A stretch of DNA of 63,183 bases, the filler included, from Globobulimina sp. (taxonomy: Eukaryota), in NCBI GenBank assembly GCA_003354225.1. It is 41 parts of 41 records of this genome, joined end to end, with 100 filler letters (N's around TTAATTAATTAA, not from the genome) between each part and the next. Parts side by side here need not be neighbours in the genome. Positions count along the whole stretch, not along the records: positions 49,402 to 50,844 come from PIVH01016597.1; 40 more parts are not named here. One strand, written 5' to 3'. Made by a program: the position numbers and the translations under genes. Positions 1 through 63,183 of this stretch are shown piece by piece. The notes beneath the pieces were generated by a model. That model did no database searches, was not told where the DNA came from, and worked only from the letters and a program-made list of their open reading frames with translations. Position 1 is the first letter of the stretch. The number at the start of each line of letters is the position of its first letter.

Positions 1-57
1 GCATCTAAAATCATCTACAAATCTTTTTTTTTACAGTAACTATTATTAAAACTCAAC

Positions 58-672
58 ATGTGGTGCAATGACTTGTGTAACGTTGTGTCGGACGTGGCAT
101 CACAACTTTATGATTACATAACTGATAAACGCTGGCACGATGTACTTGTTTTGACCGTTATGTACTTATTGGCCGCCTATGTAATTTTAGCTACATTCTC
201 GCTGTCTGCCGTGTCAAATTTAAGCACATTAGATTGCGATCCAGATTATTCATTCAAAACATATCAAATATCTGCGTTGGATTGGAACGATCGCCACATC
301 AAAAGCAATGGAATCAATGTTGCTCATTTCAAGCAGCAGCAAAAATATAATCGACCGATATTAATATGACAATGGTTTGCATTTCCAACAAAATTATCTC
401 GATCAGATTCAATATTCATATTGAAATATCAACAAAGTGCATGCAATGGCACTAATAATAATAAAAGCAATTCGTCTGTTAATTGTATTTTTGGTAATCC
501 CCGCTTTATTGAATCTGTTGGCCAACAGAATTCTGTATATTATACAACTATTGAGTCCATCAATAATATTGACATTAATTCACAACAGTTATCAGACATT
601 AATTCACTTTTTTGCTTGTTTGTATTGTTAACAGACAGAGTCACCATACACGTATATTTACTCTATCATTAA
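58..672 (+). pseudogene. Membrane-anchored hypothetical protein interrupted by one in-frame TGA
   Basis: ORFs 58-369 and 421-672 share a frame; only the TGA at 367-369 separates them (..NRPILI*QWFAFP..); hydrophobic segment near the N-terminus. Confidence 0.3.
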
Positions 673-1445
673 TACCAGAAACCCGCATTTCTCTGCCATT
701 TTCACGCAAAAACATTCCCCACATATACAGTTTTGATTGGTTACGATTCATTATAACAGATTTTAATCCCATTCCATTCTCAAATTCTAATTGATTTGGC
801 GATGTAATCCCTGAACTAACAATGATAAGAACGTGTAATGCATTGGGTAGGTTTACCAATCTTGTTACATATTTACATCCTTTCATATCAAAGTCCTTTG
901 CCATTGCAAGAGTCGCATTGCATGCCTTGAAATCAATAACTCCTTCAATTGGATTATTATAAATATCAACATACTTCAAAGCGAATGGCAGACCAAATGT
1001 TTCATCATCTAACCGCGTAAACTTATTATTAGCAATGGATAAAAATTCAATACCACCCTCAAATAAAAACTGTTGTAATGAATCTAAATTATTATCTTCT
1101 AAACCAACGCAAAAAAATACTGGGATTTCAAATGCATTGTCAGCAATTTCCAAATATTGTAACACCTCTTGATTTAAATACGTTTTCTTGTTTAATTTTA
1201 AAAACCCACTGCACCTTTGCCCTTTTATTATTTCTCTATTAATCATTGAACTGATCATGTTTGAATATGTTGTTTTTATTTGTTTTTCGAAATTCTGATC
1301 AAAATTTAATCTGTTTGCGGTGCGTGCAATTGTTCCATTTTCTTTTTCTTTTTCTTGGCTCATAAATGCATTTATTAATCTTCCATAATTCTCTGAGTGT
1401 ATTGGTATTGTATTATTTGCAGTTCCTAAATCTCTTCGTTTCAGT
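641..1445 (-). CDS. Hypothetical protein with leucine-rich-repeat-like segments (5' partial)
   Basis: IEFLSIANNKFTRL and LKYVDIYNNPIEG resemble LxxLxLxxN; the frame stays open upstream of 1363 to the contig end. Confidence 0.45.
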
Positions 1446-1545
1446 NNNNNNNNNNNNNNNNNNNNNNNNNNNNNNNNNNNNNNNNNNNNTTAATTAATTA
1501 ANNNNNNNNNNNNNNNNNNNNNNNNNNNNNNNNNNNNNNNNNNNN
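1446..1545. other. Artificial contig-concatenation spacer (first of 40, recurring every ~1543-1545 bp)
   Basis: 44 N + TTAATTAATTAA (stops in all six frames) + 44 N; flanking contigs decrease from 1445 to 1442 bp, i.e. length-sorted. Confidence 0.98.
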
Positions 1546-1725
1546 ATTAAAAAGAAAATTAAAAAAAAAAAAAAAAAAAAAAATAAAACAAATTTTTTTT
1601 TTTTTTTTGCTTGAATATAAATAATAATAAATATCTTCAAGAAAATCAAGTATTGACTTGGACTGAGTGGAAACGTTTTTCAGAACGGGAATTTTCTAGT
1701 CTGTTACTCCGCAATACGTACTTGC

Positions 1726-2990
1726 ATGGCTCAACAAAATGACTCTAACTTTGATCTGAATGGATCTAAAACAGATTCACGACAAAATAATCTGAAACAG
1801 ACTCAAACAAAACTAAAACGATCTAAAAAAGAAGAGAAAAAATGGAAAAAAAAAATGAAAGAAATTGGAAAAAATCATCCAGAATTTGAGTTATCGTATG
1901 ATTTATTATTAGGAATTAGAACCTCAACATCCACCGTAAACTCGTCAATAATGATATCATCGGTAAACACACAAACGAACAAAAAAATGGATAATAATGA
2001 TAGTTCAGACGATGATATGTCGTATGATGATGATGATGATGAGGATGAATATGAAATCTTTGAGAAAGAATTTAGAGATTCAAAACGATATTCGTTTCCA
2101 TCGTGCGGTTCATCGCGAACCCCACCTCATCATATGAACGATTTTGAATTTAAGGATTATTGTCGTCCAATTTTTGCCCAATTACGCGAATGGTTTGGTA
2201 TTAAACCACAAACATATTTGGTTAAATTATGCGGTAGTTTCAATTTATTAGAGTTTATATCAAATAGTAAATCTGGACAATTCTTTTTTTATTCACACGA
2301 TGGACAATTTTTAATCAAATCCATGACTCGAAGCGAATGCAAATTAATGAGGAAAATATTGCCGCCGTATTATTATTATGTGAAAAATCAACCAAATACA
2401 TTATTGACAAAGTTTTATGGAATGTACAGAGTAAAAACACATAATAGACAGCCAATATATTTTATTGTTATGGGGAGCGTATTTTATACGGACTTAGACA
2501 TTCACAGAATTTATGATTTGAAGGGCTCAACGCATGGAAGGCGAGCAACAGACAAAGAGAAAAAACAAGAAACGCCGGTATTAAAAGACTTAGATTTCAT
2601 ACAAAATAATGAGATATTACAAATTGGACACATTAAAGCAAAGTTATTTTGTGAACAGTTGCGAAGAGACACACAGTTACTGCGAAAATTAAAGATTATG
2701 GATTACTCCTTATTGGTAGGCATGCATTATACGGATAGACCGCCACCGCCAATGGATGATATTCATGACAATCACGACAATCATGAGACTGCGGAAGAGG
2801 AAGAGGAGCACAGTCAGCATAGTCACAGCAGCATAGATGATGGAATAATAAAAGCACCAAAAATCAACGAATCGCATACTGACGAATCAAATGGCCCACA
2901 AATTGAATTCTCTCTCTCCCTCTCCCAACAACAAGAAGAAGAAGAAGACGAAAAAAGAGATATTATGCCTAATATTACTAGAATGCGTCC
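1726..2990 (+). CDS. Phosphatidylinositol-4-phosphate 5-kinase family protein (3' partial)
   Basis: FEFKDYC, SKSGQFFFYSHDGQFLIKSM, LLTKFYGMY, YDLKGSTHGR, LKDLDF and IMDYSLLVG motifs. Confidence 0.95.
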
Positions 2991-3090
2991 NNNNNNNNNN
3001 NNNNNNNNNNNNNNNNNNNNNNNNNNNNNNNNNNTTAATTAATTAANNNNNNNNNNNNNNNNNNNNNNNNNNNNNNNNNNNNNNNNNNNN

Positions 3091-3340
3091 TGATGATCAT
3101 GGTAAATTTACGTCCAACTTCATTGTAATGTGTTACATCGTGAGCGTCATCATTACCCATTACCCATATCATATGGCCTGAAGATAGGGCAGCATCCCAA
3201 TGATCGAGAGAAATACGTAAGTTGTTTAGCACTTCCATGATCCGGTAATTGGTCAGGTATTTCATCTCTTCCACTGAATATCCGTGACGCAATAATGGAT
3301 GAGCCACAACAACAATTTCACAATCCTTGCTCAATTGATC
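3091..3340 (-). CDS. Fragment of a bacterial-type PHP-domain (metal-dependent phosphoesterase-like) protein
   Basis: VVAHP...MEVLN...HWDAALSSG..WVMGNDDAH motif string typical of bacterial PHP-like proteins; fused to eukaryotic sequence at ~3331-3343. Confidence 0.6.
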
Positions 3341-4159
3341 AATAATCCATTGTAAACCAATCCGGTTAGACCTTGCTTCATGTCGTAAAGTGTCATATTG
3401 ATACCATCTGCTGATTGATTTAAGTTATTATGGACAGCAATCATTACATTATTATATGTCGAATTTATTAATGCCATATACTGCTCATATTGGTTGGTAT
3501 TGCCGCTCAAATGTTCAATCCATGCCTTTAATGTCCAAACGCCAACATGCGAGCTCATGTACGCAGAGTAATATTGCTGTTGAGGTAGAATATCGATGGC
3601 GTGGTCGATATATTGTTGCGCTATGGTTAAGAGAGTGTGGTTGTTGCTGTAACGGAATAGTCGCAAAAATATTTGCGAGCGTCCAGCAGAACCTCCATAA
3701 ATATCGAATCCGTCTGATGTTTTTGTTGGAGGATAATTGTCATTCCACCAATTTGTATAATACTCAATCAAGGAAATCATGGATTGCTTTTCAGACTCAT
3801 TGAATGTTATATTATATCCTTGGCTGTAATCTGCAGCAATATTGGTAAAACATGGTGGGCTGAAAACAGAATGGACCATTTCCTGTGCTGCCAATATAAC
3901 AATTTTATATGACATACCAAGGCGGGCCAATGGTCATAGGACATTGAGGCGGTTCTGAAATGTATTGAATCATGCAATTTATGGTTATATTCAATGAATA
4001 ATTATCGGTACCTGTGGCATTGACAAATTTACATTGATCGTCTGGTGGTGGTTGTACATCGAAATTATTGTGTAAATGATGGTAATCACAGGCACCACAC
4101 ATCCATAGCGTTGCACCAAAAACCAAACCAACTGAGATGAGTGTTAATATTGGAGACAT
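3331..4159 (-). CDS. LanC-like (LANCL) protein, N-terminal part, with predicted signal peptide; truncated at a chimeric junction
   Basis: Exon 1 MSPILTLISVGLVFGATLWMCGAC..; ~58-nt GTATGT..TTTTCAG intron; exon 2 CFTNIAADY, DIYGGSAGRSQIFLRL and YDMKQGLTG resemble LANCL N-terminal and alpha/alpha-barrel GxxG loops. Confidence 0.6.
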
Positions 4160-4744
4160 TGTGCGGTTCACAAGAGTTTTTGGTTGTTTTTATCTTTTAT
4201 TTGAATCGAAACACAAAACTGACGATCTCCGAGGCTGAGCAACAAGCCTGAACTAGGTATACGTGCTTCAGAAAAAGCGTATAGTACAAAGCACGAATGT
4301 CTTTGATTTTTTTACAAAACTCTATGATTCTGAAAGTCGTGTTTCACAACGAAACTACATTTTTTTTTTAAAAGAGCATCCGGTTTTCAGCGTCAGATTT
4401 TTATTGGGGTAAGGTAGATGCAAACCGTTTCTGGTGACAGATTTGTATATTGATTCAAATTGCGGCAACTCGCAAAATGGGCGCAAATTTTTAATATTTT
4501 CCACTTGTTTTTTTTTTTACTAACAATGAGTTGCCNNNNNNNNNNNNNNNNNNNNNNNNNNNNNNNNNNNNNNNNNNNNTTAATTAATTAANNNNNNNNN
4601 NNNNNNNNNNNNNNNNNNNNNNNNNNNNNNNNNNNTGTAGTTTCCTGGATGGTATACAAACATGTTCAGATATATGACAAAACAAAACGTTGAATGTATA
4701 TTTGTTTTTTAGGGAATATTATAAAAGAGAAAATATGACAATAT

Positions 4745-5749
4745 TTAAATAAAGACTTGAAATTCTGAAATCAAAAAAATATCATTTATGTCAGTTTTGT
4801 TATTTAATGTCCATTCAATGTCTTTTACAGCTTTATTCATATCATATTCAATTACAACATCACATAATTTTTCATGTTTGTTGGCTTCAAAACAATTTGG
4901 AAAATGATAGATTTTCCCAAAATTATGATACAAAATAGGCACTGTCTTTGTTGGGGATTGCAATAAACATTGAATAAAAGAAGAACCTGCGCTGTTTGTA
5001 ATTGTTACAATTTGGCCCAATGCTTTTACAAAATAACAGGATAAAATAAAACCTCCTTTCGTCCGCATAATAATCAATGAATTTGTCAAATGATTGCATT
5101 TTGAAGCAAACATTTTCGAATCAAATGCATCATTTTCCTCCGACTCATATGTGTCATAAATCCGTTGAAAATAAAATTGTGGAAAATCTTTTTTTTTTAA
5201 TTCCGAATTCAATACATATTGAATCGTATTCATTTGATTAACATCTAAAATATTTGAGTTCATAATCATATGGCCATAAAATTGTAAACAAAGCATTTTT
5301 AAATAATAAGGAAAGATGAAATCGGAGATATCTTCAATTTGTTCGCGAACATAACCAAATGTTAAACATTCTAATATTTCTTTGGGATTTAATTTCTTTG
5401 AAATTGTTTTCTTGAAAGATATCTCATGATCGATCTCAGCCTCATTGTATTTCTTAATCACAGTTTTTATTGTTTTTGTAACAAATTCCATCTTTTCATG
5501 AAGAAAGGATTGCGTCTTTTCAGCTGCTTCGCAAAGTTCATCAATTCTCTTTTGTTGTGATTTGCATTCAGCTACTTTTGCTTTGGAGGTCTTGTTTTCT
5601 GTTTTGTTTTCCTCTGCACTCTCCATTATGGCCTCCACGTGATCTCTGGCTATTTGTGCGGAATTATGTATAATCGAACTGGACACGGAATTTAAATTTA
5701 ATATCATCAATGATAACGGCAATATCTCTGCAGCCATTTCGACAATCAC
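4745..5749 (-). CDS. Coiled-coil + TLDc-like domain protein
   Basis: RIYD....DAFDSKMFASKCNHLTNSLIIMRTKGGFILSCY and terminal ISEFQVF resemble TLDc. Confidence 0.6.
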   Translation of the reverse strand: MIVEMAAEILPLSLMILNLNSVSSSIIHNSAQIARDHVEAIMESAEENKTENKTSKAKVAECKSQQKRIDELCEAAEKTQSFLHEKMEFVTKTIKTVIKKYNEAEIDHEISFKKTISKKLNPKEILECLTFGYVREQIEDISDFIFPYYLKMLCLQFYGHMIMNSNILDVNQMNTIQYVLNSELKKKDFPQFYFQRIYDTYESEENDAFDSKMFASKCNHLTNSLIIMRTKGGFILSCYFVKALGQIVTITNSAGSSFIQCLLQSPTKTVPILYHNFGKIYHFPNCFEANKHEKLCDVVIEYDMNKAVKDIEWTLNNKTDINDIFLISEFQVFI

Positions 5750-5823
5750 AAGAGCAACTTTATGTTTTAAAGAAGGAAAATGTTACCAACTACTAGTTTA
5801 TTTAAAAAAAACTTTGTTCGATC

Positions 5824-6080
5824 ATGCTCTCAAAGTTGCAGTCTGACAACAAGATAATTGTTGACATATTCATTCAACAAACTAATCTTACAATACCTCC
5901 TGGCATCAAACAATTATGCCTCAAATTTTACAATCAATGTTTAAGATTTACATTCAAAGGGAAACAACTCGATGAGTTCCTATCGCCATCAGACGATGAA
6001 CCTGTACATGAATGGATTGCCCCGGAATTTACAATCCATGGCATTATTTTCCAATGTTCGTTGCGTGTAAAAATAGGTAG
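5824..6080 (+). CDS. Hypothetical protein (3' partial)
   Basis: Open frame to the contig end; IVDIFI..IPPGIKQLCLKFY resembles the LTFGYVR..FPYYLKMLCLQFY motif in 4745-5749. Confidence 0.4.
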
Positions 6081-6273
6081 NNNNNNNNNNNNNNNNNNNN
6101 NNNNNNNNNNNNNNNNNNNNNNNNTTAATTAATTAANNNNNNNNNNNNNNNNNNNNNNNNNNNNNNNNNNNNNNNNNNNNATGAGGGGAAATGTGTATGA
6201 TAAAAAAGTAAAAAAGAAAAGAGAACTAATTATAAATTGGAGATAATTGAATCTATTTATCCTCCGCTTCAAC

Positions 6274-7625
6274 CTAAAAATCCGCAGTGATTTTTGAGAA
6301 TCCATTGCCGTTATTACTGTTGCCACCATTATTTCTGCCTTTAGCTGGAGTTGGGACTGTTGCCGTAATGGTATATCGGATTTCCTTCATTAATAATGGC
6401 CCCGAAACAAACGAATATCTCTTTGCCAAGAACGCATCCAATTTGTCCTGAATGATAACTGCTTTGCCGGCAACATCCACATTCAATGCATCCGATTTCT
6501 CCTCTTTCATTTCCACCAAATCATGGAAGAATAAATCATCCAATGTCAAATTCCCAATCATTTGTCGGACTTTTTTGATCAGGCGCCAATCCATGATCTG
6601 TTTATTCGGTAAGGAATAAGGTTTGCCGCCGAATAACTTATTCATAACGACGTTGTGCTCAAACATGATTTTGCTTGAATGCGCAGGGGAGCCAGAGGTA
6701 AATGTCAGAGCTTGCGAACCATCTCTGGGGTCTCTCTCGCGCTCAATATACGGTAAGCATTTGTCATGCTTTGTGGTGTAAGTATGATGGCAGCGTTTGC
6801 AGTATTTGAGGGTATGAAACGTCCTCAAAATCGCTTTCTGACCGATGGATAAATTCTTATTGGTCGCATCCGTGATTCTCGCCTGGATTTTCTTCTTTTC
6901 CTCGAACACTGCGCATTTCATTCCGCCACAAATTGGACTCACTCGCCGGCACCAACCGCAAAAACCTAAAATGGATTTGAGGACAAAATGTATGTTGGAT
7001 GGCGATGCTTCAGTGATAGTAATAATTCCCGCAGCCGTATTCATTCTGTTGCAATGGGTCAATATTTGGATTTCATGCATGAAACCAACCGAATCCTCCG
7101 GGTCTACGCCAAGAAGGATGACTTTGTTCGCACCGCGGATGGTGGCGAGACGGACATGTGGGTCGCAATCACCTTTGTTAGGATCCATGTAGCGATCCAA
7201 TGCAACATCATCCATTGTTATGAATAATGTTTTGCACAATTTCTCAATCTTATTCTCAAAATCAAAGGGGAAAGAAGTGACCGGATGGGAGAAATGAGGG
7301 TCTCTTAACATTTGGTCGAAGGTATAACTCCAAACCGCAGCATCGTTGACTAATTTCGGTGTAACAACCGATTCGCTCATATTTAAGGTGAAGGCTTCAT
7401 CATTGAGAGGAGGAATGCGTAGCAATGCCAGGAGGCCATTTAACTGGATATCAGTGTAAAAATCACCATTATAATTACGGATAATGCACGCCGCGCCATA
7501 GATGGTATTCTGCAATTTATTATTATAGCCGGTGGCAATTTGCTTTCTTAACATGAGGTCGGGGACATTTCTAATTGGTTTCAGGCTGCCCGGCTTTGAT
7601 TGCAACTGAACTCTGGTATCCATCC
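6274..7625 (-). CDS. Intronless zinc-knuckle-like protein, possible retroelement ORF1/Gag (5' partial)
   Basis: 449-aa ORF with CGWC......C....C and CKRC.......H..C motifs; a homologous degenerate copy lies at 32515-32871. Confidence 0.5.
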
Positions 7626-7725
7626 NNNNNNNNNNNNNNNNNNNNNNNNNNNNNNNNNNNNNNNNNNNNTTAATTAATTAANNNNNNNNNNNNNNNNNNN
7701 NNNNNNNNNNNNNNNNNNNNNNNNN

Positions 7726-8417
7726 AACCGACACCGTATGGTTGCTCGAAATAAACTATATTCACCTCTGTGATTTGTATAGTTTTGTACAGATAATCTG
7801 TAATTTTGTAGGTGTTTTTGGTGTATAAATGCATACCGTTGTTCCAGGAATATTCATTGATTGATAATTGATTGTCATTGATGGACCAGAATGGACCATG
7901 TTCGGTAAGTAAACCGCATAAACCACTGCAACCCGGTCCGCCTAACGTTGTTTCATATATGTTTTTTTTTTGTGCAAGGATATGAGGAATGTTCTATACC
8001 ATTGGTCCAAAAGAATAACGGTGCATTTTGAGGATCACTCTGTGCTTCAAAAAACCAGTAATGAATCTGTCTGCCTTCTAACGCATCGACATAGCCAGAA
8101 TAATGAGCGAAATCAAGCGTATCTGAGTCGAGACCGGGTAGTGATGAAACTAAATCGGATAAGGCTTCAACTGATAGCTTTTTTTGGTCTAATGAATGTA
8201 ATGATGAATAGGTACGTTCTGTGTTTATAAATGGATGAGATGCGGTCGATAAAATCGGGTTACCGTTGTTCCAAAATGGATATATTAATGCTGTTACACA
8301 TAACACTAAAACTGTGAATAATGCGACTGGATGGCAGATTGAAGCACATTTGCGTAATGAATTCCAATTGTCTTTGCTGTTTGAGCTATCTAATAGTGGA
8401 CTAAGCGAATCTGCCAT
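7726..8417 (-). CDS. Serine carboxypeptidase (peptidase S10), 3' partial, multi-exon
   Basis: [35 protein letters not shown] | intron 7942-7999 | [23 protein letters not shown] | intron | [13 protein letters not shown]. Confidence 0.95.
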
Positions 8418-8889
8418 GCTTATATCACAAAAAGTCGTTCACAGACACTTCAACGATATATTTATTCGTTAACCCCCAGGGAGATAAGTTGTATACGTTT
8501 TTTAATGCATATATTTGATGATGGAATTGTGGACATTTGTTACCGCAATTATTATTTCGTTTGCAGTATAACTTTTGAATTTAAGATTATCACAAAAAAA
8601 AAAACAACTCACTTCGATTCTTTCCTTCCTTTCGCTTCTCATCATGTCTCTCCTGCGACGGTTCCCTCGTCTGTACGTACATCACCAACAATTGTGTATC
8701 CAGCCAATATCAAAATTATGATTTATACAAAATAGCCTGACCCATCGCCACCGCAACAACCCACACCATCATCAACAACACTTTTATGGAATCTCCAATG
8801 ATCCCGCTAAGGTGCAATATTTACGGTTTGTGTTATAAATTTTCAATATTTTTCACTGACTAATACAAATATACAATTCCCAAACATAG

Positions 8890-9169
8890 GTAAATAAACT
8901 ATTAAATGCGGGTTCCTCAGTTATCCGAAACTTTGCCATTATCGCTCATATCGACCATGGCAAATCCACATTATCTGACAAATTACTCCAACTCTGCGGC
9001 AATATCAAGCACAACGTGTCCATCAGCGGCGAGAACGCACAATCTTTGGATACCTTATCCGTAGAACGAGAGCGTGGCATTACAGTCAAAGCGCAGGGCG
9101 CCTCTCTATTTTATGAGTACAACAACAACGGCTATCTATTAAACCTAATCGACACTCCCGGCCATGTCG
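8890..9169 (+). CDS. GUF1: Translation factor GUF1/LepA (EF-4), organellar, partial
   Basis: [48 protein letters not shown]; preceded by an intron acceptor. Confidence 0.9.
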
Positions 9170-9269
9170 NNNNNNNNNNNNNNNNNNNNNNNNNNNNNNN
9201 NNNNNNNNNNNNNTTAATTAATTAANNNNNNNNNNNNNNNNNNNNNNNNNNNNNNNNNNNNNNNNNNNN

Positions 9270-9674
9270 ATGATTTCATCAATTTTATTTCATTTGATTG
9301 AAACCGATGAAGTTACATCATCATCACCATTCTATAGAGCTGTTTTAAAGGGAATCTTCAACGAGAAAGTGAGTTATGGATACATTGTGTTATTATTTGA
9401 TAGAATATTTGCCGTTTTGGCAGGATTGAGTGCGTTGTTATTTGTAAGGGAGACTGGTCAGTTGCATAGGAATACAAATAAAACAAATGAAGCAAAGTTA
9501 AATTGGACAAAATTGATCCTTTATTCATGCATTGCATTGTGTGTTACAATATGTTCCGAGCTAAGCACATCGGAATGGCTCTATGTTATATCACACTCGC
9601 TATGGCATGTTATGGCTTATCACATTGCGTATTGCATTTTTAACCCACAAAATTCGTTATTATACGAACAATGA
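9270..9674 (+). CDS. Multi-pass membrane protein, CREST superfamily-like (5' partial)
   Basis: SSILFH, D and HSLWH motifs within hydrophobic helices. Confidence 0.55.
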   Translation: MISSILFHLIETDEVTSSSPFYRAVLKGIFNEKVSYGYIVLLFDRIFAVLAGLSALLFVRETGQLHRNTNKTNEAKLNWTKLILYSCIALCVTICSELSTSEWLYVISHSLWHVMAYHIAYCIFNPQNSLLYEQ

Positions 9675-9822
9675 ATAACATGCAGCTCATCAATAACTGA
9701 ATAATCTGAATTTTGATTTCGTTCAAAACGGAATTACACAGTGCGAGGATAGTAGAAGCAAAAAAGTCACGTTTAGCTCGATTGAAATCACACGAAAAAC
9801 CACTAACAAATTATTTGCTCAA

Positions 9823-10713
9823 ATGACAATACTTTCGTTTGGATGTAAAATAGCCACTGCATTTTTGACTGCATTATATATATCATTCGCCATTATGTGG
9901 TTTTTTTTCAGTTTCCGTTTTATTTGGAAAGATCTGAACCCAGTCAACCGAACCAATTTCAAATATGAACTGTCCCGTTCCGAATACAACCTGGGGTCGA
10001 AAGGAAAATGGAGATCTTACGCATCATACGCCGTAATTCCGTACTTTTACAGTTATGTGAATTCACAACGAATGCCATTAATGAACAAACAAACAAACAA
10101 ACCGCAAAACACGTACAGTAAAACCAGGCGTTCTACACACTGCGGACCTCATCACTGTCACATCCATCTGTGATATAGATCTATTGTACGAAGCTGAAAA
10201 GATCGCATCTAACTACAAAATAGGTCCACTGTCATTTGTCGTCTACATTGATGAAGATTACCTGCAATTAAACACCACCAATCTATACCACATTATCCAG
10301 CAACGCTTTTCCAGCATATCCACTCTCTACGACATAACTGTCGGCCTTGTGGCAGTCAACACAACTTCGCCATTTTACATATCCACATTCAAGGCACGTC
10401 ATTTCGACGCAGACACTCCAATGATGTTCAAAGTGCCCACCAATGTCTTGCGCAATTTGGCTGAATATCAGGTGAACACCAATTGGATACTCAACATTGA
10501 CATCGATTTCTGGTTCATATCCAACACATTGACTGATAAACATAACATCCTCTCTGTGCTGCAGGGCCTCAATACAATGATATCTCCGGATCAGTATGGC
10601 ATAAAAACGGTTTTTGTGGTGCCCGCGTTTGAAATATTAAGCAGCGCGACGGCGACCGATAGATTTGAATACAATTCGTTAACCAAACCACAATTGACTG
10701 ACTTGGTATTTTT
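9823..10713 (+). CDS. Type II membrane glycosyltransferase, GT49 (LARGE/B4GAT1-like), 3' partial, probably intron-containing
   Basis: N-terminal TM anchor; PTNVLRNLA..WILNIDIDF (DxD) and VFVVPAFE motifs. Confidence 0.8.
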
Positions 10714-10983
10714 NNNNNNNNNNNNNNNNNNNNNNNNNNNNNNNNNNNNNNNNNNNNTTAATTAATTAANNNNNNNNNNNNNNNNNNNNNNNNNNNNNNN
10801 NNNNNNNNNNNNNTTCCATTACAGTAAGATTAAAATGCAATAATGCGACATAAAAAACTGTAACCACAAAAGAACAATGCTACATTCAGAAGCAGGAATT
10901 GTATTGACAGTGTTGATGGGTGCATCAAAATTTAAACTTTTGCGTGAAACGAATAACTTTCTAACATTCTAGACCTACATCCA

Positions 10984-12257
10984 CTACATTAAGAATTTAT
11001 ACACAATTGATGGAATTGCAGACAATACACTGCAAATAATTGCTTTCAATGCCAAACGATCCAACCGAGCTCCGAATATATTCGGAACTACATCATGCAT
11101 TTCAATTATATTTATTGATTGAGTTATCACCATATTTACATGACTTATTTCTTGCGAATTCATTTCAATATCTTTTTCCGTTATAGTATCAGATGGAGAC
11201 GCAATTGCGACATTTTCTTTGGTTTCCTCATGATCATTTTTTTCCTCCACTTCCTCTTCCATTTCCATTAGTTTTGTTACTTTTTGTATATTTCGATTCA
11301 TTTTACATCCAAAACGATACCCCATTACAAGCTGTTGCTGAATTAAAAATCTCTTTTGCAATCTTTGAACTTTTTGAAATTTAATGCCAACACGAAATAA
11401 CTGACCAGAATGATACACAAATAATACAAATATGCAAATAGTGGATGGCAAATATATTGAATGATTGAAAAATATTTGAAAAATAATTAACCCAAACAAT
11501 GTAAAACACATTATTATAACACATAACATAATCAATTCTAACTCAACAAAAGCAGCTCTTATTTTGGTGGTTAAATATCCTCTTAACTCTAACCAACAAT
11601 ATATATTTGTAACATATGCAAAATCAATAAATGGTAATTGGTAATGTTTTGCATATTGTTGTTGTATCATATATGAAATATCGCATAAACAAGAAAAATA
11701 ACGAATCAATGATTCGGATAAAACACCATCGATTAACCAGGCTATAGACATCAGTAAAATAAATGATAAAATACAATGAATGCAAATAACTAATAATTCC
11801 AAATTGGAAATCGATATATTATACCATACAATTACTGCAATCGGGTGAGATATCGCAAAACAAATAGAGATTAATAATCTTATCCAAAGAGGCAAACCGA
11901 AAAATTGTTTGTTATATACCTCCATACGATGCGTATAAACGTCAGCAACAGCAAAAACTGATGAATATTGTTTATTTTTCCAAAAGAAATTTAAGTGTTG
12001 TAAATGATCCAACGCAGACAGGCTTGGTTCGACCTGGATTCTTAATGAAGCCCACATAGTAAATATTATCCATAGCGCATACGCTGAAGAGACGGAAAAA
12101 TATTGCTCGAATTTAAAAAGCGTATTAACATTGTAATATTTATTGGCCATAACTAGAAACCACATTGCTGTCCATATGACGCAGCATAAGATAAATAATA
12201 CAAATCTGTAACATGCATAATACTCAGACGAGTTGCTTAACAATGCATTTTTAATAT
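10984..12257 (-). CDS. Multi-pass membrane protein of unknown function (5' partial)
   Basis: 419-aa ORF with about 7 hydrophobic helices and an acidic cytoplasmic loop. Confidence 0.7.
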
Positions 12258-12374
12258 NNNNNNNNNNNNNNNNNNNNNNNNNNNNNNNNNNNNNNNNNNN
12301 NTTAATTAATTAANNNNNNNNNNNNNNNNNNNNNNNNNNNNNNNNNNNNNNNNNNNNACCAACGCGTAAAGACC

Positions 12375-13801
12375 GTGAACCGAGTTCTAGAGTCCTTTGC
12401 CGTTGGTAACGTCACTCATCCATCTATTGCTGTTACAGTGGTGGCAGCTAACTTGTGTTGTTTTGTGTCAACTACGGGCTTCTTTGATCGAAGTACCTTT
12501 TATGAAGACCTACCTACCACGCAATTCGAGATGTATGAAACAGCTTTAAGTCATTTATGCGACCCTAAAATGCATGAAAATGCGTCAGAATTGTCGAGTA
12601 GTTCAGTTTCGGAGGTACTAGAGAAATCGAAATCGAAGCATCAAACTCAAACTGTCGATGGTCATAGAATATCGTCAGAAATACTTTGTACAGTACAGGA
12701 GACCGAAAACTTGCAGTCGACAAGTAGACAAGATAGATTAGATAATCCTAGTCACGATAATTTCGATATTTTGCAAAATTCGTTCAGTACAATGCCAAAA
12801 GGAGACGAAATTGCCGAAAATGGCACGGTCGGGGGTGAAAAAGAACCCCAAAATTCTATGTACAAAGAACCTAATGATCAGTTGAAAAATGCGCCGACCG
12901 AACAGGAGAAAAATCCTGAAAACAAATCGCCATCGACTGGATCGAGTAAACCTATCGTATCCTCGACTGGAATCGGTTTTGTAGACAATTTTACGGGTGT
13001 TGTTTCGAGTTTATTTAACTATTCGAGTGCTTGGTCGTATAATCAACAAAATCAGCTAAATTCGGCCGAACAATCTGTAGCTACAGTAACCGAAGTGGAA
13101 GCGCGTAAAGAAAACGATCGTTTACGAAAAGAAATCGAACAGTTAAAATTTATAAATGCGCAAACCCGTACAGAGCCATCAAATGTCGAACAGAATCGTG
13201 ATATAGCGTATCAAAATTTATTAGAACGTACGCGTCAACTCGAAGTCGAAAATGCAGAAGTGAAAAGTAAATTAAAATCAACAGAAAAAGTAGTACAGTC
13301 GTTGGTTGAGGATCCGATCGTGCAAGTAATGCAAACTTCTTTTAGAAATCAATCACAATCCCAATCAATGTCACAAGATCATTTGGACAAAGATACTACT
13401 GTGAATAATGCGATCAAAGAAATCCAAGAGCCATCAAGATTACCTGAGGGTACTTCACAGATCCAGAAATTACCGGTCAGATGTAACTCAGGTACATTAC
13501 AGGGAAATTTACCCCAAACACCGGGATTAAATAAAAGTAGGCAACCGGTACCTATTGTATTAGACCATTATGAACAAGTATTGCCTATATCAGCGACCAA
13601 GGCACGTCAGGGACGTGGACTTTCGACCAATGGTCAATCATATGCTAGTCAAGATGGTCTAAAGAAACATTATTATACAAACGGGGCACAGGGCGGTCTA
13701 CAAAATGGCAGTTCGGCTAAAAATAACCCAAATGATTTTTATGATTATTCAAAAAGTCGGACTAATGCCAGTAACAATCGGGAAAAACCAAATTCGTCAA
13801 A
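12375..13801 (+). CDS. Low-complexity/coiled-coil hypothetical protein, possibly a Gag N-terminus (3' partial)
   Basis: Long intronless ORF; coiled coil RKENDRLRKEIEQLK..LEVENAEVKSKLK; visibly CpG/TCG-rich relative to neighbouring contigs. Confidence 0.5.
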
Positions 13802-13901
13802 NNNNNNNNNNNNNNNNNNNNNNNNNNNNNNNNNNNNNNNNNNNNTTAATTAATTAANNNNNNNNNNNNNNNNNNNNNNNNNNNNNNNNNNNNNNNNNNN
13901 N

Positions 13902-14586
13902 TGCCACAAAAATTCAAGCTTCCTCATCAACATGTGGAGACAACCTGTGGAGATTCAAAAACAAGTGAGAGATGAATTGATGGGTGTGATGGCTGACCAA
14001 ACATTTGCTTTAAAATCAGTGAATAAATGTCCACTGTTCAAAGCAATGTGTCACGAAATTTTAAGAATATCATCAATGGTCCCAGAGGGCGGTGGCAGAG
14101 AATGTAAAAAAGATCTGTGGATTGAGTCGAACGATGGTATCCGATATAAAATACCGAAAGGTACAGTAGTGATGACTAACGTTGATTACATACATGACGT
14201 ACATTGTGAGAATAACGGGAATTGGAAGAGAGTAAATGGGGACCAAGTAATTTTAGAAAACTTTCTCGTTAAAAAAGAAAATGGTTACAATTTTGTGAAA
14301 AATGGATCCTTTATTCCGTTTGGTGTTGGGAAAAGAGGTATGACTTACATTTCATTTTCAGATAAGATTTGAGATGATTTCAAACTATTTCATTTATATA
14401 GATTGTGCAGGAAGACATTTGGCCATGAAACAAGTTTATTTTGTGTTGGGATATTTTCTTTTAAATTATAAATTACGCTTGGATGGAATTGAAGACAGTT
14501 TACTCAACCACAGTGAAAGAGTTGACATTGCTGCTGTTGCACATATCGATCCAAGGATTGGTGTTAGAATTCAAAAAATACAGTAA
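13902..14586 (+). CDS. Cytochrome P450, C-terminal part
   Basis: ExxR (HEILR); heme motif FIPFGVGKR|DCAG split by intron 14338-14401. Confidence 0.93.
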
Positions 14587-14789
14587 TTGGTAAGTACGAC
14601 AATTCTGTTGAATTAAGTTATTTTTTTTGTTTTGTTCGCGTTTATTTTCAATGTAGTGAGTAGTCAGGGTAGGATGCTTAACTGAAACATAATAGCCATG
14701 CATATGATACAGCTCGATATTCCCTCCAGATTCATTATAATTCTTGAGGGAGTCTATGATTACACCTTTCTCATATTTATTTCACAAGA

Positions 14790-14976
14790 AACGATGGATT
14801 GATATGGCGCTGTTCGTAAAATGCTCCAATGAGGGTAAATTTGGGAAAGACTATAAAATGCGATGGAAATCGTGCAATTTCAAAGCTGGCGATGTGTTAG
14901 TGTTTACGATGCGGACAGTGCATATGTCATCGGTGAATATGAGTCAGAATTGCAAAGTGAGACTGTCTTGTGACAC
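14790..14976 (+). CDS. PhyH-like 2OG-Fe(II) dioxygenase, C-terminal exon fragment
   Basis: W...NFKAGDVLVF...TVHMS..N.....RLSCDT followed by a GT donor. Confidence 0.65.
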
Positions 14977-14993
14977 GTAACAAGATTACACAA

Positions 14994-15191
14994 GTTCCGT
15001 TTTTTCTAAGGGTGTAGGAAAAGTGAAAATTCTGAGACCTCTGTGACTTGTAACTCACAGCTGTGAAAATTCGGAGACATCTGCATGTGACCTGCAAATC
15101 ACAGCGGTGGCCTGCAAGTCACAGCTGTGAGTTACAAGTCACAGAGGTCTCCGAATTTTCACTTTTCCTACACCTTTAGAAAAAACGGAAC
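14994..15191. mobile_element. MITE/foldback-like element with ~70-bp terminal inverted repeats
   Basis: GTTCCGTTTTTTCTAAGGGTGTAGGAAAAGTGAAAATTC.GAGACCTCTGTGACTTGTAACTCACAGCTGTGA and its near-perfect reverse complement ending at 15191; internal TGTGAC..TCACAGC subrepeats. Confidence 0.85.
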
Positions 15192-16169
15192 ATTTCAATC
15201 AAACAATTTGTAGTTAAGTTTTCGGAAAATGTTACTCTGAAAAATGTTACCGTGACAATAATTAATTAATTGCAACGGGTTTGCTATGGATACTATTCCA
15301 TGAGCTAAAATCAGATTCAAAAACGGCAGAACGGGATCAAAAAAANNNNNNNNNNNNNNNNNNNNNNNNNNNNNNNNNNNNNNNNNNNNTTAATTAATTA
15401 ANNNNNNNNNNNNNNNNNNNNNNNNNNNNNNNNNNNNNNNNNNNNTAATGGCATCAAGCATTAGGGTGAACCAATTCAGTCAGTGATGCATATCACTAGC
15501 TGCATTCATTAAAATTAGATTAACTAATGGCATAGCTTTTTCATGGTAATATATATGCATTTAATTCTGGTTCTGTCAAAAATTGTTTGTTGTGTTTGTG
15601 GTTTGTGCATGTGTGTAATTTTTATGATAACTTTGTGTTTGCTTCAAACAATAAAAAGACAAATCAATATTATTATGCTGTTCAAACAAATGATGATTAC
15701 CAATCACAACGTATCACAGAAATGCATATATATATATATATGCTATAACGCCAAAATGTTGATTCAAATAATACTGCACTGCAATGATGTTGCAATTTGA
15801 TATTGAATGAATCCAAATACATTCACCAATTCATTTATCCATTGATTACACACTTCACAAAACCATCATCACCACTCACAACAGTAGCAATTCTCAAGAA
15901 GACGGACATTGCGCAAAAAAAAAAAAGGCTGGAATCGTGTTACTGACAAATATCATAATTCTTGCAAGCGCGTACTAATTTGATTTGATACTTTTATGCC
16001 GTATCAATCATTAGCTGTAATATCACTCAAACCTGGAAACCTGGAGCACAAGTCACAAGACGCAAAAATCTAGTTCAAAATTATTTTTCTGCCATAATAA
16101 AGCTCCTAACTCGATTTTCTATTCTCGATTTTACATCAAGATTTTTCGATCTTTCAGTGTGTCAACCTA

Positions 16170-16386
16170 CAGTGAGCGACCGGATAAATTGATAAAAAGT
16201 AGCAGTATAAGTAGCAATGGATAATTAAATAAGTAGCAATGGATAATTAAATAAGTAGCAGTATGTAGCATGCTACTTATAAGTACCACTTTTTTTTTCT
16301 AATTCCCATACAAAAATACATTCAAAATTTGCTACATACTGCTACTTATACTGCTACTTTTTATCAATTTATCCGTACTCTAACTG
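16170..16386. mobile_element. Tc1/mariner-type MITE with TA target-site duplication
   Basis: TA|CAGT...ACTG|TA ends; TIR core CGGATAAATTGATAAAAAGTAGCAGTATAAGTAGCA on both arms; internal 22-bp tandem duplication. Confidence 0.85.
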
Positions 16387-17338
16387 TAAGAAATAAGCTA
16401 TCATTTGCCGAATGGCAAAGGACGCTCTCTGTTTTGTTGCGGTCATCTCAAAACTGATATAACAATTCTGACTCAGAAAGTGACATGATCGATTTCTTAC
16501 TTGAAGACAGGATTTCTTGCGTAAAAACAATGTCTTCAAGTAAGAAATTGAGTCATTCAAAAAAAGCATTGCAGGAAATGATCGGTACTTTCATAACAAA
16601 TGTGTTTGCATTGTTGACAAATCTACTTCGACTAACAAACTTCGACTAAGAATGAGTTAATCATGGCAACTCAGAATATATTTTGAAATTAAAGCAATTT
16701 TGGGTCATCTGGAATCTGTATTTTGCAATCGATACGATAGCAATTATACTGTTGCTCGGACATGAATACTGGTTGTATTAAATGGATATTGAAAACAATG
16801 ATACAATGGATTGGAATAGAAATAATATTGTAATGGATACAAATAGGAATAGTAATATAGAAATGTATATACCAATAGAAAGAACAATANNNNNNNNNNN
16901 NNNNNNNNNNNNNNNNNNNNNNNNNNNNNNNNNTTAATTAATTAANNNNNNNNNNNNNNNNNNNNNNNNNNNNNNNNNNNNNNNNNNNNAATTTGGCCGG
17001 AATTGTAACAACTTCGGAACATATTTCGCAATGAACAGGCACATTGATGAAAAAAATGAAAACTGCCAACGTTGGCAAGAAATTCGAGAGCGAAATCTAC
17101 GACGATTTCTGGTGCATTCAGTGCTGTCCAAAGTTAATTCCATATCTATAGCTAATGTATACGTATTTATTCCGAATCCAATGTATATGCTAAAAAAAGC
17201 GGTCGCAATGCTAAATCGCAGGGAGAAGTTCGAATATATTTACAGCTTTGTTCGCTGCCAAAGGGCTTAGGATCAATTTGCATCCAATACACCATCAGCT
17301 GTTCGCAAATAGGCATTGAGGACAAAGGGAATAAGCTG

Positions 17339-18127
17339 TTGAGTTATATGGGAACGTGGGTCAAAACCGAAAGTAAATCCGTTACATTCAATCAGTTCAA
17401 ATCATTAAAAGTTAAACAGATAACTATTTCACTGACAATCCAGATATTAAATGAATATGATTTGAATGGAAAGGATGTGTCGATAACAGAGACTGCCTCA
17501 GCATGGCAACGGTATGCACTGCAACAGAAAGAAAAGGATTTAAAACAAATCAAAGACCATGAAATGCGTAGAGATATGCAACATATTAAGCAGACATTGG
17601 GGAAACATGAGAAAACATTAGATTTGCTGCAGAACTCTGCAGCTCACAGTCGCGAGAAAGTGGATAAGTTATATGTTGAAATTGAGGAAGAAAAACTGGT
17701 CGATCCATCCAACAAAAAGAGTGAAACCATAAATTGTTTTGATGCACAGAATATTTATAAAAGATTAGATTCAATGCAACAAAGATTAGATTCGATGAAA
17801 ATAAAAATGGCTCCAATGCACCAGACACAGCGATACAATGCATTTGAAAGTGAGGAGAATAAAGTTTCAAATGAATCGGATAAGAAAACGGCGGAGAAAA
17901 ATACTTTCGTTTCGCCCAAACAGCAACATGTTAAAACATGGTTAAATGAGATAGGACTTGGTCAATATTTCAATTGTTTTGTGGAAAACGGATTTGAAGA
18001 GTTAGAATCTGTGAAATGTATAACAATGGAGACGTTGAGTCGGAAGGAGATGAAAGAAATTAAACTCGGACACAAGTTCAAAATAGCTAAAAATGTTGAA
18101 AAATTAAATATGAAATTAATTTCATAA
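17339..18127 (+). CDS. Coiled-coil + C-terminal SAM domain protein (5' partial)
   Basis: VKTWLNEIGLGQYFNCFVENGFEELE...IKLGHKFKI SAM consensus. Confidence 0.8.
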   Translation: MSYMGTWVKTESKSVTFNQFKSLKVKQITISLTIQILNEYDLNGKDVSITETASAWQRYALQQKEKDLKQIKDHEMRRDMQHIKQTLGKHEKTLDLLQNSAAHSREKVDKLYVEIEEEKLVDPSNKKSETINCFDAQNIYKRLDSMQQRLDSMKIKMAPMHQTQRYNAFESEENKVSNESDKKTAEKNTFVSPKQQHVKTWLNEIGLGQYFNCFVENGFEELESVKCITMETLSRKEMKEIKLGHKFKIAKNVEKLNMKLIS

Positions 18128-18533
18128 ATGATTGCATTTTTGCATACATTAATAATGTATATTATGACATGTTTTGTGTGACATATAAAAACATATAATG
18201 ATTATACGGATACAGTAGTATAAAATTGTATGTTCATTTACTTGATAATCAAATGATAATAATATATGTAATGGGTCGAGAAATGTTTGTTCTTCTCATT
18301 CCTTATTCTTTTTTTTGGCGATATGTTTATAGATTTATAACTGAATTGAGTTATTAACAACAGCTGCAGTGTGTTTTTTTGGTGTTATTATTATAAAAAC
18401 TATTTTGTAACTCCGAGATTCTGGTTCAAAAGANNNNNNNNNNNNNNNNNNNNNNNNNNNNNNNNNNNNNNNNNNNNTTAATTAATTAANNNNNNNNNNN
18501 NNNNNNNNNNNNNNNNNNNNNNNNNNNNNNNNN

Positions 18534-19977
18534 TAAATTCGTTATCATTCAATCTCTTTGTAATCCATATCAATGATTCTCTTTGCAAACACGATAAAAA
18601 GGCTGTAGTGGCAGTGGCACTCACCATCTCCATCATATTCATACCATTCATTTTATTCATTTCCAATGATTCATTGTGCGATCGTTTCATTAATATGCTC
18701 AATAAATCCAATAACTTGGCTGCATCAATTTTAATTTTATTACAATCCTCTTTCTCATCAATATAATTGCAATCGATATATATATCCCTTTTTATTTCAT
18801 CTGCAGCTGTTTTTATTTCATCATCATAGGCATCAATAATCACCATAGCGGGTAAGAAGCCTTGTAACAAGGCAGGCTGCGAGAACTGCGCTAGCAATGC
18901 TTGTGTGAAGATAGACGAAGCACTGCCATCCAACAAGGTATTCACTAATTGTATGCGTGTACTGTGCGAAGGATAAAACAGTTCGATCCCCGCTGATAAT
19001 ACTGCAGTAGCTTCAAATTGGATCAATCGATGTATTGCATCATCCAGAACTGGCAGAACATCACCATCTGCATCTGCATCTAGATCTTGCTTACTTTCTT
19101 GGCCCATAAAATGTAACAAAGATTGCTGTAAATGGTTAAAATCAAAGGCACCAATATCGCGATCATACTCTTTCTTATTTGCTTTGTATACAAATGCAGC
19201 AATACGCACTTTGCAGCGTAACAAACGTAGACAGGATAATATAAAATATGCATAAGTGATACTTTTATCTTCATACTCAATGTTATTGCCATTATAATTA
19301 ATATTGTCATGATCATCCGCTTTGTAGTCGCATAGTTCATTAAAATAATATTTAACAATCTCAAATAAATAGGTTAATGTTTGATGTTTGCAGCTACGTT
19401 TTATCAAACAATTTGTTTCAATCAATAATGGATCATTTTGTAACTTACGTAATTCCTTTGCTGCATCAGCAACTGTTGAAAAATCCACCTCTCCACAAAT
19501 ACGATCCAAATGAGCCAGTCTTTGAATTGCAATTGCAAATATTTGTTAGAATTGCAGTATTTATCAGATACTGTACATACTACATACAATATAGTGCCTG
19601 CAGCACATGGATTGAACAATTTCTTTCTGCATATTTTGTATTGCTCTCTAGCCAACCTATCATCGCATGTAATCAGCAACTGCTGTTTGGCCATGGCCAT
19701 GGCCTCGCTAACCAAATTAATGTCGGTCGCAGTCGCAGTCGCACTCAACAAACTGCTGCGCCGTCTCGAGCTCTCCAATTGCAATCCAACTGCAACCATA
19801 TTCGACATAGGGCGTCCCGTAATGCACAACGTATACTTATCTCCCAACGACACCTTGGCAATGGCAATGGCAACGGAGCCATCATTAAACTTAGCCACCT
19901 TGGTGGGTACCGCTACATTCTTCTGCGCGCTGCCTTGCCCTACCTGATAATCCGTGCCATTGCCACACATATACAGA
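18534..19977 (-). CDS. Internal fragment of a large RCC1-repeat (HERC/MYCBP2-like) protein, intron-containing
   Basis: CGNGTDYQVGQG...VAVPTKV...KVSLGDKYTLCIT RCC1 repeat, then a helical region with AVLSAGIELFYPS..RIQLV..LL. Confidence 0.6.
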
Positions 19978-20077
19978 NNNNNNNNNNNNNNNNNNNNNNN
20001 NNNNNNNNNNNNNNNNNNNNNTTAATTAATTAANNNNNNNNNNNNNNNNNNNNNNNNNNNNNNNNNNNNNNNNNNNN

Positions 20078-21509
20078 GCTGCCCGTCGTAGCCATCATCA
20101 TCAGCATCGTCGTCGTCCTCATCGGATTGGTCAGTGTTTAGGTGGTTCATAAAAGGCATCATATTGTTATTATACAACGGAATGGATTCATATCGATACG
20201 CCAATACCAGCGAGCCAACAATACGCAAAACAAAGGTAATTAAAAAAACGAGGCATAAATCGAAGCCAATGGCACAATCATAGCCAGATTCAGCTAAAAT
20301 ATCCGAGCCGCGCTCATTTGCGAAGGTTTTGGGTAGAATGATGGCGCAATATTGGCTCTCCAATGTCAACCGAACCGGGTTTGCATAATAGCCAACATAG
20401 CGCAGTACCAACGGCATGGACGTTTTCAAGATAAAACAACCCGAAAACAACCAAAAATATAATAGTAAATGCACCATAATAAAGAAGGACAAGTTGTTGT
20501 TGCAGCCAGTCGCAAACAATAAGAAATAGATAGAGTCCCAGACGCCGGCGCTGTACACAAAGCCCATCGTAAACAACACAATGGAATATCCCATGGCCGT
20601 CGCCGGGTCATTAAAATTCAGGGTCCAATAGGACAAAAGCGCAGTGATGCTGGCTAATACAATGGATAACAAATACTGCGCCCAGCAATGCAATGTACTC
20701 ATCATATTCAGCGAGTATTTGCCAGATTGCCAGTCTTGAATCCCCAACGAGAGCAATGGCACAAATAGCCGGTGATTGGCAGGCGTCTGCATCACAAATA
20801 TGAACAGCAACGCGTTCATAGCGCCAAACATGGATTTTGAGCCAGAATGCGTCGACGGTAAGTTCCAAAACGCCAAACAAACCACCAATACATAGACAAA
20901 TATCTTGAACACTTGCACCAAAAATATCTGTTTGTGGTTGGCTACGAAGCGCCAATACAACCAACCTAACCACCAATATTCCAACCACTTCTTCCGCATA
21001 TTAATGGGCAGCCTTTCAACCATATTCCTGTTCATTGGCAGCGTCTGCAACTGCAACATTTCCATATTATTTGCTTGCCGCAAATCGTGGATTAACAAAA
21101 CCAATTTCTGCATGGATTGCGTGTCTGTTTTGCATGAGTTGTCCAGCAATTCGTCGATAACATTCTCAAACTTCTTAAAGGAAAACAATTTGGGCAGAAT
21201 CTGCAACGATTCCTGGATGGTGCCCTCATAAATGGGCGACACGCCGTTGTTATAAATGTCCGCCAACACAATAATATGGTTGATGTGGTCCTGTTGGATG
21301 GACTCCAATGTCAGCTCAAACATCGTGGTCAATATCGACAGCTCATGAACTTGCGACAGCCGATGGATGCAACGAATCAGCTGTTTCTGTTCAATTATGT
21401 TCAACTCACAGTATATATTCTCAATCAATACGATGCTCGCTTTGCTGCGTAAGCCACAGTACGCAACGGCCACTTTTAAGTAATCCAATCCTTTGTTGTT
21501 AACACGCAA
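20078..21509 (-). CDS. ABCG-type transporter, membrane (ABC2) domain region
   Basis: Six TM helices; SGKYSL, LFSGCFI..SMPLVLRYVGYYANPVRLTLES; degenerate CIH motif upstream. Confidence 0.8.
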
Positions 21510-21621
21510 AAAAAACGCAATNNNNNNNNNNNNNNNNNNNNNNNNNNNNNNNNNNNNNNNNNNNNTTAATTAATTAANNNNNNNNNNNNNNNNNNNNNNN
21601 NNNNNNNNNNNNNNNNNNNNN

Positions 21622-22236
21622 GTTCGTGGACGTGATACAAAAATCAGAGGAAAAATATTTTTAGCATTCAAAGATCACATTTATGGTGAAACGTATCTAA
21701 TAGATTCCTTTCGAATAACAGCGGATGAATTGAAAAATAGTATTCACAGACATCATGTTGAAGATCTATCGGTTATTTCGTATAGAACTCCGCATATTTG
21801 GATGTTAGAAAACACAAAGAAATATCCGAAACCAATAAAATTCGCGAGAAAACCTGGACAGGTTATATGGTGCAAAGTAAATATCAATGTATCTCCTCAA
21901 AATCAAATGCAACATCATTCTGACACAATTAATACAGCTATACACGAACATGTGCAACATACAATTGATTTATCCCAACAATTAACCGATGTGCAATGGA
22001 GCAGATTGATAAATAATTCCGACAACGCGTGTTGCAATAAAGATGTCGGTGGTTGCTCTGTGTTGTGTGATGATTGTGACTCAGAATGGCATATTTATTG
22101 TTTGAAATATATTTATCACAATACTGACACTGAACTAAACCGAATACAAAAGGATGGTGAAGGCTTTGTTTGTTTAGATTGCTATAGACAGAAGTTAGGA
22201 AAAATACGAAAAATTAATAATCCTTCAAGAAATTAA
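21622..22236 (+). CDS. Protein with C-terminal PHD finger (5' partial)
   Basis: C4HC3 pattern ACCNK..VLCDDCDSEWHIYCL..FVCLDC; frame open from the contig start. Confidence 0.7.
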   Translation, partial: VRGRDTKIRGKIFLAFKDHIYGETYLIDSFRITADELKNSIHRHHVEDLSVISYRTPHIWMLENTKKYPKPIKFARKPGQVIWCKVNINVSPQNQMQHHSDTINTAIHEHVQHTIDLSQQLTDVQWSRLINNSDNACCNKDVGGCSVLCDDCDSEWHIYCLKYIYHNTDTELNRIQKDGEGFVCLDCYRQKLGKIRKINNPSRN

Positions 22237-22670
22237 ATAATTTATTGTTTTTATTAAATACGATTTCAAACTGTTTTTCTAAACTTAACACCTCTGAAGT
22301 TGTGTTAGCCTGTTTGTTATAACTTTGTCTTGAGTTTGCAAATCCAAATAAAATGTATAATTGAATGTATACAATTTATCGTTGAGGTAGATATCAATTT
22401 TTTGTAAAGCCTTTGTATTTTGAATAAAATAAAACCTTAAATCTATTGAATCTGTTTTGTCGAAGATCTAGCTTTTTTGCTTTTGGAGGTGAAAAATAAG
22501 ACTAAATATGGCGGCGTATGTTGCAAACACCGCCAAGCAAATAGTGATGAGGGTCAACATTAAAAGAATACTTATGCAAAATTAGATATTTTTATATTTA
22601 TAAATGATAACGATTTAGAAACATTATGTGAAAGTCCGACAATTTGAAGGTGTTTGTATGCACAGTAGAA

Positions 22671-23065
22671 TTATTTTTTATTTCTCCGTAAAAAGGCAAA
22701 ATATTCTTTCATCCATCTGTCGTATCCTAATGGTTGCACAATCTCTCTATTTGATGTTAACCATTTATACACTTCTTTGGGTGTTTTCCCATTTAATTGA
22801 CCATATTTATATTCATAACAACCAGTTATAAACGGTGACCGATGAGCACCAGCTAACAAAACATAATATAATATAGAATACAATCTGTCATCTGCCAATC
22901 AAATCTTTTCAATTCAAATACACTGTTTGTGACAAGATTTAATTGGTAGATGGCAGATATTCAATAACTGAAAATATATATTATTTACGGTCTCACCTAA
23001 ACAATGAATTAACACATTTCCATCTTTCAACATCTCCTCAATAGAATCTATTTTTTTATCCAAAT
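22671..23065 (-). CDS. Dual-specificity protein phosphatase (5' partial)
   Basis: Removing intron 22853-22996 reconstructs the catalytic loop GNVLIHCLAGAHRS (HCxxGxxRS). Confidence 0.88.
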
Positions 23066-23201
23066 NNNNNNNNNNNNNNNNNNNNNNNNNNNNNNNNNNN
23101 NNNNNNNNNTTAATTAATTAANNNNNNNNNNNNNNNNNNNNNNNNNNNNNNNNNNNNNNNNNNNNCGGCTTAGTTGGTATTGTTCAAATTTGACTGCTAT
23201 A

Positions 23202-24609
23202 ATGTCACGAAAAGGAAAAAAAGGTAAACGCCAAAACCAACAAAATGTGATTCAACAATCACTTTCCACGTCAGACCAACAAAAATTATCAACAAAATTC
23301 CAAAACCTATTTGATAAACAAGTACTCTCTGAATATGAGAATGATAATTATCGGGAATGCATAAAACAATGTGACCGCATTCTAGTTATGTACCCCAAGA
23401 ATGGCGAGACCTTAGCAATGAAAGGATTGTGTTTGCATTGTCAAGGCACAATGGCGGAGGATGAGGACAAAGAGAATGGCGCCGAGAATGAGCTTAAGAA
23501 TAAATCAGAGGGCGGCCATGGAATTGAAAGAAGAGTAAGACTGCGCAAGCACGGATTGCTATTAATTCAACAGGGCTTGAAATGCAATCTAAAGTCGTCC
23601 ATTTGTTGGAGAGTCAAAGGTTTGGCGCATAAATCCGACAAAGACTTTGAAGCCGCCATTGTGTGCTACAAAAAAGCTTCTTTTTACGACAAACAAAACC
23701 ATCGCATTTATACCGACTTGGCTTCGTTGCAAATCCAATTGAAAAGATTTGATGAATTTGCTAAAACACGAAAAGAGATTTATTACATTACGGGCAAACA
23801 GGACAAATTGAACTGCATTGCCTTTATCATCGCGTTGTTCTTAAACAAAGACTATGCGAAATGTCTAGAAATTATTGACGAGGAATTGCGCCATATCGAA
23901 TTAAATAATATCGAATGGAACGAGATCTATTTATTGCAAACAAAAATATTTCTCAAACAAGAAAAGTATCACAAAGCACTCGCGCATTTAAACCAAAAAT
24001 TGCAAACAAACCTAATTGTGGACAAATTATCCGGATTGCAGTTAAAAGTCGACATTTTATTAAAATTAAATCGTTTTGATGCAGCCATAGACGCCGTGTT
24101 ATTATTAATTGAGAAAAATCCGGAAAATTTGAACTATCACAAACAATATATACATCTCCTGGGAAACGACGAGAAATTAATATTTGAGACCTACCTAACA
24201 ATGAAGGCCAAGTACCCGAAATGTAACATAATTGGTCGGCTTTTATTGTCGCAATGTCCGCAATCTTCGAAAAAAGCGTTTTGTGAGCTATTATCTGCAT
24301 ATTTGATATTAAAATTTCAGAAATCAGTACCGTCGCTGTACAGAGACATCCAAGAATTGTATTTATGCGAATGGAAAGCGGTGATAATTGATAGCTTGGT
24401 GGCAGAATACAGGGCAAATATTAATGGCTCGCCAATGTGCAAATTGTGGGTCAATTATTTTTATTGTTCGCGTTTGATTGATTTGTACCAATTTGCAGAG
24501 GCGCTGTCTGTCATCGATGGCATGTTATTGATGGTGCCGACTTGCATCGAATTGTATGTCTTAAAGTCGCGGCTGTATAAATGTGCGGGGAATGGACAGT
24601 TAGCCTTTA
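23202..24609 (+). CDS. NAA15: N-alpha-acetyltransferase auxiliary subunit NAA15/NAT1 (3' partial)
   Basis: YE..Y..CIK..D.IL..P.NGETLAMKGL, LKSSICW.V.GL, DLASLQIQL, NPENL.Y, VPSLY and PTCIELYVLKSRLYK.AG motifs. Confidence 0.92.
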
Positions 24610-24709
24610 NNNNNNNNNNNNNNNNNNNNNNNNNNNNNNNNNNNNNNNNNNNNTTAATTAATTAANNNNNNNNNNNNNNNNNNNNNNNNNNNNNNNNNNN
24701 NNNNNNNNN

Positions 24710-26153
24710 CGTTTTTGATCCAGTTATCCCACTTTGTTTTGAATGGGATGTGTGGCTCTGGTTCAATCTCAAAATTTAATTCCATCGTATTATTAATATC
24801 TATATTGTTTTCGTCGTCAAATAACTGTAACACTTCGTCTCCATTTTGCACATTATTAAATGTTAAATCTATATCTAGATTGGTGTCATTTATGTGATTA
24901 ATTATTAGATTTTCATCCAAATGTACCGGCTCTTCATCATTGAGGTCCGAATCCAACGCAAATAATGATTTTTCTTCCAACCGAGATAAATTGTTCTTTT
25001 TTTGAATGAGATTTTCTTTTAATATGTTTTTCTCTGCAATGTACGTCTCCAAATTCAGAGTTTGATCGATTAATTTCGGTGGAATATCCCCTTCATTTTC
25101 TAACACTCGCTTTGATAATAAGACCAATGTATTATTGATTGTGGTGTTCAAAATTGATAATTGTGACTCTTCTAAATCTAAAATTGTATTCTCCACATTG
25201 TTAATAGTCGGGATTGGCGCTAAATTGTCGTTATATGCCATAAATGCATCCCAATCGATATCATCTGCAACTTCATTCTCCTCAATTATGGATAAGTCAA
25301 TTCCCGATAATGTCGCTGTATTAATCTCGCTCTTTTTGTTGAAAAAACGACTAAAATTCAGTTCGTTTTTTAATGCTTTTATTTCCTTTCTTTGTTTCTT
25401 TCTCTCTCTCTCTAAAATGCGAGTTATTTTTTGCAGTTCTTTTGCCCGCATCTCTCTCTCCAAATTAATCAATTCCTCATCCACTTTCTTTGTAAAATCC
25501 CGGGTGAACGTACCTGTGTTATTTGCATCTTTCCCACTGTTCATTCCATGCGTAATTGAACAAAATTGTGTTTGGTAATATATTTCTTCTTTACATAATT
25601 TTGCTTCCACTACGAACCGATCCTCGCCTTTTAATTGTTTGATCACGAACGTTTTCATCAATTTTAGCGGGTTTCCTTTGTTATTTTCATAGCATTTCGT
25701 CCCATCCATACCTAAGAAGTGCAATACTTCCCCGGTATACTCCTTCTTAATGCCTCTTAATATCAATGCTAGCAAACCTATGTTGCTCCGAATTATCCCG
25801 TTTCGATCATAATAATTGTTTTTGACCAATAATTCGTACACTTTCTTAATGTCCGTAATATGCTCTCTCGTCCTTGTCTTAAATTGGCGGTTTCCATTCT
25901 TCCCTCTTCCAATGTATGATTTACCGCAATTTCTACAGTTAATGGCATAAATAATATCTCTTGAAAAGCATGAGGATCGATTACATTTTACTGACTGTCC
26001 AGTAATTGGCGACTTCCATTTTTTCTCATTATACATAATTCCCGGATGGCTGCGACAAATACAATCCTTTCTACCCTCTGTAACGTTTAAAATATTCAAT
26101 TTTTGGCAGCTCATAAACCCCTTCCAACTGTCCAAATAATCGTAACTTATTTT
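24710..26153 (-). mobile_element. Penelope-like retroelement ORF fragment with GIY-YIG endonuclease; open at both ends
   Basis: SC.SRDIIYAINCRNCGKSYIG..FKTRTREH..I..VLHF..LCKEE..Q..F....GMN matches PLE GIY-YIG with the Cys/His zinc motif; upstream C..C.C cluster. Confidence 0.8.
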
Positions 26154-26851
26154 NNNNNNNNNNNNNNNNNNNNNNNNNNNNNNNNNNNNNNNNNNNNTTA
26201 ATTAATTAANNNNNNNNNNNNNNNNNNNNNNNNNNNNNNNNNNNNNNNNNNNNTTTTAAAAAAATATGAAGGTGAAAAATGATGGATTTAATAGGGAAGA
26301 AAAAAAAGAAAAAATGGAGAAAAAAAACACAAAAACCTCAATCACAAAGTTCAAAAAAATGACGAATCAAAAACAACACAAAGTTTGTCTGTTCAAATTC
26401 CGACTCGATGATCTTTAAATATTTGTGCGTCAATCTCAAAATAACATGTAAATCGTAAAAAAAAATCAAAAAAAAAGTATACGAAAAAAAATAGGGAGAA
26501 ACACAACAGAAAACAATAAAAGGAAGCAAACAGTAACAAATTATAAAGATTATGGGAAGAGGGAAAATAATCAGAGCGAATACAACAAAATACAAAAACA
26601 CTAAAAACGCCACGGTTGAACCACACACCGACAACGTTTTTGATGGTTGGATTTCATATTAAATCATACACCTTCACTCCAAAAGAAATCGCGAAAAAAA
26701 AAAAGAAAAAGCTATATATTGGGTGATAATGGACAGATGAACGAGACACTAAATTAACGAGAACAGAGGGAGTTGTATCACAAAAAGAATATATTTTAAT
26801 TAAAATTAGAAAACATAACCCAAATATATAATATATGTCAGATGTCACTCC

Positions 26852-27697
26852 TCATTTCGTGGTAGCTCTTCGTCGCCGAAACCTGGAGCCACCGGGCGGT
26901 CTGCAACAGGTCGGATACTTCGGTCCGATGTGCTCCTTTCCATTGTTGTCCTTCTTGGCGAAGCCAATCACCATCACCGAGATGTTGTCGCTGGTCAACG
27001 GAGTCTGAATGGACTGATCCGATTTCTTGGCGGCTAATTCGATCAAAGTGTCCGCAGCCTTCTCCACATCGCCATATTTCCTCAGCGAGCGCCGACAGGC
27101 CGTCATCGCATTGGTATCGTCCATGACATCCCACAATCCGTCACAGGCAATGATGAGAAACTCGTCATCGGTGGTGAGTTGGTGTTGGGCGATGTGCGGA
27201 TCGCAGATCAATCCGTCCAATTTCCGCATGCCATTCATCACATAATAGTCGCCAATGGCTCTGGTCACAGAGATCTGCCCCGACAGCAAGTCGCTGTTGG
27301 AGTCGATGCATTGGCCGCACCGTTTCTTCTCGTCTTCGTTCTTCGGGTTATGGTCAATGGTCAGCGACTTCAACTTGCCATTGCTGCACAAAATGGCTCT
27401 GCAGTCGCCCACATTCGCCACATAAATGCAATCCTTTTTCGCTCCATTCTTGTGGCACTGGTAATAGACATAGACGCCGACGGCGCCGGCCTCGCATTGT
27501 GATGACAGCGCGAATTGTTTGAAGGTGGCGTCGGTGCGATGGAAGGCTTTCCGTATACTGTCCACAATCTCCGCAGAGTTGCCATTCGCGCCCAAATTGG
27601 CCGACACGTATTCGTGCAAATGCTGTGTGCAGAATTTGGCAGCTTCGTCGCCCAAATGGCCGTCGAATAAGCTGAAGGAATAGGTGACGCCGTCCGC
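26852..27697 (-). CDS. Protein phosphatase 2C (5' partial)
   Basis: SLFDGHLG, VANVGDCRAIL, DHNP, SVTRAIGD, FLIIACDGLWDV and SDNISV motifs. Confidence 0.96.
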   Translation of the reverse strand, partial: ADGVTYSFSLFDGHLGDEAAKFCTQHLHEYVSANLGANGNSAEIVDSIRKAFHRTDATFKQFALSSQCEAGAVGVYVYYQCHKNGAKKDCIYVANVGDCRAILCSNGKLKSLTIDHNPKNEDEKKRCGQCIDSNSDLLSGQISVTRAIGDYYVMNGMRKLDGLICDPHIAQHQLTTDDEFLIIACDGLWDVMDDTNAMTACRRSLRKYGDVEKAADTLIELAAKKSDQSIQTPLTSDNISVMVIGFAKKDNNGKEHIGPKYPTCCRPPGGSRFRRRRATTK

Positions 27698-27974
27698 NNN
27701 NNNNNNNNNNNNNNNNNNNNNNNNNNNNNNNNNNNNNNNNNTTAATTAATTAANNNNNNNNNNNNNNNNNNNNNNNNNNNNNNNNNNNNNNNNNNNNTCA
27801 CAAGTTGTGTACGCAAAAGGAGACGGAGCGGATGCAGAGATATGAGACTTTCAAGCGGCAGCAAGAGAAAAAGAAAGAGAAACGAAATGAAGAGAAATGA
27901 ATAAGAATATGACTTGTTTTGTGTGTTTTTGTAAAGTTTATTTTTGTTAAATTAGACTAAGGTCCACTAAGTTC

Positions 27975-28120
27975 GGAAACCTTCTTTGTTTAATACACCC
28001 CTCGCGGCTCGCAGGGTTGTTCCAGCAATCTGTGAGCCTGGAATCAGACCTACGGCCTGATTGAATTTTGTCCCACTACAATACAGAAGGGCTTTATCTT
28101 GGAGCTCTATAGATACGGGA
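27975..28120 (-). ncRNA. Candidate structured non-coding element of unknown class
   Basis: Three adjacent hairpins enclosed by a CCTTCT/AGAAGG stem; GC-richer than the flanks. Confidence 0.3.
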
Positions 28121-28302
28121 ATTCCACATTTCTCAATAATGAATAAACGACAATGATATAAATCCGCATTACCAACATCTGTATCAATATGAGCCATGAC
28201 TCAAGCAAACAAAATAAGAAAAAATGCATTTGAATGATACAATTATTACAGTTTGCAGCTAGCTGTCAGTAGCTGATGCTTAAATTATTACAATTAATTA
28301 TG

Positions 28303-28380
28303 ATCAGCATAAATAGATCCAAACCGCATAAATAGATCCAAACCGCATAAATAGATCCCCAAATCAGCATAAATAGATCA
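28303..28380. repeat. Minisatellite: four copies of GCATAAATAGATC, period 19-22 bp
   Basis: Copies start at 28307, 28326, 28345 and 28367. Confidence 0.9.
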
Positions 28381-28445
28381 CTTACTTTTTGTCTATAACA
28401 AAGTTACGTGATTACAGTATTCTCGATTACATCTGATCAATACCA

Positions 28446-29241
28446 ATGGATTCCGAGTACAGTATTCTCCAAGAATCAGATGAGAATAATAAAGAATCAA
28501 AGTTAAACAAAGAAATTAAATTAAAATTTGATAATATTTCTTTCGAGCTAAAAGATAAAAAAATAATAAAACGTATTTCTGGCTCTTGTTATGAAGGACA
28601 AGTTTATGGCATTATCGGTGCAACGGGTGCTGGTAAGACCACTTTGCTCTCCATATTAGGCGGCAGAATCAGATGTATTTCTTCTTTATCATCGAATAAA
28701 TCAAAATGTGGTGGTGTGATTACACTAAATGATGTCACTGTGGATTGCAGTCTGGACAAAGAGCTTAATTATTTATCTAAAAATGTTGCCTATGTCATGC
28801 AAAATGATTTATTATTTGCTACGGAAAAATGCAAAGAAACAATACAAATTTCATCATTATTAAGGTTACCCACAGAAGACACCCAAACAAAATTAAAATA
28901 TGCGCAACAAATATTAACTGATTTACATTTAAATGGATGTGCGGATACATGTATTGGAGGTGAACATGTTCGAGGATTATCCGGCGGGGAACGTAAGAGA
29001 GTTAGTATTGGCGCAGAATTGGTAACCAAGCCCAATGTTATTATATTAGACGAACCAACTTCTGGTCTCGACAGGTTTGTTAATTGTTATCTTTATATAT
29101 TTTTGGCAAAACATAAATATTAATTTATCTATGTACAAACAGTGCGACTGCATTATCCACGATGTTGTTGTTGCGTGACTTGGCCAGGAAAGACAAAAAA
29201 ACCGTAATCGCCTGCATCCATCAGCCATCCTCGCAAATAAT
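28446..29241 (+). CDS. ABCG (White-like) transporter, nucleotide-binding domain (3' partial)
   Basis: Walker A GATGAGKTT, signature LSGGERKRVSIG, LDEPTSGLD | intron 29075-29142 | SATA..CIHQPSS. Confidence 0.95.
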
Positions 29242-29450
29242 NNNNNNNNNNNNNNNNNNNNNNNNNNNNNNNNNNNNNNNNNNNNTTAATTAATTAANNN
29301 NNNNNNNNNNNNNNNNNNNNNNNNNNNNNNNNNNNNNNNNNTTTCAGAGCAAAAAAAAAACGATCAACGTCATACAATAAAACGACAACAATTAAAAAAG
29401 CCAAAGCAAAACAAAATAGCTATTCATCACACAATAATCACAAACAGCAT

Positions 29451-29867
29451 GTGATAAAACGTCAGATTTCTACCAAAAGTGATATTAAATCCGATTGTTT
29501 CTCGTCGGACGCAAGCGACATAGAAAGTGTATTTAATGTAAGTTTTGAAGACTTTAAAAATTCCTCAAATAAAAGTTCGAGTAACAATAGCTTTATGGAT
29601 CAGTTTAGCAGATTACAAAACGGACCGCCTTTAGATAATGTAGCATCTGAATTACATACAGAATTTTCGTTTTTCAAATCACAAATCCGAGAATCATTAA
29701 TTGCCGGAAATGAAATGATGCAACATTTGAGAAGTAAACAGGATATGCAAAGCATAGGCAATATGATCGATTTGTTTTCAAAACAGAAACAGAAAATAGA
29801 TTTTATTGCTCATCGATTTAGAAGTGCGCAAATTGCATGTAATAACGTAGATTTTTGTGACCTTTGA
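29451..29867 (+). CDS. Hypothetical protein (likely 5' partial)
   Basis: 138-aa ORF, Ser-rich then helical. Confidence 0.45.
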   Translation: MIKRQISTKSDIKSDCFSSDASDIESVFNVSFEDFKNSSNKSSSNNSFMDQFSRLQNGPPLDNVASELHTEFSFFKSQIRESLIAGNEMMQHLRSKQDMQSIGNMIDLFSKQKQKIDFIAHRFRSAQIACNNVDFCDL

Positions 29868-29968
29868 GTGTATTCTGTACCATGATGTAGTTTATTAGTT
29901 TGAGTTTGTATTTTTAATCCCGACTCCCGAGTAAGTTTTTTTACAACTACAAGATCTTTGGAAGCATT

Positions 29969-30785
29969 ATGTCAATCGTCCTTCAAACTCAGTTGGTGCC
30001 ATGCGCAATATTCAGCGTCATATTTCTATTCATTCTGTTATTTCATTTTTGGAGATGCCGATATACCAAAACAACGGGTAGCAAAACGCCCAAATTGTTT
30101 AAATATTTGCAGCTAATCCATGTTTCGTATATAATAATTAATTTGCAGATACTCCGTTGTATTTTAATGACAAGCTGGCATTTTATATCGTCAATATTAA
30201 ATATCGATTCCTGTCAAATACGGATTACGACTGAAGCCTCGCTATGGTTTGCCACACAAGGCTTTATCCACTTATTTGTTGCAATGAGAACTCGTTTAAA
30301 TTCATTCGATCCTTTACAGTCAATATGGTTTAAAGTAGCTTTATTTTTAATAATTACAGAGTTTTTGTTCATGTTTTATACGCTTTCTGGCAAAGCATTT
30401 ACTGCGCAACATTTTGATTCGTTATCTAAACCAATACATATCTCCACACTATCAATGGCCGCCACATTATGCAGCTCAGTTATTATTGGATTATATTTTT
30501 TGTTTGTTTTTGTTTTTCCGTTACGCAAATTTATAAAACCTGAAAACAGATCAGGTGATGATGTAAATAATGGATATTCAAAAACAATGGTCGTTAAAGT
30601 AATAATCTGTAACACCATTATAACGGTTGCAACGATAATAACTATTCTAACCGTAGTTACGTTTGCTTTTGTTGGTCTTGCTCATTATATCGGTATACAA
30701 TGTTTAATTTCTATTTTCTTTATATTCATTTTTTTTAATCAATTTTGTATACCTTTTTTCTACAGAAATAGTGACGACTTTGTAT
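29969..30785 (+). CDS. Seven-TM-like (GPCR-like) membrane protein
   Basis: About 7 hydrophobic helices, Cys before TM3 and Arg at the end of TM3. Confidence 0.55.
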
Positions 30786-30888
30786 NNNNNNNNNNNNNNN
30801 NNNNNNNNNNNNNNNNNNNNNNNNNNNNNTTAATTAATTAANNNNNNNNNNNNNNNNNNNNNNNNNNNNNNNNNNNNNNNNNNNNACT

Positions 30889-31686
30889 ATGTCTGTACAG
30901 TATTGCATGACTGATGAACCCACAAACAAACCAACTAATAAACCAACAAATAAACCCACAAATAAACCCACAAATAAACCCACAAATAAACCGACAAATA
31001 CGCCCACAAACATACCTACAAATGCACCAACAACAGTCAGTCCCACAACCAATGAACCCACAACAAACTATCCAAGCAACAATCCTTCGGTGTTTCCATT
31101 ATATGTGACAACAAATGGTCCAACGTCAAGGCCAACCAATTTAGCCACAATTGTTGTGGTCGCTACACCGAAACCTACAGAATATGATAAACAAGTGACA
31201 AATGTTAATACAGTAAGAGAAACGACATCAGTTTCAAATGGAAAAGATAATGATTCTAAAGTTAATGGAAATGGTTCGATATTTACGACAGATAGAATTA
31301 TTATCATCATATTATGTTTGATATTATTATGTTTGATAGGCGCATTTATTAGATATAGAAAAAAGAAACATTCTTCGCATTTTGTAGAAAAGCATTTTTC
31401 CGAACCATTATTGATGGAAACAGGAACTGATATTCATATTCATCAGAAACAGGGACAAGATTTGGAATTGGAAAGATTAGGTTTGTTGTGTTTTGATGTA
31501 GTAGATGTACCGGGGCAATATAAGCCAGATTGTAATGCATATGATGTTGATGACAGTATTATCATTGGAGATATAAATGAACTTGAAACCCAACCACAAC
31601 TTACGGATGTCAGCAAAACAGAAGGTTTTCTTGATTCAGACATGAGTGGTGACTCATCATATTCTGAAAACGCAACTGGAAAATAA
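30889..31686 (+). CDS. Single-pass surface protein with PT(NK) repeat stalk (5' partial)
   Basis: (PTNK)n tandem repeat at 30919-31020, TM IIIIILCLILLCLIGAFI followed by RYRKKK. Confidence 0.8.
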   Translation: MSVQYCMTDEPTNKPTNKPTNKPTNKPTNKPTNKPTNTPTNIPTNAPTTVSPTTNEPTTNYPSNNPSVFPLYVTTNGPTSRPTNLATIVVVATPKPTEYDKQVTNVNTVRETTSVSNGKDNDSKVNGNGSIFTTDRIIIIILCLILLCLIGAFIRYRKKKHSSHFVEKHFSEPLLMETGTDIHIHQKQGQDLELERLGLLCFDVVDVPGQYKPDCNAYDVDDSIIIGDINELETQPQLTDVSKTEGFLDSDMSGDSSYSENATGK

Positions 31687-31931
31687 TTTATATATTACTT
31701 TCCCTGTAGAATGGTTCGAAAGGAGTTCGTTTCAGTTTTTTTAGAATGGTGATAATGGAACAACCATCTTCCAGCAGTGCAAGGATATTCTGAAACCAAA
31801 TCCTTTTTAACCAATCTACAGGGAAAGTAATATACATATTGTAATTTATATTAACTATCCAAGTTTTATTTTGCTTTTAATTAATACCTGTACATATGTT
31901 TGTCGTTTCACCTGCAAGTCAACAAAAAGAA

Positions 31932-32189
31932 TTGACTTTTTAGGCTTACACTTCTAAACACTTCTTTTGTGTTGTTATTGTCTTCAAATGTTGACCCATA
32001 TTTCCTAGTCTCCAAAGATGTGCCTGGCACAAATTTGTGCTTCACTCCTTTAAATATGGGTGAAAAAACAAATGACTTTTTATGCTTGCCAATCACTCTA
32101 AGAAGTGTTTGGAAGTGTTTGGAAGTTTAAGCCTAAAAACCTTGCCAATCACAAAAGAAGTGTTTGGAAGTTTAAGCCTAAAAAGTCAA
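31932..32189. mobile_element. MITE-like element with 40-bp terminal inverted repeats
   Basis: TTGACTTTTTAGGCTTACACTTCTAAACACTTCTTTTGTG vs reverse complement of 32150-32189 (38/40 identical); partial duplication of the right arm at ~32086-32139. Confidence 0.8.
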
Positions 32190-32514
32190 ATGGCAACGTC
32201 CATAAACCAAATACACCAATCGTGGTTTTTTGTTGTATACCGAGTATGAAGAAGGAGCTGCAAAATATGGATTCCTACTAGAAGCAATCAACATACCTGC
32301 AAACAATGTTATTTATACATATTATTCTNNNNNNNNNNNNNNNNNNNNNNNNNNNNNNNNNNNNNNNNNNNNTTAATTAATTAANNNNNNNNNNNNNNNN
32401 NNNNNNNNNNNNNNNNNNNNNNNNNNNNTTGGGTTAAATTCATTAATGGGAAACCGATTTAAAGTTGTCAAACTAAAGCGGAAGTGACATGTAATTGAAC
32501 TTTTAAGTTATAGC

Positions 32515-33316
32515 TCACAGAAAAAAGTTAGTTAGCAGGAGTCTAATATTCCCAATTAATCGCTTTGTTGCCCCTTCTAACCGCCAATCCATCAATTGCC
32601 CCTAGATAGAATATGGGTTTCGACCCAACATTTTCTGAATAATCACATTTTGAGTGAACATAATTTTGGATGTATGTGCAATTGAGCCGGAGGTAAATAT
32701 CAATGCTTGAGAGTCATCTCGTTTGTCGCGGGGACGATCTTTCCACGCTTTACATCGTTCATGTTTCGTTGTGTAATTATCGCCACAGCGGGGACACCGT
32801 TTCAATGAATGCATTTCTTGTAACTCCGCTTGCTGATCAATGGACTTATTCTTGCGTTGTGATATTTGCATTTAAAAATAGTGCAACGGCTGCTTCGTCA
32901 CTATCTGCGTCAGCTTGAGGTGCTGAGGGACCATTCTTATTATTCCCTGAGGGGAATACACCATTTACTTGCTGCATTAAACCGTCATCAGCTACCGGTG
33001 GTGTAACAGCGGCAGGTTGAACTACACGATTCGGTGATGTGCGGGAATGCGTATAATTGTTGTCATCGGGGGTATTTGCTTGAGAATTGCTAAAAGGAAT
33101 TACTCCTTTTGGCTGCGCATTTGAGTCACCATAATCTTCATCATCGTCATCAAAACTAAAGCTTGGCGACATTTTGGGAGTATTTGAATTTGATTTGGTA
33201 GTTAAATGCTTCTGCGACAACACATTCATATCCATATTCAATGGATCACCTAATGTACCATGCGTAACTGTGTCATCTTCGTCCATATAAGAACTTATTG
33301 ACTGTGGCGACGACAT
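32515..33316 (-). pseudogene. Degenerate, internally deleted copy of the 6274-7625 ORF1/Gag-like gene
   Basis: HSLKRCPRC..YTTKHERC..RD.RD.SQAL.FTSGS.AH.SKIMF..NV aligns with 6274-7625; homology continues past the TAG at 32602 (QLMDWRL..LIGNI); frameshift near 32850-32870. Confidence 0.75.
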
Positions 33317-33971
33317 TGCTTATCAGGTTTAAAGGGAGAAGTAAAAAGAAGTTTTTTGTGTGTTGTTATGTGTTTGTTGTTCACATAACTACAGTTCTTT
33401 AATTAGTAAAGTTGAAGAATATAGATTGGTTTATCCGGATTTTTTTATCGTTACAGGAAATGGAAAATTATTGACTGGCAGATTACTCACAGAACCAACA
33501 GGAACATGTGAACTCAGTCGGGGTGGAACAGTAAAATGGGTGCCTTGTGGCGGGGATACATATATCAGACCAGATGGGGAACAATTTCGTATGATAGGCG
33601 GCTGGTAAAATGTTTTAAAAATATTTCACACAACTTACTGAATCAAATAAGTGTTGTTTGTAAATTGTAATTCTTTTAATTTATTATATTTATAGCATTT
33701 TTCTCAAAATGAATTAAAATACTAATTATCAGATTATGCTTGACTCAAAATGTGGATAATAATTAATATTTTCTGAGATAGCAAGTTAGTCTCAGCTGCA
33801 GATAAATAATTAATATTAAATAAATGGGTAACAGCGATTGATCAGATATTATAAAAATATCTGAAGAAACANNNNNNNNNNNNNNNNNNNNNNNNNNNNN
33901 NNNNNNNNNNNNNNNTTAATTAATTAANNNNNNNNNNNNNNNNNNNNNNNNNNNNNNNNNNNNNNNNNNNN

Positions 33972-34840
33972 GGGTTTAGAAAGGCAAGATTTGGAGGATG
34001 TAGTCAAAGTGCAGCAATATGTGGTCGGTGTCACAACGGGTCAACACCCATTCCAACATCCAGGGTCGCCACGCATCCATCAGGGCTCTCGCTATATGCC
34101 CAACCAAACAGAAACTGCATTCATTCAACAGTCCCGTTCCACATTATACTCAAATTTCTTTCGTTTTGTGATGGTCGGTGCAATGACACCATATCTCACC
34201 TTGCGATTAGTCTCCATATTTCAGAAACGAATAATCCCCACACAAAGATACATTATTTGGTCCGCTCTCGGAGGTAGTGCTTAGATGCGAAATTTCTTTT
34301 AATTTCATGCTTGCATTGTCTGTCTTTGTAGGTGGCTTTGGTGGAATGTACGGGACGACATTGGGGCGGATGGCCATAGCTCGCGATTACTTGAGATTGG
34401 ACAATTCGCCGTTAGCTACGGAGGCCAGATATCAATTATGGAAAATCAACCCAGCACACCCGTTTCTGAAAGGATTTGAGCATGAAACAGTGGATTGGAA
34501 CGAGTACAAATACAGAGATGATGGAGGCAGTTCATTCCATGAGGAACAAAAGCAGTATGAGGGGTATGATGAGTACAATGAGTATGAGGAGAGAAGTGAT
34601 AAGCGTATGGATAGGAATATGGAGAGAAACAGTTCTAATGTGAATGAAATGGATGCAGTGAATGAGAATATGAGAAGGAAGAAAAGGGATAGATTTTATA
34701 GTGGAAGGAATAGAGTGAATAATAATAGTTCTGACGATGTATATGAGGAGAATATGAATGACTTTTTTGATGGCAATGAGAATATTAACCCCAATGATGA
34801 TGTTAATGATTTCTTTGATAGTAAACAGAAATGGAATTAA
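33972..34840 (+). CDS. Small membrane protein with acidic tail, one intron (~34274-34331)
   Basis: Two ORFs joinable through a GT..AG intron; TM segments followed by YLRLDNSPLATEAR. Confidence 0.55.
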
Positions 34841-35514
34841 TATGATTGATTTATGTTTGTTGTTTCTGTGTTTTATAATTTGAAATGTATCGATTCGAAT
34901 GTGTCACGTATCTGAACGATATATCCCGGTTTTGATAACCTCCCGTTTGTATACATTCCATTTCATTATACATTTGTTATAACTTTGTGCTGGATTTGCA
35001 AACCCAAGACAAAGTTGTAACAAACCTCAACACAAAGCTGTAAGCAAAAAGATTCTGTATAGTGAACAAGTGGTGGGGGTTATCCAATTTCGTAAAAATT
35101 GTTGCAACGTAAATCGTAAATAGTGAACAAGTGGTGGGATAATTTGAATACAGATTGCACACTAATCGAATCCCACGTGTTTAGCGATTCCCATTCTAAG
35201 CGAATCCTTTAACGTACGGTTTGTTTTATGAATTTAATTTGGTGATTCGACCGTACTTATACACACCACCTCTATATTACATCTGAATTGTTGTTTTCAC
35301 CGTACTTATAGTATGTTGTTTGCATTGATGAGAATTTCTTGATTTTAATCTTTCAAAAGTAATTCTCTGACTATATTACTATATAATTGAAATTCCGAAA
35401 TTCTCTTTCTCTGTNNNNNNNNNNNNNNNNNNNNNNNNNNNNNNNNNNNNNNNNNNNNTTAATTAATTAANNNNNNNNNNNNNNNNNNNNNNNNNNNNNN
35501 NNNNNNNNNNNNNN

Positions 35515-36031
35515 TGTCTTTTTAAAACGTTTTCATTCGATATCAGAGAAAGTTGCTGATGATCCACAATTACTTTCAATTTCCATTAAATTTGCTGTAG
35601 TGGCATCATTCAGTGTTATTTCTACGTTGTTTTTATTCACTTTGGCTGTTCCATTTTATCCAAATGTCACTTTTATTTTAGCCATAGATGCAACCATTAA
35701 TAGTATTTGCTTATTTTGTATGTTGAATATTGGTGAACGTGTTTATATTTATTTATTTTATCCATGCTATCGTTGTGGTGATCACTTCATTGTGAAAAGA
35801 TTCACAAACCATTCAAAACAAGTAAATCATATCGAATGTGGTATGCAAACCGCCGAAAATGATATCAATGCAAACAAAAAAGTTAACAAACCAACAGAAA
35901 CGAAAAACGATGTAAATAATGCAGCAACGTTTCCAATCTCTTTTGGGGAAACACAGCCACACTCATTACCAACGGTGGCACATTCTATCATGGAAAAGAA
36001 ACTAAAATTAAGCAAGACAAATTCATTCTAA
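35515..36031 (+). CDS. C-terminal part of a GPCR-like multi-TM protein
   Basis: Last two TM helices (AIDATINSICLFCM..Y..LF.PC) and a cytoplasmic tail. Confidence 0.5.
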
Positions 36032-36165
36032 TCTAAATTGTTGTATGCTCGATCCTAAAAAGTTTTTTTTGACTGCAAAATCTTTTTTCCATCTGGTATC
36101 ATCCTCACACTTTGTCAGCAACAGTTTTCATCCTTTGTCTCATCGAAAAAGCACAATAAACAAAC

Positions 36166-36469
36166 ATGAAATCGATTATTAACCTATTATTTGCATTATC
36201 TCTTGTAATGATGGCATCCGCCGCCGGTTTAAGAGATGCTGGTATAATAACTACACCATATCCCATACAATTATACCATGCCATACATACTCTACATAGG
36301 TGATCATGGACGTAACGCGGCTGGTTTTTTCATTGGATTTGGGGTTGGTTTAGTCATTGTTTTTTTAGGTGTTTGTTGTTGGAGATATTTTGAAACATTC
36401 GATTTGTGTCAACGATCTCAGAAAGAAAAGCAATATTCACCTCCTCCAGAAACAGGTTCCTCCAAATAA
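36166..36469 (+). CDS. Small signal-peptide + single-TM protein, two exons
   Basis: MKSIINLLFALSLVMMASAAGLRDAG | GT..ACATAG intron | DHGRNAAGFFIGFGVGLVIVFLGVCCWRY. Confidence 0.6.
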
Positions 36470-37101
36470 TCTAAAAAAAAATACCTTATATATATTCATC
36501 ACATGTTCGAAATTGCGTACCCTTTTTTTTTAATTTCTATTTCAGGCAAATCAGCGGATTAAGTATCGATGTTCTAGGCTGTCTCATATATTTCAGTACT
36601 TATTATATTCTATAAATATAAAAGCAATGTATCCCAATCCTTATCATACATATCTTACTCATTTGTACTGTTAATATCTTTATAAACTTCATTGTGTTTT
36701 GTTGTTTTTTTCTTTGTTCCCTTTTTTTTTTTTTAATAACTTCTTTATTCGTATTTGTTCTTACTATAACTACTGTGTTTGTAGGTGATTAATTTTAAGG
36801 TTTATCTTGGAATTTAAACTTCTTTTTTTATTTTTCCATGAATATAAATTTGTGCAAGGATACCACCAACAAATTCATCCTCGCACTCAATGTGTCAGAT
36901 TTGAAGAAAAACAGATTGCATAAATAAATCAATTACATTATTCGCAAACCGCCATTGNNNNNNNNNNNNNNNNNNNNNNNNNNNNNNNNNNNNNNNNNNN
37001 NTTAATTAATTAANNNNNNNNNNNNNNNNNNNNNNNNNNNNNNNNNNNNNNNNNNNNAAATATTTGATTAATATTTCTATCTGATATACATATACATTAC
37101 A

Positions 37102-38500
37102 GACACAGATCCATCATGTTATTGGCAAGGTTTTTGCCCAATGTTTCCGCCAGGCGGTGAATTGAGCGCTTTCCCAAATGGAGAAGAAAAGTTCCAACAG
37201 ATGTTACATAATATACATAGAATGTTTACGAATTGCTCAAGAGACACCGCCATCGGCAAATGGAAATTTAATGCCCTCGATGCTGGCGGCTTGACAGAAT
37301 TTTGCGAGACCTGTAAATATTGCGGCAACACCAAGACTATAAGCGATAGGAGACCATTATATTGGTATTCTGATGCAAATGCAGCTGCTCGATTTAAGCA
37401 ATGGGACGAAAAACATTGTAACCAATCCTGGTATTCCGAACCGGACCAAACTGCCCATTCAACCTGCAAATGGGGACTCGATGTGGTCGCAATGTGGGGA
37501 TCAGGCATCCACTCAGAAACACCCATTGATAGATGCCCATTGTTCTCACTTATTGATGCCTCAAATGCCTGTCAATTTGCTCCAAGAGCTACTACCTTTT
37601 GTTCCGATGATAAAGATCGATGCTGGTTCGAAACGGAAGGTATTTGCGGAGGGAACAGTTGTTTATGGGACGGGCATTGTGATCCTATCTTCGCGGCGAC
37701 CTACGACTACGTTGGTAAAGGCTTTGTGGAGGGCACCAATGGGGTCGATGCCGTATATAGTCGTTTTACAAAAGAAATATATTATTTATTACCGGTTGGT
37801 GCTCATTTTGATGCACGAATCACTACGTCTTCACAAGATTGGAGAAACGATGAGAAATATTTCAATTTAATGGTAGAATATTATGACGCAAATTACACAC
37901 AAACAGTATCCGCATGTTATGCATTATATGCAGGCCACATTACAACAATGGAAGTGTTTATATCTGGCACAATGGCTAATCAGTGCCACTCTCAATATTA
38001 TAAAAGTGGTGAATATTCTGCGGTTTTCTATGCTTATTATACACCACATGTTAGCTGCGAACCATATTCTTTTAGTTGAGTAATATGTAAATACAATATA
38101 TAAAATCTATAAATATGTATATTATATTTACTAATTATAAGTTTGTAAGACCTCTCAAAATAGATTTGTTCGGTTACCTGAACAAAATGACTATTATTTT
38201 GGCACAGATTTGATTGACTGGGTTTGGTCCAGTTATTCAGAACTAGGATATGATGAATGTAAAGAACAGCATTATTATAATCATCCCTTAGAAGGTTGGA
38301 CTGCAAATGGTGGAGAAACATTAGCTAAGTCCGATATATACCATTATCATAATGGTGCTTCATGCATTGGGTGTGCTAAAATTACAATTTTACAATGTTT
38401 AGAAGACTGTATTTATAATTATGATGTGACGCAATTATTGCAATCATGTATAGCTGCTTGTAATGAAGAGGCCACACCATCGCCTATACCAAATCCAACA
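37102..38500 (+). CDS. Cys/Trp-rich extracellular protein, multi-exon fragment
   Basis: 312-aa Cys-rich ORF, an AT-rich GT..CAG intron, then an exon ending in a PT-type repeat. Confidence 0.6.
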
Positions 38501-39257
38501 NNNNNNNNNNNNNNNNNNNNNNNNNNNNNNNNNNNNNNNNNNNNTTAATTAATTAANNNNNNNNNNNNNNNNNNNNNNNNNNNNNNNNNNNNNNNNNNNN
38601 TTTTTGTAATAATATTAAAATTCCATGTAAATAATAAATATAATGTGTGCATATACATAATACGACACTTGCTATTCAATTTATTCATCATTACTTTCTT
38701 ACATTTCACACAATAATTTTTATTAAATTTCCATTCATATTCATTGTTATTTGTAATTATTTTTAATACATTTTTAATTTTATCCATTTAATATCGATCC
38801 GTACATATTTTTTGTCAAATGGTAATTCGTCGATTTTATTATAATTTATATCAAATAAGCAATCAATTAAATTATTATCGTTTTTTACGTTGCTTCAATT
38901 TCGATAAAAAAAACAACTTTACTGTTTTTTTCTTCCCATTGCATGCCATTTTGCTCTCTCAAATGTCCAGTCATCAAAGTTTAATTTGCCTATAGAAAAT
39001 AGATCGAAATTATGGATTATTGGGGTAAAAAGTAAGTCGCAAGAAAGAAAGAAAGAAACCAAAAGAGACAGAAAGTGAGCAGCTATGGAGGAAGCAACGT
39101 TGTTGACCCATCTGTCGCGATCCAATACGTCCATTGGTCAACTCCTAAAATAGGTCCAGCATTATTTACGGCCCAGCGTTGCCTATGTTGTGGATGTAGC
39201 AAATTGCTCACTTTCTTGTTGATTTTGTCCATTTCGGGTTATGTAGAATTTTTTGAA

Positions 39258-39472
39258 TTCACACTAATTTTTTGTATTTAAAATATACAGATTTAAGTGG
39301 ATCGAATTGAATTACGGTGGAATTGGTTTTAATAGCAAATATAAGAAATATCCAGATCGGTTGAAATCAAATTCTATTTACACTAATTGTTTGAATTTTA
39401 AAATATACAGATGTGGAATTGGAATTGAATGAAGGCGGAATTGGTTTTATAGCAACTAAGAAATCCAGATCA
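39258..39472. repeat. Diverged tandem duplication, unit ~120 bp
   Basis: CACTAATT..TTTAAAATATACAGAT..GAATTGAAT..GG.GGAATTGGTTTTA.TAGCAA..AAGAAAT..CCAGATC occurs twice. Confidence 0.75.
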
Positions 39473-39663
39473 GTTTTTGTCTTCTTCGTAGTTTTTGTCA
39501 CCTTCCTAACTAAATTAAATTAAGTGAGTAGTTTTCAGTGCGGCAGCAGTTTTTATCATCTTTATCATGGCAACAGGTATTTTTTAAAACATTTTAGCGT
39601 TTAACATTTGTTTATCAAGGTACACGAGAACGGTTCAAGCAAACTCGCATCGCACAAACTAGT

Positions 39664-40043
39664 TTGAAAGCAATATTTGCGACATCAACCAATCAGCCAT
39701 ACAAACACAAAAAGCAAAACACGCAGTCTCCCACAATGACATTATTTGGTTTATTTATCTTTATCTGTGGTGGTTATGGCTGCACCTTTTCCTCTTCCAT
39801 ATGGATCCTAAACATCTGCCGTTTCATCCAAGGCATTGGCGGAGGACTCTCGTCCATCATAACTTCCTCCGTCGCCCGCGATGTCTTTCTGGCCAACGAA
39901 CGCATGCAAATATTAGGCATCTTAGGCACTATCCGCCCCATCGGCATTGGTATCGCGCCAATGATCGGCGGCTATATCTCCTCATATTATGGCTGGAGAA
40001 TGGTATTTTTTATAACTGCCTGTTTTGCGCTGTTGGTAATATT
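39664..40043 (+). CDS. MFS transporter (DHA1/Bcr-CflA-like), internal fragment
   Basis: RFIQGIGGG..SVARDVF...R and APMIGGYI...GWRMVF motifs. Confidence 0.85.
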
Positions 40044-40143
40044 NNNNNNNNNNNNNNNNNNNNNNNNNNNNNNNNNNNNNNNNNNNNTTAATTAATTAAN
40101 NNNNNNNNNNNNNNNNNNNNNNNNNNNNNNNNNNNNNNNNNNN

Positions 40144-40615
40144 GGATTGGTGTCTCTGAAACCGGAAAAAATCAATGGTATGATGGATATTGCGCTGTGT
40201 GTGGAATTTTTGAGAGAAAGCTTTGAGAGATATGCACCGACATTGAAATGGATGGAAATGGATATTTGGGATGCAAATTGTAAATGCCTTGGTATTAAAA
40301 TTAATAAAGTTGGAGATATTATTAAGTCTGGGAAAGGATATCAGAGTGTTTTTGGAAAAACGATTTGTCGATCACCGTATAAATATCATTGGAAATTGAG
40401 GCAAATCGCAGATAACGGACAAGATTTTTATGTTGGAATTGAAAGGAAAGGAAAGAGATTGTAAATAATTATTTTTGTAAATCAGAGACTGGTTATGGAT
40501 TTTCGGGGTTTTATGCACAATTATTTTCGAATGATAAGTGGGGGAAGAAATATGGAGCAAAAAGCACTCAGAAAGGTACTGTAATTGATGTTCATTTGGA
40601 TTTAGAAAACCAGCG
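40144..40615 (+). pseudogene. SPRY-like domain fragment with frameshift and abrupt truncation
   Basis: SVFG..KYHWKLR..FYVGI, then after a frame change TGYGF..KYG..GTVIDVHLDLEN. Confidence 0.5.
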
Positions 40616-41742
40616 GCAACCGCTGGACCATTTGTAAAGAAATTAGTTGTTATTTACATTCAATTTTTATTTTCTTTAATATAAATTGTGTTAATCACAT
40701 TCGTATTTTACGAATATTTAATTTAATTTTTTGTATATTTATTTTTATTTAAATCCACTTTGTTGTTTAGATTTTGTCCACGTCATTAAGTGGTGCTATT
40801 TATTGTTATTATCAATATGTTATCACACATCAAAGACGCGAGAAAGAAAAAAACAATTTATTCATCAAATTGTTGGTTCAAAATTATTGGTTTAAAATGT
40901 GAGAGAATTATGTACATAGCAAAATAATTGAATTTGTCAACAAAAATTACAACCATTTGCCAAAATTACCAAAAGAGAAAGAATTGCTAATTCATACTTG
41001 GTCGCAACTGAAGCAAGATTGTCATTCCTGAATCATCATTCATGGCAAACTTTTTATCCAACTCACAATCCAATCATAAGATATTTGCCATCGCTATCGC
41101 ACTCATATTCGGATCATTATACGCATTTGAGATTATGTCGCATGTATTATTTTAAAAAAAAAATGTAACATAAATAATGAATAAAAATGAACGACATTTC
41201 GCTTTGTATGGCAATAAACATACACCAAAAACTAAAATACAACCATGCAAATCGAACCGATTTCCTTTAGCTTTCCAACGATATGTTAATCATTTAATAC
41301 CACAATTGATCTAAATCCCAACTTATGACTACCACCGATTTGTCTTTTTATTAACAAATTTGAATACTTCATTAACAATTTAATTAAAAACAAAAAATAT
41401 TTTATAAAATTTTATTTTTTTCGAAATATTTATGCGGGCGACCCGTGTGGTTGTCCATGTGATCATACATATACAGTAGTGTTCCCGATAAGAGATACGC
41501 ATATAATTAGCTAATATATATGATTAGTTCTCATATATTTATTACCCAGCGAAGATTTCCTTAGGAAATTTTTTTTTTTTTTTTTTNNNNNNNNNNNNNN
41601 NNNNNNNNNNNNNNNNNNNNNNNNNNNNNNTTAATTAATTAANNNNNNNNNNNNNNNNNNNNNNNNNNNNNNNNNNNNNNNNNNNNCAATGTATGACTTA
41701 GGATAAGTTTCTGAATTTTTATATTATCATATATACACCGCT

Positions 41743-43037
41743 ATGTTTTCAATATATTACATTGTTGTTGGACTGGTTTATTATCGAACAAATCTAACGT
41801 TTCTTACCTACAAACAGTATCAAGTCAAATTGTACGAAATGGGAATAACAATGAACTCCCAACAACAACAATTTACATCATTCAATGCAATATCACCAAG
41901 ACGACATTGTTCCTCTCAAACATTGATATCCGTGACATCTGTCGGTGGCTGCGTTATTTTATTTTTTTATTACACACCAAGTTGAGATCAAACGTTGTTT
42001 CATCGCATGATGCAAATCAGCAACAAAACGTTTTTAGTGCCTTTGCTATGCATGCAATCTTATAACGTTTTACGTATATAACCTCAGAATTGGTGGGTTT
42101 AGTATTTTGGATGTGGTGTTTCCATGTTTTGGTAGGCATTGCGGTCTTCATTGTAGTGAAAGTCAAGCGAGTACGTGAATTACTGGGTTGTTTGTACGAA
42201 TTATATCTGATATGTGCTCTTATTGTAATATTATGGATATTGGTTATATTTGCACCGAAGCAACAGCAATTAATTCAATTTGCGACCATTGCATCAGATC
42301 ACGCCTTTTCAATGCTCACTCTATATTTTCTGTTATATGCCATCTTCAAATCTGAGAAAACGTTGAGCATTCCATATGCGTCAGAAACAGCTTCCAGTCC
42401 GAAATCGCAATTAAGTGCATTGCAATTAACACATGAAATGTCAGAGTGCAAAGTTATAAAACAGATTGATGTCGATGCTGACGATAAATCATTGCACAAA
42501 TTTCTTGAAAGCAGGAAAGAATATGAACTGTTTAGTAAATATTTAGCATTAGTTTGGTGTTTAGAAAATCTTATGTTTATTGAACGTGTTTGCGTATTTC
42601 GATGGTTAGTTTTGCAGAAAATGGAAGGCAGTGATACAGCTATTGAGGCATTGCAAATTGATTCGGGTAATAATAGAAAGTATTATGGATTAAAGTTTTT
42701 GTTTTTAGATAATGTGTATGGTGAATATGGTGTGATGGTTAAGGATAAATCAAAAAATGATTTTGCGTCTAATCAGCACATATTATGGTCATTTTGTCAC
42801 GATATTTATACAGAATTTATCTGCAATGAAGCGGCAAATCAAATTAATATTCCTTATGGAGTCAGAATTGGTATAGAGAAGAAATTAAAATCTGAAGAGA
42901 ATATTGATGAACATTTTCTTTGTTATGATGATTTTTTAGGTTTATTCAACAGCGCAATGGATAATGCATGGAGTCTGTTACAAACTGCGTATACATTCAA
43001 ATTTGCAATGTTCTTAGATTCGGATAATGAAATGTAA
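41743..43037 (+). CDS. Multi-TM protein with C-terminal RGS domain
   Basis: TM helices, then LHKFLE...ELFSKYL..WCLENLMF..IYTEFI..A.NQINI...R..I..LFNSA....WSLL RGS consensus. Confidence 0.8.
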
Positions 43038-43391
43038 CAAAATGATCACAAAATGATACGATATGATGTTTTAAATTAATTTTTTGCTGTGTATATATTT
43101 TAAAAATATAATATTTGTTTTCCCATAATNNNNNNNNNNNNNNNNNNNNNNNNNNNNNNNNNNNNNNNNNNNNTTAATTAATTAANNNNNNNNNNNNNNN
43201 NNNNNNNNNNNNNNNNNNNNNNNNNNNNNAAGATAGATCCAGGATGATTCATGGCCGCATTGCTTTGGTATCCAGAGATTTGGCATACATTCACGCCAAA
43301 TTCTCAGGAAACACATTAAATCTACATTTTAATCTGGATTGTATCTAACGACACCACCGTTTCCAAAGCAGATTCCTTTGTATGTTGGGAT

Positions 43392-43868
43392 TTGCGGGCT
43401 TACGCATCTCAGCCGATCCCAACCATTGCCCCACAGCAAGCCCAACAACGGCCTATCAGAACACCGGTTAGATCCCAACCACAGACCCAACAACAACCTC
43501 TGCGCCGCGTCCCCACTCCAACTGCGTTCGTCCCAGGCAGCCAAAGTATACATACACCCATTGCAAGGGCCACGCGCTCGCAGAAGGATTACAAAAACAT
43601 CAGAATATCACAACTCAAACAACCACTCCGCAAAACAAAGCCGCAAACACTCAGCCAGCCGGCGCCGACCGTACGTGCTCCAAAACAAGTCGCCAAACCA
43701 ACAACACAGCCAACACAAACCCGACCGACAAGGAACACTCGGTCCAGCAAAGACCTATCACAGAAATCAGTTTTCGCTCTGGCCGCTCAATATGACGCTG
43801 AAAGACGAGAACGCAAAAAGAAGAAGTTAGCGGAGAAGAAGAGAAAGCAGAAGCAGCTGAAGAAGTAA
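43392..43868 (+). CDS. Low-complexity Pro/Thr/Gln/Arg-rich C-terminal fragment
   Basis: 158-aa ORF with a basic tail; the same frame has stops upstream. Confidence 0.35.
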   Translation: MRAYASQPIPTIAPQQAQQRPIRTPVRSQPQTQQQPLRRVPTPTAFVPGSQSIHTPIARATRSQKDYKNIRISQLKQPLRKTKPQTLSQPAPTVRAPKQVAKPTTQPTQTRPTRNTRSSKDLSQKSVFALAAQYDAERRERKKKKLAEKKRKQKQLKK

Positions 43869-44179
43869 CTATTGTTTTCATTAGCTCTTTGTCTCTTTAT
43901 TTGTTTGATATTATATCTTGTTTTTCTTTTTCAGCTTATTATCTTTTGTAACATAATCCGTGATTTATCCTCCAATATATTTCATTTATCCATTTTCTCC
44001 CTATCTCTTTCATACACAATGATGACTGAATAGGTGACATTATTGGCTTTTTATTTTGTAAATCATATATATATTGTTTGCATCCATTATTATTATTCTA
44101 TTATTTTTCTTTTCAGATTGTATTGTTTTGTGTTAAGAAGTTTTTAATATTGGCTTGACTTCAGTCAACTCAGTTTTTC

Positions 44180-44239
44180 AATTTAACCTCTCTGAAGAAG
44201 GTCTCCTTTATGAGATCGAAACGTTAGACATTGTAAATT
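44180..44239 (+). ncRNA. Minimal type I hammerhead ribozyme motif of the kind found in Penelope-like elements
   Basis: TCT-CTGAAGA-A-GGTCTC/ctttat/GAGATC-GAAA-CGTT-AGA; palindromic AACGTT in place of stem III; distal AATTTA/TAAATT pairing. Confidence 0.6.
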
Positions 44240-44989
44240 TAGATAGTTCGATCGAATCCTTCAAATCACTATCGACCAGTTTTTTCTTATTCAAAACAGA
44301 AACACTATTCACACATATTATAATACATTTTGACCAATATAATCAAAACTAATCAGTGGATTTCCACCCATCCAATCAGTGGATTATGATATACTTATCG
44401 TCTTCTGGTGATGAATATTGATCGAATAGTGATGATTTCTGTTTAATATGTGAAGATAGAGTGATATTTAGTGATATCTAATTGAATTATATTTCGACGA
44501 TCAAACATTAAAACGGAGCGATATTTGCTGCCATAATCACAAATCGGTGATGCAACGTTGAAAGTTGGTGTCGTTTTTGTTGGAATCATAATTCTGTGCT
44601 TGAGTGGAACATTATATTTTGCTCCAAATTCATCAAATATACTTTTAAAAGATCTGAATGGATGATGTCTGGNNNNNNNNNNNNNNNNNNNNNNNNNNNN
44701 NNNNNNNNNNNNNNNNTTAATTAATTAANNNNNNNNNNNNNNNNNNNNNNNNNNNNNNNNNNNNNNNNNNNNCTAAAAGCAAAAACCCTAATGAGATGCT
44801 CGTATTGAGCTATCATCATAAAATATATTGGCACCCGGATCGATGCAGCACCTCATACATTCACATAATACCTTTTTCATATAAAAATGTTTAAACACAG
44901 AAAACTTACACTTAACTTGACCGGATCATAATCTGTTTGGAGCCAAGCCAAATACAACATACAACATAGAACATCAGTTTGCTGTTTGC

Positions 44990-45763
44990 ATGGACATTAA
45001 ACGAGAACATAGCAATGATGACAGTGATGTTGAAGTTTTGTTATACCTTAAGACAGAATCAAATCAACCACACGCCACAGCCACAAATAGCAAACACGAA
45101 CATAATGATATCGATATAAATTTAAATTCTAATCCATATCTTAATAATATAAATACAAACAAAGTGAAACCTAATACTAAAATACTAAAAAGAATGCGTT
45201 TTAAAGCGAAGCAAAAAGCGAGAAAATCAAAAAAATCTAAAAAAATATTATCAAATCATCATAAACAATGGACGGGTATTCAAGATAAAAAGTTATTGAA
45301 ATGGATTAAAAGAAATCCCGACGACTATAAACATAAAACCGGCGCTTGGGGACAAACTTTGGGCAGAACGGCAGCTGCGGTCACTGCGAGGATTAAAATA
45401 TTAAAAGAAAAAGATATTGCAAATGATGCAAATAAAAATATTGAAAATGATAAAAATAAAAATGAAATGAATAAATATACCAAGAAATTGAGCGATATTT
45501 TGGATAGATTGTATGATGGATATTGTATTGAAAAAGATGTGATTGAAAGAGTTCGGAATAAAATGAAAAATAAACAATTGAATGACATGAATGACTGTCG
45601 AAAAATGACAGGATTTAGTATTGAATGTTTGGAACAGAAATTGAATGATTTGGAAGGAGATATTGTAAGGATACCTAAGCAATTTATAGGTGCTACAAAA
45701 GTGAATCGTAAAATTGTTGATCCAAATAATAAACGTCGAAAGAGACGTAAATTAAATGATTGA
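44990..45763 (+). CDS. Basic nuclear protein with one Myb/SANT-like repeat
   Basis: QWTGIQDKKLLKW....WGQTLGRTAAAVTARIKIL; Lys/Arg-rich NLS-like segments. Confidence 0.6.
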   Translation: MDIKREHSNDDSDVEVLLYLKTESNQPHATATNSKHEHNDIDINLNSNPYLNNINTNKVKPNTKILKRMRFKAKQKARKSKKSKKILSNHHKQWTGIQDKKLLKWIKRNPDDYKHKTGAWGQTLGRTAAAVTARIKILKEKDIANDANKNIENDKNKNEMNKYTKKLSDILDRLYDGYCIEKDVIERVRNKMKNKQLNDMNDCRKMTGFSIECLEQKLNDLEGDIVRIPKQFIGATKVNRKIVDPNNKRRKRRKLND

Positions 45764-46384
45764 CGTCGTTGAAATTAACGATTTTTACCAAACCTTTTGA
45801 ATGCTCAGCAGAAAGTACTGAAAGGTCAGACCTTTTGAATGGACGTATAACGGATGATAGCATTGAAAAATGTTCTGACGCTAAAGAAAAAAACAACTGA
45901 TACACACAGTACAATACTACAAGTACAACATTGAAACGCGTTAAAACTAATCCATAACCTTCTCAACATCCGCCACACCAATTTGATTAGAAACATTTCC
46001 CAGCCATTGTGCCGCATTTGTGTCCACCTCATGATTAATATCCATTTTATTAACCTCAAAAAAGTTAATCCCGTGCAGAGCCAACGTGGTTATAATCGTA
46101 TCATTCTTAGAATGTCCAGATGGTATAATCGTATTTGTGTTATCATTATTATTTAAGTTACACAGTGCTTCATTTATATCGATATCATCCATATCCGTGT
46201 CATTATGGAGTCTGCNNNNNNNNNNNNNNNNNNNNNNNNNNNNNNNNNNNNNNNNNNNNTTAATTAATTAANNNNNNNNNNNNNNNNNNNNNNNNNNNNN
46301 NNNNNNNNNNNNNNNTCATACTCATAAATGAAATAATTAAAAATAAAGTTTTTTTTTTTTTTTTTTTTTTACTTCAGTTATATT

Positions 46385-47758
46385 ATGGGAGTGAAAGATT
46401 TGTGGAAGCTATTGGCGGCAGGTGGTTGTCGCGACTTTAATATGGATTTTGAAACAATGCACGGTTCAGTATGGGCTGTCGATTTATCATTTTGGATCGT
46501 CGAATCCACGACGGCCATGCAACATATATCGGATCCGACATTTAATCCGCATTTACGAAATTTATTTTTTAGAATTAAACATTTAGCGTCGTTAGGCATA
46601 TTATTAGTATTTGTATTTGATGGCGCACCGCCAAAGCAAAAATTCTTAACCTTACAAAAACGCGGAGTTTTGGGAAATATTAATCGTCGAAATAATAAAA
46701 AAAAATATTCACATTCTAGATTTGGTAGACAATGTACACAATGCAGGAAATTACTAAAAATATTGGGATATCCCTTCATTGATTTGCAGATTGGCGAAGC
46801 TGAGGCATTTTGCAGCAAATTAAATAGAAATGGCATGGTATCCGCAGTATTGACACCCGATGGCGATTCATTCTTATTTGGCGCAAGCAAAATATTTCGT
46901 GAATATAAAAAAACAAATGCAACAATAAATTGTTGTGATATTAATGGTTCGCAGTTGAATCAAAGAAATATGATAGCTTTAGGATTATTATTAGGTACGG
47001 ATTATTGTGACGGAGTCAAAGGAATTGGCTATAAACGCGCATACAAATTGTTACAAACAGCAATGAACGAATATGGCATAAATACGCACAATGAGGAGAA
47101 TGATGAATTGTATCATGTAATAAAGTGGTGTGAAATGGATGAATATGAAATAACTGAGTTGTTTGAAAAAAATGCGAATCGGAAAAAAAATAAGATTATT
47201 GAAAAATTTATAAATAAAATGAGGAATACTTATGATGATATTACATATTTAAAAGAGATCGTGGATGCTTATGTAAATCCAGAATTTCATAGAAATGACG
47301 AAGACAAATTATTTAATAAAAAATGGTTGAAATGGAAATGTCCGAATTTGGCAGAAATTATTGCGTTTTCTCAACAATATTTGCAAATGGATGTTAACAA
47401 TCTGATAAAACATACATTGGATATCATATTTGATTTATATTTGTATGGATTTATTGAGGGGAATCAATTTGAAATGACGCATATTATCAAATCGAGAGTG
47501 AAGAATAAGATCAATATGTATTCAGTGCAATGGATATGTAACGACAATCAAATTAAATCGCAAATATTTGGAAAGCAGCAATTAAAAGAAATAAAATGTG
47601 AGGGATTACATTTTGCCGATGCTGTCCAGCAATTACATCCGAAATTGGTTCAACAATTTCAAGTTAAAAACGTTTGTTTTTGCATTTATTTATGTTTACA
47701 TTTTTCTTTTCAGATTGATTTGTTGGAAAAGAAAAAAAAGAAAAAACAGAAAACTACA
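46385..47758 (+). CDS. GEN1: XPG/Rad2-family nuclease, GEN1 Holliday junction resolvase-like (3' partial)
   Basis: MGVKDLWKLL, AVDLSFWIVE, PHLRNLFFR, VFVFDGAPP, GEAEAFC, DGDSFLFGA, LLGTDY..GVKGIG; chromodomain-like IIKSRVKN..YSVQW. Confidence 0.88.
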
Positions 47759-48352
47759 NNNNNNNNNNNNNNNNNNNNNNNNNNNNNNNNNNNNNNNNNN
47801 NNTTAATTAATTAANNNNNNNNNNNNNNNNNNNNNNNNNNNNNNNNNNNNNNNNNNNNAATATGCGTACCTCTTATCGGGAACACTACTGTAATTGATAA
47901 ATGGTTGGATAATATTAAAATAATATTTTTTACGGACATAATAGAATGTCAAAACAAATCGTAAACATTCGAAACCGAGTGATAACGATGTAAACACAAT
48001 CGCTTTATGATAATTGCTAGAATCTGCAGTTTGAAAGAACCATGTCCATACCTCAGAGGACCAGCACAATATAAATTCCTTTATTTCATCCAATGGGATA
48101 TGTTCCATCCTCCTTCTGCATTGACTTATCTGCGGTTGTAAATTGTCTCGGTCTTGGCCCGGAATTGATATATTATTCACAAGAAATTGAGTCATTCACA
48201 TGGCGACGTGCCTCAAGGCTTTTATTCTATTCAATGATGTGTTGTTTATAGCCAAATAATGTGCATCATATATAGTGTTCAATCGATTCTGAGTGTTTTG
48301 TTTGAAAATTAATTTATCTTTACTAAAACTGGGGAAACAAAATTTTTACACG

Positions 48353-48424
48353 TGCACTATCCAGGAATCGAACCCGGGCCTCACCGTTGGGAACGGTAAA
48401 TTCTAACCACTGGACTAATAGTGC
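48353..48424 (-). tRNA. tRNA-Gly(CCC)
   Basis: GCACTAT/ATAGTGC acceptor stem, AGTGGTTA D-loop, TACCG-TTCCCAA-CGGTG anticodon arm, CCGGG-TTCGATT-CCTGG T-arm; no encoded CCA. Confidence 0.93.
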
Positions 48425-48764
48425 GCTTATTGTCATTCCTTTGATTTTCAAAAAATCAAACTCGTATTTAAAGATATAAAAATGGAGAGAGTTTCTCTTA
48501 TGAGATGTGATTTGTTCTATTCTGTATGCAACATTCGTCCTTTCCAATGAATATCAGAAGTACAACAACAAACAGCGTCACCAATCCTATCAAAAGTAAC
48601 AATTGCATATGGTTCTCCTTGATCCCTAAAGATGTGGCTAACACAAATCAATGTTAGAAAAAGGAATTTCGAAAAAAATTGAAATAAATGGAGTATAATA
48701 TTATTAATACGTTATATGACACACAAAACATGCACATGTGAGAAAAAACAAAGGAAAACGAAAA

Positions 48765-49186
48765 AAACCCTTGAGTATATACTACGTATATCTTCTCAAG
48801 GGGACCTAGGTGGGTCGAAGAGAATCCATGAAAACCATGAAAATGATAATAATCATATCTCATATCTCGGATCTCATATCTAGGAACTCCTTCCTTAAGT
48901 AAATCTCTTTAGGAATTTTTTCACCAAAAAATTTTAAATTTGGACAGTATGTACAAAAAATGGTTAAACGCATAAATACAAAATTATAGCCATTAAGACA
49001 CAATAGAACAAGAGTTATTGGCTTAAAAACATGAAAATCGATAGTACAGACTAAATGTCGGAACTCTACTTAGATAATTTTTCGGATACCTAAAGGTAAA
49101 AGTTAAATTTTTAATTAAATAATTAAAAATGATTGATCTTCTCTATAAACCCTTGAGTATATACTTCGTATATCTCCTCAAGGGGA
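48765..49186. repeat. Pair of 40-bp hairpin-forming direct repeats, 382 bp apart
   Basis: AAACCCTTGAGTATATAC-TAC/TTC-GTATATCT(T/C)CTCAAGGGGA at 48765-48804 and 49147-49186 (38/40 identical). Confidence 0.9.
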
Positions 49187-49401
49187 TAATTTAGAAATAG
49201 AGAATAATAATTATTATACGCTAGAATTTGAATTGAATGAATTTTGAATCTCAATCTTGTGTGGCACCATATCCAAAAAGTTTATTTATGACAAATTTAA
49301 GNNNNNNNNNNNNNNNNNNNNNNNNNNNNNNNNNNNNNNNNNNNNTTAATTAATTAANNNNNNNNNNNNNNNNNNNNNNNNNNNNNNNNNNNNNNNNNNN
49401 N

Positions 49402-50844
49402 CGGAAAATTGATAGATTGATAAAGAAAAAAAAGGATTATGGATCGATGGAATCACGGTACATAGGTGGCATAGCAAGAGTATGCACCAAAGAAGCTATA
49501 GAAATTGGCATAAAATATTTTCAACAAAATAAAAATAAAAACATTGAGAGAAAAGCATATGAAGAAGGTTTATGTTCATTGGTTGATATTAAACATGGAT
49601 CATCGACTTGGTATTATTTTAAAAATATAATACAAAGATTTTGTAATGATCCAAATAATATTGAAATACATTCAAGTGATGGAGGTGATGATATATCTGA
49701 GATTTATGATGAAAGCGATGAAATATCAGAGTTTGATGATGAAATTAAAGATGGTTTTTGCCATCTGTGCAATGGTCATACTAAAGAGAATGGTAAAATG
49801 ATACATGGATATCCATCATTAATGTGTTGTGAATGTGGAAGAGATGCTCATCCATTTTGTGAACCAACTATGAAATATTATTTACCAGTAAATTTTGATT
49901 GTGTGCCTAAAACAAATTTGCATGAATATAGACAAAATTGTATTAATGAATTGCAAAAAGATTTTAAATGTTCACATTGTTTGCATGGAAAAGAAACAAA
50001 ATTAAAAAATATTTATGTGGACCATAAAGGAAAACATATTAGTTCCATTTATGTTGTATTAAACTGTGATAAATATATTAAAATCAAAGAAAAAGACGCA
50101 AATAACAATATTATTGATATTAAACAATATAATGTTCGGAAACACAAAACGTTGATAAGATTTGTGTCTGAAAAGATTGAAAACTGGAAAATTAATGAAG
50201 ATAAAATGAAAAAATCTATTTCAAAGTATCAAGATCAAAGTAATGATACAAAATATGAAACACCAAACTACAAACCATACATTTATTTATTCGCAGATTC
50301 TGGTGTTCCTTCAGGAGGATTGAAAGTGTGTGACACACTAACAAACGCCGAAAAAAAATGGATTTATTCAAAGTTAGATTTTATGTTTTATCCTCGATAT
50401 GATCGCCGTTTACCGAATTATTTTGATATTCCAAACACTACAGATTATAGTTACGGTGATAAACGAAGAACGAATAATGTTTGGGACCGATTAAAATTAT
50501 ATTTTGGTTATTGGTACTCGTATAATAAGACTGGAACAAAAAAATGGATGAAATTAAATACAAATAATTTGACACCTTCTCGTTTGAGTGTGTATGCATT
50601 TTTGAAACTTAGAAATCAAGCCATTTGGGATAAAATGTTTTTCATTCCAAATATGTTACAAATAAACAGATATCAAGGAAACAAAGGTATCAATCAACAT
50701 CACGATGAAATATTTTGGTTTCAAAAACCAATACATTCGACAAGAATTGGAGGCTTTGCCAAACTACATTTTGGTATGATTGGCAATTATGGGAAAGTCA
50801 TTAAACAGTTGAAACATTTAGATATACAGGTAAATGATGGTGAT
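49402..50844 (+). CDS. PHD finger + ALKBH5-like AlkB 2OG-Fe(II) dioxygenase fusion (open at both ends)
   Basis: PHD CHLC..MCCECGRDAHPFC..FKCSHC; RLKLYFGYWYSY; PNMLQINRYQGNKGINQHHDEIFWFQKPIHS..LHFG with an HxD iron ligand. Confidence 0.75.
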
Positions 50845-50944
50845 NNNNNNNNNNNNNNNNNNNNNNNNNNNNNNNNNNNNNNNNNNNNTTAATTAATTAA
50901 NNNNNNNNNNNNNNNNNNNNNNNNNNNNNNNNNNNNNNNNNNNN

Positions 50945-51145
50945 TATTGCTGTTTCATTTTCAAATTTCAGTGTCTCATTTATTTTGTGTGATATTTCGT
51001 CAATTTTTGCTGTTTTTTCAATGGAAATAGGAATTGGATCACATCCTTTTAAGTTTACTAATTGTGCTTTCAACTCAATACATTTACAATCATCTTCGTT
51101 TGTTGGTTCGTCTCCGTCATTCTTTGTTTCTGCTTGTTGAGACAT
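50945..51145 (-). CDS. N-terminal fragment, possibly a ubiquitin-like domain
   Basis: IELK..L.G..IPISIEKTAKIDEI..KI resembles the beta-grasp N-terminal pattern. Confidence 0.35.
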
Positions 51146-51227
51146 TACCGATCTGGCGCTGGACGAACAAATGCAGTGAACTGCAGTTGGATTTTGTTAG
51201 TTTTGTAACTTAAAAAAATGTAAACTT

Positions 51228-52387
51228 ATGTGGATCATGGACAGTCTCTGCAATAAATTACTTCACTGTGAAAAACATCTGTACGGTGTAACAATGCCGC
51301 CAAGAAACAAAAAGAAAAAGAAGCAACCAAAGAAATCCAGAGAGCAACTAAAAAAAGATAGAAACAAACTAAAAGCGCAAAATAAACATCAAAAGCAGCA
51401 CAGAAAAAAGAAAAAAAAAGGCAATAAATGGAACGAATACAGTGATTTAACTCACACAGAATTATTGCAAATTTTGCACAAAGGATATAAAGAATTGAAT
51501 GTAGATTCTATTCAAAGCTTAAAACGAAGCAGGAAAAATTTAAAATTTAAGCAACAAGTATTGGCAGAATGTTTCAATTTGGTTTGGATAAAATGTGACA
51601 ATAAAGTATGCAAAGCAGAGTTTCTGTCAACAAAATTAATTTTATTGACTATCTTACTCAGAGATTTTAAATTGGATTTGAGCTCATCACAAAATTTCTT
51701 CAGCCCCAACGATGATGACACTTTATATGATCGCACCTCCTTACTCTGCCAGACATGTTTATCGCCGATGATTCAATTCAATTTAGAATATATTCATATG
51801 TCTGATTCGTATCTCTCATCGCTGAAATTGTTAATATTGCAACAATTACACTTCTCATTGTTTCAGTATGTGGCTCGTGATGCTTTGGGTGATGACATTT
51901 CATGCAACCGGGCAGACATACTTCATACGGGTTGGCATGCCACAATAAAACAGAAATTAGAGAAATGGTGGATTTCACAAATCAACTTTCGGACTAAAAC
52001 CTTGATCCATTGGGCTGTGCATCAGGGCGTGTATTTGGATGTGGTGTTTCCATATTTTTCAATGTTTAAAGATAACATATTAAGCACAGACAGACCGCGT
52101 AAAGAATGTGAACAGGATTTGTTTGATCCGTTAAACTTATCAATAAATGAAAAGGAGAATGTGAATAAGTTGGGCATTCCTGAGTTTATTTGCATGCAAT
52201 TGGGTGCAACTCTCGGTAGTGCATTATTGGAAAGAAAGAGACTGTTTGAAAAGGAGGAGTTTGCTGCATTGTGTAAAATTGATGTGATATATGATCGTGA
52301 TTTGGAATATGTGTACATGCGAATAGCAGATTTATTTGATGAAGGCCGATTGAAATGGTTACAGACAGACAAAGGCCATCAAGTCTA
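51228..52387 (+). CDS. Hypothetical protein with Lys-rich N-terminus (3' partial)
   Basis: Long ORF; likely start MPPRNKKKK at 51294. Confidence 0.6.
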
Positions 52388-52721
52388 NNNNNNNNNNNNN
52401 NNNNNNNNNNNNNNNNNNNNNNNNNNNNNNNTTAATTAATTAANNNNNNNNNNNNNNNNNNNNNNNNNNNNNNNNNNNNNNNNNNNNTTGTCCATATAAC
52501 AATAATAAACATCGTAGAGAGAATTTTACTGTCAACTTTCTGGAACCAGGCGAGTATTTTATTCATTTAGTCCCATATATCAATGGGATGGGGACATATA
52601 GAATTGATATTGAATGCAGCACTATTATTTTACAACCGACATATTTACCCACCACAAATCCAAGTTGAGTAACACCACAACACACAAACAGATTGATTGT
52701 TTATATCTAATTATCTACACA

Positions 52722-53930
52722 GCCACGGCCAGCGTACCTACAATTGATTTATGTGCAGCAGATTATGTTGTTTCAGCTGAATGGACATCGCCGATATTTG
52801 ATGAGATATCAGTTTATTTCAGAAATTATAACCAATATCTACAATTTGATGATTTTATGCTGTTGAATATGAACGAATGTACATCTATTTTTGCGGAGAC
52901 TACTTTGGATTTACTTAAAGATGCAGATTGTTCGTGGACTTTAGAGCAACATACTATTGTTTTAAAGATTGAGTTAACAACAAAGTCAAGTATTGATTTG
53001 GAAGATATTTTGCTTTTAAGAGCAAATGTAATTAACTTCCAATGTATGATTGATGATGAAATGACTACAATAGCAACCACAAATATTTCCATACATGGAT
53101 TAAACAAAGATTTGCAGGCTACGCCACCAAATATTATTATATCTTCATTGCCGACACAAATTGGTTTATGCGATGATTTAATATTAGATGCTCGATCGAC
53201 CACAGGCTTAGGTCATAGACAACAAGCAATATTTGAATGGGAGATCAGTGTTAATGGTCAACATATTATTGGCTATGATGGCGGGGCATATATTATGTTG
53301 GCAAACGATGAGTTAATACAATTAGCAACGTACACTATAACGTTAACTGTAACAAATTGGTATAATGCATCGGCATTTGAATCGTTTGATGTTTATGTGT
53401 GGAACGTAGCTATTCCCAATGTTTGGTTGGAAGGAATATCACATTATGATTCTACAAATAAAAATTTAAATGGAATGGTTGATATTCACGCAAACATTGA
53501 GTTTAATGATACATGTTTAGATGGTCACAATTTACAATATGCTGTAACGTGGAATGTATCCGTAAATCCGATATATGATAACCCCGATGGTATAAACCTA
53601 GAGTTATTATCAGATTTAAATAGTTTTTTAACAGATGTTTCTGCTGTTAATCTGGTGACATTGTCCATTGATGCAAATAAATACTTAGAGAGTGGATTGG
53701 TTTATTTATTTTCAATGAATTTAGAATGTATTGGTGACTATCAATGTGATATAGATTCAACACATAAATTGATATATGAAGAGGGTGATATTCAATGTGG
53801 CATTATTGGTAATGATATCATATTAAATGATGTTGATCCAATTAATTATTTAAAAGATATTGTCATCGAATTGAATGGATTGTTATTGACTCACGATCCA
53901 GAAAAAAATCACTTGGAATGGGAATGGGAC
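52722..53930 (+). CDS. REJ/PKD-like domain protein, internal fragment
   Basis: IGLCDDLILDARSTTGLG....FEW, YTITLTVTNW and L.G..THDPE..LEWEW motifs. Confidence 0.75.
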
Positions 53931-54666
53931 NNNNNNNNNNNNNNNNNNNNNNNNNNNNNNNNNNNNNNNNNNNNTTAATTAATTAANNNNNNNNNNNNNN
54001 NNNNNNNNNNNNNNNNNNNNNNNNNNNNNNCATAATTTTAAACAATTAAAAAATATATGGTGTCATAATGATTATTATACAGCCGATTCAATTTCAAAGT
54101 TTACTCAAATATGTAATCAAAATAATTTTAAACATATTGGTGCAAATAATGAACAATATCAACATCGATTAAAAGAAATATTATTAAAATTAGGTAACAT
54201 ATGCATTGAAATAGTGAAAATTATTGCTACCAAACAAAAAAATGCTGAACCAATCACTCAATCGCAGTTATTTGCTTGTTGTCAAGATTTGAAAATACTA
54301 TGTGGTAAAAGAAAATTGAAAATGATGTATTTTGTGTGTGAATTAGAAAAGCATGGATGTCTTCATTATGACTTCATAAATGCACATTCAGGATATTTGA
54401 CAATACCATTTTCAAAAGGTGTTATAAAAAATGTACTGGAAAATATTTGACAAAAATGATGTTATATTTGACAAAATGATATCAAACCTTACTCACAAGA
54501 AATATTTCTGACACTTGCGTCACAAAAACAACATTCGCAAATTACTTGACAAAAACACGCGTACGATATTACAAACTACATCTCCTACCATTTTGTGTTT
54601 CATTTGAATTTGTTTCATTATTGCATTGGAACGAGTGTTGCTGAAAATCTTCAAAACACTAAGAAA

Positions 54667-55302
54667 TCAATCAAGACTGGGTATATCATTATGCATTTGG
54701 TTTAAGGAGACATGAGAGTCATTCGCGTCGTCCTCTGCTTGTAACCGATAGTACCGATCCCGATTCCTATTCCTTTCTTTGTCTTTTATAAATTGCACAG
54801 TTTTCTTAATGCCATGATCCAAAGTCACAATGGGTTTATATCCTAAATCGCGGGTCGCCTTTGCATGACTGAACCAACGATGCGACGCCATCATGCAAAC
54901 CATCTGCCGCGTTATAATTGGCTTCCATCCAAATATCCACCCAATTATCATATAAATAAACTCCATCAAAAGTGCCAAGCAATAGGCGACATTGTAAGAG
55001 ATATATTTCGTTGGTCGCGGACAGCCAAATTGCTGTAAGATGGCACCTAAAAATGACCAAAACAAAGTTGGTTCTCCATTCGTGATAAAGTAAACCTGTC
55101 CGGCGGCACTGACACAATTCGGATTGTCACAAAGTGACTTTGCATAAACCACATTATCAACATAGGTAAAATCGGTGATGTTATGTCCTTCGCCAATCAT
55201 ATGAGATATTTTGCCGTCGCTGGCTTTCTCAATAATTTGTGAGATAAAATGTGTATTGCGAGGCCCAAATACGCAGTGTGGTCGTAATGCGCATGTCAAT
55301 AA
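54667..55302 (-). CDS. NSDHL: 3-beta-hydroxysteroid dehydrogenase/NSDHL-like, C-terminal half (5' end replaced by a PFOR fragment)
   Basis: LTCALRPHCVFGPR, IGEGHNITDFTYVDNV, AGQVYFITNGEP..FW, FSHAKATRDLGYKP. Confidence 0.8.
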   Translation of the reverse strand, partial: LLTCALRPHCVFGPRNTHFISQIIEKASDGKISHMIGEGHNITDFTYVDNVVYAKSLCDNPNCVSAAGQVYFITNGEPTLFWSFLGAILQQFGCPRPTKYISYNVAYCLALLMEFIYMIIGWIFGWKPIITRQMVCMMASHRWFSHAKATRDLGYKPIVTLDHGIKKTVQFIKDKERNRNRDRYYRLQAEDDANDSHVSLNQMHNDIPSLD

Positions 55303-55473
55303 CTTATTGAGTTCGTCGATGGTTTGTTCCACCGTATCGCAGCCACTCCCCATCAAAACCACGCATCGATCTGCATTCTCTGCGCCATAATAGTCAAATA
55401 ATTGGTATTTACGACCAAATATGCGATGAATTAATTAGCTGTGCCGCATTGGTATAGTACTGATTGTTGGCAA
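55303..55473 (-). pseudogene. Pyruvate:ferredoxin oxidoreductase (PFOR/NifJ-type) fragment
   Basis: ANNQYYTNAAQLI /frameshift/ IHRIFGRKYQLFDYYGAENADRCVVLMGSGCDTVEQTIDELN matches the PFOR domain I/II boundary consensus. Confidence 0.8.
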
Positions 55474-55852
55474 NNNNNNNNNNNNNNNNNNNNNNNNNNN
55501 NNNNNNNNNNNNNNNNNTTAATTAATTAANNNNNNNNNNNNNNNNNNNNNNNNNNNNNNNNNNNNNNNNNNNNTGGAGAAGAAGATATTTGCAGAGAGAT
55601 TTATGTATAAATTAGTAAAATTAATGTGTTCCTCGTCGATGCCGTACGGAAATGATAAATACCATAAGAACGAGCCGATTTGGAAGGGAATGCTATCGAT
55701 TTAACAAACAAACACAAAACAAAATAATCAAACACTGATAATCATTTCACATAACTAAAAAGAAAAGAAACAGTGCGACAAAACAAAGAGCATACATCAT
55801 TTGACAAGATCGAAAAATGAAATAACAAAAACAAAAAACAAATACGCGTACG

Positions 55853-56917
55853 TTAGGTCACCGCAGTTAGAACAATATTTTTCTTACGAAACTTCTTATT
55901 TTTAATTTCTTTTAATTGTTTGAAATATTTATCCTGATAAAATATCCACCACATAGCCAGAGAGGCGACAGACACCAAAACAACTGTATTTTGAAGCAAC
56001 TGATCACGAGGATGCATAAATAATAATTCTAAAAACGTGTTATGTAATATTGCCTCAATATATTCATCAGTACACCAAATGTGCAATATCTGTCTTTGCC
56101 ACTCATCACTTTCAATCACACCTTGTGTAGATTCATTAATGCCGTTTAATTTTTTCCTAAATAATTTCAACGCGTCTTCTTTGTTAAATAATCCGTTATA
56201 TTTCATAGCGCGCGTAACCGACACACCAATAACGATATTATTCATTTTTATGGAATAATCTGTTTTTTTCCAGTGCGGCCACCAATATTTTATTGCCATT
56301 TCTGTTTTTAATAACTTTGCACCAAAACATTGCTTCAATATTTCAAACGAGAAACCTTCAGATAACTCAGAACAGCCACCCGCATTCTCTTCGGTCATAA
56401 TTTGCACGGCACCCTCTGATAAACGCATTTGTGGCGGATCCAATGAGGTTAGAAAAGCGTTTCTGACATACAATGGTGTTTCTATATTGTTTTCTATTAT
56501 AAATGGCAAAATATTTTCATATTCATTGTTCATAAATATTGCATATTGTTTGTTATTTTTTGTTATATTTATTTCGTTACATTTGACAAACGATATAACA
56601 TTGCTTTGATTATTTTGATTATGCTTTGTGTTTGGAGAGAAATTTAAAATTGAACGAAGTGCTATTTTTTGAGTTGATGTTGTATTTAATGGTCGATTAA
56701 CAGAAATGCATCGCCCATAGCGATGCCAAAATGTTTTGTTGTTTATCTCCCACACAACATTCAAATTGACCGCTTGCTTTTGACGGGTCGTATTGTTGTG
56801 TTGTGTTGGTAAAAACACACCATCCATGCCGCTGTTGATCAAAATACCAACGGCGATTTGTGTTGCTGCAAACGTAACGACAACTATTATTATTGCTATT
56901 GTTGTTAGTTTGAACAT
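55853..56917 (-). CDS. AAC4-like protein with N-terminal membrane anchor
   Basis: ENAGGCSELSE..SFEIL...FGAKLLKTEM.IKY....KKTDY...IGVSVTRAM...KKL.GI..ST..V...W.RQILHIW. Confidence 0.75.
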   Translation of the reverse strand: MFKLTTIAIIIVVVTFAATQIAVGILINSGMDGVFLPTQHNNTTRQKQAVNLNVVWEINNKTFWHRYGRCISVNRPLNTTSTQKIALRSILNFSPNTKHNQNNQSNVISFVKCNEINITKNNKQYAIFMNNEYENILPFIIENNIETPLYVRNAFLTSLDPPQMRLSEGAVQIMTEENAGGCSELSEGFSFEILKQCFGAKLLKTEMAIKYWWPHWKKTDYSIKMNNIVIGVSVTRAMKYNGLFNKEDALKLFRKKLNGINESTQGVIESDEWQRQILHIWCTDEYIEAILHNTFLELLFMHPRDQLLQNTVVLVSVASLAMWWIFYQDKYFKQLKEIKNKKFRKKNIVLTAVT

Positions 56918-57115
56918 TTGTGCGGTTGGTTGTGGTGTTTGTGGACATGAAAGTCATTGTTTGTAAAAAAAGGGAAATGATTTAGAAACTTTTGAAGAGT
57001 TTTCGTTAAAAATCTNNNNNNNNNNNNNNNNNNNNNNNNNNNNNNNNNNNNNNNNNNNNTTAATTAATTAANNNNNNNNNNNNNNNNNNNNNNNNNNNNN
57101 NNNNNNNNNNNNNNN

Positions 57116-57212
57116 TTTCTTTAATTTCTTTCTCAGATTTCACAGCACGCTGCCAATTAACAAGAGCCGTGGCATCTAAAAAAGTTGCCTCGGGAAGATT
57201 TTTTTGCAGCGA
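57116..57212 (-). CDS. Fragment of a bacterial M24-family ectoine hydrolase (DoeA/EutD-like)
   Basis: SLQKNLPEATFLDATALVNWQRAVKSEKEI; only ~32 codons, fused to eukaryotic sequence. Confidence 0.6.
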
Positions 57213-57422
57213 AATTATATTTTTCGAATCGCAAAAGAAAATATTACAAAATGGAAAACCAGCGCATAAACTTTGCGGCAAATTTTTATTAACAAGATAT
57301 ATGAAGGAGATGAAAATAAAGAAGAAAAAGAACAAGAAAAAGAAAGACTGCAGTTTTCATATTTCAAAATAATATAACTGTGCAAGGATAAAACGTCTGA
57401 ATGAATTGTATATAATGTTAAT

Positions 57423-58557
57423 TTATACAAATTTAAATTTTATAAATCTCACGTAGTGATTTATTGCAATGATTAGGTCTTGAAACTGTGTCATGTTTTT
57501 CTTAATTTGCTTATAATTATGACATAGATCTTTCTGCCTATCATTACTAATAATTACATGATGAATTACATATTGCATCCACGGCGCGGTCATAACAAAG
57601 CCACTATCATAAAATTCAAATTTCAATTGCTTCATTGTAAAATACTTTGGATAAATATACTTTGGGTAAATATGCTCAAATAATGCATTGATTGTGTCAC
57701 AACGACGATATCTTGGACTTATCAGCCCATTTAACATTGATCCAAATTCTTGTATGATATAAACGTAAGAATGCAGATTTTGTAATAATTTATGTGGAAT
57801 TATGACTTGTTCAAATATGCGTTGCATTTTATTTATTGCCGTGTCACATAACATTGTATCAAGTGAGTTGAATGAAAACAAAGCGGGCGAGGGAATATAA
57901 CAAAATTCATCCTCTTCGATTGCAAAGAAACACAATAATAATTGTCGCAGCTCTTCATCACTGTCATATGTCGCATTATTGTGTCGCAGTCGTATTTGAG
58001 CCAATAAATGTAAAAAATTGCGAGGATCATCTCCTAAATGCGAGCATGAACAATATGTACAATAAAATATTCGTATTGAATGTGCTAATTTTGCCTTATT
58101 TACTGGAGTGTCAATATATATTTGAACATTTAATGTGAGTTTGTCCATCTCAAATAATATATTATTTCTATCACTTGCATGCATATGCTTTTTAATGATA
58201 TTTGTTAAAAAAAAAGGAAAAAAATAAAAAGAATTGTGTATTATTAATGAAATGTCATAACAAAAAGAATACCATTCAGGCTCTACAAAACACGTTATTT
58301 GCTGCGTCAGAGACGAAATATAATCGCAATGAGGCAATATTGCTTTGTATGTCAGCTGTTGTTCTTGTTCATAATATTTAGTTTTAAAGCGATGGCGATG
58401 GCAATGGCTATCATCAAAGTAGTCGTAGTCGAATAAATTTATCGACAATGGTTGTTCCATATTTTCAAAAATCTCAATTAATTTTTCCTTTTTTAGTAAT
58501 TTATTGTTCAATATAACAATCAAAGCTCTCAAATGGCACAAAAATAAATTAAATTCT
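57423..58557 (-). CDS. Hypothetical protein (5' partial)
   Basis: 372-aa ORF with no recognised motif. Confidence 0.55.
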
Positions 58558-58657
58558 NNNNNNNNNNNNNNNNNNNNNNNNNNNNNNNNNNNNNNNNNNN
58601 NTTAATTAATTAANNNNNNNNNNNNNNNNNNNNNNNNNNNNNNNNNNNNNNNNNNNN

Positions 58658-59101
58658 ACGTTTCCATCGACCATTTTGCAGGAAGCAAAAAGTCAATTGG
58701 ATGGACCATTTGATTTGGAGAAATTGTTAACGTTGAAACTTGAAAGTGCTGAATTTGTCAAAGACTCAACGAATGATTCATATCTTTGGGTTCGATCACA
58801 ATTTCGATCACAATTTTTTGATCAACAAGCAAGTCATGCCGCAGTGGATGATATTATTGAAATTGCGTATGAAGATCCAACAAAACTCTCTCGTGCTCAG
58901 TTAAAGATGTTATCAAAAGGGGTTTATTGTACTCGTAATTATGTCATAAAAATTATTGAATCAAAACATAAAATTGCAAAACAAAAACATGAATCATATC
59001 CAAACATTTTTGCTAAGCCACATTCCACGGTCACACAATTTAAAATGGTTTTGGATGAATACATGAATGAGATCAATGAGACCATGTCACATAATTATTA
59101 A
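58658..59101 (+). CDS. Hypothetical protein, C-terminal part
   Basis: 141-aa ORF near the contig start. Confidence 0.45.
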   Translation, partial: TFPSTILQEAKSQLDGPFDLEKLLTLKLESAEFVKDSTNDSYLWVRSQFRSQFFDQQASHAAVDDIIEIAYEDPTKLSRAQLKMLSKGVYCTRNYVIKIIESKHKIAKQKHESYPNIFAKPHSTVTQFKMVLDEYMNEINETMSHNY

Positions 59102-59462
59102 TTAAATAAATAGTTTCACCGCAGTACGTCATGACGCATTTTAATATATGTTACGCTCGTAATGCATTTTGAAAATGTGTGTTTTGTGTTAGTGCTTTGG
59201 GTGTTTTTCGTTTCTTTCATCAAAAACTTTTTTGTCATCGAATATCACCACCAAACCAAACACCAAAACTAAATCGCTCAATATTCTATCTTGTCTATAT
59301 CGCGTCTCAATTATTACGATTTATTAGTAATAGACGGAATTATTAACAACTTTATTAATTATTATTTTAATTAATTTTAGTATTCCTTACTTTCCCTACA
59401 TACATTTTCATCAAATCTCATCAAACCAACACCAGAAATAAATCGCTAAATATTTTTTTAAA

Positions 59463-60099
59463 ATGTTGCTGTTTATTATTAGTGTTTTATTCCTGATGAC
59501 TGTTGTATTTGGTGATAGTTTTTCACACTGTAACGATATCGGACGGTGCTATCAAGAATGCGGATTTACATCAACAGCATCAGAATGTGACACATTGCCA
59601 CCCATTCCAACCAATGAAAACTTAAATGGTGAAATATTAATGTATCGAACATCTCATTCAAATGAAAAGTTTACTAAATATCAACTGCAATGGAACAAAT
59701 ATTCAAATAAAACACGCAATACCATCTCGTTAACAATTGATAGCAGCAAAAAATATCAACAAATTGTTGGATTTGGTGCTGCCTTTACTGACGCAGTGGT
59801 ATTGAATTTGAATAAAATGCAAAACATTGCATCCACACAATATGATAATTCTAACATCATTTATGACATATTATACTCCTATTTTTCGTGGAATGATTCC
59901 AACAAAAACAACCACGGTGGTTCTGGATATTTATATGGCAGAATACCCATCGCATCATGTGACTTCTCACCATATTCATACACATACTTACCAATTGCAA
60001 ACGATTTTGATTTGGAACATTTCCATTTAACTCAACAAGATTTAGGAAATCAAAGCAATCCAAACTTACAATTTGGAAGATTTGATATTATTCATATGG
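59463..60099 (+). CDS. Glycoside hydrolase family 30 (glucosylceramidase-like), secreted, 3' partial
   Basis: Signal peptide; KYQQIVGFGAAFTDA, SYFS, GRIPIASCDFS...YTY....DFDLEHF.L. Confidence 0.92.
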
Positions 60100-60244
60100 N
60101 NNNNNNNNNNNNNNNNNNNNNNNNNNNNNNNNNNNNNNNNNNNTTAATTAATTAANNNNNNNNNNNNNNNNNNNNNNNNNNNNNNNNNNNNNNNNNNNNA
60201 AGATTATTCGATGTAATTACTTAAAGAATTGGTAATTTTAAATA

Positions 60245-60421
60245 AACCACGAAATACACGAAACACACGAAAAGTATTTTAATATTTAGAACGATTGAGC
60301 CGTCTCACGCTTAGCGGGAGGTGTCAGGAGGCCCACTGGAAAGTTGTATTAAGAAAAAAATATCTAAAATTACTGTATAAATAAATACATTATTTTAGTG
60401 TGTTTCGTGTATTTCGTGGTT
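60245..60421. repeat. Bacterial intergenic inverted repeat (REP-like)
   Basis: AACCACGAAATACACGAAACACACGAAAA and its reverse complement ending at 60421 (28/29 identical); a partial CCACGAAA also occurs at ~61617. Confidence 0.85.
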
Positions 60422-60457
60422 GTAAATTATTTTCATAAAAAGGCGAAAATTGCAATT

Positions 60458-61126
60458 ATGATAAAGGAAAACAGACTGACTGAATTTTTGCGGTTTATTA
60501 GTTTAACGTGTGTTATTGGTTTCGGGTTGATGACCATAATCGCCACAGTCGGATCAGGCAATCCTGACTCTTCAAACAACTATTCCGGAACATTCTCCGG
60601 AAATGACAATGGTTACTGGATTGCAATTCTCAACAATACCAGCAACGTTCTTTTGACCTATTCAACGGAACATATTGATGGTGACGGCGGTTATCTTTCT
60701 CCGGATAGTTCTGATTCGTCAGGAAAATCGTATACCAGTACTTCACTGATTTATGGTACCGATTTTACAGTAGAGACCGGGGATGGTGTCTCTGTCGACA
60801 GAAATGGTGGGAACGTAACATATATATCAGGATCAAAGATAACCGGCTCCGAACAAGCCGGCAGTTATTCAGGAATCCTTGGCGGGGATGCGGCAGGTGA
60901 CTGGATGATGTCCGTTCAAAGTAACGGATATATTTCGGGATCGGTTTCAATTGATGGCGAAACATCATCCTTTGAAGGTGGAATCCACCCGGACAGCAGC
61001 TACTTTGTCGTTATTGGTACCGACAGTAACAGTGACGATTTCGTATTATTCGGTCAGATAAACGGCACAGATGTTTCAGGCGGATGGTACAGTGAATTCG
61101 GAATCTGCGGAGACATTAATACTTAA
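60458..61126 (+). CDS. Bacterial exported, Gly/Ser/Asp-rich beta-type protein
   Basis: Basic + hydrophobic leader (LTCVIGFGLMTIIATVGSG); two YSG...GD..G.W internal repeats; intronless, operon-like spacing. Confidence 0.75.
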   Translation: MIKENRLTEFLRFISLTCVIGFGLMTIIATVGSGNPDSSNNYSGTFSGNDNGYWIAILNNTSNVLLTYSTEHIDGDGGYLSPDSSDSSGKSYTSTSLIYGTDFTVETGDGVSVDRNGGNVTYISGSKITGSEQAGSYSGILGGDAAGDWMMSVQSNGYISGSVSIDGETSSFEGGIHPDSSYFVVIGTDSNSDDFVLFGQINGTDVSGGWYSEFGICGDINT

Positions 61127-61147
61127 ATACTATAAGGAGGAATATTC

Positions 61148-61582
61148 ATGGGAAATGATCAGGTAAGTGAACCCTCGGCACGGATTGTGTCTGAGCAGGC
61201 CAGAAGCGCTGTCATACGTAAGGATAAGGAAGAATGGCTTGCTTTTTTTGCAGATGATGCTGTTGTTGAAGATCCGGTAGGGAAATCCCCACTTGACCCT
61301 GAAGGAAACGGCCATAAAGGTAAAGATGCCTTGAGCACCTTCTGGGACAACAATATTGCCCACAGTAAAATCGAATTTGATTTTAAATCCTCATATGATG
61401 TGGGTCGGGAAATCGCTTATGTGGGCCTTCTTCATATAACGGGCGAAAAGAACTCAATGCTCGGAGAAGGGACATCCTTCACTGTGGAAGGTGTTTATAT
61501 TTATAAGGTCAATGATGAAGGCAAACTGGTATCACTCAGGGCTTTCTGGGAATTTGAAACGATGATGGCTGCCCTTGCATAA
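61148..61582 (+). CDS. SnoaL-like/NTF2-fold (ketosteroid isomerase-like) protein, bacterial
   Basis: TAAGGAGG Shine-Dalgarno at ~61133-61140; KDKEEWLAFFADDAVVEDPVG..GH.GKDAL..FWD..GKLVSLRAFWE. Confidence 0.9.
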   Translation: MGNDQVSEPSARIVSEQARSAVIRKDKEEWLAFFADDAVVEDPVGKSPLDPEGNGHKGKDALSTFWDNNIAHSKIEFDFKSSYDVGREIAYVGLLHITGEKNSMLGEGTSFTVEGVYIYKVNDEGKLVSLRAFWEFETMMAALA

Positions 61583-61741
61583 TCCGGATAGCACTATTGT
61601 CTAATAAAAAATGAATCCACGAAAAAATCGCGTAACTTCTCNNNNNNNNNNNNNNNNNNNNNNNNNNNNNNNNNNNNNNNNNNNNTTAATTAATTAANNN
61701 NNNNNNNNNNNNNNNNNNNNNNNNNNNNNNNNNNNNNNNNN

Positions 61742-61851
61742 TTCTTTCCGGTGTTATCGATCTTATGCTCGGCGCAATATTGCTCCCACACGGCTTGGCC
61801 TAACTGGATGCCACATTGGCCCACGTTTAAGGTTAATACTTCACGGACCAT
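61742..61851 (-). CDS. Divergent alpha-tubulin, N-terminal fragment
   Basis: MVREVLTLNVGQCGIQLGQAVWEQYCAEHKIDNTGK; below the ORF-track length cut-off, translated by hand. Confidence 0.85.
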
Positions 61852-62149
61852 GGTTTAAGATTTGCTTTTTCTGATTGTCTAAAGGTTAACAAAAAGTAAG
61901 CAACAGCGGCGTTTGAGATTGTTTTTAGTAGTTGAAGAGGAAGGGTTTTTTTGGTTTTGTTGATGTTTTTAGTTGAAAACTTCTAAGGCTTTGTAGAAAT
62001 GCAAACAAATTTTTTCCATGCCATGAAATAAACATTGAAATTTTACTCTTTTAAATGCTTTATGTAACTTTTAAGTGATAATGCGATGCCCTTAAAGATA
62101 TATTTAATTTCCATTTAAATTCAAAAGGTTTTTCTTTATTAATTGAAGC

Positions 62150-63061
62150 ATGTCGGAACCAAACGCAACCGAGGAAGCAATAATGATTTTAGACGAACTT
62201 ATTGCCTCTTTCTGCAATAAATCCAACATGTCTGCCGTTGAATTAGTGCGATGTGGATTACATGCATTAGGATTTGATATTTTTCACGGATTTCCAATTC
62301 AATCATACAACAAAACATTAGTTAAATCAACAAAAGGATTGTTGCCTTTAATTGAATATGAGAGAGGACAAACGCAGTCGATATTGATTGGCAATACAAA
62401 GCATTTATGGCCAATATTTATTAATGAATTGACAGCCAAGCCAAAGAAATGGAAAAATGAGCCTCATCCTTTGAATCAGTACACATTATATTGTGTACAA
62501 TCTGTTTGTGATAAATATTTGAAACAAAATAATATTGAGTATACACTAAGATTTACATTTGAAACACAGAAAGATAAATTGATTGCTTTTCAAAGATTAT
62601 GCCATGTCTCAAAGTGTGCTTTTTTGGATGAAAATGCATATTTATGCATCCACTCACAATATGGCCCATGGATGGCATTGCGAGCTCTCATTGTTTTGGA
62701 TAAGGATTGGAATGATATCAAACAGCAAAAGCATAAAAACTTGGAATTGGCTGATCTTTGCACTCCCAAAGAACAAGAAAATGTAAAGAAACAATGGCAA
62801 GAAATTCAAAATGTATTTGATAAAAAGGAGAAGAATGACTGTCAACCAATGGAAAGTTGGAGATATTGGTTGAAATTAAGAGATGCGTACGATATCGGTA
62901 AACAACACAGGTATTCTGAGGAGCAAATATTGTATCATTACACCGCTGATTTGACGGTTTTGCAAAATATCTGCCAATGGGAATTAAATAAAAAAAGATT
63001 AAGCAAATTTAATATCACTTTGAGAACAATGAATGTGGATACAAATAAAGTTAAATTATAA
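62150..63061 (+). CDS. MMACHC: Cobalamin-processing enzyme MMACHC/CblC-like
   Basis: GFD..HGF...YN, LIGNT..LW..F, HPL, FQRL.HV, CIHSQYGPWMALRALIV, W..LRD....HRYSEEQI.Y. Confidence 0.88.
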   Translation: MSEPNATEEAIMILDELIASFCNKSNMSAVELVRCGLHALGFDIFHGFPIQSYNKTLVKSTKGLLPLIEYERGQTQSILIGNTKHLWPIFINELTAKPKKWKNEPHPLNQYTLYCVQSVCDKYLKQNNIEYTLRFTFETQKDKLIAFQRLCHVSKCAFLDENAYLCIHSQYGPWMALRALIVLDKDWNDIKQQKHKNLELADLCTPKEQENVKKQWQEIQNVFDKKEKNDCQPMESWRYWLKLRDAYDIGKQHRYSEEQILYHYTADLTVLQNICQWELNKKRLSKFNITLRTMNVDTNKVKL

Positions 63062-63183
63062 GGACTTATTTCAAACGCGACCAAAAAAAGTTGCCATAAT
63101 ATTTTTTCAATGAGAAGAAATTGCGTAAAAACAATAAAAATTCACACACAAAAATGCAAATAATGAAAGGCCGAAAAACAGAA

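Follow-up and report, generated by a model that had tools for sequence, protein, structure and literature searches.

Introduction

The identity of the enzymes that remove N6-methyladenine from eukaryotic DNA is disputed. In chlorophytes, AlkBH5-clade proteins fused to a PHD finger or an AT-hook have been predicted to demethylate DNA 6mA (Iyer, Zhang and Aravind, Bioessays 2016, PMC4738411), and reader-fused AlkB enzymes are the best computational candidates in lineages without NMAD-1 (PMC4738411). NMAD-1 itself, from C. elegans and placed with the ALKBH4 clade, is described there as demethylating DNA 6mA and as bearing a zinc-binding domain at its N-terminus. The protein family reported here shares with the fused chlorophyte proteins, as that source describes them, both the concept and the core layout, that is an AlkBH5-type oxygenase fused to a PHD finger for chromatin-directed removal of N6-methyladenine. 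By the same description, it is set apart by being AT-rich and below the Pfam thresholds for PHD and AlkB, and by an N-terminal helical module, a β module and a finger that contains an insert of 36 residues. The first-pass annotation of this DNA had proposed the fusion as a candidate methyladenine eraser; PHD-AlkBH5 fusions were published as predicted 6mA erasers in 2016 (PMC4738411). With the layout known from algae, what the Globobulimina sp. gene analyzed here appears to represent, from its sequence and a relative's predicted structure, is a rare and highly divergent branch in which the cofactor pocket is rearranged.

Every characterized AlkB enzyme binds the C5 carboxylate of 2-oxoglutarate (2OG) through a salt bridge from an arginine on strand β-VIII. 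This arginine is the first of an RxxxxxR motif, the second of which adjoins the iron (PMC9023255, PMC3985658), and in ALKBH5 the corresponding Arg277 is required for 2OG binding (PMC3985658). ALKBH5 further uses R130, K132 and Y139, residues of its nucleotide-recognition lid, for m6A recognition and hemiaminal breakdown (PMC9023255), and its Ser217 contacts a citrate in the cofactor pocket (PMC9136571).

The explanation that we favor, and hold as probable rather than secure, has three parts that stand together: the contig would hold 481 codons from the middle of a eukaryotic gene about 580 codons long that encodes a multi-domain nuclear protein; the family would have branched from the ALKBH5 lineage and would be both divergent and rare; and the protein is most likely a chromatin-tethered N6-methyladenine demethylase whose substrate is DNA or RNA.

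Results

An open frame with few relatives

The window, by which we mean the whole stretch of 63,183 nucleotides (assembly GCA_003354225.1), consists of 41 separate, unrelated contigs of 1442-1445 bases each, joined by N44-TTAATTAATTAA-N44 spacers. Positions 49402-50844 are exactly one contig (PIVH01016597.1, 1443 bases), and the neighboring 'genes' in the window lie on other contigs and are unrelated to it. Frame 1 of its plus strand is open across all 481 codons, matching the roughly 480 codons first reported; the remaining five frames carry 23-68 stops, and none of 2000 shuffles of the contig yielded an open frame. An alternative genetic code was rejected, since translation by the standard code meets no stop in this frame.

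The frame is incomplete at both ends. In the alignment with the full-length relative P0002 (597 residues), the first residue of the frame falls opposite residue 53, and the methionine at 49447 is internal. At the 3' end, full-length relatives run on for about 49 more residues, and these hold the distal histidine and the last arginine that the first-pass annotation had correctly placed beyond the contig. Its description of the gene as intronless is true of these 1443 bases and holds only there. The claim of a very AT-rich frame stands insofar as the contig's GC of 28.6% is the lowest of the 41 contigs (mean 34.8%, sd 3.8%) and the GC3 of 0.20 is below that of every other long frame (26 in all), but at 1.6 sd under the window mean the contig is a mild outlier and not a striking one.

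The family is small, with 29 representatives at E<=1e-3 among 1.84 billion, and its members are only about 20-40% identical to each other; of ten family proteins in a cluster look-up, nine from ENA and one from NCBI, nine were singleton clusters and one had two members. The contig protein aligns over its whole length with P0002, at 38% identity, and it is collinear with both P0002 and P0003. Nine proteins from separate contigs (P0002, P0004, P0006, P0010, P0015, P0021, P0022, P0024 and P0025) contain the zinc finger and then the oxygenase in one chain; the contigs of P0006, P0010 and P0002 measure 8.4, 5.5 and 5.1 kb. For the comparisons below we used a wide profile (A2) made from a 30-sequence family alignment that includes distant relatives, core-only profiles, and a profile (A5) of six more distant zinc-finger-plus-oxygenase proteins. 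No relative was confirmed among the pattern matches from scans of viral contigs (0/84), JGI metagenomes (0/170) and prokaryote genomes (0/65). A bacterial or phage origin was rejected, as relatives were not found in those scans and other contigs of the window carry eukaryotic genes.

Alone, the contig protein matched no Pfam family (BAMBI_C at E 0.24 only) and, by phmmer against solved structures, a single irrelevant entry at E 0.4; a three-sequence profile run on solved structures reached just E. coli AlkB, at E 1.8, and an AlphaFold2 model of the contig protein with three sequences was unusable (pLDDT 43.6). The model of full-length P0002 reached pLDDT 88.0 and pTM 0.70. Table 1 lists the features of the contig; the sequence strings named in the first-pass annotation, and the acidic patch that it described, were all found in the contig.

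Table 1. Features of the contig, with positions counted along the window and residues along the contig translation
Feature	Position	Strand	Basis or remark
N-terminal all-helical module, rear part, residues 1-85	49402..49656	+	5' contig end cuts the module
Conserved 'SSTWY', start of a helix	49600-49614	+	within the N-terminal helical module
Acidic linker, predicted disordered	49657..49755	+	pLDDT <50 in P0002 residues 140-185
Acidic patch, residues 91-118	49672-49755	+	contig translation
Imperfect 30-base tandem duplication in linker	49677-49736	+	repeat search
PHD-like C4HC3 zinc finger, residues 120-193	49759..49980	+	ligand pattern
Small β-rich module, about residues 198-258, between zinc finger and oxygenase	49993..50175	+	P0002 model
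ALKBH5-like AlkB-type 2OG/Fe(II) oxygenase domain	50185..50844	+	profile, hhalign, Foldseek, VIA
R363-x-K365...Y372-x-Y374 motif, RLKLYFGYWYSY	50488-50523	+	aligns to ALKBH5 R130, K132, Y139, Y141
NMLQINRYQ	50650-50676	+	contig translation
N422, Y424 (2-oxoglutarate contacts) and H433-x-D435 (iron ligands)	50665..50706	+	aligns to ALKBH5 N193, Y195, H204, D206
INQHHDEIFWFQKPIHS	50689-50739	+	contig translation
S446-T-R448, strand after the HxD motif	50737..50745	+	R448 at the ALKBH5 Ser219 place
LHFG	50764-50775	+	contig translation

The oxygenase is most like ALKBH5

That the C-terminal domain is of the AlkB type and most similar to ALKBH5, as first proposed, is supported by the A2 profile, Foldseek and VIA alike. 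Against solved structures, the A2 profile matched human ALKBH5 best (E 3.3e-24, 88.9 bits), followed by ALKBH8 (E 4.6e-13, 52.3 bits), ALKBH3 (E 5.2e-9, 38.9 bits), ALKBH2 (E 7.9e-7, 31.7 bits) and, each at E 5.8e-3, ALKBH1 and AlkB. The core-only profile did not separate ALKBH5 (30.5 bits) from ALKBH8 (29.0 bits). The preference of the core family is thus marginal, and the clear preference for ALKBH5 comes from the distant members and from the predicted structure. The A5 profile gave E 2.6e-37 (132 bits) for ALKBH5 and 4e-5 (25.7 bits) for ALKBH3, and hhalign joined the core family to the A5 oxygenase over 206 columns (probability 99.5%, E 1.4e-22).

The P0002 model displays an AlkB-type double-stranded β-helix with an N-terminal extension, a fold seen in this relative and not in the contig's truncated copy. 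In Foldseek, ALKBH5 chains filled the top 13 places among the matches listed, with E 2.7e-10 for 7wl0_C and target TM values of 0.61-0.77 for ALKBH5; the first other family, ALKBH6, appeared at rank 15 (8.0e-9). VIA aligned 212/218 residues with ALKBH5 (Z 18.8, rmsd 3.5), ahead of ALKBH6 (15.5), NMAD-1 (14.8), ALKBH3 (14.2) and ALKBH2 (13.7), and its best 12 rows were AlkB-family chains throughout (Z 12.6-18.8). NMAD-1, which like the family combines an AlkB oxygenase with a zinc module, is thereby the third-ranked structural match at an identity of 10%, and it did not appear among the sequence-profile matches of A2 or the core. In a viral structure library, we found generic AlkB domains only (best E 2.1e-8). 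Since these are generic and weaker than ALKBH5, they do not suggest a specific viral link.

The Pfam model for such oxygenases (2OG-FeII_Oxy_2, PF13532; curated cut-off 31.2 bits) did not match the contig protein. P0002 (26.9 bits, E 6.5e-6) and P0003 (31.1 bits, E 3.5e-7) fall just under the cut-off. At E<=1 the model finds 13 of the 30 members, and a score above 31.2 bits was reached by P0018, P0024 and P0029 alone among those scanned.

Even as the best match in profile and structure, ALKBH5 (the human and zebrafish RNA m6A demethylase; PDB 4NJ4, 4NRO, 7WKV, 7WL0 and 7V4G) differs from the family in several respects. Identity across the domain is about 20%; ALKBH5 lacks the zinc finger, the N-terminal helical module and the β module, all of which the family has; and the family carries serine, threonine or alanine in place of Arg277 and a basic residue in place of Ser219. 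The catalytic residues are by contrast almost fixed. The motifs first recognized by inspection correspond in the alignment to ALKBH5 R130/K132/Y139 and N193/Y195/H204/D206, and across A2 the lid equivalents of R130 (18/18), K132 (19/19) and Y139 (19/20), those of N193, Y195, H204 and D206 (23/24 each), the distal H266 (23/24) and R283 (22/23) are nearly always present. The contig protein retains every one of these residues that falls within the contig (R363, K365, Y372, N422, Y424, H433 and D435). ALKBH8 carries a similar R..K..FGY motif, and for this reason the R130/K132/Y139 set may not be exclusive to ALKBH5.

The same residues allow another reading of the enzyme, which we judge unlikely: a chromatin-tethered repair enzyme that, like AlkB, ALKBH2 and ALKBH3, would clear alkylation damage (1-methyladenine, 3-methylcytosine, etheno adducts) from DNA or RNA rather than erase regulatory N6-methyladenine. 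All AlkB enzymes have this fold and these iron/2OG residues in common, ALKBH3, ALKBH2, ALKBH1 and AlkB are matched here as well, and PHD fusions are likewise noted by Iyer et al. for an AlkBH3-related group (PMC4738411). Yet the A2 scores of ALKBH3 and ALKBH2 lie far below the 88.9 bits of ALKBH5, their structural Z values of 14.2 and 13.7 compare with 18.8, and the nearly invariant R130/K132/Y139 set is the one linked to m6A (PMC9023255 for that role). These differences count against the repair reading.

A divergent zinc finger between additional modules

The eight putative zinc ligands of the contig protein follow the pattern C120-x2-C123-x18-C142-x2-C145-x4-H150-x2-C153-x36-C190-x2-C193, which has the exact C4HC3 spacing of a PHD finger with a 36-residue insert between ligands six and seven. 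Although long for a last loop, this size does not exceed what has been reported for PHD fingers. Counted over the 30-sequence alignment, the conserved ligands are C1 (16/16), C2 (16/16), C3 (17/17), C4 (14/15), H5 (12/14), C6 (13/14), C7 (13/13) and C8 (13/13). PHD fingers are also marked by an aromatic residue, usually tryptophan, two positions before Cys7; here, the position is aromatic in 13/14 sequences (Y 7, F 5, W 1, with L 1 as the exception) and is F188 in the contig. In the P0002 model, the finger is predicted with pLDDT 92-97, with a short strand preceding C3 and another following C4.

The first-pass assignment of a C4HC3 PHD finger is partly supported, by the spacing and by the A2 profile, which matched solved PHD fingers of ARID4 (2.6e-5), MTF2 (4.7e-5), MLL1 PHD3 (1.1e-4) and UHRF1 (0.004-0.02), but not by the core-only profiles, whose matches to the solved finger 1wev were not significant (E 0.068 and E 2), nor by the Pfam PHD models, none of which passed its cut-off in any of the 30 members (PHD_4 in 2, E 0.33; PHD_NSD in 1, E 0.029). 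We call the finger PHD-like because solved PHD fingers were reached only with the distant relatives in the profile. Core and distant zinc regions align weakly with each other in hhalign (32 columns, E 0.0037, probability 8.9%). A chromatin context is suggested by the PHD-like finger and by ARID matches among the distant relatives described next; the finger would tie the enzyme to chromatin.

The distant proteins (P0024, P0033, P0034, P0026, P0029 and P0030) have a homologous oxygenase and a zinc finger upstream wherever the N-terminus is present, and share with the family a serine or threonine at the Arg277 place as well as 'S-L-R-L' on β-III. Unlike the core family, they are much closer to ALKBH5, as the 132 bits of their profile indicate; their PHD finger is short and canonical, matching the UHRF1 PHD at 9.4e-5; they have a C-terminal ARID domain (a weak match of E 3.1e-4 in P0024, a precomputed ARID family on record for P0033); and some keep the Cys267 equivalent.

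Two modules flank the finger. Contig residues 1-85 align with P0002 residues 53-135, where the model places helices at 48-65, 82-95, 102-113 and 120-135 with pLDDT of about 86-97. This module may be a helix-turn-helix DNA-binding domain, a weak lead that comes from PAX in 2/30 members (best E 0.014), Myb_DNA-bind_4 in 1/30 (E 7e-5) and an HTH_28 cluster in the ESM Atlas at 0.76, below a usable score. Atlas matches of the N-terminal region were all sub-threshold (<=0.82), and no solved structure was matched significantly by the core N-terminal profile. The linker that follows is not conserved, being acidic in P0004 and basic in P0002. On the other side of the finger, the β module is modeled in P0002 with strands 265-273, 279-288, 292-298, 304-311 and 321-325 (pLDDT 94-98). 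It had no match in Pfam or among PDB sequences, the zinc-plus-β region had no usable match in the ESM Atlas, and the structure searches, dominated by the oxygenase domain, thus barely probed it.

The N-terminal helices also bear on the suggestion that a mobile element, for example a large DNA transposon, carried the gene as cargo or left it behind as a domesticated remnant, with these helices derived from a transposase-type DNA-binding domain. The contig has the lowest GC and GC3 of the window, family members are few and dispersed over singleton clusters on short contigs, and the PAX and HTH_28 leads would fit. However, the leads lie below any threshold, and the low GC that the first-pass annotation took as a hint of a transposon deviates by just 1.6 sd. 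The contig contains this frame only, with no transposase, terminal repeats or flanks (the repeat search returned the 30-base linker duplication and short chance-level matches), no second copy exists within the window, and relatives were confirmed in none of the viral, JGI metagenome and prokaryote scans. The contig itself points neither toward nor away from transposon cargo, and we consider a mobile origin improbable, although it is compatible with the demethylase explanation and does not exclude it.

A proposed rearrangement of the cofactor pocket

The most distinctive change in the family concerns 2OG binding. Both positions of the RxxxxxR motif lie past the contig end and were counted in relatives: the Arg277 equivalent is arginine in 0/22 sequences that cover the site (S 9, T 6, A 3, others 4). 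At the place of ALKBH5 Ser219, 23/25 sequences have a basic residue (R 20, K 3), which is R448 in the contig, and Ser217, the citrate contact, is two residues before Ser219 on the same strand. We propose that R448, the basic residue on β-III, replaces the missing Arg277. In this arrangement, the salt bridge to the 2OG C5 carboxylate would come from β-III, which is adjacent to β-VIII. We know of no characterized AlkB enzyme for which such a re-wiring from β-VIII to β-III has been reported. Alternatively, an enzyme lacking Arg277 could bind its cofactor differently or poorly.

Taken further, the loss of the canonical 2OG-binding arginine raises the prospect of a catalytically weakened or inactive oxygenase fold that would serve as a reader or scaffold binding methylated nucleic acid; the requirement for Arg277 in ALKBH5 (PMC3985658) and its replacement in every sequence that covers the site speak for it. 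Against it, the iron ligands and the equivalents of N193/Y195, R283 and K132/Y139 are kept despite identities of only about 20-40%, and the basic residue at the neighboring position is fixed in 23/25. Such conservation across divergent proteins is the pattern expected of an active enzyme, and we regard an inactive fold as quite improbable.

The family also lacks the Cys230-Cys267 disulfide that constrains the β-IV/V loop of ALKBH5. Cysteine occupies the Cys230 place in 2/23 sequences and the Cys267 place in 5/24; in the contig, the former is Met459, and the latter, which is past the contig end, is glycine in P0002 and P0003.

That the fusion is an assembly artifact made from two unrelated genes, one for a zinc finger and one for an AlkB protein, is very hard to sustain. 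No single Logan contig covers the whole stretch, and two Logan pieces abut at 50215-50219 with only 5 shared bases at a depth of about 5-6. They meet, however, within a conserved segment, in the helix that follows the β module, and not between domains; the P0002 model is confident over all junctions; and relatives from separate contigs have the same module order with residues conserved through the junction. The check for a chimera called for at the outset is thus answered by collinear relatives from independent assemblies and not by reads.

Discussion

The demethylase explanation can be put as a sequence of steps. From the N-terminus, the chain would present a helical module (possibly DNA-binding), a disordered linker, the PHD-like finger, the β module and the oxygenase. 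The zinc finger, perhaps together with the N-terminal module, would hold the enzyme on chromatin, where the substrate would be 6mA in DNA or m6A in chromatin-associated RNA; the oxygenase would then oxidize the N6-methyl group of adenine in the nucleic acid and release formaldehyde.

In ALKBH5, the disulfide enforces selectivity for single strands. A narrower proposal, which we put forward tentatively and rate as less likely than the broader explanation, is that a reader-fused ALKBH5-like lineage, equipped also with a possible DNA-binding N-terminal module, moved its 2OG-anchoring arginine from β-VIII to β-III, lost the disulfide and became a chromatin-targeted DNA 6mA eraser, possibly on duplex DNA.

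The present finding is a truncated gene, and the general idea behind it is already in print. The family nevertheless offers a compact test case that combines the full ALKBH5-type catalytic set with a chromatin-type finger and no single-strand-enforcing disulfide, and it amounts to a natural experiment on cofactor anchoring. If the relocated arginine is functional, RxxxxxR-type rules for calling AlkB proteins active or dead will need loosening.

In a search of sequencing runs with sampled words of the contig, one run (X1), probably that of the source sample, contained 0.87 of the words, X2 and X3 contained next to none, and no RNA run was among those listed.

The 481-codon frame

The feature under study fills one contig exactly, with frame 1 open through all 481 codons; the other five frames hold 23-68 stops each, and shuffles gave an open frame in 0 of 2000 cases. 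The acidic patch, the zinc pattern and every motif string quoted in the first-pass annotation are present in this frame, confirming that observation. The frame is truncated on both sides: its residue 1 aligns to residue 53 of P0002, a 597-residue database relative, and about 49 C-terminal residues are missing. Alignment to full-length relatives places the distal histidine and the last arginine within these missing residues, beyond the contig end as the annotation had stated. The contig has the lowest GC content of the 41 (28.6%; mean 34.8%, sd 3.8%), and the frame the lowest GC3 (0.20) among 26 long frames.

Features of the frame and conservation of its oxygenase active site. Residue counts come from the 30-sequence alignment, each denominator being the sequences that cover the column.
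Feature	Position	Detail
Contig and frame	49402-50844 (+)	481 codons
Acidic patch	residues 91-118	linker
Tandem duplication	49677-49736	30-base unit, 77% identity
Zinc pattern	residues 120-193	C-x2-C-x18-C-x2-C-x4-H-x2-C-x36-C-x2-C
ALKBH5 R130 equivalent	R363	kept 18/18
ALKBH5 K132 equivalent	K365	kept 19/19
ALKBH5 Y139 equivalent	Y372	kept 19/20
ALKBH5 N193 equivalent	N422	kept 23/24
ALKBH5 Y195 equivalent	Y424	kept 23/24
ALKBH5 H204 equivalent	H433	kept 23/24
ALKBH5 D206 equivalent	D435	kept 23/24
ALKBH5 H266 equivalent		kept 23/24
ALKBH5 R283 equivalent		kept 22/23
ALKBH5 Ser219-aligned	R448	R 20/25, K 3/25

A rare family, collinear across assemblies

The window protein alone matched no Pfam family and, by sequence, no solved structure. 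A word-indexed search of 5.8 billion proteins gave two relatives: P0002, 38% identical over the whole query, and P0003, at 40% identity. Both lie slightly under Pfam's cut-off for PF13532. With the three-sequence profile run against 1.84 billion representatives, the number of proteins retrieved was 29 at a threshold of E<=1e-3, falling to 15 at E<=1e-10 and to 8 at E<=1e-30. Zinc finger and oxygenase share a single chain in nine of them (P0002, P0004, P0006, P0010, P0015, P0021, P0022, P0024 and P0025), and the remaining relatives are fragments covering one half or the other. Ten relatives that we checked belong to clusters of 1-2 members, on contigs of 1.6-8.4 kb. The family is real, rare and collinear across independent assemblies.

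The annotation had also suggested that the gene may be transposon cargo. We found neither a transposase nor terminal repeats in the contig, no second copy of the gene within the window, and no relatives in scans of viral contigs, JGI metagenomes and prokaryote genomes; viral structures matched only at the level of generic AlkB domains. Nothing in the contig favors a mobile-element origin and the transposon link is unsupported; the gene may still be such cargo. Collinear relatives, rather than read data, exclude an assembly chimera. One public sequencing run contains 0.87 of the words sampled from the contig, at a depth of about 5-6, and is probably its source. With contigs of up to 98 kb, this run appears to be DNA. 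Among the pieces assembled from it, two abut at 50215-50219 and none spans the whole stretch.

The oxygenase resembles ALKBH5 and may anchor its cofactor differently

The following comparisons ranked ALKBH5 first, in line with the annotated ALKBH5-like, AlkB-type C-terminal domain. Against solved structures, the profile of the 30-sequence alignment matched ALKBH5 at 3.3e-24 (88.9 bits), followed by ALKBH8 (4.6e-13), ALKBH3 (5.2e-9) and ALKBH2 (7.9e-7), with ALKBH1 and E. coli AlkB weakest (5.8e-3). Because this alignment includes distant members, we repeated the search with the 19 core sequences, and ALKBH5 led by a narrow margin (30.5 bits versus 29.0 for ALKBH8). Six distant members, with zinc finger and oxygenase and in some cases ARID, matched ALKBH5 at 2.6e-37 (132 bits), ALKBH3 at 4e-5 and ALKBH8 at 2.2e-4; hhalign joined them to the core family over 206 columns (probability 99.5%, E 1.4e-22). 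P0002, modeled with AlphaFold2 from the 30-sequence alignment (pLDDT 88.0, pTM 0.70), retrieved ALKBH5 entries first in Foldseek (best E 2.7e-10, target TM 0.61-0.77), with ALKBH6 as the first other family at rank 15. In VIA-align, run against 48161 chains, the model scored Z 18.8 with ALKBH5 (212/218 residues, rmsd 3.5), ahead of ALKBH6 (15.5), NMAD-1 (14.8), ALKBH3 (14.2), ALKBH1 (14.1) and ALKBH8 (13.4). ALKBH5 is the closest characterized enzyme; beside it, at about 20% identity, the core family forms a very divergent branch.

The window protein carries all active-site equivalents that fall within the contig. Passages in PMC9023255 describe no or almost no activity for the ALKBH5 variants R130A/E, K132R and Y139A, link K132 and Y139 to breakdown of the hydroxymethyl intermediate, and show Arg277 in a salt bridge to the C5 carboxylate of 2-oxoglutarate (2OG); a passage in PMC3985658 calls Arg277 required for 2OG binding. 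By contrast, its equivalent is arginine in none of 22 family sequences (S 9, T 6, A 3, others 4), and a basic residue prevails at the Ser219-aligned position on the strand after HxD. Ser217, which according to a passage in PMC9136571 touches citrate in the ALKBH5 cofactor pocket, lies two residues before Ser219 on one strand, so both point to the same face. From the alignment, we hypothesize that the 2OG-anchoring base has shifted from the Arg277 place to this adjacent strand. To our knowledge, other AlkB enzymes retain serine at the Ser219 place and carry the arginine on beta-VIII. The ALKBH5 disulfide (Cys230-Cys267) is likewise absent, with cysteine at its two sites in 2/23 and 5/24 sequences. 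Since the family lacks both Arg277 and this disulfide, we do not file it as an ALKBH5 orthologue.

A PHD-like finger and further modules

PHD fingers typically have a short strand ahead of Cys3 and another following Cys4. The P0002 model shows both (pLDDT 92-97 over the finger), and ligand order and spacing are of the PHD type, with ligands conserved in the 30-sequence alignment and an aromatic residue two before Cys7 in 13/14 sequences. The wide profile matched solved PHD fingers of ARID4 (2.6e-5), MTF2 (4.7e-5), MLL1 PHD3 (1.1e-4), UHRF1 and others, and the distant group matched UHRF1 PHD at 9.4e-5. However, core-only profiles reached only E 0.068 and E 2, and no Pfam PHD model passed its cut-off in the window protein or 30 family members. 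Between core and distant fingers, the hhalign alignment took in no more than the first six ligands (probability 8.9%, E 0.0037). The annotated C4HC3 PHD finger thus holds in its spacing and wide-profile matches; with sequence significance mixed, we call the module PHD-like and histone reading putative.

In the more distant relatives P0024 and P0033, a short finger of canonical PHD type is joined to an ALKBH5-like oxygenase, with an ARID DNA-binding domain at the C-terminus. This layout suggests that proteins of the wider group operate on DNA or chromatin.

The N-terminal region is all helical in the P0002 model, with weak helix-turn-helix leads: Pfam PAX in 2/30 members (best E 0.014), Myb_DNA-bind_4 in one (7e-5) and an HTH_28 cluster in the ESM Atlas (score 0.76). 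The acidic linker, disordered in the model and non-conserved among relatives, contains an imperfect tandem duplication coding two similar acidic decapeptides. A five-strand beta module between finger and oxygenase matched nothing in Pfam, PDB sequences or the Atlas; structure searches hardly probed this part.

Predicted function and prior work

The protein most likely works like ALKBH5, oxidizing N6-methyladenine while held on chromatin. The annotation's interpretation is partly supported: its domains are borne out, the PHD finger with reserve. The novelty of its idea was overstated, the central point being published: a passage in Iyer et al. 2016 (PMC4738411) proposes PHD-ALKBH5-type fusions as DNA 6mA demethylases. 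In full-text searches, no other listed paper had a title or abstract on this architecture, and the divergent family may still be described somewhere. The family is of interest for being rare and divergent, for its additional modules and because the arginine that anchors the cofactor has apparently moved.

Window make-up and other contigs

The 63183-base window contains 80 runs of 44 N, paired around the 12-mer TTAATTAATTAA (N44-TTAATTAATTAA-N44, for example at 49302-49401 and 50845-50944), dividing 41 contigs of 1442-1445 bases ordered by descending length. Because these contigs are unrelated, gene neighborhood across any spacer is meaningless, and the sequences flanking the feature in the window are unrelated to it.

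Open frames of at least 150 codons occur in 37/41 contigs. A Pfam scan of 36 long frames (150-481 codons, the feature's own left out) matched 16 at E<=1e-5, to eukaryotic families including PIP5K, PP2C, NatA auxiliary subunit, P450, XPG, Glyco_transf_49 and MMACHC. The 20 unmatched include whole-contig open frames at 12360-13799 and 24711-26153 and the lysine-rich frame 51201-52385, on the contig following the feature. Several matched frames stop mid-domain, in P450 (13902-14369), GH30 (59442-60098) and Peptidase_S10 (7956-8438), a pattern that intron-containing genomic DNA would be expected to give.

The PP2C phosphatase frame 26855-27697 (-), on contig 26254-27697, has 53.6% GC and a GC3 of 0.70. 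For comparison, GC3 is about 0.20-0.43 in most of the remaining long frames and 0.59 in that at 20078-21521. This spread may reflect an assembly mixing organisms or strongly heterogeneous codon usage in the genome. Of contigs 40144-41586 and 1546-2990, one terminates in 18 T and the other opens A-rich; such ends would fit either a poly(A) origin or plain low-complexity stretches of the genome.
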